Part shown: positions 1 through 64,000 of the stretch, in pieces | Position numbering within the stretch: the stretch's first letter is position 1 | How the letters are laid out: every line of letters begins with the position of its first letter | Assembly: GCA_033442325.1 (NCBI GenBank) | Contig: JAWQFM010000026.1 | Coordinates: 675,138 to 739,137 of the forward strand | DNA from: Salpingoeca rosetta | Lineage: Eukaryota > Protista > Choanoflagellata | Reading direction: 5' to 3' | Length of the DNA: 64,000 bases | The notes under the pieces: generated by a model | What the model saw: the letters and a program-made list of their open reading frames with translations, nothing else | Database searches by the model: none | Told to the model about the DNA's origin: nothing | Position numbers and translations under genes: made by a program

Positions 1-184
1 AGGCATACGTACCACGTGCATTCACATCGCACACATACACACGTCTGCACATGCCACTTCACCACATCCACCCACGATACTACACCACGCTGTGCACGAC
101 ACCATCCTCATAATGCTCATCCCTATCTTTGCTCTCTCTTTTCCCCCTCTTCCCATCGCCACCGTGTGGCATTTACACCATCAG

Positions 185-1151
185 GCCACGACCGTGGAGT
201 GCCATGGCGTGGAGTTTCAGGTGCGCGTGTTGGAGCACATTGAGAAGAAGGACAAGGCCAAGACCGACAAGCCGAAACACTTCAACCCGTTTCTGCCGCC
301 GGAACCTGAGCTGACCGTGTGCAAGGTGGAGCCACACCACCTGTGCCTGCTGAACAAGTTCAACGTGTTTGACAACCACCTCCTGCTTGTGACGCAAGAG
401 TACCAGCCGCAGATGCGCCGCCTCGACCACGCGGACATGACGGCCCTGTGTGCGCTGATGGAGCAGCGCCACTTCCTCGCCTTTTTCAACGGCGGGCCAA
501 AGGCCGGCGCGTCGCAGCACCACAAGCACATGCAGGTCATCCCGCTCCCGTTTCTGCCGGACGAGACGGAGCCCAGGGTGCCGATTGAGGCTGTGATGGC
601 GCCGGAGGACGGGCTGGTGCAGCAGAGTCTGCCCTTCATCCACCGCGTGCACTGGTTCGACAGCGGCGACGACGACGATGACAACGGCAACAGCAACGGC
701 AATGGCGGCAGTGGTGGGCATGGAACGAACAACGCAAGCAGCAACATGCAACAGCAGCAACAACAACAACAGCCGCAGCAGCAGCAGCAGGAGAACACGG
801 AGGAGGCGCGACGACCATCGCGACCACAGACGCAGCAGTGGCGGGACCCTGATGTTGTGCACAGCGCGTACCTGTCGCTGATGGAGCAGCTTGACCGCTT
901 TCACCACGCGGACGAGTACATGACCAAGCCATACAACTTCATCATGACGCGGCGCTGGATGATGGTGGTGCCGCGGTCTGAGGATGGCATGAACGGCGTG
1001 GAGTGCAACGGCATTGCCTTTACCGGCGGTATGCTTGTGCGCACGCCAGAGCACGTGCAGTGGCTCAAGGAGTACGGGATTTTCCGGCTGATGGCCAAGC
1101 TGTGCAACGAGCCCATTGTCAGCAGTGACGAAGATGAGGAGGAGGAGGATG

Positions 1152-1224
<73 letters not shown>

Positions 1225-1555
1225 CGGTGGCGATGGTGAGGTTCAGGGTGGAGTTGCGGGTGAGCACAGCAGCGGGACAAGCAGCGGTGGGGTCGGCAGT
1301 GATTGCGGGGCCGGTGTTGATGGCGCTGTTGATGACGGGATGGATGAGTTTGATGAGGATGCTGTTGAGGCGCGGGAAGTGGCGCGGGAGGAGGTGCAGG
1401 GCTCGCTGGACAAATACGACGCAGTGCAGGGACAGAGCAACACCAACGGCGCTGATGGGAGTGGTGATGTTGGTGTTGGTGGTGGGGATGATCTTACGGA
1501 TGCAACGCCAACCATGAGCATGAGCGTCAGCAACAGCAGCAACACAAGCAACTAA
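185..1555 (+). CDS. ATP adenylyltransferase / Ap4A phosphorylase (Apa1/Apa2-like); final exon, 5' part probably outside the window
   Basis: Motifs FNPFLPPEPEL, LLNKFNV..HLLLVT, FFNGG..AGASQHHKHMQ (HxHxQ) and YNFIMTRRWMMVVPRS..NGIAFTGGMLV. Acceptor catcag|gcc at 184/185 follows CA-rich intron-like sequence. Long acidic tail. Confidence 0.88.
1148..1223 (+). repeat. (GAT)n trinucleotide repeat encoding poly-Asp
   Basis: Seen directly, in frame within the Ap4A phosphorylase tail. Confidence 0.9.
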
Positions 1556-1823
1556 GTGGGCGTTGGGCGAGGGTTGGAGTGAGAGCAGCACGGACAGCCT
1601 GTCCGTGCAGTTCACACCGTGCGAGGTGATGTGTGTGATGTTTGTGATGCGTGTGAACAAGCCTTGCCTCACTCCCCTTGCTCGTGTTGTTCTGAGACGA
1701 ACGCCCAACAAGCAATAAAGGAAACACACAAAAAGGGAGGCGGAGAACAGAGACCGCGTTGGCTGGCGGTGTTGGGAGGCGAGCGTGTGTCGTCAGCAAA
1801 ACTTCACAAACAACAACAACAAA

Positions 1824-1859
<36 letters not shown>

Positions 1860-1894
1860 GACAAACACACACACACACATACGCACACAAAGCC

Positions 1895-3001
1895 ATGTCG
1901 CGCTCGTTCAAGGTTGACGACGTGTGGGCTGTGACGACCAACAAGCAGCACATGCTGGAGTCACGCTGCCACTTCCAGTGCGCCTCCAAGCAATCGAGTG
2001 GCAGCAACGATGAACACCAGCAACAACACCAGCAGCAACAGGCACCTGCAAGTTCAACGGCCTCCCTAGCGTCCGCTGACGTCCTCGATCACGGCTCCTC
2101 CGCACAGCGCCCAGAAGCACAAGCAACGGAAGCACAAGCAACGGAAGCACAAGCAGCGCAAACACAGCACAAGGTGTTTCGTGTTGGCGGGCCACAGCAA
2201 GGGAGCAAAGGAGAGCAAGGCCCCGTGGAGAAGCGAGGCAAGCGCATGGACCTCCTGACACAGCTGGTGCAGCAGCCGGAGGCGGGGCAGCTGTGCGACT
2301 TTTGCCAGTTTGAGCAGGCAGTGCCCTTCCCATTGCCGGAGGAGGTGTATTCGCGCAACCACGTGACGCTGTGGGCGGGGAAAGATCACAGCGTGCGCTT
2401 TGACGCGCTCGGTGCGCTGCAGGGCGTGCAGGATGTGCAGGGCGAGCACGAGCTGCCGCAGGTGTCCTACGCCAAGGAGTGGAAGCACGCGCGGCGCGGC
2501 CGCGCAGACAAGCTGACGCCGGTCAAGCCGTACGACTGGACATACAACACCAGGTTTGCAGGCTCGCTGCACGGCTCGTGGCTGGTGGAGCCGACGGAGG
2601 AAGGCATCGACTTCAACCTCCTCCGACAGCCGGAAAAGATCCTGTTCCAGGAGCACGTGTTCCTGCTTGCCGACGACTACAGCGACAACGGCATCATGCA
2701 CATGGATGTGCGCCTGCGCGCCATGCCCTCGTGCTTGTATCTCCTGCAGCGGCAGTTTATTCGGGTGGACCACGTCATGGTGCGCATCCACGACACGCGC
2801 GTGTTCAAGCGCACGGGCTGCAACCACCTCATTCGGGAGTGCTCCACACACGAGGTGGACATCCCACACCTGGACCGCACCGCCCCCGCGCTGCCGGATG
2901 GCCGGCCGCTGCACGTGCTCTGCACTCCGACCGACGTTGGCCGTGCCATGCAGCACTTTCGCCGCACCCGCTTCGAACGCTCCAAACTCACCCCTCAATG
3001 A
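1895..3001 (+). CDS. TIPRL: TIP41-like PP2A regulator, single exon
   Basis: ATG at 1895 (gccATG). Motifs PYDWTYNTRF, IDFNLLRQPEKILF, DDYSDNG, VRLRAMPSC and FIRVDHVMVRIHDTRVF are typical of the TIP41 family. Confidence 0.92.
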   Translation: MSRSFKVDDVWAVTTNKQHMLESRCHFQCASKQSSGSNDEHQQQHQQQQAPASSTASLASADVLDHGSSAQRPEAQATEAQATEAQAAQTQHKVFRVGGPQQGSKGEQGPVEKRGKRMDLLTQLVQQPEAGQLCDFCQFEQAVPFPLPEEVYSRNHVTLWAGKDHSVRFDALGALQGVQDVQGEHELPQVSYAKEWKHARRGRADKLTPVKPYDWTYNTRFAGSLHGSWLVEPTEEGIDFNLLRQPEKILFQEHVFLLADDYSDNGIMHMDVRLRAMPSCLYLLQRQFIRVDHVMVRIHDTRVFKRTGCNHLIRECSTHEVDIPHLDRTAPALPDGRPLHVLCTPTDVGRAMQHFRRTRFERSKLTPQ

Positions 3002-3464
3002 GCCAGCTTGATGTGTGTGTGTGTGTGTGTTGGGGGGGGGGGTTGTGGTTGTGGTTGTGGTTGTGTGTGTGTGCGTGTGCGCGCGCGTGCGAATGTGTGT
3101 GTATGTGTGTGTGTCTGTCTGTCTGTCTGAATCACTGACTACCACGCATGCACACGCACACATGCACACACACACATACTGCCCTGGTGCTTTGTGTTTG
3201 TGTGTACACTCCCTTTCTGGGTCTCCGTCTGGTCTATCAGTGCGTATTTGTATGCACACGTGTGTATCTGTGTAGCAACGTGTAGCGCCCCGTTTCTTTC
3301 CCATGTTGTGAACTACTAATCAAGCCTGTACCCTTGCTGATTCTCACCCTGCAATACACGCAAGGGGATGATTGGATGATTGGTGGCCGCTGCTGCATCC
3401 CGGCAGTTTTGACAGGGGACACACACAGATGCGGGAGACAGACAGATGGGAGACAGACACGTAC

Positions 3465-3495
<31 letters not shown>

Positions 3496-3545
3496 CAGAC
3501 AGACACACAGACACAGACACAGACAGACACACACACACAGACACA

Positions 3546-3586
<41 letters not shown>

Positions 3587-4281
3587 ACACACACGCCTCC
3601 CCAAACAAACCGTCCACGAAGATTGGTTGATGATGTTAGCCAATATTCCGCAACGCCACTGCGAGTGACGCGATTGCGGTCATCAAATCAAGCAACAGCC
3701 AAAACCACCAACCTGAACACAACCTGCCTGCTGCTCGCTCTCGTGCTTGCATGGCCCCACATGGGTTGGTTGTCACGCACGCGCGTTGTTCTTCTTCTTG
3801 TTCTTGTTGAGTCGGGTTGCAAGTCTGCCGCCAGCTCACTACTTATTAGCAAACTAGCTCGTCGCAAGCAAGTAGCTTGAGAGTTGTCAAGTGTTTGTGG
3901 AGTGGTGTGCTAGTCGACACACAGCCTAGCAAGCTAGCTTGGCCTCAGTTATTGTTTGTTCGTCTTGCACCATCATCAACGCCACCCTTCCTCCCTGCAA
4001 ACTGCCCAAGTATTTATCCCCCCCCCTTGTCTCCTCCATCCACCCGCCTACAACGCTTGCACCACAACCGCACCGAGCCTTTGTCGGTGGAGAACACCTG
4101 TCGTTCCTAGCGCATTTGTCTCGGTTGTTGCGCTTGTCCCTGCTTGTTTGCGCGCCTCGTGTCTTCTTTGTCCGGCCTGTCAACTCGCAAACACGAGCAG
4201 CTGCGTCAACCACGCAAACGCACGCAACCAGCAACCTTGTCGTGACGCTGTGGCGACACAGGTGATCGCGTGCGACCCGCC

Positions 4282-5454
4282 ATGGCACCACAATTCCGTG
4301 TGCGCATAGCGTGGCTGATAGCCTTCATTATCCTCAGTGATGGGCTGCAATGTCTCGCGTCCTGCGCCGATCCACAAGGTACGCTGTGCCGGTATGCACC
4401 GTTCCAGCTTGTAAATGCGCGCTTGTGCGTGCGTGCGTGCGTGTCTTTGGAGTGTTCGTGCGTCTGTTAGTCGGTTCGTTCGCTGTTCGTTGCTTCATGT
4501 ACTTGTTTGTTTGCTTGTCAGCGGCCCGAATGTGCAGCTGCGGGCTCTGTGATGCTGCACCTTGTAATCAAAGATGGCTTGGGCACCCTCGACAGCACAG
4601 CCAATCCTACTCACACGTGTGCATTACGTTCTGGCATGTTTTCCTTCAAGTGGAAGCGGTGCACAACAGTGACGGCATGTTCGTCCTCATGGATCCGTGC
4701 ATCGCCTACGCGCAGCCTTTGGACAGAACCGACTTTCGCGCAGCCTTGTACGTTGAAGCACCCGCAGTGGGGAGGGTGCGTGTGTGTGTGCGTAGGAGGG
4801 GAGTTGAGTCGTGGGGTAGAGGATGAGGAAGGGAAATGCCCATGCTTTCAGGGTTTTGTGACATGAACTCGCCAGGAAACGTTCCGTGCACACACACACA
4901 CACACACAGACACACACACAGACACACAGACACCACACACAGACACCACACACAAACTATTCGCTGGTGTTGATTCACCTTGCTCCGGCCTGCGCTGCTT
5001 CTGTTCCTGCTTACAGAGCACAGATAACCACGACGCCAACAGTAGCGCTGTACAAGCAGGATGTCAACGCCACCTTCTCCAGTGTGACTGCTCTCTATGA
5101 AAGCCCACAGCCCATCAACGAAACCATTCCAGGTGTGACGCACGCTGTGACTCAACATTGCAGCTCAGCACATACATATACATGCATACAGTCGACGTAC
5201 CGAATGTCGACACACACACACACACACTCACACTCGCACACTCGCGCTCACACTCGCACTCACATGCAATCACACACTCACACACACACACACACTCACT
5301 CACGCTTGTGCTGCGTGGTGGTTGTGCAGTGTGCACGCGTGCACACGTAAGCGGGTGTCTTGTGCGCGGGGTTGCATACGAGCTCATGCTCAGCAACTTG
5401 ACCGTCGTCGCAGCTTACACCGTCCCGGACGTCGCCTTCCCGCTCAACCTCTCC

Positions 5455-5530
<76 letters not shown>

Positions 5531-6951
5531 TGGGTGTGGGTGTGTGTGTTTGGATCAAACATACATTCGAGCGTACGCGTGTATGCGTATGTGCGCAGTG
5601 CTTTCCCCACACCTCATTTGTGTTGGCGGTGTTTTGTTTCTCGTGCCAGTGGTTGAGACTGCGGCAACGCACGCCACTTTCCACCTTCCCGTCAAACAGC
5701 TTCCGTCCCAATTCACAAAAGCACAGGTGTGTACGCCGTGTTTGCGTGCGCGCGCGCGTGCGTGTGTACGTGTGTGTACGTGTGTGTGTTCGTGCGTTTG
5801 CATGTGTTCCGCTTGTCTTGAAGATGCTCTGTGCGAATTGTGCGCCCGCGAGTGCTTCATGCCTGCGCGTTACCACTTGTGTACACCAGTGTCCTGCACA
5901 TGTCATCTCCCTCTCTCCCTCCCTCTCCTTGCACTGCTCAGCTGCTCATGACGTTTACCACCACCACCGTCACCACCACACATCACTGCCACCACCACCA
6001 CCACTACCGCCACCACCACCACCACCACTACCACCGTCACCACCACCACCGCCTCAACTGCGTGTGCTGCTGTACCAGATCCGCGTGTGTTCTGCCCAGC
6101 ACGGCTCTGTCGAGTCCGCCCCCGACTGCGAAGGCGACGTGGTAGGGCCGCGCATGTGTACGTGTGTGTGTGTACTTTCGTGTGTGGGTTGAAGATGGAG
6201 AAACATACACATACTCAAATACACACATACACACAGAGAGATGCACATGTATTCATTCACCTTGGTTGTGCTGCCATCATTTCAGGCAAGCGTGATGAAC
6301 AGTGGGGTTGGGTGCATTGACGTTGAGCACAACGTGACCACGTCGACCACCGTCACCATCGCCGGGCTCAGGCCGTGGACAACCTTCTGTGCGTATCGCA
6401 CTTGCTCTCATGCTGGGTTGGCAGAGGGGGAGGGTTGTTAGAGTGGGGAGAGGAGGAATGTTTGGTGATTGTTCACAAATTCTACGCGTCCTGTTGCATG
6501 TCGTTCGTGTCTGTGTTTGCTTGTGGGTATGTAAATGTGGATGTGTGTCACTGTGGTACCCAACCTTTCCACCCACTCCCCCTTAGTTTTCTCTCACTTC
6601 CACCACCCTTGGCTTTCTTGCGTTGTTGGGATTTATGGCAGGTGCGTCGGTGCTGTATGTGAGCGCCAACTACGACGTGCACCACTGCATGACGTTCACG
6701 ACAAAGCAGGCTGCGTTCACATTTCCGCCCAAGGAGGTTATCCGCCTGCAACGCGACACGCACCTCATCCTCCGCCTCAAGGCCCATCCGCAGGTGGGCT
6801 GCTGTCACGATGAGACGCTGTGTGTGTGTGTGTGTGTGTGTCATGTGAGTGGGGGGAGTGGGTGAGGTTGTAAGGGCAGCTGAGACACACGAGTGACGAC
6901 AATGAAAACAACCCCAGCAGCAACGCTGTCACAAACTCCTCCACATCCTCA

Positions 6952-7044
<93 letters not shown>

Positions 7045-9098
7045 CACACACACACACACACATATGCACACCCACACACACCACAGGACGTGCCGTGGCC
7101 GAGCTTGGTACAGACCTTCCGCGTGTCTGTTGTGTCGGAGTATGGCGATCAAATCCTTGACAACGAGCGCTTCAACGTGTACGAGAAGCTTGGCTCTGAC
7201 ACAACCGGTGTGGAGCAGTTTGCCATCGAGCCCACCAGCGCGGAGATTGTATTCACTGTGCGCACTGCGTCGCTGATGCCGTACACGTGCTACTCCATCA
7301 CGGTTGCGTTTGACTCTGGCGAGTACGGCACCAGCCCCCCTGCGCGCATCACGTGCCTGCGCACGCTGCCCGGGGCGCCGCTGCAACCGGACCCGCCCGT
7401 CATTGACATGCTGGACAGCAATGGCATGTTACACGTGTCGTGGACGCTGCCGTCTCGCACGCAGGCGCCCATTGACGCGTTTGAGCTGGTGGCGAACGTG
7501 GACGAGGAAGCAGAGGTGCTTGGCGCCATTGTGTCGCGCTCCAAGCCCGCAGACACCGCCGTGCTGGTGGCGGTATCGCGCGTGGACGTGCTGCACAGCA
7601 ACGCCACGTTCAACCTGCGGCTGCGCATTGTCAATTCGCAGGGCGTCAGTCCGCTCTCTGCACTCGCCCTCGACCCGAACCAAACGCACGCCATCCTCGC
7701 AGGTGCAGTGGTGGCCGTGGTAGCCGTGGTGGCCGTGGTGGCCGTGGTGCGAGGTGGGGGAATGTGGCGAGAGAACGGGTCGTGTCATGGGGCGTCCTTG
7801 CGATTGTTCCGTTGTCTGCACCGTTCTTGTTCATCCCGCACTGACAACACACACACACACACATAAACACTCGTGCACTTCACGTCATGCCCTTTATTCA
7901 GCCCCAACCTCGGCGCCCTCCAGTGCATCGTACACACCGGGCGCTGTCCTCGGCCCCGCTGCCGTTGTCCTTGTGTGCGCACTGCTGGGCATTGCGCTGC
8001 TTACGTTTACGCAGCGGCGGCGCGAGCGAGAGAACGTGCTTGAGCTGCCAGTCCCAGACGAGTGGGAGCGTCCGCGACAGGATGTCATGATTGGCGGCAC
8101 GATTGGCTACGACGGCTTTGGCGAGGAGTTTGACGGCACTCTCAAGCAGAAGGACGGGCCGAGCGTGGGGTTGGTTGATGCCCGTGTGCGTGTGTGCGCG
8201 TGTGCGCGTGTGTACGTATGTTTGCCGGTGGGTGGGTGGGTGTGGATGCGTGGTGATAATGCTTGTGTGCTTGTGTGGCGCGCCATGTGTCTGTTTTCAC
8301 GTCTCACCTCACTTCATTCGCCACCACTGCTACCACCACTGCCGCCACCAGCATCACGGTGCGCAAGTGCAGCCTGCACAAGCGCCTGCGGGAGAAGCGG
8401 GAGTTTCTGCTTGAGGCGGAGCTGCTCAAGTCGCTGGCGCGCGACCGGCACCCGAACATCATCAACCTCGTCGGCTGCTGTCTGCAGGACGAGCCTCTCC
8501 TCATCCTCGCAGAGCAGGCCTCCCTAGGGTAGGGACCAGGGGTTGCAAGGAAAGGGGAGGGGGATTGAGGGGTGTTGGTGTTATAATGGTGTTTGTGCTG
8601 TCTTGCGAGGTGGTGAGGCTGTATCATGGCTGTCTGCGACGTTGACAATGCTGGTGTCCTGACTCACTGACCGATCGAAAACGCACAGTGCTCGTTCAAA
8701 CCAATACCCCTCACCACCACCATCATTATCACCACCATCACCATCATCATCACCACCACCACCTTCGCCACATATTATCGCCGCCCGCAGGGATCTCCGC
8801 AAGTACCTGCATCAGTTTTCGCCGCTGCTGACCGAGAACACGCTGCCCTTGACGGACCGCCTGCGCATGATGCACAACATTGCCGACGGCATGGCCTACC
8901 TCCACTCGCACGGGATCATGCACAGGGACCTCGCTGCACGGTGCGCAACTCTCCACCGCCACATGCTCGCTCCTGCATCGTGACAGTCATTTGGGGGTCG
9001 ATGGATTGAAGGAAGAAACATGTTGACATGTTGACATGTTGACACGCTGACACGTGTTTGTGTCTTCTGTGTGTGTGTGTCTTCTGTGTGTGTGTGTC

Positions 9099-9141
<43 letters not shown>

Positions 9142-10831
9142 ATGTGTGTGTGTGCATGTGCGTGTATGTGGAGTCTCTCATCTTCGCCATGTTGCAATGT
9201 GTTTGCACCGGTCAGAAACTGCTATGTGACGACGACCGGAACCGTCAAGCTCGCAGCATTTGCCCGCCGCAAACACACCCCCATTGGTGCGCTCGCTGGC
9301 ATGTCGTGAATGTTCGCCATATTTGTTGCTCTTGGTTATCGTTGTTACTGTGATGTGGACGCAGTGGTCAGCTGCTGGTTCTATGATCGGTCTTGTGTGC
9401 AAAACACACAATCAGCAAGCAAATCGACCGCCCTGCGCCTCACTCTTGAATCTGTCCGTGCGTGTCGGTGTGCGTGCGTGTCAGGTGACGGTGACAGCAG
9501 CGATCTCGCCACCCTGCCTGTCCGCTGGCTCGGCCCAGAGGTGCGCACATGTGGATGGGTGTGTGTCACGTTGTGGTGTTTGTTTGTGCGCTGTGTTGGT
9601 GGGTGTGCGCATACACACATGCGTCCACGCGTCTGCAGCATGAGTTCACTCCATTCACTGCAACTGCTTGGTCCAACATTCCCAAACTTCTCAACTTCAG
9701 GCGTTTGTGCTTCCGTCGCACACGTTTGGAATGGATGTGTGGGCGTTTGGAGTGACGGCGTGGGAGATTGAAACCTACGGCCGCCTGCCGTACACCACAC
9801 TCACAAACGAACAGGTGCGCGCGCAATGCTTGTATGTGTATGTACATGTGTGTCTGAGTTTCTGTGTATGTGTGTTTGTGTTTGTGTGCGTGTGTGTGTA
9901 TGAACATGTGAGTGTGTATGAACATGTGAGTGTGTGTGTGTGTGTACGTCATTATCTGTTCATCTGTTTAGGAGTGCGCTCGCTGCTCGCCTCGTGGTCA
10001 CGGTGCTTTTGGCTCTGCCCATCATCCTCACTATCGGCCACGCCACTTTTGATAAACTCGACCATCCCCTGCCGTCCCCTTTCTGTCTGTCTGTCTCTCT
10101 CTCTCTCTGTCTCTCTCTCTCTGTCTCCCTCTCTCTCTCCCATCACTGCGCCACAGGTGTGCTCGTATGTCGTGCGCGGGCAGCGCCTTGACCGGCCAGC
10201 CGAATGCCCCTTCATCATCTACGAGGTACGGCCAGCGGCACGTTTGAAGGTCGCACACGTCTGTATGTGTCGTGTGTGTGCATATTTGTGCATGTGTGCG
10301 CAATTGCAGACATCTGCGTATGTGTGTGTGTGTGTGTGCTGTGTGCGTCCTTGCTGGTGGTGGAGTAGCGGTACATGTTACACCGCATCACCACCGCTCA
10401 TTCTGGCTCTTGCGCCTACTGCTGCTGCTGCTGCTGTTGCTGCTGTTGCTGTTGCTGCTGTGCAGATGATGCTGTGCTGCTGGTCAAGCATGCGGCCGTC
10501 CTTCCAGAGCATCTCATCCTTCCTTGAAACCGTCAGTATGGTACACAGTCTGTGTGCGTGTGGTTTAGCGAGGGTGACACAGCTCACGTCACGTTGTTAG
10601 TGACACACATTTACATGGTGGCACTCGCGCTCTCACGCACGCACGATGCTGTTGTGCACAGGTCTGCGCAATTACTCCGACGGCCGAGGAACAGCGCTTC
10701 ATTCCATTGTACGAGTGATTGCTCTTGGGATCGTGTGTGTTATGCGTGTGTATGTTGTGTGTGTATGTGTTTTGCATGTTCGGGGTTATGAAGCTGCTGT
10801 TGCTGTGCGTTTGAGTTGCCACGAGCAGCGC

Positions 10832-10871
<40 letters not shown>

Positions 10872-12869
10872 GCGCGCAATTACACACACACACACACACG
10901 CAATGGCACACACATTCACACAATTGCACGCACACACACACACACTCTCTCTCTCATTCAGGGACTTTGTGGACGACTACACGGCGAGCCTTGTTCTTGG
11001 TGCGGTCGCAATTGCAACCTGCAGCACTCGTGCACGTACTTACAAGTTTGGTTCTGTTCAATGCGACGTGATAGCATGCCGTTTCGTTCGTTGTCTGTCT
11101 CGACCGCTTTCCTCACTCCTTTGTCCCGTTCTCCTTCGTTACTCCTCAACAGATGCGTTGCAGAGTCAGACGGTCGAGGAGCCACACGCCAGCCCTCCAT
11201 CATCAGAGGTATTGCACATACACACACATACATATGACGGCATTAGATATAGGTGAACAAACTGTAGTGTTCATGCTTGCAGACGCCACGCCTCTGGTCC
11301 TCATCTACGGTGCACATACCTCCTCATCTGTATTATTGTGTTGTGGCCCTCCCAGACAACGATGCTCGAGCTTCCTCGACAGCGTGGTATATCAGGTACC
11401 GCAACACGCATAAGCACGCACTCGCGCGCACACACACACACACACATACACATACATACACACGGAAACGCACACACACACACACTGATACACATGCATA
11501 CACACGTGCATTCACACACAGACACGCACAGACACCCCCCCCCCCCACACACTAACATCCTTCTCACTTTCCACTCACACCCTCATACCCCCGCCTCTCC
11601 ACAACACGCGCACACGTGTACGTTTCATCTCCATGTGCAGTTGACACGGCGTCGCGGTCGCTGCTGAGCACGACGGGCGTGTCGCCCCAGCGCCTGGACA
11701 CCCCGCAGAGCGGCCACCGCGTCCCGTACTCAGACCTTGATCGCCCGCGCTCCCGTGAGCAGCACATGCCGGGCCCGGCCCTCGGTGCTGGCCCACGCGC
11801 CAACGCATCGTACCCGCTCATGCAACGGCAACAAGAGCAGCACCAACAGCACCAACAGCACCAGCAACAACAGCAGCACCAGCAGCACCAGCGGCCGCTG
11901 AATCCGACATCGAGCTTGAGCAGTCAGGCGAGCACAGACTCACTGCTGCACAAGCAGCGACGACGGTCGCGGGCAAAGACGCTGGTGAGCCAGGACGGCG
12001 TGACAATTGAGGTGCCGCAGCAGCCCAAGCAACGCCGGCGCAGTCGCAGCTTGCTGCCATCCAGCCCCGCCGTCATTCAGCAGCGCATGATGCTGCAGAG
12101 GCACCTGTTGCAGGGCCAGAGTCAGGGCCAGGGCCAGCCTGTTGGTGCAGCCGTGGTGCCTTCGCCACCGACAACGCCCGTGCACAGCAGGGGTGCACTC
12201 GCGACAGCAGCACCTGCGGCACCATCGCAACTACAGCACACGTCAGCAACAGCACCAATCGCACCAGCAACGGCAGCATCGACCCCACTTGACGAGCACG
12301 AGCATTTGTGTGCTGATGGGAATGCGGGCCAGCGTGCTGAGGGGCTGCCTGTGGGACCGGGAATGGTAGAGGTTGAGTTGGACGCTGTGCTGACTCGTGG
12401 CAGTCGCTCTGGCAACACCGCAGCAACAACACCATCACCATCGCCATCGCCGCGGCATGACGGGACTGGCTACGAGCAACGTGGCAGTGCCAACAGTGCT
12501 GGCGGTGGTGGTGATGCCGGTGATGCTCGTGGTGTCAGGAACCGCAACGGTGCCGTGGGTGATGGCTGTGATGTTGGTGGTGATGGTGGTGGTGGTGGTG
12601 ATGGTGGTGATGTTGGCTCCCTTGCTGATTCTGATGGTGAGCCACTCCTTCGACCACCGCAGCGGCAGCCGTCCCCAGCCACCAATCTCACTGGCAACAA
12701 CGCAACTTGCAGCAATGCTACTGGTACCAACGCTACTGGTAACAACGCTACTTGCAACGGCTCTCAACAGTCCCAGGCACAACAACAGCCGCAACAGCAA
12801 CAGCCACAACAGCAAAAGTCACAGCCACACAAGTCGCTTGACTTCACACCGGCCTCCTCTGTTCTCTGA
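4282..12869 (+). CDS. Multi-exon receptor tyrosine kinase-like protein: signal peptide, FN3 ectodomain, one TM helix, probable pseudokinase domain, long low-complexity tail
   Basis: Signal peptide [21 protein letters not shown]3 motifs [23 protein letters not shown] and [22 protein letters not shown] about 7943-8010. Spliced kinase exons give [39 protein letters not shown]|[29 protein letters not shown] and CW..RPSF. Last exon 11641-12869. Confidence 0.85.
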
Positions 12870-13822
12870 GTCATGATTGATGCTTTTTGTGCGTATATGT
12901 GCGTATATGTGTGTATGTATGTATGTGTGTGCTTCCTTGTGTCTGGTGCACTCTGTGTATGTGCGCAGCTGCTGCACTGCTGCTGTTGTATGCAGCCAGT
13001 GCATCCAAAGAAAGAACATCCACGATGCCCACCAGCCAACCACATCAAATCATCCAACCACGCCAACGTTGGTGTATATCGACAGTTGCATGAACTAATG
13101 CGCACTAGCCCTATGGTGTCCTTCTGCAATCGTATATTTTTCATATTAACAAAATATTTGGCTGTGTGTTTGTGTTTGTTTTGGCGCTACCAACCAACCA
13201 ACGAAACAAGCAAGCAAGCAAGGCAAGGCAAGCAAGCGCGACGAAACCAAAAAAACGGACCAACCCCCACATACGCACGCAAACGCTTGCAACACCCATC
13301 AACCACACACACAGCAACAGCAACAACAGCGACAGCAACGCACGAACCAACCACCGTCTGTCTCTCTCTGCCTGATCCACACAGCCACACGTCCATCGTC
13401 CATCCACCTGTGCGTGATCAGCTTCACAGCCTTCTTCTTTCAGACTTGCTCGCTGGCTGGCCAGCTGCCCTGCTGCCCTGCTGCTGTTTTTCTTCTCGTC
13501 TGTTTCCTCTGAGCAAGCACGGACACCAACACCCACCAACGCACACGCCGTCCACACCAAGACCCACGCAAACCACAGCCACCGTTCCGTACATACCACG
13601 GCAACAACAGCTTTTTGCTGTTGTTAAGTTTACTGCTTCCTTCTTGTGACACCAAGTCTTACGGGCAACGTAACGGCTCACCGGTTGAGAAAGGGAAGCA
13701 CACTTGGGCGCTGCGAGCATCCGCGTTCCTCCTCTTGCACTGCCAGCTCGTTTGTCGCCCCGTCTCGTGCCTCTGTTTCTGCAAACCGTTGCTGCGACAC
13801 CGTTGTCGCGTAGACGTCCACC

Positions 13823-15585
13823 ATGACAGAGCCAAAGGTGCGTGCGAAGCAGCGGCCGTGGCTGTTGTTTGTTTGTTGTTGAGCTGGTGCCAAGTGTGTG
13901 TTGTGCGGTCACCTGGCGCAGCACTCGTTTGCTCGCTTGCCTGCCTGTCTACCTGTTTGTCTGTCTGTCTGTCTGCCTGTTGTTGTTGCTTGGTTGTTGT
14001 TGCTTCTCGCTTGCTCTGCGGCTCGTGCGACGATGACTTCCCTTTCCAATATTCACACACACGCACACACATACACATGCACATACACATGCACATCGCA
14101 CACACACACACGCACGCGCGCACAGATCCAACAACTGTATGATGACATTTCGGTGTCTGCTGTGAACCTGTCTCGTGATGGAACGACCACCGTCACCAGC
14201 ACAACCGCAGGGGCAAACTCGGCGTCATCTGCGACGCTGGCGCCGGCGTCGGCCGTTGCACCCGCGCTGCCACGCATCAACGAGCGCCCAAACTCCGCCG
14301 CGCGCGGCTCGCACATCACCTCCGCGCCCATTGGCCGGCTGTCGCGCATTGACTCTGCCAAGGCCAAGGTGAAGCAGGAGCTGCCACTCACGCCGCTGCA
14401 GGCGATTGAGAAGTACAGCCGCCACCTCACCCCTTACGAGCAGGACGAGATTATGACATACCCGCAGGTGTGGTTTGTCGGGCACCGCGCGAAGAAGATC
14501 AACGCAAACGCGTCCAAGCCAAACAACTGCGGCTACGACGACGACAAGGGCCGCTACAAGTGCGTGAAGCACGACCACATTGGGTACCGCTACGAAATCA
14601 TGCGCGGGCTGGGCAAGGGCTCCTTTGGCGACGTGGTGGAGACGTACGACCACAAGAACAAGCAGCCACAGGCCGTCAAGATTATTCGCAACGAGCGCAG
14701 GTTCCACCGGCAGGCGCAGATTGAGGTGAAGATTCTTGAGCAGCTGAAGCGCAGCGACCGCCGGCGTAACCACCATGTCGTGCACATCAACGAGTACTTT
14801 ATGTTCCGCAACCACCTGTGCATCACGTTTGACCTGATGCACCAGGACCTGTACACGGCGCTGAAGAAGGACGGCTTCAAGGGGTTCACGCTCACGCAGG
14901 TCAACAAGTTCTGCCGCTCGCTGCTGTCGTGCCTGCGGCTGCTGCGCCGACAGAAGGTGATCCACTGCGACCTCAAGCCCGAGAACATACTGCTCACGGA
15001 GCGGAACAACGACGACATCACCGTCATCGACTTTGGGTCGGCGTGCCTGGAGCACCAGAAGATACACTCGTACATCCAGAGTCGCTTCTACCGTGCGCCC
15101 GAGATCATATTGGGTACCGGGTACTCGATTGCCATTGACATGTGGTCGCTCGGCTGCATCCTCGCCGAACTGTACACGGGGCAGCCCATCTTCCCTGGAA
15201 GGGACGAGAAGGAGCAGCTCATGTACCAGATGGAGGTACTCGGTACCCCGCCAGCGCACGTGCTGCGCGTGGCCAAACGCACAAGCGTGTTCTTCCACAG
15301 CGATGGTTCACCGCGCGTCACGCGCGACCGCAAGGGGCGTGTCCACGTTCCCGGTGGACGCCCGCTCCACAAGGCCGTGCGCACAGACAACCAGGACTTT
15401 CTCGATTTCCTCCAGCGTGAGTGAACCTTGTTCTTCGTGTGTGTTCTCTTGTGTGTGTGTGTGCTTGTGTGTGTGTGTGTGTGTGTGTGTGTTCTCGTGT
15501 GTGCTTGTGTGTGCTTGTGTGTGTGTGTGTGTGTCACAAGTGCGCGTCTTTTGTGTACCCGTGTACTCTCAATCGAACCACTTCC

Positions 15586-15684
<99 letters not shown>

Positions 15685-16456
15685 CACACACACAGGGTGC
15701 TTCGAGTGGGATCCGCACACGCGCATTTCGCCCAAGGAGGCGTCTCGCCACCCGTGGATCAGCACAGATGCAGGCAGCCGGCTGATGGTCGAGGCTGCGT
15801 TGTCGGAGAGCCAGCGCAGCAACAGCTCGGTGTCGCGCCTGGCAGACAACCTCTCGCGTGTCAAGGCCGTGCCCAACCCAGACGAATACCACGAAGTGAC
15901 TGTTGCGGTTGACGGCAACTCCAGCAAGCCCGCGCCAACACAACAACAACAGCAACAGCAGCAGCAGCAGCAGCAAGTGTCGGCTGGCGTGGCGTCTGCA
16001 CCAAACGCACCATCGTCATCGTCATCATCAATAGCAACAGCAAAGACGGCGGGGTCAACACGCAGCAGTGGCGGTGGCAGTGGCGTGTCGAGCTCGGGGC
16101 TGCACCGATCACAGAGTATGCGCACACAGCCACCACCAGTATCATCGGCAGCAACGGGGCCAACCTCGATGAGCAAGCCAGGCCGCACTGCCAGCTCTGG
16201 ACCAAAGATGACATCCCGCAGCAGCAGCATGAAGCAGCAGCAGCAGCAGAGCACGCCAGGTGGTATGTCGTCGTCGTTGGGGAGCAGCCTGTCACGAACA
16301 TCCTCAAATGCACGGCCAATGCCGCCCTCGTCCGCAAGCACACGCTCCACGCGTCTCCGTGGTCGCCAGGCGTGGGGGTCTGTGAAACTTGACCCCATCA
16401 ACCCGCAGCCAGATAAGGTGCGCACCGCTAGCGAAACCAAGAGCTCCAACGTCTAG
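13823..16456 (+). CDS. Dual-specificity kinase, DYRK class 2 (DYRK2/3/4-like); exons 13823-13837, 14126-15416, 15696-16456
   Basis: NAPA-like LTPYEQDEIMTYPQVWFVG, DH box GYDDDKGRY, GKGSFG, HCDLKPEN, DFGSAC and SYIQSRFYRAPE. GT-AG introns keep the frame. Confidence 0.92.
15587..15693. repeat. (CA)n microsatellite abutting the 3' splice site of DYRK intron 2; representative of dozens of intronic CA/GT tracts
   Basis: Seen directly: ...cacacacacag|ggtgc. Confidence 0.95.
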
Positions 16457-17265
16457 CACCTTGCTGCAGGACGTGGTGTTGGCGCACGATGCACGCTGCA
16501 GGGCTCTGTTCCTTCGCGATCCTTGCAGTTCGTGTGTGTGCGTGCGCGGGTGCACGTATTTGTCGTGTGTTTTGCGTGCGTGTGTGTGCGTGAATTAGCG
16601 TGGCAGTCGAGGGTGTATGTAGGAGTTGAGCAGACACTAGTGTGTTAAGCCATTCTTGTTTGTTTGTGTGTGTGCGTGTGTGTGTATGTGTGTTGTGAGC
16701 AGGCTGTACAATGGTGTCTGTCCATGTGCGGTCGCATGCCGTTGCTGTTACTCTTTTCCCTTTTTTGCTCCTTTCCTTTTGCGTTCTCTCGTGGCTTTTG
16801 TGCCTTTTTATTGGCGTTATCTTCATTGACATCATCGTTCGTTGTTGACAATCACACATCATCTTTGTATTGGTACGCGCTATTCATCATCCCTTCGTTC
16901 ATTCCTTTGTATTGCTTTGTCCATTTTGTCGCTTTGTATTGCGTTGTCCAAGTTCACTCTCTGTAATCGACCTGACTGTTGTGCATACCCTTTTCCCTAA
17001 CATACAGCATTGTTGAGCCCATGGATGGTGGGAGAGATAGAAGGAGAGAGTGAGGGAGGGAGAGGAGAGTACACTTGACGCTCAACGTCGACACCCACAG
17101 CGTTCACAGCTACCCTGATCATTTCGTGCAAATTTTGCAAACCTGCTGGTTTCCAAGCGAAGTGCACACACAACAGCCAATACAGCAGCCAACAAGCACT
17201 CAGCAGCTTTGCTTGTTGCAAGTGAGCATTGGGTTGGCGACGCGCAGTGCCTGCTGAGGGACACC

Positions 17266-18003
17266 ATGGAAGATGGCCAGCTCCACAATGCCGAGCAGGC
17301 AATGCACGCTGAGCTTCCATCGCAGGCACGGGCACAGCGAGTGAGGGAGCGGTTGAACGAGATGTTCGCTGCGCTCTTCACCTCATCCTCAGCGTCGCTG
17401 CAAGCATCGTCCAGATCGTCCATGGTTGCCGCGCCCACCACGGGCACTGCTGGCGGCGGTACTGGCGGTGCAGCAAATAGAGCCTCGCGACAGACGGGCT
17501 CCGCAAAGGAGAGCGAACGCAACCCGTACAGGCAGCGTTTGCGTGAGGTGCGTGTTTGTACGTGTGTGAGGTGTGGGCGCGTTTGTGTTTGTGCGTGCGT
17601 GCGTGTGGATGATGTGTATGTTTGTGTATGTGTGATGTGGATGATGTGTGTGTGTGTGTACGTATGTGACTTGCACATGTGTGTGCGTGTATCGCCGCTG
17701 CTGTCAAACACCACACATCAGCGACGAACGACATCAGTGCTCATCTCGTCCTCCTGCATGTGTACAGATTTATCGGGAGCGAGATGTGGTTGTGGCCCAG
17801 ACACAGGAGTTGCTGCAACAATTGGACGATGCAAAGGTGATGATGCGTCATTGTGCGAGCAAGCGCATTCCCAGCACAAAGCCACGCCATCATGAACAAC
17901 AACACCATTCCACCCGTCATGATGTTCCATGAGCTCACCCACTCAATCAAACACTCCAAGTCTCTCTGCCCCACCAGCTAAGTCTCTGCCACACACACAC
18001 ACG

Positions 18004-18052
<49 letters not shown>

Positions 18053-19192
18053 ACAAACACACACAAACACACACAAACACACACGTTTACACTCCCTTAC
18101 ACACACGTACGCTGTTTGTCTGTGCAGAGCCATATCTCCGAGGCCATTGAACAGCAGGAACAAGAGCGGACAGAGGCATTCACAGATAACGCCACTGTCG
18201 CCCCAATCGGTGCGCTGAGCAGTGCTCATATGCGTGATCATGTGTTACCCTTGTGTTTGTGTGTGCTGACATGTGTGCTGACGTGTGGGAGGCGAGGGCC
18301 GATGCGTGCAGCTTTTCGCTTTCCCACCCGCTGGAGCGCTTATGCTCACCAGCAGCCACTTCGACTGCACATGGCACGCTGCTACATGCCATACACCACC
18401 TCGACCACCAGTGATTGACCTCAAGAGCATCTTGCGGGACCGCGATGTGGACACGGCGTCACTGCCGCTGCTCTCGGCCTTTGACTATCTCCCGCGTCCA
18501 AAGAACAACCCGGCCCCGCAGCGCGCCAACCGCCCGCCCTCATACGCCCGCGCAACAAAGGTCTGTCGTGTGTGTGTGTGTGTGTCGTGTGTGTCGTGTG
18601 TGTATGTGTGTGTGTCGTGTGTGTCGTGTGCATGACTGTATTGCACGCGGTTGTTCGCACCGCATCTTCCTCAACTCATGCTCATCATCTTGTCCGCGTG
18701 CGTACGTGTATGTACAGACGTCTACGATGCGCCTGCGGGCACAGGCGCGGAAGTTCCCCGATCAAGTGCACGAGTTAACAGAGTGTAAGCGTTTTTCTTG
18801 AATGCCGATGCGTGCGTGCGTGTGTGTGTGTGTGCGAGTGAATGTGTACACGACACAGCACACTGCGCTTCTGGTTGCGTTGTTTCGCACTGTGTCTCAC
18901 CTCTCAACCCACACACACACACACACTCTCTCTCTCGCACACACACATACACACACATACATACACGTGACAGCTGAGGCGGCTGAGAAGTGGCGCAAGG
19001 AGGTGGTGGAGCCGCCCAGCTCAAAGCGGCAGTGGAAGGGCAAGATGAGCAAGGAAACCGAAAAGGTGTGGTGCTTGTGTGTTTGTGTGTGTGTGTGTGT
19101 GCGTGTGGTGATACGACTGTCCTCACAGCACCTTATTTTTGCACATGCCTGCTGCAGCAACTCCAGCTTCATTCATTCACACGCAAACACAC

Positions 19193-19274
<82 letters not shown>

Positions 19275-19670
19275 TGCATCCCATCTCTCACCCACGCATG
19301 CATTCACACACACACACACACATTGCATCACCCACGCATACATTCGCACATATCACGCGTCACGCGCAGTCGCTGAAGAAGGAACTGTCCATGTTCAAGA
19401 CAAAGACGGAAGGGTTTCTGCGTAATCCACGCGACACGGCACAGCAGCCGGCACAAGACACAGAGCTCACAGCGATGGCCATGGTGCGTTGGTTGCTGAT
19501 GTGCTTGTGGTTGCGGTTGCGGTGGCGTGCTGAACGCTCTGGCCATCACACTCTTCACCGCTGTTGCAAGAAGCAGCAGCAGCACCGCCACCACCTTTCA
19601 TCCTAACAACCACACTCATTGCCATCATTACCATGACCATCACCATCACAACTACCATCGTCACAACTAC

Positions 19671-19749
<79 letters not shown>

Positions 19750-20081
19750 TCGTGGTTCAGACGGGTACGCGACAGCGGCAGGCGGCAGCGGAGGACGCGC
19801 GTGTGTTCCGGCCCATTCCTCCGGTTGTTGCGTTCAACACATTTGAGCGAAATGCAAAGTTGCAGCAGACACTCACGCTGGTCAACACCTCCCGCGTCTC
19901 GCGCGTTCTTCGCATCCGCCCCCTCAAATCGGACCACTTTGCCGTGACCGGCACCAAGTTCCCCACAGGTCTAATCACACACAACACACACGCATACACA
20001 TACACGTGCACACACATACACACACATGCACATGCACACACATGCACATACACATACACGCACGCATGCACACGCACGCAC

Positions 20082-20157
<76 letters not shown>

Positions 20158-22811
20158 GTACATGCACAAACGCACACACGTACACTTCGTGGGCTCGGGA
20201 TCTCTGTGTCGCCCGTGTTCGTGTGTCCTCAACAGCTCATCCCCACAACATACATCCTCGCCCCGCACCGTGCCTGCAGGCAACGCACAGGATGCGGTTG
20301 CTCCCGGTCTGTCTGTGGAGGTGACGATTGCGTTCACACCAGACCACCTCGGCACCTACAAGGAAGAGCTGGAGATTCTCCCAGAGGTGAGCCGCATGCC
20401 GGCAGCCATTGGTGTGCGTGGCGCTGACGTTGGGCGGTATTGACTAGTGATTGCTGGTGGTCACGCGGTGAAAATGCCTGCACAGCACCTTATACAGTCG
20501 TCGTAGTAGCTCGCCATTTTTCCCACATGCACACACACTCACATAACACAATGACAACACACTCACACTCACACATACAACACACGCATACCACTCACTC
20601 ACAACACACTCACACGCGCTCGACAACACACTCACAACACACATAACACTTGCTGCACCCGTGGTTTTGTCACTCCGCTCTGTCACGGCAACAGAACGGT
20701 GCACCGTTCATGGTGGATCTGATTGGGGAGCGCAACCCGCCTGGCCTGACGCTTGAACCCACTGTGGACCTTGGCGTGCACCTCAAAGGGTCACGCACGC
20801 ATCACTCCATCGACTTCACCAACACGGGTGGTGACACCCGCTTCAGGATCATCCCTTTCTCGCACGTGCGTGAATGTTTGTGTCGCGTTGTGTACATGTG
20901 TATGTGCGCATGTGTATGGTTAATGCTGCTGTTATTCTGAGCACACCAGCTTCACAATCACTTCGCACCTCCGCACACGCACACACTTTTGTACCGCCAC
21001 ACATTACTCGACCCAACTCAACACGCTAACACAATTCGCACACACCCACACATGTGCGCATCAGGTGAAGAGCAGCACACGCGCGAGTGCAAAGTCCTCA
21101 GCGGCCGCCAGCGACGCGGGCACTGATTCAATTGATTTGCAGAACCTGGAGGCCCTGCCCGAAACGTTTTGGAGCTGCAACAGCAAGGACAGTGCACGTG
21201 AGGGCGGAGACGACCAGCATGATGCAAGAAGCATGGACACTGTTGCAAGCGGGCGGTTCTTCCAGATCACAAACGCATGTCAGATGGTGGCGGAGAACGC
21301 ACAGTCACAACTGCATGTGGAAGCCACGCTTTCCCAAGAAGGAAGGTGTCGTGAGCGCTTTGTGATCATCTTCGACAACTGCCTCTTTCGCATGTTGGAC
21401 ATTGAGGCTGAGGCTGAACTGCCAAATGTGTCTGTGAGCGGACGCCACATTCTTCAAGATGATGACACACTCAGGTCCGTGCTGCTGCTGGCATATGTTT
21501 TCTTGCGCGAGTGCATGCACTTATGTGTGTGTGTGTATGTGTGTGTGTGTGTGTGTGTGCTTGCACATTGTATTCGCTGGCTGTACATGTGTGATTGTGG
21601 CATGAACACATTCAACACTGGCATGGTTGTCTCTTTTCCAGACTCATTTCTCTTTCCTCCATCACCACCGCTGCCTTCACCACCGCCACCAATCATCTCA
21701 TCTCGTCTACGTCCACCACGTCGACAGGCTCCTCATGCAGCCGTGCATGTGGAACTTTGGTGCAGAGCGCACTGTCACACTCACAAACAATGGCGCAGTC
21801 CCAGTCACATTCAGCGCTTCCATCCAACCAAAGAGGAAGTTGCAACAGCACCCGCAGCGTGATGAGAGCAAGGAAATATTGCCGGCGACCGCCACCCTGT
21901 TTTCTTGCGAGGAAGGGGAGGAAAGTCGGTCCTCCATTCCCTCCTCGGAGGCGTGCGGCATGTTTTCTGTGCATCCACCCGCGACCACCATCGAGGCTGG
22001 CAGTGATGTCACGCTGACCATCACCTGCTCGCCGCAGACAACCTTGCGTCATGCGCACCCTGTGTGCGCAGAGGCGTGGCTGGTGGTTGAAGCCCAGGAC
22101 CTGCCGGGCGATTTGGCCGATGCACACGCAGTGCTGTTGGAATCATGCCTGCAGGCAACCATCTCGTCGTGCCAGGTGGGTTTACGCTGCTGCGCCGTAC
22201 AACCACCAAATGCAAGCCACTGCCCTGTGTACACATGCGCGCCTACTTCATTCACCCACAATAACAACAACAATGCCACCACCACCACCACCACCACCAC
22301 CACTGCCGTTGGCATTGACAGGCGAGTGTGCATCCACCAGCGTTGGCGTGGGCAGCAGCTGTGGAGCCGTCCGTGCCTGCAAGCATCCCCATTGTCATAC
22401 GCAACGAGTCGGACGCAACGCTGCAGTTTTCCTGCGCCGCCGTCGTGCTTCCCACCGCTGTTCTCCACCTCCAACACCAACAAGGTGCGCCCACAACTCC
22501 GCAACTGTTGTGTGTACATGTGTGTGTGGACGCATTTATGAGCGTACATGGCTTGGTGGTCGTGGGTTTTGTGTACTTGCTCTCCTCGCCAAGTGCTATT
22601 CTCACCTAAGCTCACAAACACACACACACATATGTACGCCCATATTGTCCTTCACACATTGCCTTTTTCACCGCATACCAGGCTCCATCCCTCCGCGCGG
22701 AACACAGCACACATCTGTGATTATTGCTGGTCGCAGCGAGGGCGACGTGAACACGACCATGAAGATTGAGTTTGACAGGGCCCCACCCATCCTCCTTCCA
22801 GTCACAGCTTC

Positions 22812-22909
<98 letters not shown>

Positions 22910-23340
22910 TACACAAGCTCATTACGCTCGATACCTTCGCGTTCTTGCACGTTGTTGTTCCAACACTCATACTCACCTCCGCTCTCTCAACCCCCACCCT
23001 GCCACCGTGCGCTGCAGCTGTCTGTGCGCCCAACAGTGCTCGGCCGCTACTCGGCCACGCTGCACGTGCACATTGGCGGGCGCAGCGCTCCCGAGCTCAT
23101 TGCCGTGTCGGCCACGGTGCAGGAGCCCCTGTGCTGCTTCACATCCTCCTCCATCCTGTACGTTCGTGATGTCGGTGTAACTGCTAGCGGCGGTGGTGAT
23201 AATGATGTAGCTTGTGCGTGCATGGCTCTGATGCGTCCTGTTCACGTCAACATCATGCAAGCCAGCATCTCACAGTCTATGCTTGTGACATACACACACA
23301 CGCACGCGCGCATACACACACACACATACACACACATCAC

Positions 23341-23430
<90 letters not shown>

Positions 23431-26400
23431 CGTTGCCACAGCTTCCCGCGTGTGTATGCCGGAGTGCCTGCGATGGTGATGGCGCACTTGCGCAACTTAT
23501 CAGCGCTGGACACGTCTTTCAGCCACCGCGCCAACATCGCCCTGCTCCCCATCACTTCCCGTGCTGTCATTGCGCGCACCGCACAAAGCGCCAGACGCCA
23601 CCGCCACCACGCAGACGGTAGCGGCGATGGTGGTGAAGCCGATGAAGTGATTTCGCATGGTGTCAAGCAGCAGCAGCAACAGCACCAGCAGCACAAGAAG
23701 CATCAGCAAGGCCTTCACCCCCTGACGAGCGACGACGTGATTGTGTCGGTGACGCCGGAATCTGGGGTGCTCAAGGCTGGCGAGACGCTTGAACTGGCCG
23801 TTGCATTTACTGCCCGGCGACCCGGCCCGCTCGCCCCGCACATGCTCGTGTTTGACATTGATGGCGTGAAGCAGCCGCTGCCGCTGGCTGTCATGGCGGA
23901 CGTGCGCGGTGTGTCGCTGTCGTACGAGGTTGGCGCGCACATGTACACGGAGCTGAACGGACCGCCGGATGATGTGGACGTCAACACGGCACCAGGCGCC
24001 CTCAGCATTGCCCATCCATCCCACGCCACCCTCGCCTCCACCTCCACCACCCTCAGGCGCACACGAGATGCCGCCGCCATTGATGCTGCTGCTGCTGCTT
24101 CTGACTCTGCAGCGCAGCCACTGGACCCGCACCACCTGTATCTGCCTGTTGTGCGGCCGGCCAAGAGCTCGGCTGTTGCGTTTTCCCGGCGAAGGCGACA
24201 GGCGCGCCGCGTGGGCACAATGTCCTCTGTGCCCAGCATTGTGGTGACGCTGCCTGATGGCCAGGACCACGCCAAGCACAGCAGCGACACTGACACCGGC
24301 ACCGACACTGACACTGACACTGACGACAATAACAGCCAAGCTGGTGATGGCGATGGTGGTGGTGCGCAAGGGGGTGATGGCGCAGAGAGTGAGCAGCCGC
24401 CCGTGTCTCAGTCGTCCTCGTCCACCTCCGTGACCTCACGGTCGAAGAAGAAGAAGAAGAAGAAGCGTAAGAAGCGTGGTGCAGCGGTACCATCACGATC
24501 ACCGCGACAACAGCCGCTGGAGGTGCGTGGCCTCGTGTTTGAGCAGGTGCAGGCACACGTGCCGACATACAAGCTGCTGCGACTGACCAACCACTCTGGT
24601 ATTGCTGCCACGCTGCATGCCAGCGTGACATTCTTCCCCGCGCGGGAGAATGTGCGTCTGCAAGTGCACGGCATTGGAGGTGATGCTGCAACGACAGTTT
24701 GCGGTGACGCAGACGCTGCAAATGGCAGGACAGCACCGCGTGCACGCACCCAGCGGCACACGGCAGCACAACAGGCCACGCAACGGACACATGCAACAGC
24801 CACAGCAGCGAGAGCAACTGGCAAGAGCAGCATGCGAACGGGGCAGAAAACGCGGCAGCTACCCCGGGCACCGGACATGGCCCGCAAGACGGCGGTTGGC
24901 ACGTTCAAGCGGTCTGTGAAGAGCATCAAGGCAAGCATCAAGGCAGCCGTGCAGCCGGTTGAGCCTGCAGTCGCACTCAAGTCGACGGCAACCACATTTG
25001 GCGCATGCTTCATGCCGGAAGAGGCAGTGGTTTCCGTGCCGCCCCATGGCAGCTGCACACTGCGTGTGTGGTGCTACGCCGATGTGTGGGGTGACTATTC
25101 AGACCACCTCGTGCTGCGCGGGGAGCACCTGGACACGGTGCACGTGCCACTGCGGGCCAGCGTAACGGGCTGCTCCCTTGTGCCGCTCGTGACTGGAGCG
25201 AGCGACCTCAGCCCCCTCCTCCGCCTGCCCTCTCTGGCGCTGCGCAGCAACACCGAGCACCATGGCAGTGGTGTCGATGCTGTTGATGGTGTCGGTGCAG
25301 GTGATGGTGGCAGTGCTGTTGATGCAGGTGATGCTAGCCACGATGAGGTTGAGGGCCGGGCCACGATTCGAAAGTTGAGCGTGAAGAACCCCACCAGCCA
25401 GCCGCTGGCGCTGGTGTGGGAGACGTACGACGTTCTTGCAGACGACAAGCAGCTTGTGGATGTGTTTGCGCGCACGATCAATGACGACCCCGTGCTGAAT
25501 CCGCCGCACACCCACGACAATGGCAGTGGTGGCGATGGCGGTGTTGATGGTGATGAACCGTTGCTGAAATTGCGGGTGCGTGCGCATGAAGGCAAGCGCT
25601 CGCACGTCTTCTCCGTGTGGCCGCCCGTGGCGGTGATCACCCCAGACCAGACAACGGTGTTCAAGGTGCGGTTTGCACCGAATACGCTGGGCACATTCAA
25701 CGGCTTTGTGCGCGCAGTTGTGTTCACGCCTGCGCAGGCGAGTCTGTCTCTCGCGCCGATGCCTGCAAGCAAAGACGTGATTGCGTTTCTGCATGGCCAC
25801 GAGGAGCGGCTGCCACCGTTCCCCGTGCAGACACTGATGCTCGACAGAGAGACGGCCACACTGCGTGCACCGACGGCCTCTGAAGCGAAGCAGCTAGTCA
25901 AGGAGGTGGACGTTGTCGATGACGTTGCTGGCGGTGACCGTGATCGCGGCGATGGTGATCGCGACGATGACGTTCAGCAGCCACAACAACTTTTGCAGTC
26001 GCAGGAGTCACAACAGCAAGAGCAAGAGCAAGAGCAAGAGCGGGCAACTGCAAAGGTGACGAGGAAGCAGAGGCAGCTGCGATTTATTGCTGGGTTGGTG
26101 CGACGCAGCACGCTGCGTACGGAGTCCACGGCGCTGACGATTCAGGTGACGGCCCGGGCCGAACATCCGCTGCTGCAGGTGGTTGGGGCGCCTGACACTG
26201 GCGTTTTGTTCCAGTTGAGTAGCGATGACGTACAAGAGGGACGCAAGGCGCATTCAACAAGCTTCACGCTGTACAACCCCACGTCCAGCCGCATCACATT
26301 CCGGCTGCACGCAACGCCCGAGTTCCAGGTTGGCCTGGTTGGCGCGCCGTCAACAACAGGCAGCTCAACGCGCGCAACAACAGCAGTGACGACCACGACA

Positions 26401-26797
26401 GGCACGGCCGCAACAGCCGCAATGGTGCGTGCAGGCACGGGCTCAACACAGCAGCGCAGCGGGAGAATACGGGGTCGCAGTCCAAAGTACGCCGTGTCCA
26501 TGCGAGGCACCAGTGCTGTTGGCGGTGATGGTGATGGTGCAGTGACTGCGCAGCGACAGGCGACGGCGCAGCTTGGGCGGGCAGACATCAAGTCGATGGT
26601 CAAGCCCATCGTGCTTGAGCCAGCGCAGTCGTGCTCGGTTGGCGTGCGGTGGAGCGTGCCGTCTGTCCGCGCGCTCGTCTCGCGTGCGTGGAATGCGGCG
26701 TCGCCTCGCAAGTCGCTGCGGGAACGGCCGTCCACAGTGCTGAGTCAGCAGTTTTTGGGCGATGCGGAGAGCGATCGGAAGGGACGACAAAGCCGTG

Positions 26798-26828
<31 letters not shown>

Positions 26829-26986
26829 AGAGGAGGAAGAGGGTGAGGAGGAGGTGGTGCAGTACCGACCAACCGCTGTGACGATTGCCGATGGTGTTGA
26901 GTTTGAGATTGAAGGGTCCCCTGATGTCCTTCGTGTTCCAATCAAGGCCCTGCTGCATCTGCCGCACCTGCAGCTGCAAGAAGACA

Positions 26987-27083
<97 letters not shown>

Positions 27084-27334
27084 CGCGCTTGTTGGAGCGT
27101 GTGTGGGTGTTCACTTGTGAGTTTTCTGTTGCATCTCTCATGCCGCCGTATTTCCCCATTTCGTGTGCGATATCTGTTGTGTGCTGCACTGCTGCCAGCT
27201 TGACTTTGGGCGGTGTGTGCTCGGAGAACCGCAGGTGAAGACCGTCACCCTCATCAATTTAGGTGCGGTCGAGCGTACATGTTATGTGCAGCGTCGATGT
27301 CATGTTGTTTTGTTTGTTGTGTTGGATGCCCTGC

Positions 27335-27371
<37 letters not shown>

Positions 27372-27372
27372 C

Positions 27373-27419
<47 letters not shown>

Positions 27420-27860
27420 NNNNNNNNNNNNNNNNNNNNNNNNNNNNNNNNNNNNNNNNNNNNNNNNNNNNNNNNNNNNNNNNNNNNNNNNNNNNNNNNN
27501 NNNNNNNNNNNNNNNNNNNNNNNNNNNNNNNNNNNNNNNNNNNNNNNNNNNNNNNNNNNNNNNNNNNNNNNNNNNNNNNNNNNNNNNNNNNNNNNNNNNN
27601 NNNNNNNNNNNNNNNNNNNNNNNNNCGTGCGCCTGCGTGGTCGTGCGCCTGCGTTTTTGTGTATCTGCACGTATGTGCGTGCGCGTTGCGTGTTGCGCGC
27701 GTAGCATCCATTGTCTCACGCCCGGGTGATGTTTTTCTATGTCATGTGAACGTTTCTCCACAGCCAACCAGCGCTCAATTGAGCGTCACGCCACAATTGG
27801 TGAGCAACACTCACCATTTGTGTGTGTGTGTGTGTATGTATGCCTTCTGTGTGTGTCTGT

Positions 27861-27950
<90 letters not shown>

Positions 27951-28125
27951 GCCTACTGCATCCCTGTGCGTGCGTCTGTCTCCACTACAAGAACCAATCG
28001 CCAACCCTCATCACCTTCTCATCCCTGGTGTGTGGTTGTCTTTGCGTTTGGTGCAGCCGCTTGTGATTCCAGTTGTCGGCGACGGCTGGCAGGACCAGGC
28101 TGAAAACGACCCACTCACCATCTGA
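17266..28125 (+). CDS. DLEC1: DLEC1/CFAP81-like ciliary protein with multiple ASH/PapD-like domains; multi-exon, spans an N gap
   Basis: FLRNPR; VFRPIPPVVAF..LVNTSRVSRVLRI..KFP..VAPGLSVEVTIAFTPDHLGTY..PPGLTLEPTVDLG; CYADVWGDYSDHL; LDFGRCVLGEP. Matches my recollection of DLEC1. Large exon about 23442-26988. Confidence 0.8.
23341..23430. repeat. (CAA)n trinucleotide repeat, intronic, just before a DLEC1 acceptor
   Basis: Seen directly. Confidence 0.9.
27420..27625. other. Assembly gap (N run)
   Basis: Ns in sequence. Confidence 1.
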
Positions 28126-28382
28126 TGCAGTCTTGATGTTGATAATGATGATGGTGGTGATGGGTTTGGCAGTGTGTGTGTGTGTGTGTGAGTGTGTGTG
28201 TGTGTGCATTGTCTTCAACCACTTGGCTTGTTGTGTGTGTGTGTGTGTTGTGGTGATTGTACATAAACACAGAAAGCTCAGCCGCCCACTTCGTTGATCG
28301 TACACACACACGCACGCACGCACCATCCGCCGTTGCTGTGTGCTGTCGAATTTGTATTTCACTCAGAAGCCAAAAAAGGTAA

Positions 28383-28482
28383 NNNNNNNNNNNNNNNNNN
28401 NNNNNNNNNNNNNNNNNNNNNNNNNNNNNNNNNNNNNNNNNNNNNNNNNNNNNNNNNNNNNNNNNNNNNNNNNNNNNNNNNN
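28383..28482. other. Assembly gap (100 N)
   Basis: Ns in sequence. Confidence 1.
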
Positions 28483-28507
28483 CGAGATATAATCGTCTGC
28501 GCGGCCG

Positions 28508-28555
<48 letters not shown>

Positions 28556-28815
28556 CGTGTCACTCCTTGTCTGACACCAAAGCACCACTGCACGCTGGGT
28601 TGTCACACATGATGTGGCCTGCCTATGTGGTACAGGATGAAGACGGCGCAGTAGTCACGTGTGCGGGAAGGCGAGTGTGCAAGCCAAGCACACGCTCAAA
28701 CTGCACAACACACACACACGCACACACGTCATACACGCCACTCCAATCTGCCTTGATCAGTCAATCCCTCGCCACATTGCATCGGGGAAGGGGTTGCTGC
28801 GGGTTGCGGGTGCGT

Positions 28816-29228
28816 TTAAAGGTACTGCGAGAGCCAGCGGAAGGCGTCGCCATAGCCCTGCTTCTTGATGACAGTGCACATGAACAGCTCGAGCGGGCGA
28901 CTGGCCAGGCTGGACTTGGGCACCGTGCCCTTGCCCGTCGTCTGGCCAATGAGACCAAGCGCAGCCCGCAACTCCTCCTCGCCGGCGGCGCCGGGGATGT
29001 CAATCTTGTTGCCGAGCACAACAATTGGGATGTTCGAGATGGCCTCGTCCCCCAGCAGCGCCTGCACAAATATATTTGGGAAGGGGGTGTGAGTGAGTGA
29101 GTGAGTGAGTGAGTGAGTGAGTGAGTGAGTGAGTGAGTGAGTGAGTGAGTGAGTGAGTGAGTGAGTGAGTGAGTGAGTGAGTGAGTGAGTGAGTGAGTGA
29201 GTGAGTGAGTGAGTGTGTGTGTGAGTGA

Positions 29229-29263
<35 letters not shown>

Positions 29264-30176
29264 TGAGTGAGCGAGAGTGTGTGTGTGTTCTTGCGCAGAG
29301 CAAACGCGTTTTCCGTGTGTGCATTGTGACATGCGGCAGCGTACGCACGTCGAGTTCTGCCTTTGATTCCTTGAAGCGGTCGCGGTCCGACGCATCCACC
29401 ATAAACACAATCGCATTCACAGCAGGAAAGTACGTCTTCCACACGCGGCGCGCTGGTTGTATGTAATATGGCGTGTTGTGTATTGTGTGTGTGTGTTGGA
29501 AGGTGAGCTTGTGTGATGGCGCAGAAGAGCACTTGAACTTGAAGGATGGAGGTGAGGCCTTGAGTGCAAGCACGCACGCACGGACGGACGCACGCACGCA
29601 CACACGGGCGGCGTACAACAACAGCAGGAGCATTTGGTGTGAAGGCAGTGCTGTTGGGTGTGCCCACCTTGCTTGTGACCACCAAGATCGTGTGTTGTGA
29701 ATGTGATGCCTGCAATGGAGAGCTCCTCCGCAGCTGTGCGCAACAAGCAATGGTCACGCAAACACAACAAAAGTGGTGATGGTGGGGTGCATGAGAAGGG
29801 GGATACCTGGAAGACAGAGCGGTGATGCACGTACATGGGATTCGTACACACACACACACACACACACACAAGAATAGACGCGCACATGCACACATGCACA
29901 ACCACGCACATGCACACATGCACACATGCACAGCTGCGCACACACAAGCGCAGTCACGTACGCTCACGCACGCAAACACACAAACACACACGCACACACG
30001 CAGATGCACTTACTTGGATAGAGGGTGGGCGGTGCTGCTTGCACGCGACCGTCCCTGAGCATGTTGAGGAGGGTGGTTTTGCCTGCGGCGTCAAGGCCAA
30101 GGAACACGAGCTTGCCGCTCTTGTTGGCCAGGCCAAGCGAGGACAGCAGCCCCCAGAACCAGTCCACCAAAAACAT
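28816..30176 (-). CDS. SAR1: Small GTPase Sar1 (COPII); coding exons 30176-30014, 29733-29668, 29452-29349, 29061-28816
   Basis: [65 protein letters not shown] and [27 protein letters not shown]. Confidence 0.96.
29089..29215. repeat. (GTGA)n/(TCAC)n tetranucleotide microsatellite in the last SAR1 intron
   Basis: Seen directly. Confidence 0.9.
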
Positions 30177-31477
30177 GACGCTGTCGTGGTAGTTGTCCAA
30201 GCCAGCAGCGAGCGCGGGCGCAGCAGAGTCCGCAGATGAGCCAAACATGCGAATCAAGTCCATCACGAAACGTCAGGTGAGCGTGTGGAGGAGGGACGTG
30301 AAATGAGAGAGGAAGACGTGGGAGATGAAGACGTGGGATATGCGACACAGTGTTGATGTGGAGGGAGGGTTTTGAGAGAATCATCGAAGAAGCAAACATG
30401 GATGCAGATACACACTCAAGGTATACACACACACACAACACACACACACACAGATGCACGTACCGCTGTTTCCGCTGTGTCTGAAATATGGGGAGGGAAA
30501 GCTGTGCGTGTGTGCGTGTGTGTGTGGCACAGAGGAGAAGCGAGTCGTGAGTTGGCACACACAGCGAGAACAAACTCGACAACCACGCTGATAGATAGAA
30601 GAAGAAGAAGCGAAGGGAAAGAAGGCGGTGTCACGACAACGCGAAATGTCCACGCGTGCACAACGACAAAGAGAGAGAGAGAGGGAAGCGACACAACCCG
30701 TGCTTCTGTGTCTCCGCGCAATGATGGGGGGTGGCAAACAATGCAACAAAGCACGCACACACGAAGCAACAGCAGAGGAAAGCGAAGGAAACCCAGACAC
30801 ACACATACACGACACACATGTGGTGTTCCCGCTGTCCGTGTTCGATGCACACTCAGGCACAGAGCAACGTCACAGCAAGCAAGCAAGCAAGCAAGACAAA
30901 CACTCACATCACACACAATGACAAGGCACGCACCCCAAAGTCGTCGTCAGCCAACGAATGAGGACGTGGACTCGAAACACGAAAAGCGAAGGAAATGAAG
31001 GGAGGTCGAGCAACCAAATGGGATATAAATAGGACATACCATGGGCACGCACAGCATACAAATAGTACATCATAAAAGACTTGAATCAGTCTCACATCTC
31101 ACACGCGCCAAATCAGCACCAGTGCAGATATCAAAAGGAGCAGCACAGCGACACCGCGACGCGAACTTCGAAGGCGCAAAGACACTCAGGACACTGCCTC
31201 TGCGCTCGCACTCCTGCACAAGCACTCACCACGACCACCAAGCAAGCAAGCGCAAGCAAGCGCAAGAGAAGCGACGGCACCCGACACGACAGGCACGGTG
31301 GCCAGTTAGTGAAGTCAAGTACTTTCTTACTTTCAAATCAGCAGTTCCATTCGCCTATTCGCCTTCATAGACCAGCTCCTCAGCTCACCGAAGGCTCGAA
31401 GCCGACCACCACAGCACCAGACCACCCCACTCTACTCCAGCCTACTACGAGTACTACGACCATAACAGCCAGCCAAC

Positions 31478-32010
31478 ATGAACCCTGAGTACGACTACTT
31501 GTTCAAACTCTTGCTTGTTGGCAAGAGCGGGGCTGGGAAGTCGTGCTTACTGCTTCGCTTCGCAGAGGATACGTTTACTCAGTGCCACTTCACATCGTCC
31601 GGAGGTGGGGTCGACTTTAAGAACCACACAGTGGAATTGGATGGCAAAGTCATCAAGCTCCAGATATGGGACATGGATGGTGATGAATCCCGGTTTCGGA
31701 CTATCACATCATCGTACTATCGAAGCGCGCACGGGATCATTGTCTGCTATGACGTCACCGACAAGGATTCTTTCGACAATGTCAACTACTGGCTCCAAGA
31801 AATTGACCGCTACGCTCACGAGAACGTCAACAGGCTTCTCCTCGGCAACAAAATCGATCTGGAAGCAAAGAAGCAAGTGGACCATGCCACTGCCAAGGAG
31901 TTCGCAGACAATGTTGGCATGCCTTTTCTTGAGGTTAGTGCAAAAAACAACATTAACGTGGAGGAGGCCTTCATGACGGTCGCTGCAGACATCAAGGCCC
32001 GCATGGGACC
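31478..32010 (+). other. Rab1/Ypt1-like domain of the fusion protein
   Basis: Rab1-diagnostic N-terminus [13 protein letters not shown], plus [36 protein letters not shown] and IKARMGP. Confidence 0.93.
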
Positions 32011-34228
32011 GACGATTATGAAGAAGAAGGACCCACTCGTCCTCGAGTTCAAAGCCAAACCGTCCGTCAAGGCCCGACGACGCGTGCGCCGGGGCGTCGC
32101 TGATACCATGTGCGACTGGATTGAGAAGAAGCAAGGCAACTTTCCACACATGTGGCAGCGCCGCTGGCTCGTCCTGAGCGACACACAACTCACATACACC
32201 AAGACGGAATGGCAAGGCGAGAAGCCACGCGGCACCATCCCCCTCACCGACATCTTTGAGGTGGAGGTCCCCGACCTCACCAAGCCCCTCTTCAACCTGC
32301 ACACGCCCAGCCGCACCTACTTCATGAGCGCAAGCTCGATGGATGCCCGCGACAAATGGTTCTCCAAGATTAACCATGCCATGAAAGCGGTTTCGTTTGA
32401 GGAAGTCTCGCTTACGCACGAGTTCCTGGACAAGCCGCGTGGACAACACGGCCGCGTGCAGGTGGCAAAGGTGTCGTGTGAGCATATCACCGCATCCGTG
32501 GCCGCCTTCAAGTGTCTGCACTTGCGCAACATTGTCCTTGACGTGGGCATGGTGGATGCCTTCACTGCGGAAATCAACCTTCTGCGCCAGGTCAGGATCA
32601 ACCACGAAAACGTTGTGGCGTTCCTGGGCCACGGCCAGATGCCCATCACCGCGCTTGAGGAGCACGAGAGCACAGACACCATTCGTGACCTGAAGCAGGA
32701 GCTGCCGCTTGTGCCTTTCTACCTGATGGAGGCGATGGACATGTCGCTGCACAGCTTCCTGTTTGACCCCTGCTGCCCGCTCACCGCCGCGCAGGCCCTG
32801 CACTGCATGCGAGCAGCCATCAGCGCCGTGCACTACCTGCACTCCCGCACGCCCTCCATCATCCACGCCGACATCAACACGCCAAACTTTCTCGTCAACG
32901 CAAACTTTCACGTCAAGCTGGCAGACTTTGGCTGCGCGCGCGCCGAGGAGAGGGCAGACACCAAGTTCACGGACGTCGTGTCCACCCCTGGCTACGCCGC
33001 CCCGGAGGTGTTCAGCACGGAAGGGTGGACGAAGGCCATTGACGTGTTCAGCCTGGGCGTGGTGCTGTTTGAGCTGTTGCACCAGCGAAAGGCGTACCAC
33101 TACGATGGGTCTGGCTGTACGACGCTGGAAGAGTACAAGCGGCGCGTGAGCGCGTTTGAGCTGCCGCAGGTGGAGGAGCCAACCACGGACCTGGCCAGGC
33201 GGGACGCAGCAAACGAGGACCTGCTGCAGACCGCAATCCACTCATGTCTTGGCAAGGCCGGCACCCGCCCGTCGCCAGTCCACCTGCTTGACCCCTTGAA
33301 GAAGTCCCGTGAGCTGTATGACGCGCGCCCGGTTGCCACGCCCGCGTGGCTGGGCGCCAAGATCACACAGGTGCAGTCCCATACGGAAGACACGCCTGTG
33401 CCGTCGCTGAGCACGGTGGACCGGGCATGGCTGCCCAAGCCGCGAGGAAGCAGCGAGGAGGGGGAGGAGGAAGGAGATAAAAGTGGCAACAGCGATCACC
33501 TTGCAGATGGTGGCAGTGACGGCAACGCGCGCACGCAGGCCGCTCACGAGGAAGCACAGGCAGAGGGAAGCAGCAGCGGCGGCAGCAGTGGAGAGGAAGG
33601 GAAGCAAGACAAACAAGAGAAGGAGAAGGAGAAGGATGAGAATGGGGAGGAGTGGCCCGAGTACGAGTATGACGTGTTTATCAGTTATCGCAAAGAGTGC
33701 GACCGTGTGGCTGCCGAGGGCGTTGCAGACCAGCTGCAGCACGCGCAGCTCCGGGTGTTCCTGGATGCAGACTCCATCTTGCCGTCACACGACTGGCAGC
33801 AGACGTTCCAAGATGCCCTGCGCCGCTCGCGCCTCTTCCTCCCGCTCATGTCCCACCGCTCGCTCTGTGAGACGGGCCCGTGCAATGGCTTGCACAACGT
33901 GACGCCGACCTCGCCCGTCGACAACGTGCTGCTGGAGTATGAGATGGCCGTGATGCTTGCAAGCAAAGGGCGCATGTCCATCTTTCCTGTTGGCCTGGCA
34001 GAGGGTGTTGATGTGCCTGGCCGCGGACGGGCCATCTTGCCGTTTGGCGATTTTGACTTCCCCTCGCGCTGCCCGGAAACAGGGACACCCACGGCGCCGG
34101 ACGGCAGTGTCAGGGCGACGATGGAGGCGGTGTTTTCGCGCCAATTCCACCGCTTGGACCCAGAGGACCGCGCAGCCAAGCACGTGCTCGCCCGCGATGT
34201 CGCCGCAGCCGTCAGGCGCCTGCAATAG
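31478..34228 (+). CDS. Intronless 916-aa fusion protein: Rab1-like GTPase, PH domain, TKL-type kinase, acidic linker, TIR domain
   Basis: Single uninterrupted [34 protein letters not shown] (Rab1); [21 protein letters not shown] (PH); [39 protein letters not shown] (kinase); [21 protein letters not shown] (TIR). Confidence 0.92.
32105..32390 (+). other. PH domain of the fusion protein
   Basis: Basic beta1-beta2 segment KKQG..WQRRW, PRGTIPL, RTYFMSA and a C-terminal helix Trp (DKWFSKI). Confidence 0.85.
32390..33310 (+). other. Protein kinase domain (TKL-like, non-RD) of the fusion protein
   Basis: AAFK, alpha[32 protein letters not shown] and RPS. Confidence 0.88.
33661..34225 (+). other. 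TIR domain (TIR_2/SARM1/bacterial-like) of the fusion protein
   Basis: Box1 [15 protein letters not shown]...[24 protein letters not shown] and IFPV. Confidence 0.88.
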
Positions 34229-34858
34229 TGTCTTTTGGGGCGCCTTGTTTGTGTGTGTGTGTGTGTGTGTGTGGATGTGTGATTGGTTGTGTTCGTGTTT
34301 GTTTATTTGGTTGATTGCTTGCTTGCTTGCATCATGGTTGTTTGCAAACATTACTTTGTGACATGACCACTTTTACATTTTCTTTTCTTCTTTACCTTTG
34401 TGTACAACGTAGTATTCGACTTAGTGATACACCATAAGACCATGGGCCATGCAGGTTTTATCGTCAGCGCTGAATGACACTTTGAAGCGTCACAAGTACC
34501 ATGGGGCTGCGAGCCCATAATTGCCATGTGCACAACAGTCATGTTCACCTATTCTCTGCTATTGCTTCGTCATAAGCAAGTACAACCTCTGCTTCCTCAC
34601 AGCAGCAATGTAGGATCACTGGCTGGCTTGAATTCGTTTATGGTACATACACCATGCTTCGGAACAAACAGACAAGCAGCACAGCATGTGAACCACCCAA
34701 CATAGTTTCTTTTCTCAGTACAAATTGGGAAGGGCACAAAGTGCGAGCTCACAGACAAACAGACAATTCAACTTCTCGACCATTTCCACCCTCTCTCGTC
34801 CCTCCCCGCACATTGGTGCAGTCGTGTGTTGCGCTGCTGCTGATGTCACCACCATCTA

Positions 34859-35064
34859 TCAACGCCTGCGCTCTTGCTTCTGTGTCTTTTTCCTCCTCTC
34901 CTCCTTTGCCTTTTCTTTTCGCTGCTTATCTGCCGCCAAAGCAGCCTTGTTGCGCGCAGTCTGGGATGGATGGATGGGTGTACGCACGGGTGTGCGTGTA
35001 TGAGGTTGTGAGTTCAAAAAAGGATTGGAAGGGGCACATCAGGTGCCAACAACTCCTGTGTGCA

Positions 35065-35108
<44 letters not shown>

Positions 35109-35168
35109 CAGACACACACACATGCAGACACACGCACACACAAAACAGACACACACACACACATGCAG

Positions 35169-35200
<32 letters not shown>

Positions 35201-36039
35201 CAGACACACACATGCAGACACACACAAACAAACAAACACAGACACAGACACAGACACACACACACACGCACACACATGCAGACACACAAACAAAACTCAC
35301 GCGGGCCTTTGATTCTGCCTGGTGCGCTTCTCGCTTCTGCTGCTCCACTGCCGCCACCGCACTGCGGTTTGTGTTGACAAAGTTGACTGCAACGCACACG
35401 GGAAAATGCAATGCATTCGCCTCACGCGTGAGGACTAGGGCACCGCAAGTACAGACAACGGGGATCAATGCCACGCACCACATCCTTTCACACACATGCA
35501 GACCTGCGAGGTCGTTGGCGTTGGCCTGCTTTCGCTGCTTGCGGATCTTCTTTTCGCTGACGGGTCTCGTTCGCGGGTGTCCTTCGCTCTTGTTGTCACC
35601 ATCTTCCCCCTCCTCATCCTCGTCATCATCTTCGCCCAGGTCCCCTGCGATACAAACACGTGTGAACAAAATCACCATGTTCAACGAGCGCAAGCAGGAC
35701 GATTTCCACACAAGAGAAGAGAAGAGAAGACAAGACAAGACAAAGTAACACAGCACAGCGCAGCACAGTACAGCACAGCGCAGCACACACAACCCAAGCA
35801 TCGACCGGCTCCTCACCGCATGCCTTGAGTACCGCCTTGCGAACATCGTCCGAGACGACTGCGCGTGCTTCTGCTTCCCTGACGCGCTTCTCTTCTTCCT
35901 TCAACTTGGCGGAGTGCTGCGCGGCAATCTCTGTGTGGCGCGTTGCGTGCAGGTGTGAACACGTGAACAGGCAGGTGGCTATGCAGCGCGTGAACAAGCA
36001 CGTGGTCATTCAGCACGTAAACAGGCAGGTCACACAGAA

Positions 36040-36072
<33 letters not shown>

Positions 36073-36384
36073 AAGCTTGGCAATGCACTTGCCTGCCAGG
36101 GTTGGTTTGGCTGGCTCTTTGTCTGCCAGTGTTGCGGGCACAGTGGAAGCCTGTTGCTTGGCATCCTTCCACATTTGCACAATGGCCTGAGTCACGCTGT
36201 CCACCAGCGCTTCATCCTCGGCTGCGTCCTCCAGGAACTCCTTTAGGCCCTCCACTGCTTCCTGCTCCTCACTCTCGTCTTGCTCTTCGTCCACTTCCAG
36301 CATGGACACGACGTACGATGCCGTCGTCTCATCGTCCAGCCCCAGCCGCTCCAGCTCAGCCAGCACCTTTGCCTCGTCCATCAT
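34859..36384 (-). CDS. CCDC43: CCDC43-like coiled-coil protein, multi-exon
   Basis: N-terminus [20 protein letters not shown]; FVNTNRSAV; basic C-terminus [18 protein letters not shown] in the last exon (34859-34960). Confidence 0.75.
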
Positions 36385-36742
36385 GCACTTTCCTTCTTTC
36401 TCCTCTCTTCTTTTTGCTCTGTCAGAATTGCCTTGGCTTTAAAGGCAATTTTGCCTTTGGCCGTGCGCTTTTGTGTGTTCCGTGTGCGAGGCAAACGAAG
36501 TGAGAGGCAAACAGCAACAGCAACGACGAAGCAGCTGAACGGAGCAAACCCAAGCACTTGGCGCAGCAGGATCGCCGTGCCAGTCGAGTCCGTCAACAAA
36601 GGGGGGTGATCTGTGCTGTGCTGCGCTCTGTCAGGCCACAGCAGACCAAGTGTCGAGCAGGAGATACGTTTTGCCGTTTGGTTCCTCGCCACATCCACGC
36701 GGGTGACAGCCAACCGTTGTGTGTGCAACAGCACCCTGCACC

Positions 36743-38209
36743 ATGTCGTCCTCATCGTCAACAACATCGCCCAAGTTCAAGCCAGAGGCGCTCAAAGTAC
36801 GTGCGTGGTGTGTGTGTGTGTATGTGTGTGCGTGGTGTGTGTGTGTGTATGTGTGTGCGTGTTGTGTGTGTGTGTGCGTGTGTGTGTGTGTGTTCTAGCA
36901 CCAGTTACTCATGCGCTTTTCCTCCATGCTTATCAAACAGTTCAAGGAGCGGGGCAATGAGTTCTACAAGAAGCGCAACTTCAAGAATGCCATCCTCTAC
37001 TATTCCATGGTTCGCCATTGAGTGGTTGTGTGTGTGTGCGTGGGGGGGGGGGGTGGGGGCGGGAATGCAAACAGGCTTGCTTGAGCAAGTGTGCGTGCGT
37101 GTGCGTGTGTGTGCGTGTGTGCGTGTACCAGGTGAATAACAACAGCAAGACCAAAGTGCCTTGTCGAGCTCACACATGCGTCTGCATCACATGCTCTATC
37201 ACCCGTTAGGCCATCCGCCTGGACCACACAAACCCATCATTCTTCGCCAACCGTGCCGCAGCCTTTTATGAGACAGGTCAATATGCAGGTGCAGCCGCAG
37301 ACTGCAAGACGGCTCTCGACATGATGCAGCCAGGCGACAAGCTCACTGCAAAGGTGTGTTGTCTGTGTGTGTTGTCTGTGTTGTCTGTGTGTTGTGCGCG
37401 CGCGTGTTGTGTGGGTGTGTATGTCTGTGTGTTGTGTGGGGTGTCCGCGGGTCTAGGCATAACACAAGTCAAACATCAGGGTCATGCAAAGAACGTTGCG
37501 TCATCTACATACGTTGGTCTACCACCATTCATCTGCTTTTGCTGTTGTTGGTGTTTGCAACGTGAACGCACTTTGATAGGTCACCCACCGCATGGCAAAG
37601 TGCCTGTATTTTACCGATCAACTGGCAGAGTGCCGCTGTAAGTGCACACTGCCCTGATACTCAATGCTAAACTTGCATATTGCCACTGAACCCCAAGTTT
37701 TCTTCATCGACAAGCCTCGTCTTCCATGTGTCACGTGCCTCATGATCACCGCCACCATCACCATCGTCAGCGCTCTTGCGGGACACGGAGGGCCAGACGG
37801 CGGAGACGCAGCGGTTCATGGCTGCTGCTGATCACTATCTGCGCATGCGGGTGCGTGGCCTGCATGGGGAGCATGTGGGCAAATGTGTGGGCGTGTATTT
37901 GGTTGCGCATGTTCCTGCATGCGTGTGCGCTGGAAGGGGGGGGGGTTGCCTCGTTTGCCTCGTGTTTATGTGCGTGTCTTGGTAGCATTCGCATTTGTTC
38001 ATAGTGTTGCTGTTGTCACATGTACACGTGTGTACATCTGTGCATGTGTACACATGTGTGTGTGATCCTGCGACTGTCTGGTTCAGTCTGTGCGTTCGGC
38101 GCGCGATCCAATCCCAGAGCACGACAAGGTCGTCGCCGTCGCTCCAGCAAAGGTTCGCGTCCGTGCTGCTTGAAGAGAAGCACCATTCATGCTGTTGTTG
38201 GACCCATGT

Positions 38210-38278
<69 letters not shown>

Positions 38279-39292
38279 ACACACCTGTATGTACCGCCGC
38301 TCACATGTCACCGCCACCACCACCATCGCCACCACCACCACGATGATGGCCACGGTTTACTTCGGCCCTCAGGTGCAGCGGACTTTGCGGCGGCGGCGGG
38401 CGACAATCCAGCCGTACGAGCCGTATCAGATCTTCACCGACGACACCCCAATGTCCGTCCTCGAACCAATGCCAGGTACAACTGCACCGCGGTGGCGATG
38501 GTGGCGATGGTGACGGCGATCGTGGTGGTGTCTGTGGCAGCTGGGGTGGTTGTTGAGGGACTTGCATTGCGGGAAGTGAGAATCTATCGAACGCTTGTGC
38601 ACGTGCTTGTCGACCGTCGACAACGCTGACATTGTGTTTCATGGTGCAATTGGACTGCGGTGTACAGACAAAGTGACTGACAAGGCGTCCGATGCGGAGT
38701 ACATCAAGCAGCGTGCAGATAACAAGGTGCCACTGACTCACATACACCTGCACGCAAAGACATGCACATGAGTGCACGCAACGCTCATGACCGCACACGA
38801 ATGCGCGCATACACACATCACGATACCCCTCACACCACCCCTCTCTACACCTGCCCTCTCACACCACCACCGCCACCACCACCACCACCACCACCACCAC
38901 GACTCATGACCACAATTCCGTCATCGCGCCAGGATCCCATCCGGGTTGTGCTGGCCGGCGCCGGGGACCCGCGGCACATCTTCGCCACGCTGTCGCACTT
39001 TGACATGCTGCTGTCCAAGGTGTGCGACATGCAAGTGGCGGGCGACACGGCCTTGGAGCTGATTGTCTGCGACCAGAACCCGGCAGTCATCGCCCGCACC
39101 ATGCTCATCTTCGACAGCATCCTCGCATTCTGCAAGCGCCTCGTCATGAAGAGTGAGTGCATGTTGCGCGCATCTATTATATTGATGGTGGTGGTGATGG
39201 CGGTGGCGGCGGCGGCGCAATGGGTGTTGTGCACGGGAGGAAAGTCACCGGTGCAGATGGTTTTGCGTTGTCTTGAAACACACGCATTGGCC

Positions 39293-39351
<59 letters not shown>

Positions 39352-40131
39352 TGCATGCGTGCGTCGGCTTTGCTCTTGTTTCCCTTTTCTCTTGTCCTCA
39401 CACATACACCCCATGCCCTCACGATCCCCTGTGCTGCAGACGAGCTGTCCCTGGCGCGGAACGAGACGACGGCGTGCATGTCGAGCGAGACGCTTGTGGA
39501 GGCCACCTATCTGTCCCACCTCTTTTTTGGGTACAAGCTGCCCAAGAAGTTTGCCTGCAGCTTGAGCGAGAGCCTGAAGACTGCCGTGTCGCGCAACCGC
39601 ACGCGCACCGACCTCCTCTCATGGGTCGACATTCAACCAAAGTGCTGGAAGAAGGTCCAGGTGTGTATTCGCATGCGTTACGCACGTGCGCGTGCATTAC
39701 GTGTATGTGCCTTGCGTGGTTGTTCATATGTGCATGCCCCTGTCTTCCATTCTCGCTCGAGCACCCGCACGTTCTCACCTTCCTTCTGCCACCACCACGA
39801 CTAGCGTGTGATGAACACGTGGGCACTGCGGGACCGGTTCCCCGAGGAGGTGCTGGACCGGCAGATTGGCGACGTCCTCGACCGCCGCAAGCTCGGCCAC
39901 CCGCTCAAGAACCAGGAGATGCACATGCGCAAACGCAAAGGTGTGTGACGTTGTCGTGTGACGATGGTCGTGTGAACGAGCGATGTTTGGGGGGGGGGGA
40001 GGTTTGCTTCCGTACGGGCGGGTTGAACAGCTTGTTGCCAACAATCTTACGTGGCCATTCGTTAACCGTACTTGTTTACAAACTCGACCCGCGCGCCCAC
40101 ACACACACATTCATACACACACACTCTCTCT

Positions 40132-40191
<60 letters not shown>

Positions 40192-40748
40192 CTCTCACTC
40201 ACGCACACACACATACACACATTCATACGCATACGCGCTCGTGCCGCCAGCTGTGATGGACGAGCTGCGTGAGATTTCGGAGGCGGACGAGTGGCTGCGC
40301 TTATTCTTCAGCCGCCACAAACAGAAGGGCGTCGTGCCAGAGGTGCGCGCGTGTGTATGTGTGTATGTGTGTATGTGTGTGCGTGCTTGTGCGTACTTGT
40401 GTGTGTGTGCTTGTGTGTGCTTGTGCGTACTTGTGTATGTGTGTGTGTGCGTGGCGTATGTGTCTGTGCGTCGGCGTGTGATATGCGGCCGTGATATGTA
40501 CCACCGATGCATATTTTGTTCCCGCTTGCTCTTTCACGTGCAGCTCATGACGGTTTCGCCATTGTCCTCCCTGCCATTTGTTTCAGGGGATGGATCCGAC
40601 GACGTACATTGAGCACCTCATGTCGCGGGTAAGTGCTCGCATCATTTCGGGGAAGGGGGTAGGTGGTGGATGGCTGTGTTGAAGCGGTTGATGCCTGCCT
40701 CCTCTCCATTGTCTTGTGTAAACCCTTGTCTGGAGTATGCAAGCACAG

Positions 40749-40793
<45 letters not shown>

Positions 40794-41425
40794 GACAGAC
40801 ACACACACACGTAACCACCACTGACCATGCTGATTTGCCTCTGTGTGCTAGATGGAGGACCGGACAGAGGTGATTGAGCCGCTGTGCTGGCCGCTGCGAC
40901 ACACGTACGACGACAAGGAGCAGTTTGATCGCAGCAAGAAGCTGTCCATCCCCAACAGCATCCGCGACCAAGTCTTCTCCGGCGGAGGTGGGGCCACGCA
41001 TGGATGGAAGGATGATGTGGTGGTGGTGATGGTGATGATGATTGTATACCGCTGCTCCTTTCTGTGGTGCTGCTTGTAATGGTGGGGGTGGCCCCTTGAA
41101 CACACAAGGGCGTGAGGCGTGACTTGATGCCAGACATAGCTGGAATTGTGCACAAAGCTGTGTCCTTCTTGCTTCCCTCGCTTGCTATTTACTGCACTGC
41201 CTGTACCGGCCGCATTGCCTGCACATTGACTGCGCCGACCTTTACCACCACTCACTCATGTCGCCCGTCCCCACAGATGCGTACGATGTGAACCCTACGA
41301 TGATGGATCCCATGAACGCTTCCCTTGGTGAGCGCCCATTCTGCATTGCACACATGTACCCCTGTTACGTGCTATCCTCGCATTTTGCCCACTTCCCTCT
41401 TCTACTCCAACATCCTTGCTCGTCA

Positions 41426-41470
<45 letters not shown>

Positions 41471-41482
41471 ACACACACACAC

Positions 41483-41516
<34 letters not shown>

Positions 41517-44111
41517 CAAACAAACAAACAAACACACACACACACACGCACGCATGCACGCACACGCACACGCACAATTCATTGCTCTTCCTCCACAACT
41601 CAACCATCCGAATCACCCTTCCCTCTCCTCTCTCCTTCTGCCTTGACCCTACCCTCCCTCTGCACGTGTATCCCAGCGCTGCTTGGCGGGTACAAGAGTC
41701 CCTGGCGCGTTGCGGAGCAGCTGACGACGGTTGATCCTCTCAAGTACGACTACTATGAGAGCTGCATGAGTGCAACGGGGCCCCTCCTTAACCACATTGG
41801 CGCCGGCGGCCACCCGGTCACGCTGTGCGAGGACCTGTATCACTTTTGGCGGTTTCTCTCCGTGCGTACGCAGCGCTGCCTGGCCACCAAGCGCGTGCAG
41901 CTCAAGTTTGTTGTGGATGACCCCGTGACGCACTTTCGCAACCCGGTGTCCAACGACCCGCACAAGGTGCAGCGCATTGACCGCGTGGTGATGTCGAGTG
42001 TGCTCTCCTCGTCAGACTACCTGGAGATTCTCAGCACGTTTGAGCCGCTTGTGCGCAACAGCGCGCTTGGCGGGGTGTTCTGCGTGGCGGACCTCAACAG
42101 CGTGGCCTTCTTCAGCAGCGTGCGGCAGATGCTGCAGGGGTTTCTGTGCGTGGACGACAACCACCTCGATGTTGTGTTGCAGAAGCTGTTCAATGTGCGC
42201 CTCGTCACGACGCAGGTGCAGGCGCCGCACGTGTTCATCCCCACTGACCGCCGGCGCCAGTGGAACCAGCTGAGCGACTGGCCCGACGCCATCAAGGAGA
42301 CGCTGCGTGTGTTTGACCGCACGGGGGCGAGTGCCGGGCGCAATGCTGTCACATCTGCACTGGCCGCAGACAGCCGCAAGGCAAAGCAGCAGCAGCAGCA
42401 GCAGCAGCAGAAGGATAAGGGGCAGGGCGTCAAGGACAAGAGTGGTGGCGCAAAGGCAAAGGGAAACAGTGACGGCGGTGGTGGTGGTAGTGGTGATGAG
42501 AGCGGTAAAGGGAAGGACAAGGTGAAGGAGAACGGGGTGGCTTCCAACGGAAATAAGAAGAAGGCTGGTGGGAATGGGGGTGCAGATGGCAGCAGCGAAA
42601 ATGGTAGCGGTGGTGGTGATGGGAGTGGTGGTGCAAAGTCAAAGAAGAAGGGAAAGAAGGGGAAGCAAAACGGGGCATCTACAGGGGTGACTGGTGATGA
42701 CGGTGCTGGTGTTGCTGGTGGTGATGTCGATGATCCTCGTGTGAATGAAAAGGGGAAGAAGAAGGCGAAGAAGCAGTCAGATGGCGCAAAGAAGGACAGC
42801 GCCACCACCGCCCCATCAACATCATCATCATCAGCATCAGCATCATCATCAGCGCCCACCACTGCAGACATGTCGACGCCGCCGCTGCCGGCTGCGTTTG
42901 ACCAAGCGAGTGCAGCAGAGCTGGCGGAGACGGTTGGCAAAGCTGTGGAGGCGCTGCGGCTTCCCGGCGTGCATCCATTCTTCTCCCAGCAGACCACCAC
43001 CAACTTCCTGCTGCACATTCTCCTCAACTGCACGGCGCCGTCCTCTTTTATCCTGTCGTGCAACCTGGCGAGCTGGTTCCACTTTGTTGCCAAGCTGTGC
43101 GTGGAGGGCACGGTGTCGCGGCACTGGGTTGCCACGCTCATTGACAACATTGTGACATACCCGCACGTGATCAACACGACTGCGCTGCCCTTCAACGGCA
43201 GCACGCTCGGCGTTGGCCCCACCAACAAGCTCTCGCTGCGCCCAATTGTGACCGAGTTCCGCGCGCTGCTGCTGCTGTGGCTGGGCAAGGTGCCGTGCGT
43301 GTCTGTGCTGCCATCTGTCTCCTCTGAGCGGCTGGTGCGCGTGTTTGTGCGCTTCGATGACCTGGGCAACCTCTCTGTTGAAGACCACCGCGCTGCGCTC
43401 GCCCTTGTCATCTGCAAGGGCGCAAAGGCGGACACTGCCGAGGACCTGTCGGAGAAGATCAAGGCAGCGGTTGTGGATGCGTTTGAGGACGTGCACGCGG
43501 AGGAGGTGCCGCTGCCACCGGGCGCGGACGGCGCTGCGGACACGAAGGGAGGCAAGGGCGATGGCAGACAGGAGGAGGGCGGTGCTGGTAAAGGCGACAG
43601 TAGTGGCGGCAGCACGAAGACAACGTCAACAAAGACCACCACGAGCAAGGACGGGGCCACGAAGAAAACCACCACGACGACAACGACAACGACGACGACA
43701 ACAACCACCTCGAAGGGCGGTGCTGGTGTTGGCCCAGCAACGGCGGCATCAGCAGCGCAGTCGTGGGCGCTCAACCGTGCGAGGGGCTTCCCTGTCAGTT
43801 TGCAGGAGTACAGCAACATGTGGGGTGGCGACTGGGTGCGTGGTACGCTGCAATCGCAAACGGTTGCTCTGCCCGTTGGTGCGAGCGACACGCCCATCCA
43901 CCTGTTCTCGTGTTTGACGTACTGGGACCACGTGGTGAGCTGTCTCATGACCTTCAGTGCGTATCGTGACTTTGCGGGCAACGATGCGTATGAGCTTTGT
44001 CTGGCGCGTGCGGATGATCTGATGGTGTTGGGTCGTGGCGGCACGTTTGAGGACCGCAACTCTCGCATGCCATATCTGGACGAAGACCCGCTCCTGACGC
44101 CGCACCACTAG
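36743..44111 (+). CDS. TPR-repeat plus DUF4470-like domain protein, multi-exon, with a long last exon (about 41676-44111)
   Basis: TPRs [43 protein letters not shown]; DUF4470-like [29 protein letters not shown]; YDVNPTMMD. Confidence 0.72.
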
Positions 44112-44138
44112 TTCACGCTGCCGGGGTTGCTTTGGGAA

Positions 44139-44220
<82 letters not shown>

Positions 44221-44720
44221 TGACCTCGCAGTGATTGTGGTGGCCGTGGCAGTGGTGTTCGTGCCTGTGTTTCATCTCTCCTTTGTCCCTTCTTGTGTTG
44301 TTTCTCAAGCTTTGTGGGTATGTACGGACCGTTTCTTATCATGTGTGCGTGTGTACGTCACCTGTCCCAAACAGTAGACGATGCTGCTCTCTTTCCGTTG
44401 CCACACACTCGCTGGGTTGGAGCGTATATGCGGTTGGGTTGGTCAAATGTACACGGTGGTGGATGTTGAGGAGGGGAGGAAGAGAGAGAGAGAGCGAGCG
44501 ATAGAACGGGAGACGGATGAGAGAGAGAGAGGGGGGGGGGGAGAAGGGCAGACAGACACAGAGACACATAATGACACACACACACACAGACACACACTAC
44601 GCACACACACACACACACACTACACACACACACACCACGCACACACACACACACACACTACACACACACACACACTACACACACACACACACACACACAC
44701 ACTACGCACACACACACACT

Positions 44721-44767
<47 letters not shown>

Positions 44768-44770
<3 letters not shown>

Positions 44771-46348
44771 CACGTTAACAACAGATACGGTTCTGGTGGG
44801 GAGGTGAACGTCTTTGGGGCCGGACGGCAACCTGACAAACACTTCCCCTTGCACTGTCACGGCGGCATATGCCTTGTCTGCAAGCCACGTAATGCCTGAT
44901 ATGTTGCCGTCGAACGGGCCTTCTGTTGGCGTCGTTGGTGACAGGGACGCCGGGTCAAGTGCAAAGGCATACTTCTTCTCGCACCCGGCCAGCACGGTGC
45001 TGTCGAGGGGCGAGATGGCAAGTGCTGTGATGCGGCCGACGGAGTCACTCGTGCCCGCTGCCGTCGCCGCAAAGCCTTGCTCCTGCGTGAACCCTTGCTT
45101 GATGTCGTAGACGAGACGCAGCACCATCTGGTCGTTCATCTCCGTGTCGCACGCAAATTGGTCGAGCCCAACGTAGAGGGAGCATTGTGGCCCGGCGGCG
45201 AGGTGGCTGATGGACCAGCGCTGGTCACGCGAGTAGTCAAACGACACCCGCATGTCCTTGAGCGGGTCACCTTTGCTCGACCACAGCCGCAGCCGTTGGT
45301 CGGCGGCGGTGATGATGATGATGCCGTCGGGGACACCGGCTGCACCCGTGATGTGTGCCGTTGCGTCGATGCACGCGCCGTGCTCCCGCTTGCGGTTGCC
45401 GTCCTCGGTCCAGAAGACGAGCTTGCCCGTGTTGTCGCCGGAGACGAAGAGGGACGGGGAGACGACCTCGATGGCGGTGATGGCGCGCTGATGCGCATCG
45501 AAGCGGGTGGGGTGGTCGTAGTCTTGGATGTCCCACAGCGCAAGGCCGCCGCCCTCATCCGCGGTGGCCAGGTAGCCATCCGCGAGCCACTTGACCACGG
45601 AGATGGCGGAGTTGTGCAGGTGGAGGGAGCGAACGCAGGTGAGGTCGACGGGGTTCCACACCTTGACGGTGCAGTCCTTGCTGCCAGATGCAAGGTAGCT
45701 GCCTGTGGCGCCCAACGCAGTAACGCCAGCCAGGTGGCCATACAGGCGATGCACGCTCACATCGTCTGTACGGCGGTGAACGGGGTTCGTGGAGTCAGAG
45801 AGGAGTGAGGGAGGAGAGGGTGGAGTGAGTTGGAGTTGGGGAGGAAGGGGGTGAGGGGTGAGGACGGGAAGGGGGAGAAACAAGTGGAAGGGCGGACAGG
45901 TGGAAGGATAGAGGGATGGAGATGCACAGGGATGGAGACATACACACAGACACACCTGCACCCAGATACACAGATACACACACAGACACACAGACACAGG
46001 AACAGACACACATGGACACAGATACACAGACACACACACAGACACACACACATACACACAGACACACAGATACACAGACACACATACACACATACACACA
46101 CCTGATGGGTCAGCGGCTGGTGGGACTGGGAGCCGACACACAAAGACAACAGGGTGATAGTTGCCAGCAACCGCAAACGCATGGCCATCTTGCAGCGTTG
46201 CAATGCAATGCAAGCTGCGTGGTGCGCCCTCAATATCGTCCTGTGCTAGGTCCACAGCGCCCCCAACAACCCCAACCTGCTGCTGCTGCGCCTGCTGTTG
46301 TTGCCCTTGAGGGCCGTCATCCAGCACCACCACACTGCTGTCCATCAT
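44768..46348 (-). CDS. WD40-repeat protein; exons 46348-46102 and 45765-44768
   Basis: LYGHLAGVTAL..LASGSKDCTVKVWN, LATADEGGGLALWD, AHQRAITAI..FVSGDNTGKLVFW and DQRLRLWS. Confidence 0.85.
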
Positions 46349-47082
46349 CGTGTGTGAAACGTGCGGTTTGTTTGTTTGTGCACTGTCGTTGCTTGTTCGT
46401 GTTGCTGCTGCTGTTAGAGAGTTGGGAGAACTCACTAAGATTTATGGTGTTCTGGGAGAAGCCCAGCAGGAACAAAGGAATTGTCTCATCACGAGACTTA
46501 CGAGCCTACACGTCAAGTGACCAGAATGGTTTGGTTCACTCATGGTCATACACGTCGGAGACCAAGTGAATGTGTGACTTACCCTGCCATGAGCGAACTG
46601 ATACTGTGTTGCGTATTCATTCTTCCAACCAGTGTATTCCCTACCACAACTCGTACGGCAATAGCTTTCTGCCCCAACCAATACAAACCATCGACTACAG
46701 CGATCACGATCATTGTCACACACACCTACAACGTGAGGAGGGACACACTGCATATTTCACGTTGACAGCTGCTGTTGGTTGTTGGTTCCTGCTGCTTGAT
46801 TTGACTGGTGACAGTGCGGTGACGGCAACGCAAGCTCTCTACTACGAATGAAGACGAGGGGAAGCAGCGAGGGGTTGGGAGGGAGCATGGGGGGGGGGAA
46901 TGGTGGTTCAAGGTAGCATGGGAAAGAGGGAGGGGGATATCCAACAAGGGCAGGGCGGGAACGAACCAAGCGCACAGACAGTCACACACACACACACGCA
47001 CGCATGCAAAGGAAGGAACGAAGGGAGAGACAAGGATGGGGGAAGGGAGGGGAAGAAGGAAGCAAGAAGGGCGCCACTGCTC

Positions 47083-47157
47083 TCAGTCCAGCTTGAGGTT
47101 CTTGTAAATACGATACACAAACACGCTGCTGCCAGCGTACCCAAACGTACCTGTGGA

Positions 47158-47227
<70 letters not shown>

Positions 47228-47736
47228 TGAATGCAACTGCAACCCGCATACCGCTGCGATGACAGCGATTGCCCTAAGCATACACACAACACACAGAGAC
47301 AGACACAGAGAGGCACGCACACCCCCGTGCTGTTGTTCCCACCACCGAAACTGCAAACACACCCGGCCACCACCCCTCCCCCCTCTTCAAAGCACGAGCA
47401 ACACTTGCGGGACTCACCACACATGAGGCCGACGACGAGGGCAAACAGCGCGCTGTAGCCAAAGTAGAAGGTCGTCTGGAAGGCGCCCGACATCTTGGTC
47501 TTCATCACATAGTAGTAGAACGAGTACATGTACACATACAGCGCCACTGACGCGCCCGAGAGGAACGCCGTCCAGTGCCACCGGTAGTCCTGAACATGTG
47601 CGGGTTGGAGAGGTGGTGGTGGTGGTGTGAAGCGGAGCGAAGGGAAGGGGATGGGGTGCGCGTGAGGCTACAGCGGGGAGAATGAGAGGGCAAACAAAAC
47701 GCATCCACCACAAACACGAGCCAGAACAACACACGC

Positions 47737-47769
<33 letters not shown>

Positions 47770-47827
47770 TACAATCACACACAAACACTAACACTCACAC
47801 ACACACACACACACACACACACTAACA

Positions 47828-47863
<36 letters not shown>

Positions 47864-48684
47864 CACTCACACAAAAAAAAGACACAAAGCCAATACACGT
47901 CCACCCCCTTCCCAACACCCAAATCACACACAGCGAGCACGCTGACCTCGCTGTTGAGGAGAAAGTATGTGCAGACGACGGTGACGCAGACGGTGACAAT
48001 GGTGAGGATGAGGAAGACAAGGAGCATAAAGCCGTACACGTAGTACACCTTGTACGCCCAAAACGAGGTGAACACAAAGTAAATCTCAATGAAGATGGAG
48101 CCAAAGGGGAGGAGGCCGCCAAGCAGGCTGATGACCCAGCGGTGCATGAACCACTTCTTCTCCGGGATGGGCCGGGGCACGGGGTTGATGCGGCAGGGAA
48201 TGTCCATGGTGCCAGCAAGGTTGCGCCCGAGCACGGCGCCGACCAGCGTCAGCGGCAGCACCACAAACAGCCAAATGCACACAACCACCAGCTGCAGGTG
48301 CGGTTTGGTTGGACAGAGGTGGAGAGGTGGGGGAGGGGGCATGTGAGAGGCGTTGTGCAACATGGTGGAATTGGAAAGATCGCAGTTTGCAGAAACAAGG
48401 AAGGGCATGGCACACAGAGCGGGTGGATCAACCCGATTCACACAGACACAGGCACAGACACCGACATCGACATCGACACACACACACACACACGCGCGCA
48501 TGGTGCGCTGACCATTGTGGTGAACGGGATGGCGCGAGAGGCGTTGTAGTAGATGGCGACAAAGTTGACGAGCAGAATGGCAGTGCTGACAACAGCCGGC
48601 ATGAGCAGCGCGCTCAGTAGCGTCTGCTTGATCCACTGCGTGCCTGCAGGCATTGTAGAGGGAGTGGTTGGATGCGGGTATTTG

Positions 48685-48772
<88 letters not shown>

Positions 48773-48846
48773 TGGTGCGTGCACGGCAATGCGTGTGAGT
48801 ATGAGCAGGTCGAGGCGAGGATGATGCTCCAGCAAACGCATGCTCG

Positions 48847-48887
<41 letters not shown>

Positions 48888-49133
48888 TTGAGGCGGGCGT
48901 AGAGGCCACCGCCAAAGTAGCCGTTGACCGGGGACGTGGCGGCATACACGAAGATGGCCGTTGTCAACACAGACCCGCGCCTACGGAGCAACACGCACAT
49001 GGAAAGAGTGGTTGTTGTGGCTGTTGCAGTGAGCTAAAGGTGACGCTCTGAAGCAAGAGCAACAAACGCAGCAAGAGGAGCGCGCGCACACACCCACACA
49101 CACACACAAACACACACACACACACACCCACAG

Positions 49134-49173
<40 letters not shown>

Positions 49174-50201
49174 ACAGGCACACGCAGAGATGTTTTCTCT
49201 GACACCGCCGCCCAGATTTTCCGTCGGGCCAAAGCAAGAGCAACGCACTCTGTGTAGAGGTCACCCATGATAACAAAGAGGATGACGCAGAGGGCGACAA
49301 AGGCAATCTGGTAGCCCGTGCCCACGAGCGCAGAGAAGAGCATGACGTTGTCTGGCGGCCGGAACACGTCTCCGTGCACCTGCTTCCACCCGTACTCGTC
49401 CCCAAGGTCCCGCTCCTGCACACACATACACACACACACAACAGCCGTGCAGGTCGGAACAAGGGGAAGGAGGGGAAGACAAGAAGTAGCACATATGGGT
49501 GAAAGGGAGGGCATGTGAGATATGGTAGTGGTGGAGGTGGTGGTGCATGATCACACAAGGCAACGCGCCAGGAAAACAACACCCAAGGCTGTATCCTCCA
49601 CCATCTTCACACCAAGCACGTCCACGCATCAAACCTTACACCTCTCACACACACCTCACGCACACACGCAAACACACACCTCACACGCACACCCCTCACA
49701 CACACACACATACACAACACAGCACTCAGCTGGGGTGGCCACTGACAATGTCGTCGAGCTCGTTGTCTTTGCTGTAGCGAACAAAGTCCTTGCGCAGGGT
49801 GCGCATGAGGATCATGGTGACGAGGCCAACAAGGAAGATGACCATCATGAAGCTGTTGAAGATGGAAAACCAGTGGATCTGCAGCAAACAGTGGTTTGTG
49901 CGCGCGTACGTGTGCGAGTGTGCACGTGCGAGTGTGAGGGGCCGGCGAAAAACACGCTGCGCCATGCATGAATTGCATGCAATGTACACCTTAAACGCAC
50001 ACACACACACACACAGAAGCCAATCTCGCGGTGGACGCACCCTGTGCTGAAAGAAGTGGGGGTCGAGGTACTTGTCAAAGCGCTTGTCAAACGACACCTT
50101 CGACTGCTTGAAGTTGACCTGCAGCGCACATGTACAAGGGAGGAAGAGAAAGGGATGGGCTTTGGTGAGTTTACACACGGCCCCAACACACAAACACAAA
50201 T

Positions 50202-50233
<32 letters not shown>

Positions 50234-51727
50234 CCACCCACCCACACATAACTCCCCCCTCCAAACACACACGAACCTCGTATGTAAAGTGGAGGGTGAT
50301 GCCTGGCTTGAGCGGCACGCGCTTGCCCGTGGTGACGTTGACGTCCACAATGCGGTTGCCATTGACGCCGACATCAAACTTTTTGTGCGTCCAGATGAAC
50401 ATTGTGTCGGTGCTGCGCTCCTTGTCGTTGTGACCGGCGCCAAAGTCACCCACCAGCGCCCACATGGGCAGGTCGTCCAGATACATCTGGTACCTGCGGG
50501 GATGGAAGAGGTGTGTGGTATGGTGTGGCAGGGTTGAGAGCAAGTACAAGCGTGATGTGGCGCCGACGCAGGACGTCGCTTGGCACGCACACCGGAGAAG
50601 GGGCAAGTAGACGGCTCACACGTATACAGACAGACAGGCAGGCAGATAGACACACAAACCACACACAGGTACACACACACACACACACACACAAACGATG
50701 CGCACCAGTAGTGGTTCTTGATGGCGTAGCGGAACGCCTTGTACTTCTTCTCTGTGAGCTCCACAGAGCAGAACTCGGTTGTTGGCACATTGACTGCAAA
50801 TGAAACGACCCATGCCGCAGCACAGCAGGTAAGAGGGTGAGATCAAACCATGGGTTGAAGGAGAAGAATGAGACCCCTCAAGATGATGGACGATGTCCTC
50901 AGCTGACACACACACACACATCCACACACGCACACACACACACACACACACGAGCATGCACGCATGCTGGCATCAGCAACTTACTGCCAAACTTCATGTC
51001 CAGGCCGCTGAACTGGAGGGACACACCCTACAATTGACGAAGACACAAGCAACCACATGCAAACGGGCAGAAAGGATGCCAGGTATGAGCGTGGAAAATG
51101 TTTGTAGCGCATACCAGGAGCAAGAACAAGAACAACAACAACAACAACAACAACGACGACAACAACAAGAACAACAACAGCACGTCGAAGAAGGAGAAGG
51201 AGAATAAAGAGGCAAGGTTTCATGCAGGTGTGCGAGCTGGATTGGGTACCTGAAGGTTTTCGCCGATGGTTTCGTGGTGATGTGAGATGGCCTTCTTTGG
51301 GCCTTTGCAGAACGGCAGGGTAAAGAACGAGTACGTTTCTTGTCGGTTATGGTACGGTCCAACTGTGTTCATCCAAAGCACGAGCTCCTCGCCGTGATCG
51401 TACTGTGTGTGCCATGCATGTGAGTGTATGCGCGTGCGCGTGAGTGCAGGTGTGGGAGTGGGAGTGCGTGCGCATGAGTTGGTGTGGGGACGCAACAAGA
51501 CCAACAACGGCTGCTGGTGTGCTTCATCTCCAAAATCAGCTCCGCTTCACGCCTTCCAAATCATCTGCAACAAGCACAACACAGCACAGGACGAATGAAC
51601 CACACCCACACACCTACATGCACACACACACGCACACCTTGTGATCGTGCTCATCTGCGATGGCAGGGCTGCAGCACAGCGCAGCCACAAGTGCTAGCGC
51701 CACGATCCACGCCGAAGCTGCCGCCAT
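47083..51727 (-). CDS. TM9SF3: Transmembrane 9 superfamily member 3 (nonaspanin), multi-exon
   Basis: Signal peptide then DEHDH; [16 protein letters not shown]; [20 protein letters not shown]; [16 protein letters not shown]; [31 protein letters not shown]; C-terminal KLD (KxD/E motif). Confidence 0.95.
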
Positions 51728-52598
51728 GGTTGTGTCTCTGTGTGGATGTGTTGTTGGATGTGTTGTTGGTGCTGATGCACGCTCTCTCGCGCCCGGTCAA
51801 CACTTGTGCGCGCGCTCTCTCACACACTCACACACACTCTCTCTGACTGTCGCGCTGTCAGGCGAGTCCTTGTTCAGCGTGTGTTGTGTTGGTGCAGCAG
51901 GGGCACTCTGCAAGGTCGTGGTTCTGCCACAGCCCAGCGCAGCCAATCAAACAAGCAGCGCTGTCGATATCAGCCAACACAGCAGCAGTAGTTGTCTCGT
52001 CCCTGTCTTCCTCTGTCTTTGGCTGAACGGTTTCGGTTTTGTGTGGTAAATTGGGAGTGCGTTTGTGGTTCCGGGCGTCTTTCGCAGGTTTTCTGTCGCC
52101 CGGACCGGGTGTGTGAGGTGCCCTGTACTTGCTCAGTCGCCCCCTCCTCATGCTCGAAGCGTGGCTGGAGCACTGAAAATCGGGCTTCAGCGATTCGGTC
52201 GATTCACCCAAAACTCCAACAGATTCTCCGCCTGCTCGTTTTTCGCGGCAACAGGCACGTCCCAAAAACCGTCGCCCTTCTTCTCTGTCTGCGCACGCAC
52301 ACAAGCAACAAGGCGAACAAGAAGACAAGCAAGGCGCGCAGACAGTTGCTCTTTCCGCCACATCACACACACACACACACACACACGCACAGCGCCGAGC
52401 ACACAGGGGAGCATCCTCAGACACAGAGACAGAGTCTCGACTTGCAGTTGCAGGCAGTCAGCTTCTTCTTGTGGTTTTGTGTCTCTGCTTACCCGCAGTC
52501 ACAACAGCAGCCAAAGCAGTTGCACGTCATCACGCTTGCGTGAACTGAGACAGCGAGAGAGACGAGGACAGCGGAAACCGCATCCGTCCATCGACACA

Positions 52599-52673
<75 letters not shown>

Positions 52674-52713
52674 CACACACACAGAGTCCATCACCACTCA
52701 CCTCACCGGCATC

Positions 52714-54406
52714 ATGGGAGATCGGTTGTTTGACTACAAGAACAAAGGCAAGGCCGGCGAGCACCGCGGCAAGCGCCGTGAGTTTGCCGTGTCCCTGCGC
52801 AAGGACAAGAGGCGCGAGAAGCAGGAGAAGCGCCGTGACTTGGAGGAGTTCCAGCAGCAGGTGGAGCAGTTCACGCAAACAGACGTGGGTCAGGCCATCC
52901 TTCAATTGGCGCCACAAATCCAGAACGACCTCGATCAGAGCACACAGTTTGCTGCGCTCGTGCAGCTGCGGAAGCACCTCGCCAACAACAAAACCCTGCC
53001 CATCCAGGCCACCATCAAGTGTGTATGCGAGCGCACGCATGCGCTGTTGTGCGCTTTGTGAGAAGAGAAGGGATGGGCGCTTTGTGGGAGCTTTAAGCGC
53101 GATGGATGGTGGGAGGGGGAAGGCTGTGTGCGCTGGGCATGCTTGCGCAGCAGCTGTTGCGTTTTGTGTGTCATGACGTGTGCATCTTGTGCGTGTTCTC
53201 ACCTCTTCAACCATCACCGGTGTTGCGACCACAGCTCTGGCGTGCTGCCGAAGATGGTGGAAATGCTTGGGTGGGATCATGCCCCTGACACACAATACGA
53301 GGCTGCTTGGGTCCTCACCAACGTATCCTCCGGCGAGCCACACCAGGTTTGTGCATGTGCACGTGTGTGCATGTGCACGTGTGCGTGCGCGTGCGTGCAT
53401 GCTCGTGTGTTTGGCGCCAGCTCACTCGCTTGTTCCTTGACCGTTGGTTCTCGTTTCCCCTTCCTCTTTGGCTGTCAGACCATGTCCGTTGTGGAGGCTG
53501 GAGCAGCACAGCCGCTGTGCCGATTGCTGCTGTCACCCATTGACCGTGTGAAGGATCAGGCGTGCTGGTGTCTCGGCAACGTGGCTGGTGATGGCGCGGA
53601 TCTCCGCGACATGCTCATTGAAGAGGGTGCACTCAACCAATTTATCATCATGCTCGGCGAGGAGACAAACCTGGTACAAATCTGTGTGCATGGTGTGTGC
53701 GTGTGTGAGTGTGATTATGTACCTGTGTGTGTGTGTGTGCTTATGTACCTGTGTGCGTGTGCTTATGTACCTGTGTGCGTACCTGTGTGTGTGTGTGTGC
53801 TCCTGTTTGTGATTGTGCTTTTCTTCCGCCTCAAACACACCAAAAACACAGCACAACACAACCCATGCCATCCCACCACACCCCGCTAACACCATCAACG
53901 GTTCCTTGTTTCTGCTTTTTTGCCGTTGCCTCGGCTTGCTTCAGGACATTTTGCGAAACGTGTCGTGGACACTGTCCAACTTCTTCAGGTGGCGCAACCC
54001 CCCTGCGCCAGCAGAGGCCATGCAGCAGGTGAGCGCCTGTACTGGTTTCTGGTGTGCACGCGATGACCAGGAATGCGATGAGCTGGTGCTCCTCGTGCGT
54101 GCTTCAACTCACCCCCTTGTGTTGCGCTTGGTTTTGCTGCATAACGTCACGTGCGACGCAGGCGCTGCCCGTGCTTGCCCACCGCGTTCGCACACAGGAC
54201 CCGGAGGTGCTCGCAAACGTCTGCTGGTCAAGTAAGTGTTGCTCGCAATGCGCGTGTCCAGATTGCTTGATTTAATGATAGCACCTTCTTGTTGGCTGAG
54301 AGTAAACGTTCCCATTTGTTGGACCCACGTTCCCCTGACAATTGTTGCCTCCTCTCTCGGCCCTCTTCTTTTCGACCCTCGTCGTCGTCGTTGTTGTTGC
54401 TGCTGC

Positions 54407-54464
<58 letters not shown>

Positions 54465-56542
54465 GCTGTTGTTGTTGTTGTTGTTGCTTGCCTTTACAGT
54501 CTGCTACATTGCCGAGGCGTTTGACGACTTTCTCGACCCCATCTGCCGCGAGTTTGGGCCCCTCTTCATCCAGATTCTCAGCCTCGAGTCCCACATGGCA
54601 CAGGTGCGGTTCTTGTTGCTGCGCGTCCTTGCCGGTTGGCGTGTGCGTTGTGTAAAGGCGTTTCATGTGAAGACTCTTCATGTGCACGCATGTGTGTGTG
54701 TGGTCTTCGTACATTTCTCGCACGTGTCTCTTCCTCCCTCTCCCTGCATCTCACATCAACCCCCCCCCCCCCGCCTTCCTCACCCGAACACGCCACAGCT
54801 CCCAGCGCTGCGTGCGCTCGGCAGCATAACCGCTGGCGAGGACGAGCAGACGCAGGCTGTGATTGACCTTGGCCTGCTCCCGCTATGCCACCAGCTGTTC
54901 CACAGCAAGAAGGCAAACATCCGCAAGGACACCTGCTGGACCCTCTCCAACATCTGCGCAGGCAGCGAGGAGCAGATTGATGCCGGTGAGCAAGGCAGAA
55001 GCAACAATGATCATGGTGGCAGTGGTGGTGGTGGTGGTGGTGGTGGTGGTGGTGGTGGTGGCAATGGTCTTATTGGTAGTGGTTAACCTGTACCACATAC
55101 GCACGCACGTGTTGCATGCACACGATGTTGATTGTGTAGCCACTTTCGCTCACGTGATGTGCCGATTGACCGCGTTACCTCCCCTCACCTCTCCCTCCCC
55201 CAACAATAACAACCTTGTTTGCTCTCTTGTTTGGTGCGTCGTTTTCCTTGCAGTGATTCACGAGAACCTGCTGACGGCGCTGGTGAACCTTGCGCTCGAG
55301 GACCCCGTGAGCAAGGTGCAGCAGGACGCCTCCTGGTGCCTGTGCAACATCTGCACGCAGGGCCTGCCGCGCCACCGCGACTACGTGCTCAAGAGCGGCG
55401 GTCTCGACGCCATTGCCCTTGTCCTCAACCTCAACATGGTTCGTTCGCCAGTGTTAGTGGGGGTGGGGAAGGAATGTGCTCGTGTATATGTACGTGGGCA
55501 TGTGTGTGTGCGTTTGCTTCGTTGCGGCTGCATTTGTTTCCTTGTAGCTGCGCGAGTACGGCTGTGTGGCTTGTGCTCATCTCGTGCTGCTGCCGTGCGT
55601 GATGACACCAGGACAAGAAGGCGCTGAAGGTGTTCCTTGAGGCCTTGGAGATGCTGCTGCAGCGTGGCGAGCAGCTTGTCAACCAGCAGGAGTTTTCCAG
55701 CAACACTGTCGTCTCCCGCCTCGAAGAAATTGGATGTCAGTATCTCTTCGTGTGTGTGTGCTTCTTGCATGCGAGCGAGAGAGTGTGTGTCTTCTTGCAT
55801 GCATGCAAGCGAGAGAGAGAGTGTGTGTGAGTGAGTGAGAGTGAGTGCTTGTCTTTCAACATTGTGCTTGGCTTTCAACATTGTGCTGGAGCATTTTTGT
55901 TTGTGTGTATACGTGTATGCGTGTGGGGTTTCCCTCGTGCTGATGTTTCATTGTCACAGCCCTGCGGTTTGTCTCACCGCCGTAATGCGCGTTGTGTGTG
56001 CCGTGTTTGAGCAGTCTTGGATACGCTGTACCCGTTGATTGACCACCAGGATGCAGAAGTGAGCGCACAGGCAGCGTCGCTCTCAGACACGTTCTTCAGC
56101 GAAACGGTACGCATCCGCATCCGCATCCCATATATACATGCGTACACAGCACTGTCACACCGCACGATGCTGCATCTCACACGTCTCACCATTACCTGTG
56201 TCCTCACGCGAAACACACAAACACACACACTCTCTCACTCGCACACACACTCGCACACACACTCTCACTCTCACTCACACACTCGCACACACTCTCACTC
56301 ACACACTCGCACACACTCTCACTCTCACTCACACACTCGCACACACACTCGCACACACACACACTCTCTCACACACTCGCACACACTCGCACACACACTC
56401 TTACTCTCACTATCTCACACACACACCACAACTGATGCAACAACAGGAGCAAGAGATTGAGGGCCTGGTTCCCCAACAAGGGGATGGCAGGTACATGTTC
56501 TCTCAGGACGCCGCTCGCGACAAGAACTTTGACAGCATCTAA
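52714..56542 (+). CDS. Importin subunit alpha (karyopherin alpha), multi-exon
   Basis: IBB domain YKNKGK..RREFAVSLRKDKR..KRR; ARM-repeat W/N array AAWVLTN, ACWCLGN, VSWTLSN, TCWTLSN, ASWCLCN; PALRALGSITAGEDEQTQ. Confidence 0.94.
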
Positions 56543-57046
56543 ACCAACCACCAACACACCAGGTGTCGTTAGAAACCTAACGCAAGATGCAGGCGCGTCC
56601 CACGCCATCGTTTATGGTGGTGGCTCTTGCCAGCCTTTCCTGCACACACACACACACACACTCTCTCTCTCTCTCTTCTCCCCTCTTCACCCCTTGTCTT
56701 TTGTCTCTTTCACAACCTCTCTCTCCTCCCCTCTCTTGTCGCTTCTATTTTCGCTCCCTTTTTCTCTTGTCTCTTTCCCTCCCTCCCCCCTCTTTTCTTC
56801 TTTGTTATATTGTCGGTGTTTCTGGTTGCTGCTGCACCCACAGTCCTGTGTTGTTACTTGTCCTGCTCGTGCTTGTTTTGGTGTGCTGTGTCGTTGTCGC
56901 TCTATGTTGATTAGAAGGTTGGGCATTCTGCACGTTTTGTTTTGTGCCAGGTTGCCATTGTCTGTCTCGTACACATACACGGCTCTCTCACCTTCTCCAG
57001 TCTTCATGGACTCTTTGTTTCGCTGAAGCTGGCATTGAAAGTCGCG

Positions 57047-57096
<50 letters not shown>

Positions 57097-57297
57097 TGCT
57101 TGCTTCTTGCTGCTTGGACGTTGGCTGTGGGCTATTGGGTGCGTGTTTCATTTCACTTGGACGGCCAAGAACAGGAACAGTGGTGTGATGACACTGAAAG
57201 CAACAACACTGTTGGTGTTGGTGTTGGTTGGAGGTGTTGTGATGGTTTGCTGATGGCGATGAGTGAGCTGGCTGTCGGATACGTGGTGCCGGCGCGT

Positions 57298-58030
57298 CTA
57301 ACTGAAGTCGTCCTTGTGCATTTCTACATCATATCTGTGCGTGTTGTTTGTGTGGGAGCGCAGGGATGTGAGGGGAACGTTGAATACTTGATAGATAGCA
57401 CTGCTTGCATCCACATTAGCACAAATACACACAGACAGACAGACAGACACACAGACACACAGACACACAGACACACACACACACACACACACATACACAG
57501 ACAGACAGACAGACAGACAGACAGACTCGGTTTGCCGACCTGCTGAGGGTTTGCGGGAGTGTTGCGATGAGTTGACCAAAGCTCTCCTTGTTGTCGTACA
57601 GCTCAATCAGTGGCACCGCGCGCACGTTTCCATTCCCGGGAACAACAAAGTCGCCTGGTGTGAGTGCGTGAGTGAGTGAGTAAGTGAGTGAGTCAGTGAG
57701 TCAGTGAGTCAGTGAGTCAGTGAGTAAGTGAGTGGTGGAGTGAGTGAGTGGGGTGGGTAATAATTGTTCCCAAGAGTGAATCGTGTTGTGAACAGGTTTT
57801 CCAGCAACATGTCACAACAACCAATCAGCTGCACATTGGGCGTACATGACTCTGGCATCTGCACGAGGACGACTTGAATGCGCTCCTTGGGCTTAGTCAC
57901 GTGTGGCGGTTGGTACGGGTACTGACATAGCGTTGGAGAACGGGAAGGGGGGGGGGGTGATGTGATAAGTGATCGATGGGAGAAGTGACAGGCAAACCCG
58001 GGGCCACAAGACAGGCGGACAGGCGAACAG

Positions 58031-58126
<96 letters not shown>

Positions 58127-59222
58127 CGTTGGCTGCTCAAAGTGCGGTCTCCACCACACGGCAGCAAGGTCAACGATGCGAAACTGGTTCAACGCCGGCT
58201 CAGCCACTTGGAATTGCTGCATATGCACACGCAACGACGAGAGGATGAGAGAGGCGGTCATGCAGACAGAGTTGGTGGAGGTGGTGATCGTGCAACGAAA
58301 GAAGAGAGAGAGGCTGCCATCAACAAGCAAGCACGCTCCGTTGTGCACGCACCTCCTGAAGAATTCTGTGCACCGTCTCTTTGCTCGTTTCGTCCGGCTT
58401 GATCTCTGTGTGTGGCCTGCAGGCGACGGCAACAGGCGTACGCATATGTGTCAGAATGGGCGTTCACGAGCGCGAGAACGTATGTGGATGGAGGATGGAC
58501 AAGGGCAGCGAGAAGGATATGCAGAAGAGCAGCCTGCACCAAGGATGAAAGCGAGGCAGCAAAGGACGCCGCCCAAGCTCCTTGCACTTACAGAAGGGAG
58601 AACTTTGGGTGGGGTTGGAGAAGAAGCACGTGTGGGTGCCCGTGCTGTTCCACAAGCATGACGAGCTGCATGGTCTCCACAAGACCGGTCTCGTTGAACT
58701 TGTGCATCAATGCCATCAGCTTCTCGTCCATGGCCCTGAATCATGCACGACACAGCGCAGCTGTCAGCGAGTGTGTGTGCGTGTGCATTTACAATTCACT
58801 CTCTGACACTGAAATAGTTTAGCTGTGTGCATGCGGCTACACGTCAGGGCGTGTCAAAGCTGCAATATTGAACGCGTGTTGTCTCCGCATGCACTCGCGG
58901 TCACAAGGACAAAGCTGGCACAACGTACGACTTTGGCTCCGTCTTGGAGTCATCCTTGAGGATCTTGTAGTTGGAGTTTGGGAAGCTACAACAGGTCATA
59001 CAGGGCGAAAAGCACAACAGCACGGTACGTGAGGAAGTGACAGGGGGATGAACGACGGTGGCAAAAAACGAGGGAAAGAAAACGCAGGTCCGTGAGCTGG
59101 TGGCTGTCGGTGCTGCGACGCATGGGTGCACAAGCGCAAGCGCAAGCGCAAGCGCAAGCGCAAGAACAAGCACACAAAGGCCACCACGCTTACATGTCCA
59201 CGTGTCGGTGTTGAAACGCCAT
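57298..59222 (-). CDS. NUDT21: Cleavage factor Im 25 kDa subunit-like (CFIm25/CPSF5), divergent, multi-exon
   Basis: Spliced product: MAFQHRHVDIFPNSNY..VEQHGHPHVLLLQ..VWWRPHFEQPT|YPYQPPHVTKPKE..FVVPGNGNVRAVPLIELYDN..FGQLIATLPQTLSRYD. Confidence 0.85.
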
Positions 59223-59461
59223 CCTGAGTGTGTGTAGGCGAAGGAGGAGGAGGAGCAGAGCAAGAGGAAGAACGCCAGAGGAGAGGAGGAAGATGTAGGG
59301 AAACAGGCAGGAGAGGGGATATGCCAGTGGCTGGATCGCTGCGATATTGGTCTACTGTTAATGGTGTCGCATGCCGTGGTCCAATTTGCGCGAGAATCCT
59401 CCATCCCAAGAAGCTTGTTTGGGTTGTTTGGTGGTGGTGTGTGGGTGTTGGCGAAGTGACA

Positions 59462-63851
<4,390 letters not shown>

Positions 63852-63906
63852 TACGTGGCTTACTAGGAGTCGTTGGCGGCCGTGTTGTTGTGCCTGTGTG
63901 TGTGTG

Positions 63907-63911
<5 letters not shown>

Positions 63912-63990
<79 letters not shown>

Positions 63991-64000
63991 TCTCTCTCTC
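63912..64000. repeat. (TC)n microsatellite
   Basis: Seen directly. Confidence 0.9.

What the first reader, a model, noticed from the sequence alone, without database searches (positions are those of the whole stretch)
31478..34228. Single-chain Rab1-PH-kinase-TIR protein: candidate undescribed immune or cell-death signalling system
Seen: one uninterrupted 916-aa ORF carries four recognisable signalling domains in the order Rab1 GTPase, PH, TKL-like kinase, acidic linker, TIR. Known: TIR domains and IRAK/Pelle-type kinases work together as separate proteins in Toll signalling. Kinase-TIR fusions are reported from choanoflagellates. GTPase-kinase fusions are known as Roco (Roc-COR) proteins, but here the GTPase is a Rab1 copy and no COR domain is visible. 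Inference: a sensor (Rab), membrane anchor (PH), transducer (kinase) and effector (TIR) in one polypeptide, plausibly acting on phagosomes or ER-Golgi membranes of a bacterivorous cell. I know of no characterised protein with this architecture.
Basis: partly seen in the sequence, partly recalled or inferred. Interest (0 to 1): 0.92.

Follow-up and report, generated by a model that had tools for sequence, protein, structure and literature searches.

The report
Choanoflagellate Rab1-PH-kinase-TIR signalling protein
This is a real, expressed, intron-free gene of the choanoflagellate Salpingoeca rosetta that joins a crippled Rab1 copy, a PH domain, an apparently active kinase and an enzyme-type TIR domain; it belongs to the uncharacterised 'Kinase TIR' class, and no paper I found describes its Rab1-PH front end.

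Summary
Window 31478-34228 (+) is one 916-aa ORF with Ras/Rab1 (residues 10-173), PH (211-302), protein kinase (322-577) and TIR_2 (733-841) domains. It has no transmembrane segment, LRR or COR domain.

Independent contigs reproduce the DNA. Stranded RNA-seq covers the whole ORF on the sense strand, thinly, with no splice joints.

The architecture recurs outside this genome:
- a Salpingoeca urceolata transcript;
- an intron-containing genomic contig from another sequencing run;
- environmental sequences.

A TIR-less sister subfamily (Rab-like, PH, pseudokinase) occurs in this genome, Barroeca and Hartaetosiga.

By domain criteria the protein is a 'Kinase TIR' (Richter et al. 2018), a class that was named but never characterised. 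So the kinase-TIR core is not new. New here:
- The G domain is an old Rab1 copy under purifying selection. It has lost the prenylation cysteines, and every relative examined with that region (five proteins) has a damaged DxxGQ motif, damaged differently between lineages.
- TIR-bearing members keep the kinase catalytic residues.
- The TIR keeps the catalytic Glu (E820) and folds like NAD-cleaving TIRs. A related S. rosetta TIR reportedly makes cADPR.

Function is inferred only. The scan separately noted a Rab-Roc-COR-TIR fusion elsewhere in this genome. Interest is moderate to high.

The parts
31135..31477 (+). approximate 5' UTR; transcription starts somewhere in 31135-31300, about 150-300 bp from the start of the divergent Sar1 gene (about 30980, minus strand)
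   Evidence: Sense-strand RNA-seq reads begin in bin 31135-31301. Minus-strand molecules end at 30978/30981.
31478..34228 (+). coding sequence, 916 codons plus stop, no intron
   Evidence: ORF. No joints in RNA-seq. An independent contig is identical.
31478..32011 (+). Rab1-derived G domain (residues 1-178). G1 GKSGAGKS, G4 NKID and G5 SAK are intact. Switch I carries a 2-residue Gly-rich insertion. Switch II reads DMDGDES: the catalytic Gln position is Asp69, with a 1-residue insertion. The switch-II Thr75 segment [11 protein letters not shown] is kept.
   Evidence: Pfam Ras 1e-52. Residue-by-residue alignment to human Rab1A/B. 74% identical to this genome's own intron-containing Rab1, with synonymous sites saturated. 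Residue positions.
32012..32098 (+). basic linker (residues 179-207). It still resembles the Rab1 hypervariable tail ([20 protein letters not shown] against Rab1 MGPTMASGGAKKKDTLDIKAKPA) but runs on where Rab1 ends in GGCCS, so there is no prenylation motif.
   Evidence: tblastn and ORF comparison with the Rab1 locus L023.
32099..32392 (+). PH domain (residues 208-305). Its beta1-beta2 region keeps K..WQRRW (R228, R229), a partial match to the phosphoinositide-binding signature.
   Evidence: Pfam PH 1e-12 and PH_3 1e-7. pLDDT 70-87 in the full-length model. Motif comparison across orthologs.
32393..33337 (+). protein kinase domain (residues 306-620). It is non-RD (HAD) and keeps K345, E365, D465, N470, D483 (DFG) and E510 (APE). 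The Gly-rich loop is degenerate (RGQHGRV).
   Evidence: Pfam Pkinase 1.5e-29. PDB nearest are TKL kinases. Motif alignment A1.
33338..33664 (+). acidic, low-complexity, predicted disordered linker (residues 621-729)
   Evidence: pLDDT below 50 for residues 613-726. Composition.
33665..34225 (+). TIR domain with a C-terminal helical extension (residues 730-916)
   Evidence: Pfam TIR_2 9e-13. AlphaFold2 model pLDDT 93.6. Foldseek top hits are RUN1, SNC1, RPP1, L6, AbTir and SARM1.
33935..33937 (+). codon of Glu820, the predicted catalytic glutamate, in the motif DNVLLEYE at the start of helix alphaC
   Evidence: Invariant in the 13-sequence TIR alignment A2. Same motif position as Glu1118 of S. 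rosetta F2UB80, whose TIR is listed as cADPR-producing; the preprint says activity depended on the catalytic Glu in all cases.
34229..34474 (+). approximate 3' UTR
   Evidence: Sense-strand reads continue to bin 34308-34474. A convergent minus-strand transcript starts being covered at 34475-34641 and more strongly from 34642.

Best explanation
This is a genuine single gene of Salpingoeca rosetta. It is this species' member of a choanoflagellate family with the order Rab1-derived G domain, PH, kinase, TIR, and it falls within the uncharacterised 'Kinase TIR' class.

Proposed mechanism:
1. It is a cytosolic, self-contained signalling enzyme.
2. The N-terminal Rab1 copy no longer works as a cycling, prenylated Rab. 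It has no CC motif, the catalytic Gln is replaced and the switches are remodelled. It probably still binds nucleotide, because G1, G4 and G5 are intact.
3. Together with the PH domain it serves as a regulatory and targeting module, comparable in logic to the Roc domain of ROCO/LRRK2 kinases.
4. The non-RD, TKL-like kinase is catalytically competent and transduces or gates the signal. One possibility is phosphorylation in cis of the retained switch-II threonine of its own Rab module.
5. The C-terminal TIR is of the NAD+-cleaving type, with catalytic Glu820. On clustering it produces a cADPR-type nucleotide signal or consumes NAD+.

Shown here: the ORF, domains, motif states, transcription, conservation and selection on the Rab module. 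Inferred: every biochemical activity, the order of events and an immune role.
For: Gene and architecture are real. The same order of domains occurs in:
- the S. urceolata transcript P0061 (892 aa; Ras 10-167, kinase 345-627, TIR_2 703-832; Pfam did not report its PH domain, but the PH-kinase region of the query aligns to residues 239-664);
- environmental P0065;
- genomic contig L044, where the Rab C-terminus and the start of the PH domain lie in one exon.

Rab module:
- Best PDB hits are Rab1/Ypt1 for this protein, P0061 and P0077.
- It is 74% identical to the genome's own Rab1, with pS 0.80 (saturated) and dN 0.18, so it is an old copy under purifying selection.
- DTAGQ is damaged in the five relatives aligned or read in that region, differently between lineages: DMDGD here, DRAGE in S. 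urceolata, DTADQ in L044, DSSGS in Barroeca, DATGS in the C2 paralog.
- There is no C-terminal Cys motif.

Kinase: K345, E365, D465, N470, DFG and APE are kept wherever the aligned sequence of a TIR-bearing member (this protein, P0061, P0065, P0062) covers them. They are lost in the TIR-less relatives P0063, P0077, P0154 and the C2 paralog.

TIR:
- The model has pLDDT 93.6.
- Its nearest solved structures are enzymatic TIRs.
- E820 is invariant.
- Preprint 10.64898/2026.04.20.719644 reports that the F2UB80 TIR of S. rosetta, which has the same DNVLLE motif, makes cADPR, and that activity depended on the catalytic Glu in all cases. That exact sequence is encoded in this genome.

TKL kinases TAK1 and LRRK2 phosphorylate the switch-II Thr72 of Rab1 or Rab8 (PMC7219890). 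The T-I-T segment is retained in most family members.
Against: - There is no biochemical or genetic evidence for this protein.
- A conserved Glu does not guarantee activity. The same preprint notes that TLR2, IL-1R9 and IL-1R10 keep the Glu but are inactive.
- Foldseek TM-scores are modest (0.5-0.64).
- The kinase Gly-rich loop is degenerate, and its TKL assignment rests on a margin of about 7 bits.
- The basic PH motif is not conserved in S. urceolata (QTN), so lipid binding is uncertain.
- Switch I lacks a clearly aligned Thr, so the nucleotide-bound state may be unusual.
- RNA coverage is thin (about 1-7x). One run has no reads over 31636-32470, so a shorter kinase-TIR isoform from an internal start cannot be excluded.
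Confidence: 0.5

Rival explanations
1. It is an adaptor-kinase of a streamlined Toll-like pathway. The TIR acts mainly as a scaffold that docks onto the TIR domains of membrane receptors, and the fused kinase replaces the MyD88 plus IRAK pair. This is the hypothesis Richter et al. offered for Kinase TIRs. It is not exclusive of an enzymatic TIR.
For: - The closest TIR paralogs in this genome are membrane proteins: LRR-EGF-TM-TIR on C17 (TLR-like), Cys-rich-TM-TIR on C20, multi-TM-TIR on C36 and TM-TIR at C36:331648.
- The kinase is non-RD and nearest to IRAK/Pelle-related TKL kinases.
- Choanoflagellates lack MyD88 and IRAK (PMC6040629).
Against: - The catalytic Glu is invariant, and the nearest structures are enzymatic TIRs rather than TLR or MyD88 TIRs.
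- There is no evidence of an interaction.
- The model does not explain why a Rab1 copy and a PH domain are attached and conserved.
Confidence: 0.25
2. It is an integrated-decoy sensor. The Rab1 copy is bait for bacterial effectors that bind or modify Rab1, and modification of the bait releases the kinase and the TIR. The logic would be that of plant NLRs with integrated decoys.
For: - The Rab module stays strongly Rab1-like under purifying selection (74% identity to the host Rab1 with saturated synonymous sites).
- It keeps the switch-II segment [11 protein letters not shown]. From my own knowledge, this segment holds the residues that Legionella effectors modify. TAK1 phosphorylation of the switch-II Thr, linked to immunity against Legionella, is stated in PMC7219890.
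- It has lost what a working Rab needs: the Gln and the prenylation site.
- The organism eats bacteria.
Against: - Switch I and the first half of switch II, which most Rab1 binders contact, are altered by insertions.
- The S. urceolata copy has drifted much further from Rab1 (170 against 279 bits), and P0065 further still.
- I know of no pathogen of choanoflagellates that targets Rab1.
Confidence: 0.1
3. It is an artefact or a decaying gene: an assembly or annotation chimera of a Rab1 pseudogene with a downstream kinase-TIR gene, or a non-functional relic.
For: Low expression. One RNA run lacks reads over the Rab C-terminus and PH part. The G domain carries lesions in its catalytic motifs.
Against: - An independent contig is identical across the ORF.
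- The 2.75-kb frame is open.
- The same architecture occurs in a transcript of another species and in a genomic contig where Rab and PH share an exon.
- dN is far below the saturated dS.
- Catalytic residues of the kinase and TIR are conserved.
Confidence: 0.03

Closest known systems
Choanoflagellate 'Kinase TIRs' (Richter et al. 2018, eLife, PMC6040629)
   Same: Kinase domain followed by TIR in one cytosolic protein without LRR or transmembrane segment; choanoflagellate-specific; no function assigned.
   Different: The class was defined only by domain content. The N-terminal Rab1-derived G domain plus PH, its degenerate GTPase motifs and the TIR-less pseudokinase sister subfamily are not mentioned in the passages I read or searched.
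ROCO proteins / LRRK2 (Roc-COR-kinase)
   Same: A Ras-superfamily G domain and a TKL-group kinase in one chain. LRRK2 acts on Rab switch-II threonines.
   Different: The G domain here is Rab1-derived, not Roc. There is no COR dimerisation domain. A PH domain lies between the G domain and the kinase. A TIR output is present.
MyD88 + IRAK/Pelle in animal Toll signalling
   Same: A TIR module coupled to a non-RD TKL-type kinase.
   Different: They are covalently fused here, there are no death domains, and the TIR keeps the catalytic Glu and resembles enzymatic TIRs.
NAD+-cleaving TIRs: SARM1, plant TNL TIRs (RUN1, RPP1, L6), bacterial AbTir/ThsB, and S. rosetta F2UB80
   Same: TIR fold with Glu at the start of alphaC. 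These are the nearest solved structures. F2UB80 shares the DNVLLE motif and is reported to make cADPR.
   Different: Sequence identity to solved TIRs is only 13-20%. The domain has a roughly 60-residue C-terminal extension. Activity is untested. The upstream domains (Rab1, PH, kinase) are not found in any of these.
Rab1/Ypt1
   Same: 70-74% identity over the G domain; RabF-type motifs; G1, G4 and G5 intact; a remnant of the hypervariable tail.
   Different: No prenylation cysteines, catalytic Gln replaced by Asp, insertions in both switches, and fusion to downstream domains.

Membership tests
Kinase TIR class (Richter et al. 2018) | Pkinase or Pkinase_Tyr domain followed by a TIR domain in the same protein | tested here: met
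   Pfam Pkinase 333-577 and TIR_2 733-841. Criteria read in supplementary file 6 of the paper.
Kinase TIR class (Richter et al. 2018) | No LRR and no transmembrane segment (additional domains allowed) | tested here: met
   No LRR family at E<=1. Maximum 19-residue Kyte-Doolittle mean is 1.35, inside a kinase helix. Phobius, the paper's own transmembrane predictor, was not run.
Kinase TIR class (Richter et al. 2018) | Choanoflagellate origin | tested here: met
   The genome encodes a stretch of about 180 aa that reads identical, by eye, to the published S. rosetta F2UB80 TIR. Orthologs are named Salpingoeca urceolata and S. macrocollata.
Rab1/Ypt1 GTPase | Best similarity to Rab1 with G1 (GxxxxGKS), G4 (NKxD) and G5 (SAK) motifs | tested here: met
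   Rab1A/B 1e-82 against Rab8 1e-55. [12 protein letters not shown] and SAK are present.
Rab1/Ypt1 GTPase | DxxGQ with catalytic Gln, and canonical switch I Thr | tested here: not met
   Switch II reads DMDGDES (Asp69 at the Gln position, plus a 1-residue insertion). Switch I reads [11 protein letters not shown], with a 2-residue insertion.
Rab1/Ypt1 GTPase | C-terminal Cys prenylation motif | tested here: not met
   The genome's own Rab1 ends in GGCCS. The fusion continues into the PH domain after KAKPS.
ROCO (Roc-COR-kinase) | COR domain following the G domain | tested here: not met
   No COR family in Pfam at E<=1. A PH domain occupies that position.
ROCO (Roc-COR-kinase) | G domain of Roc type | tested here: not met
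   The Pfam Roc hit (88 bits) is far weaker than Ras (178 bits), and the nearest proteins are Rab1.
Catalytically competent eukaryotic protein kinase | VAIK Lys, alphaC Glu, HxD Asp, catalytic-loop Asn, DFG, APE | tested here: met
   K345, E365, D465, N470, D483 and E510. It is non-RD (HAD), and the Gly-rich loop has 2 of 3 glycines.
Catalytically competent eukaryotic protein kinase | Phosphotransfer activity | not testable with these tools
   Needs an in vitro kinase assay.
NAD+-cleaving (enzymatic) TIR domains | TIR fold | tested here: met
   AlphaFold2 model pLDDT 93.6. There are 63 PDB matches at E<=0.001, and the 50 listed are all TIR domains.
NAD+-cleaving (enzymatic) TIR domains | Glutamate at the catalytic position at the start of alphaC | tested here: met
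   E820 is invariant in A2 and lies in helix 816-829 of the model. It has the same motif position as Glu1118 of F2UB80. No residue-level structural superposition was available.
NAD+-cleaving (enzymatic) TIR domains | NAD+ cleavage or cADPR-isomer production | not testable with these tools
   Needs expression of residues 722-916, wild type and E820Q, with LC-MS.

The most novel reading that the evidence does not exclude
The fused Rab1 copy is an integrated decoy. It would be a non-cycling mimic of the host's Rab1 that reports tampering by bacterial effectors, or is gated by cis-phosphorylation of its switch-II threonine, and so switches on a kinase and a cADPR-producing TIR. That would be NLR-style 'integrated decoy' immunity, coupled to TIR nucleotide signalling, in the sister group of animals.
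Probability: 0.1. Interest if true: 0.9.

Novelty: new variant of a known kind. Interest (0 to 1): 0.6.

Why it matters
[quoted passage not shown] They have TLR-like receptors and NF-kB but lack MyD88 and IRAK, so how their TIR proteins signal is an open question. Kinase TIRs were proposed in 2018 as the missing link and have not been studied since, as far as I could find.

This gene gives a concrete, conserved and complete example in the genetically tractable species S. rosetta. It carries three separately testable activities: nucleotide binding, phosphotransfer and NAD+ cleavage. Its TIR-less pseudo-enzyme paralog offers a natural contrast.

Recent work reports that a related S. rosetta TIR produces cADPR. 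Together with that, the gene makes it testable whether enzymatic TIR signalling coupled to a kinase predates animal Toll signalling. The repeated inactivation of the GTPase switch, in different ways, in a Rab1 copy that is otherwise under purifying selection is also an unusual case of a small GTPase being repurposed as a regulatory or bait module.

Tried and rejected
1. Recent retrocopy or gene conversion from Rab1. The idea came from the intron-free state against at least 6 exons in the true Rab1, the tail similarity and a 31-of-32-nt match at the start codon. It is rejected as a recent event: synonymous sites are saturated (pS 0.80). Ancient retroposition is neither supported nor excluded, and the L044 ortholog has introns in its Rab part.

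2. The RNA-seq spike at 31469-31635 is not expression of this gene. Its loose ends read ...LIGDSGVGK, and the downstream one matches the true Rab1 exon exactly (L023 3430-3456). The upstream loose-end sequence was not found within the 5-kb Rab1 locus fetched, presumably because the 5' exon lies further away.

3. Complex prediction of this TIR with the TLR-like TIR of C17 returned no answer (score 0.00, controls not run). This is not evidence either way.

4. The search for homologous proteins:
- With the whole protein, hits were mostly Rab1-containing fusion proteins and unrelated kinases; no full-length relative was found.
- With alignment A1, results were swamped by Rab1 and Rab1 mis-fusions.
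- The word-based search of residues 560-916 found only three distant kinase-TIR proteins.
- The exhaustive HMMER search was what found the family.

5. The ESM Atlas look-up gave only generic kinase and Rab clusters, all below 0.9.

6. The bacterial promoter and terminator scan is irrelevant for a eukaryote.

7. Full-length AlphaFold2 with 7 sequences gave mean pLDDT 62. It is useful only for domain boundaries and linker disorder, not for interdomain contacts.

8. Whether this protein is listed in the TIR tables of the 2026 preprint could not be determined. The stored tables are truncated, and accession numbers for this protein are masked.
Full report
OBSERVATION. The window holds one uninterrupted ORF at 31478..34228 (+), 916 aa. 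Genome search gives an open frame of 920 aa, so only about four sense codons separate the upstream stop from the ATG, and no N-terminal extension is possible without splicing.

Pfam finds four domains:
- Ras, residues 10-173, E 1e-52
- PH, 211-302, E 1e-12
- Pkinase, 333-577, E 1.5e-29
- TIR_2, 733-841, E 9e-13

There is no COR or LRR hit. The weaker Roc hit overlaps the Ras hit and reflects generic G-domain similarity. By sequence the G domain is Rab1: Rab1A/B score 1e-82, against 1e-55 for Rab8. The kinase is nearest to TKL-group kinases (PBL2, CTR1, Pto, TAK1, BRI1, BIK1, RIPK), but only by a few bits over PLK and MAPK, so 'TKL-like' is tentative. There is no transmembrane segment. Residues 613-726 are acidic and predicted disordered.

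IS IT REAL? A contig assembled from a different public run matches 30535-34239 with no difference. Thirteen runs hold at least half of the sampled words, and 18 runs from five studies hold the stretch or part of it.

Three stranded RNA-seq runs give sense-strand reads from about 31135 to about 34474. The deepest run has reads in all bins at about 1-7x. There are no joints and no indels.

The sharp peak at 31469-31635 is not this gene. Its reads carry loose ends that read on as canonical Rab1 (LIGDSGVGK), and the downstream one matches the true Rab1 exon exactly. The two genes share 31 of 32 nucleotides at the start codon.

Coverage is too thin to exclude an additional shorter isoform. One run has no reads over 31636-32470.

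WHICH ORGANISM? Names are masked. A profile search of the window's own genome found a locus (C13:1706159-1706644) whose translation reads identical, by eye over about 180 aa, to the TIR of Salpingoeca rosetta protein F2UB80. That sequence is printed in Table S4 of preprint 10.64898/2026.04.20.719644. Paralogous copies in the same genome differ from it. The genome is 55.4 Mb. I conclude it is S. rosetta or a near-identical strain.

RELATIVES. An exhaustive HMMER search with the PH-kinase-TIR part against 1.84 billion representative proteins found a small family well above the background of generic kinases.

Members with a TIR:
- P0061, a complete transcript of Salpingoeca urceolata (892 aa: Ras 10-167, kinase, TIR_2 703-832). 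Pfam did not report its PH domain, but the PH-kinase part of the query aligns to its residues 239-664.
- P0065, environmental (Ras, kinase, TIR).
- P0062, S. macrocollata (PH, partial kinase, TIR).
- P0114 and P0119, two pieces of one intron-containing gene on a contig from another sequencing run. Reading that contig (L044) shows Rab1-like exons, and one exon runs from the Rab C-terminus straight into the linker and the start of the PH domain.

Members without a TIR:
- P0077 (Barroeca monosierra) and P0154 (Hartaetosiga balthica): Ras, PH, kinase-like.
- Environmental P0063.
- A paralog in this genome on contig C2, with introns, 53% identical to P0077.

So the architecture is conserved in craspedid choanoflagellates, and a TIR-less sister subfamily exists.

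STATE OF EACH DOMAIN (alignments A1 and A2).

G domain:
- G1 (GKSGAGKS), G4 (NKID) and G5 (SAK) are intact.
- Switch I carries a Gly-rich two-residue insertion.
- Switch II reads DMDGDES, so Asp69 replaces the catalytic Gln.
- The genome's own Rab1 (contig C5, at least six exons) ends ...KKKDTLDIKAKPASSSGGCCS. The fusion keeps a recognisable tail ([15 protein letters not shown]) but no cysteines.
- The five relatives aligned or read in this region each have a damaged DTAGQ, in different ways: DRAGE in S. urceolata, DTADQ in L044, DSSGS in Barroeca, DATGS in the C2 paralog.
- The G domains of P0061 and P0077 also have Rab1/Ypt1 as their best PDB match.
- Against its own Rab1 the module is 74% identical in protein, while synonymous sites are saturated (pS 0.80, dN 0.18). 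It is therefore an old copy kept Rab1-like by selection, not a recent retrocopy.

Kinase:
- K345, E365, D465, N470, DFG and APE are present here and, wherever the aligned sequence covers them, in the other TIR-bearing members.
- The HxD box is non-RD in every member aligned.
- The TIR-less members have lost the Lys and the DFG, and P0063 also the catalytic Asp. P0077 and P0154 have additionally lost NKxD and SAK.
- Active-looking kinase domains therefore travel with the TIR in the proteins compared here; the G domains of P0065 and P0062 are degenerate or missing, so the link is weaker for them.

TIR:
- Ten positions are invariant across 13 sequences, including E820 in DNVLLEYE.
- An AlphaFold2 model of residues 722-916 is confident (pLDDT 93.6).
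- Its best Foldseek matches are the NAD+-cleaving TIRs of plant NLRs (RUN1, SNC1, RPP1, L6, RPS4), AbTir and SARM1, rather than TLR or MyD88 TIRs. TM-scores are modest at 0.5-0.64.
- E820 lies near the start of helix alphaC, where catalytic glutamates lie.
- The preprint lists the F2UB80 TIR as cADPR-producing and places its catalytic Glu1118 at the same position in the motif CDNVLLEW. It also states that activity depended on that Glu in all cases.
- The same preprint warns that some TIRs keep the Glu yet are inactive.

MECHANISM. The reading I favour (about 0.5) is a self-contained cytosolic signalling enzyme:
- A non-cycling, nucleotide-binding Rab1 relic plus the PH domain regulate or localise the protein.
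- A competent non-RD kinase transduces or gates the signal.
- An enzymatic TIR gives a nucleotide output.

One specific, testable idea concerns the switch-II threonine. TAK1 and LRRK2, both TKL kinases, phosphorylate Thr72 of Rab1 or Rab8 (PMC7219890). This family keeps that T-I-T segment (Thr75 here) in most members, so the kinase may act on its own Rab module.

Rivals:
- A TLR adaptor-kinase that replaces MyD88 plus IRAK (0.25; compatible with the favoured reading). It is supported by the fact that the nearest TIR paralogs are membrane proteins, including an LRR-EGF-TM-TIR.
- An integrated Rab1 decoy (0.1).
- An artefact or relic (0.03).

COMPARISON WITH WHAT IS KNOWN. Richter et al. 2018 (PMC6040629) named 'Kinase TIRs' as choanoflagellate-specific and uncharacterised. 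Their criteria are Pkinase then TIR, other domains allowed, no LRR and no transmembrane segment. This protein meets all of them, so the kinase-TIR core is known as a class.

The protein is not a Roco protein: it has no COR domain and its G domain is Rab1-type. It is not a functional Rab1 either: two defining features were tested and not met.

Literature searches found no paper describing a Rab-PH-kinase-TIR protein. An earlier first-stage note of this scan (s1-432384) reports a Rab-ANK-Roc-COR-TIR fusion elsewhere in the same genome. I did not check it, but it suggests that pairing a GTPase with a TIR is a recurring theme here.

VERDICT.
- Novelty: a new variant of a known but uncharacterised kind.
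- Interest: 0.6. A specialist would not be astonished by a kinase-TIR in S. rosetta. The conserved, deliberately disabled Rab1 module, the coupling of active-looking kinase domains to the TIR, and the link to the recently reported cADPR-producing TIRs make it a well-defined experimental target in a tractable organism.

Noticed in passing
G000 many contigs, e.g. L029 (C13:1706159-1706644), L030-L043: About 35 dispersed copies of an F2UB80-type TIR exon (motif CDNVLLEW); the nine translated are very similar to one another. Each is preceded by an intron directly after the beta-A strand. Several lie within 20-80 kb of the low-coordinate end of their contig (C30:19106, C26:20802, C4:38061, C36:42509, C35:41342, C12:5809). 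This looks like a large, possibly subtelomeric, TIR gene family in this genome.
   Followed up: partly
L022 about 4413-7389 (-) = G000:C2 about 2001400-2004400: Intron-containing paralog with a Rab-like domain, PH and a pseudokinase, and no TIR. DFG is replaced by LLP (IRLLPSAR). It is the ortholog of Barroeca monosierra P0077 (53% identity). It could be a regulatory partner of the TIR-bearing protein.
   Followed up: partly
window 28816-30266 (-), with transcript start near 30980: A Sar1 (COPII GTPase) gene in at least four exons lies head-to-head with the Rab1-PH-kinase-TIR gene. The two transcript starts are only about 150-300 bp apart, which suggests a bidirectional promoter. Its introns are full of (CA)n and a 12-nt repeat that translates as LTHS.
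   Followed up: partly
window 31478-31509: 31 of 32 nucleotides are identical to the first coding bases of the true Rab1 mRNA (the only difference is T/C at 31486), although synonymous sites are saturated over the rest of the domain. This causes an RNA-seq cross-mapping spike. It may be a short conversion tract or a constraint near the start codon.
   Followed up: partly
L005 3113-6712 (+) = G000:C17; L006 4267-7476 (-) = C20; L007 5082-6953 (-) = C36; L028 = C36:331648-332061: Four membrane TIR proteins whose TIR domains are the closest paralogs of the one studied: signal peptide-LRR-EGF-TM-TIR (TLR-like, 1199 aa), Cys-rich repeats-TM-TIR, multi-TM-TIR and TM-TIR.
   Followed up: partly
window 34642-34975 (-): A convergent minus-strand transcript has reads from 34475, with depth rising sharply at 34642-34975 just downstream of the gene's 3' end. 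A loose end at 34960 suggests a splice site. Two adjacent C>G differences at 34892-34893 appear in a minority of reads.
   Followed up: no
window about 28380-28480: A run of N (an assembly gap) lies inside the region upstream of Sar1.
   Followed up: no
P0010 (EukProt g72948.t1), P0017, P0043, P0059, P0060: The same TIR subtype (YDVFISYR ... DNVLLEY/H) is fused to other modules in other unnamed eukaryotes: an EF-hand plus two Ras-like domains, or a different kinase with or without ankyrin repeats. Aphanomyces and Guillardia TIRs in the preprint's table show the same or a similar motif.
   Followed up: no
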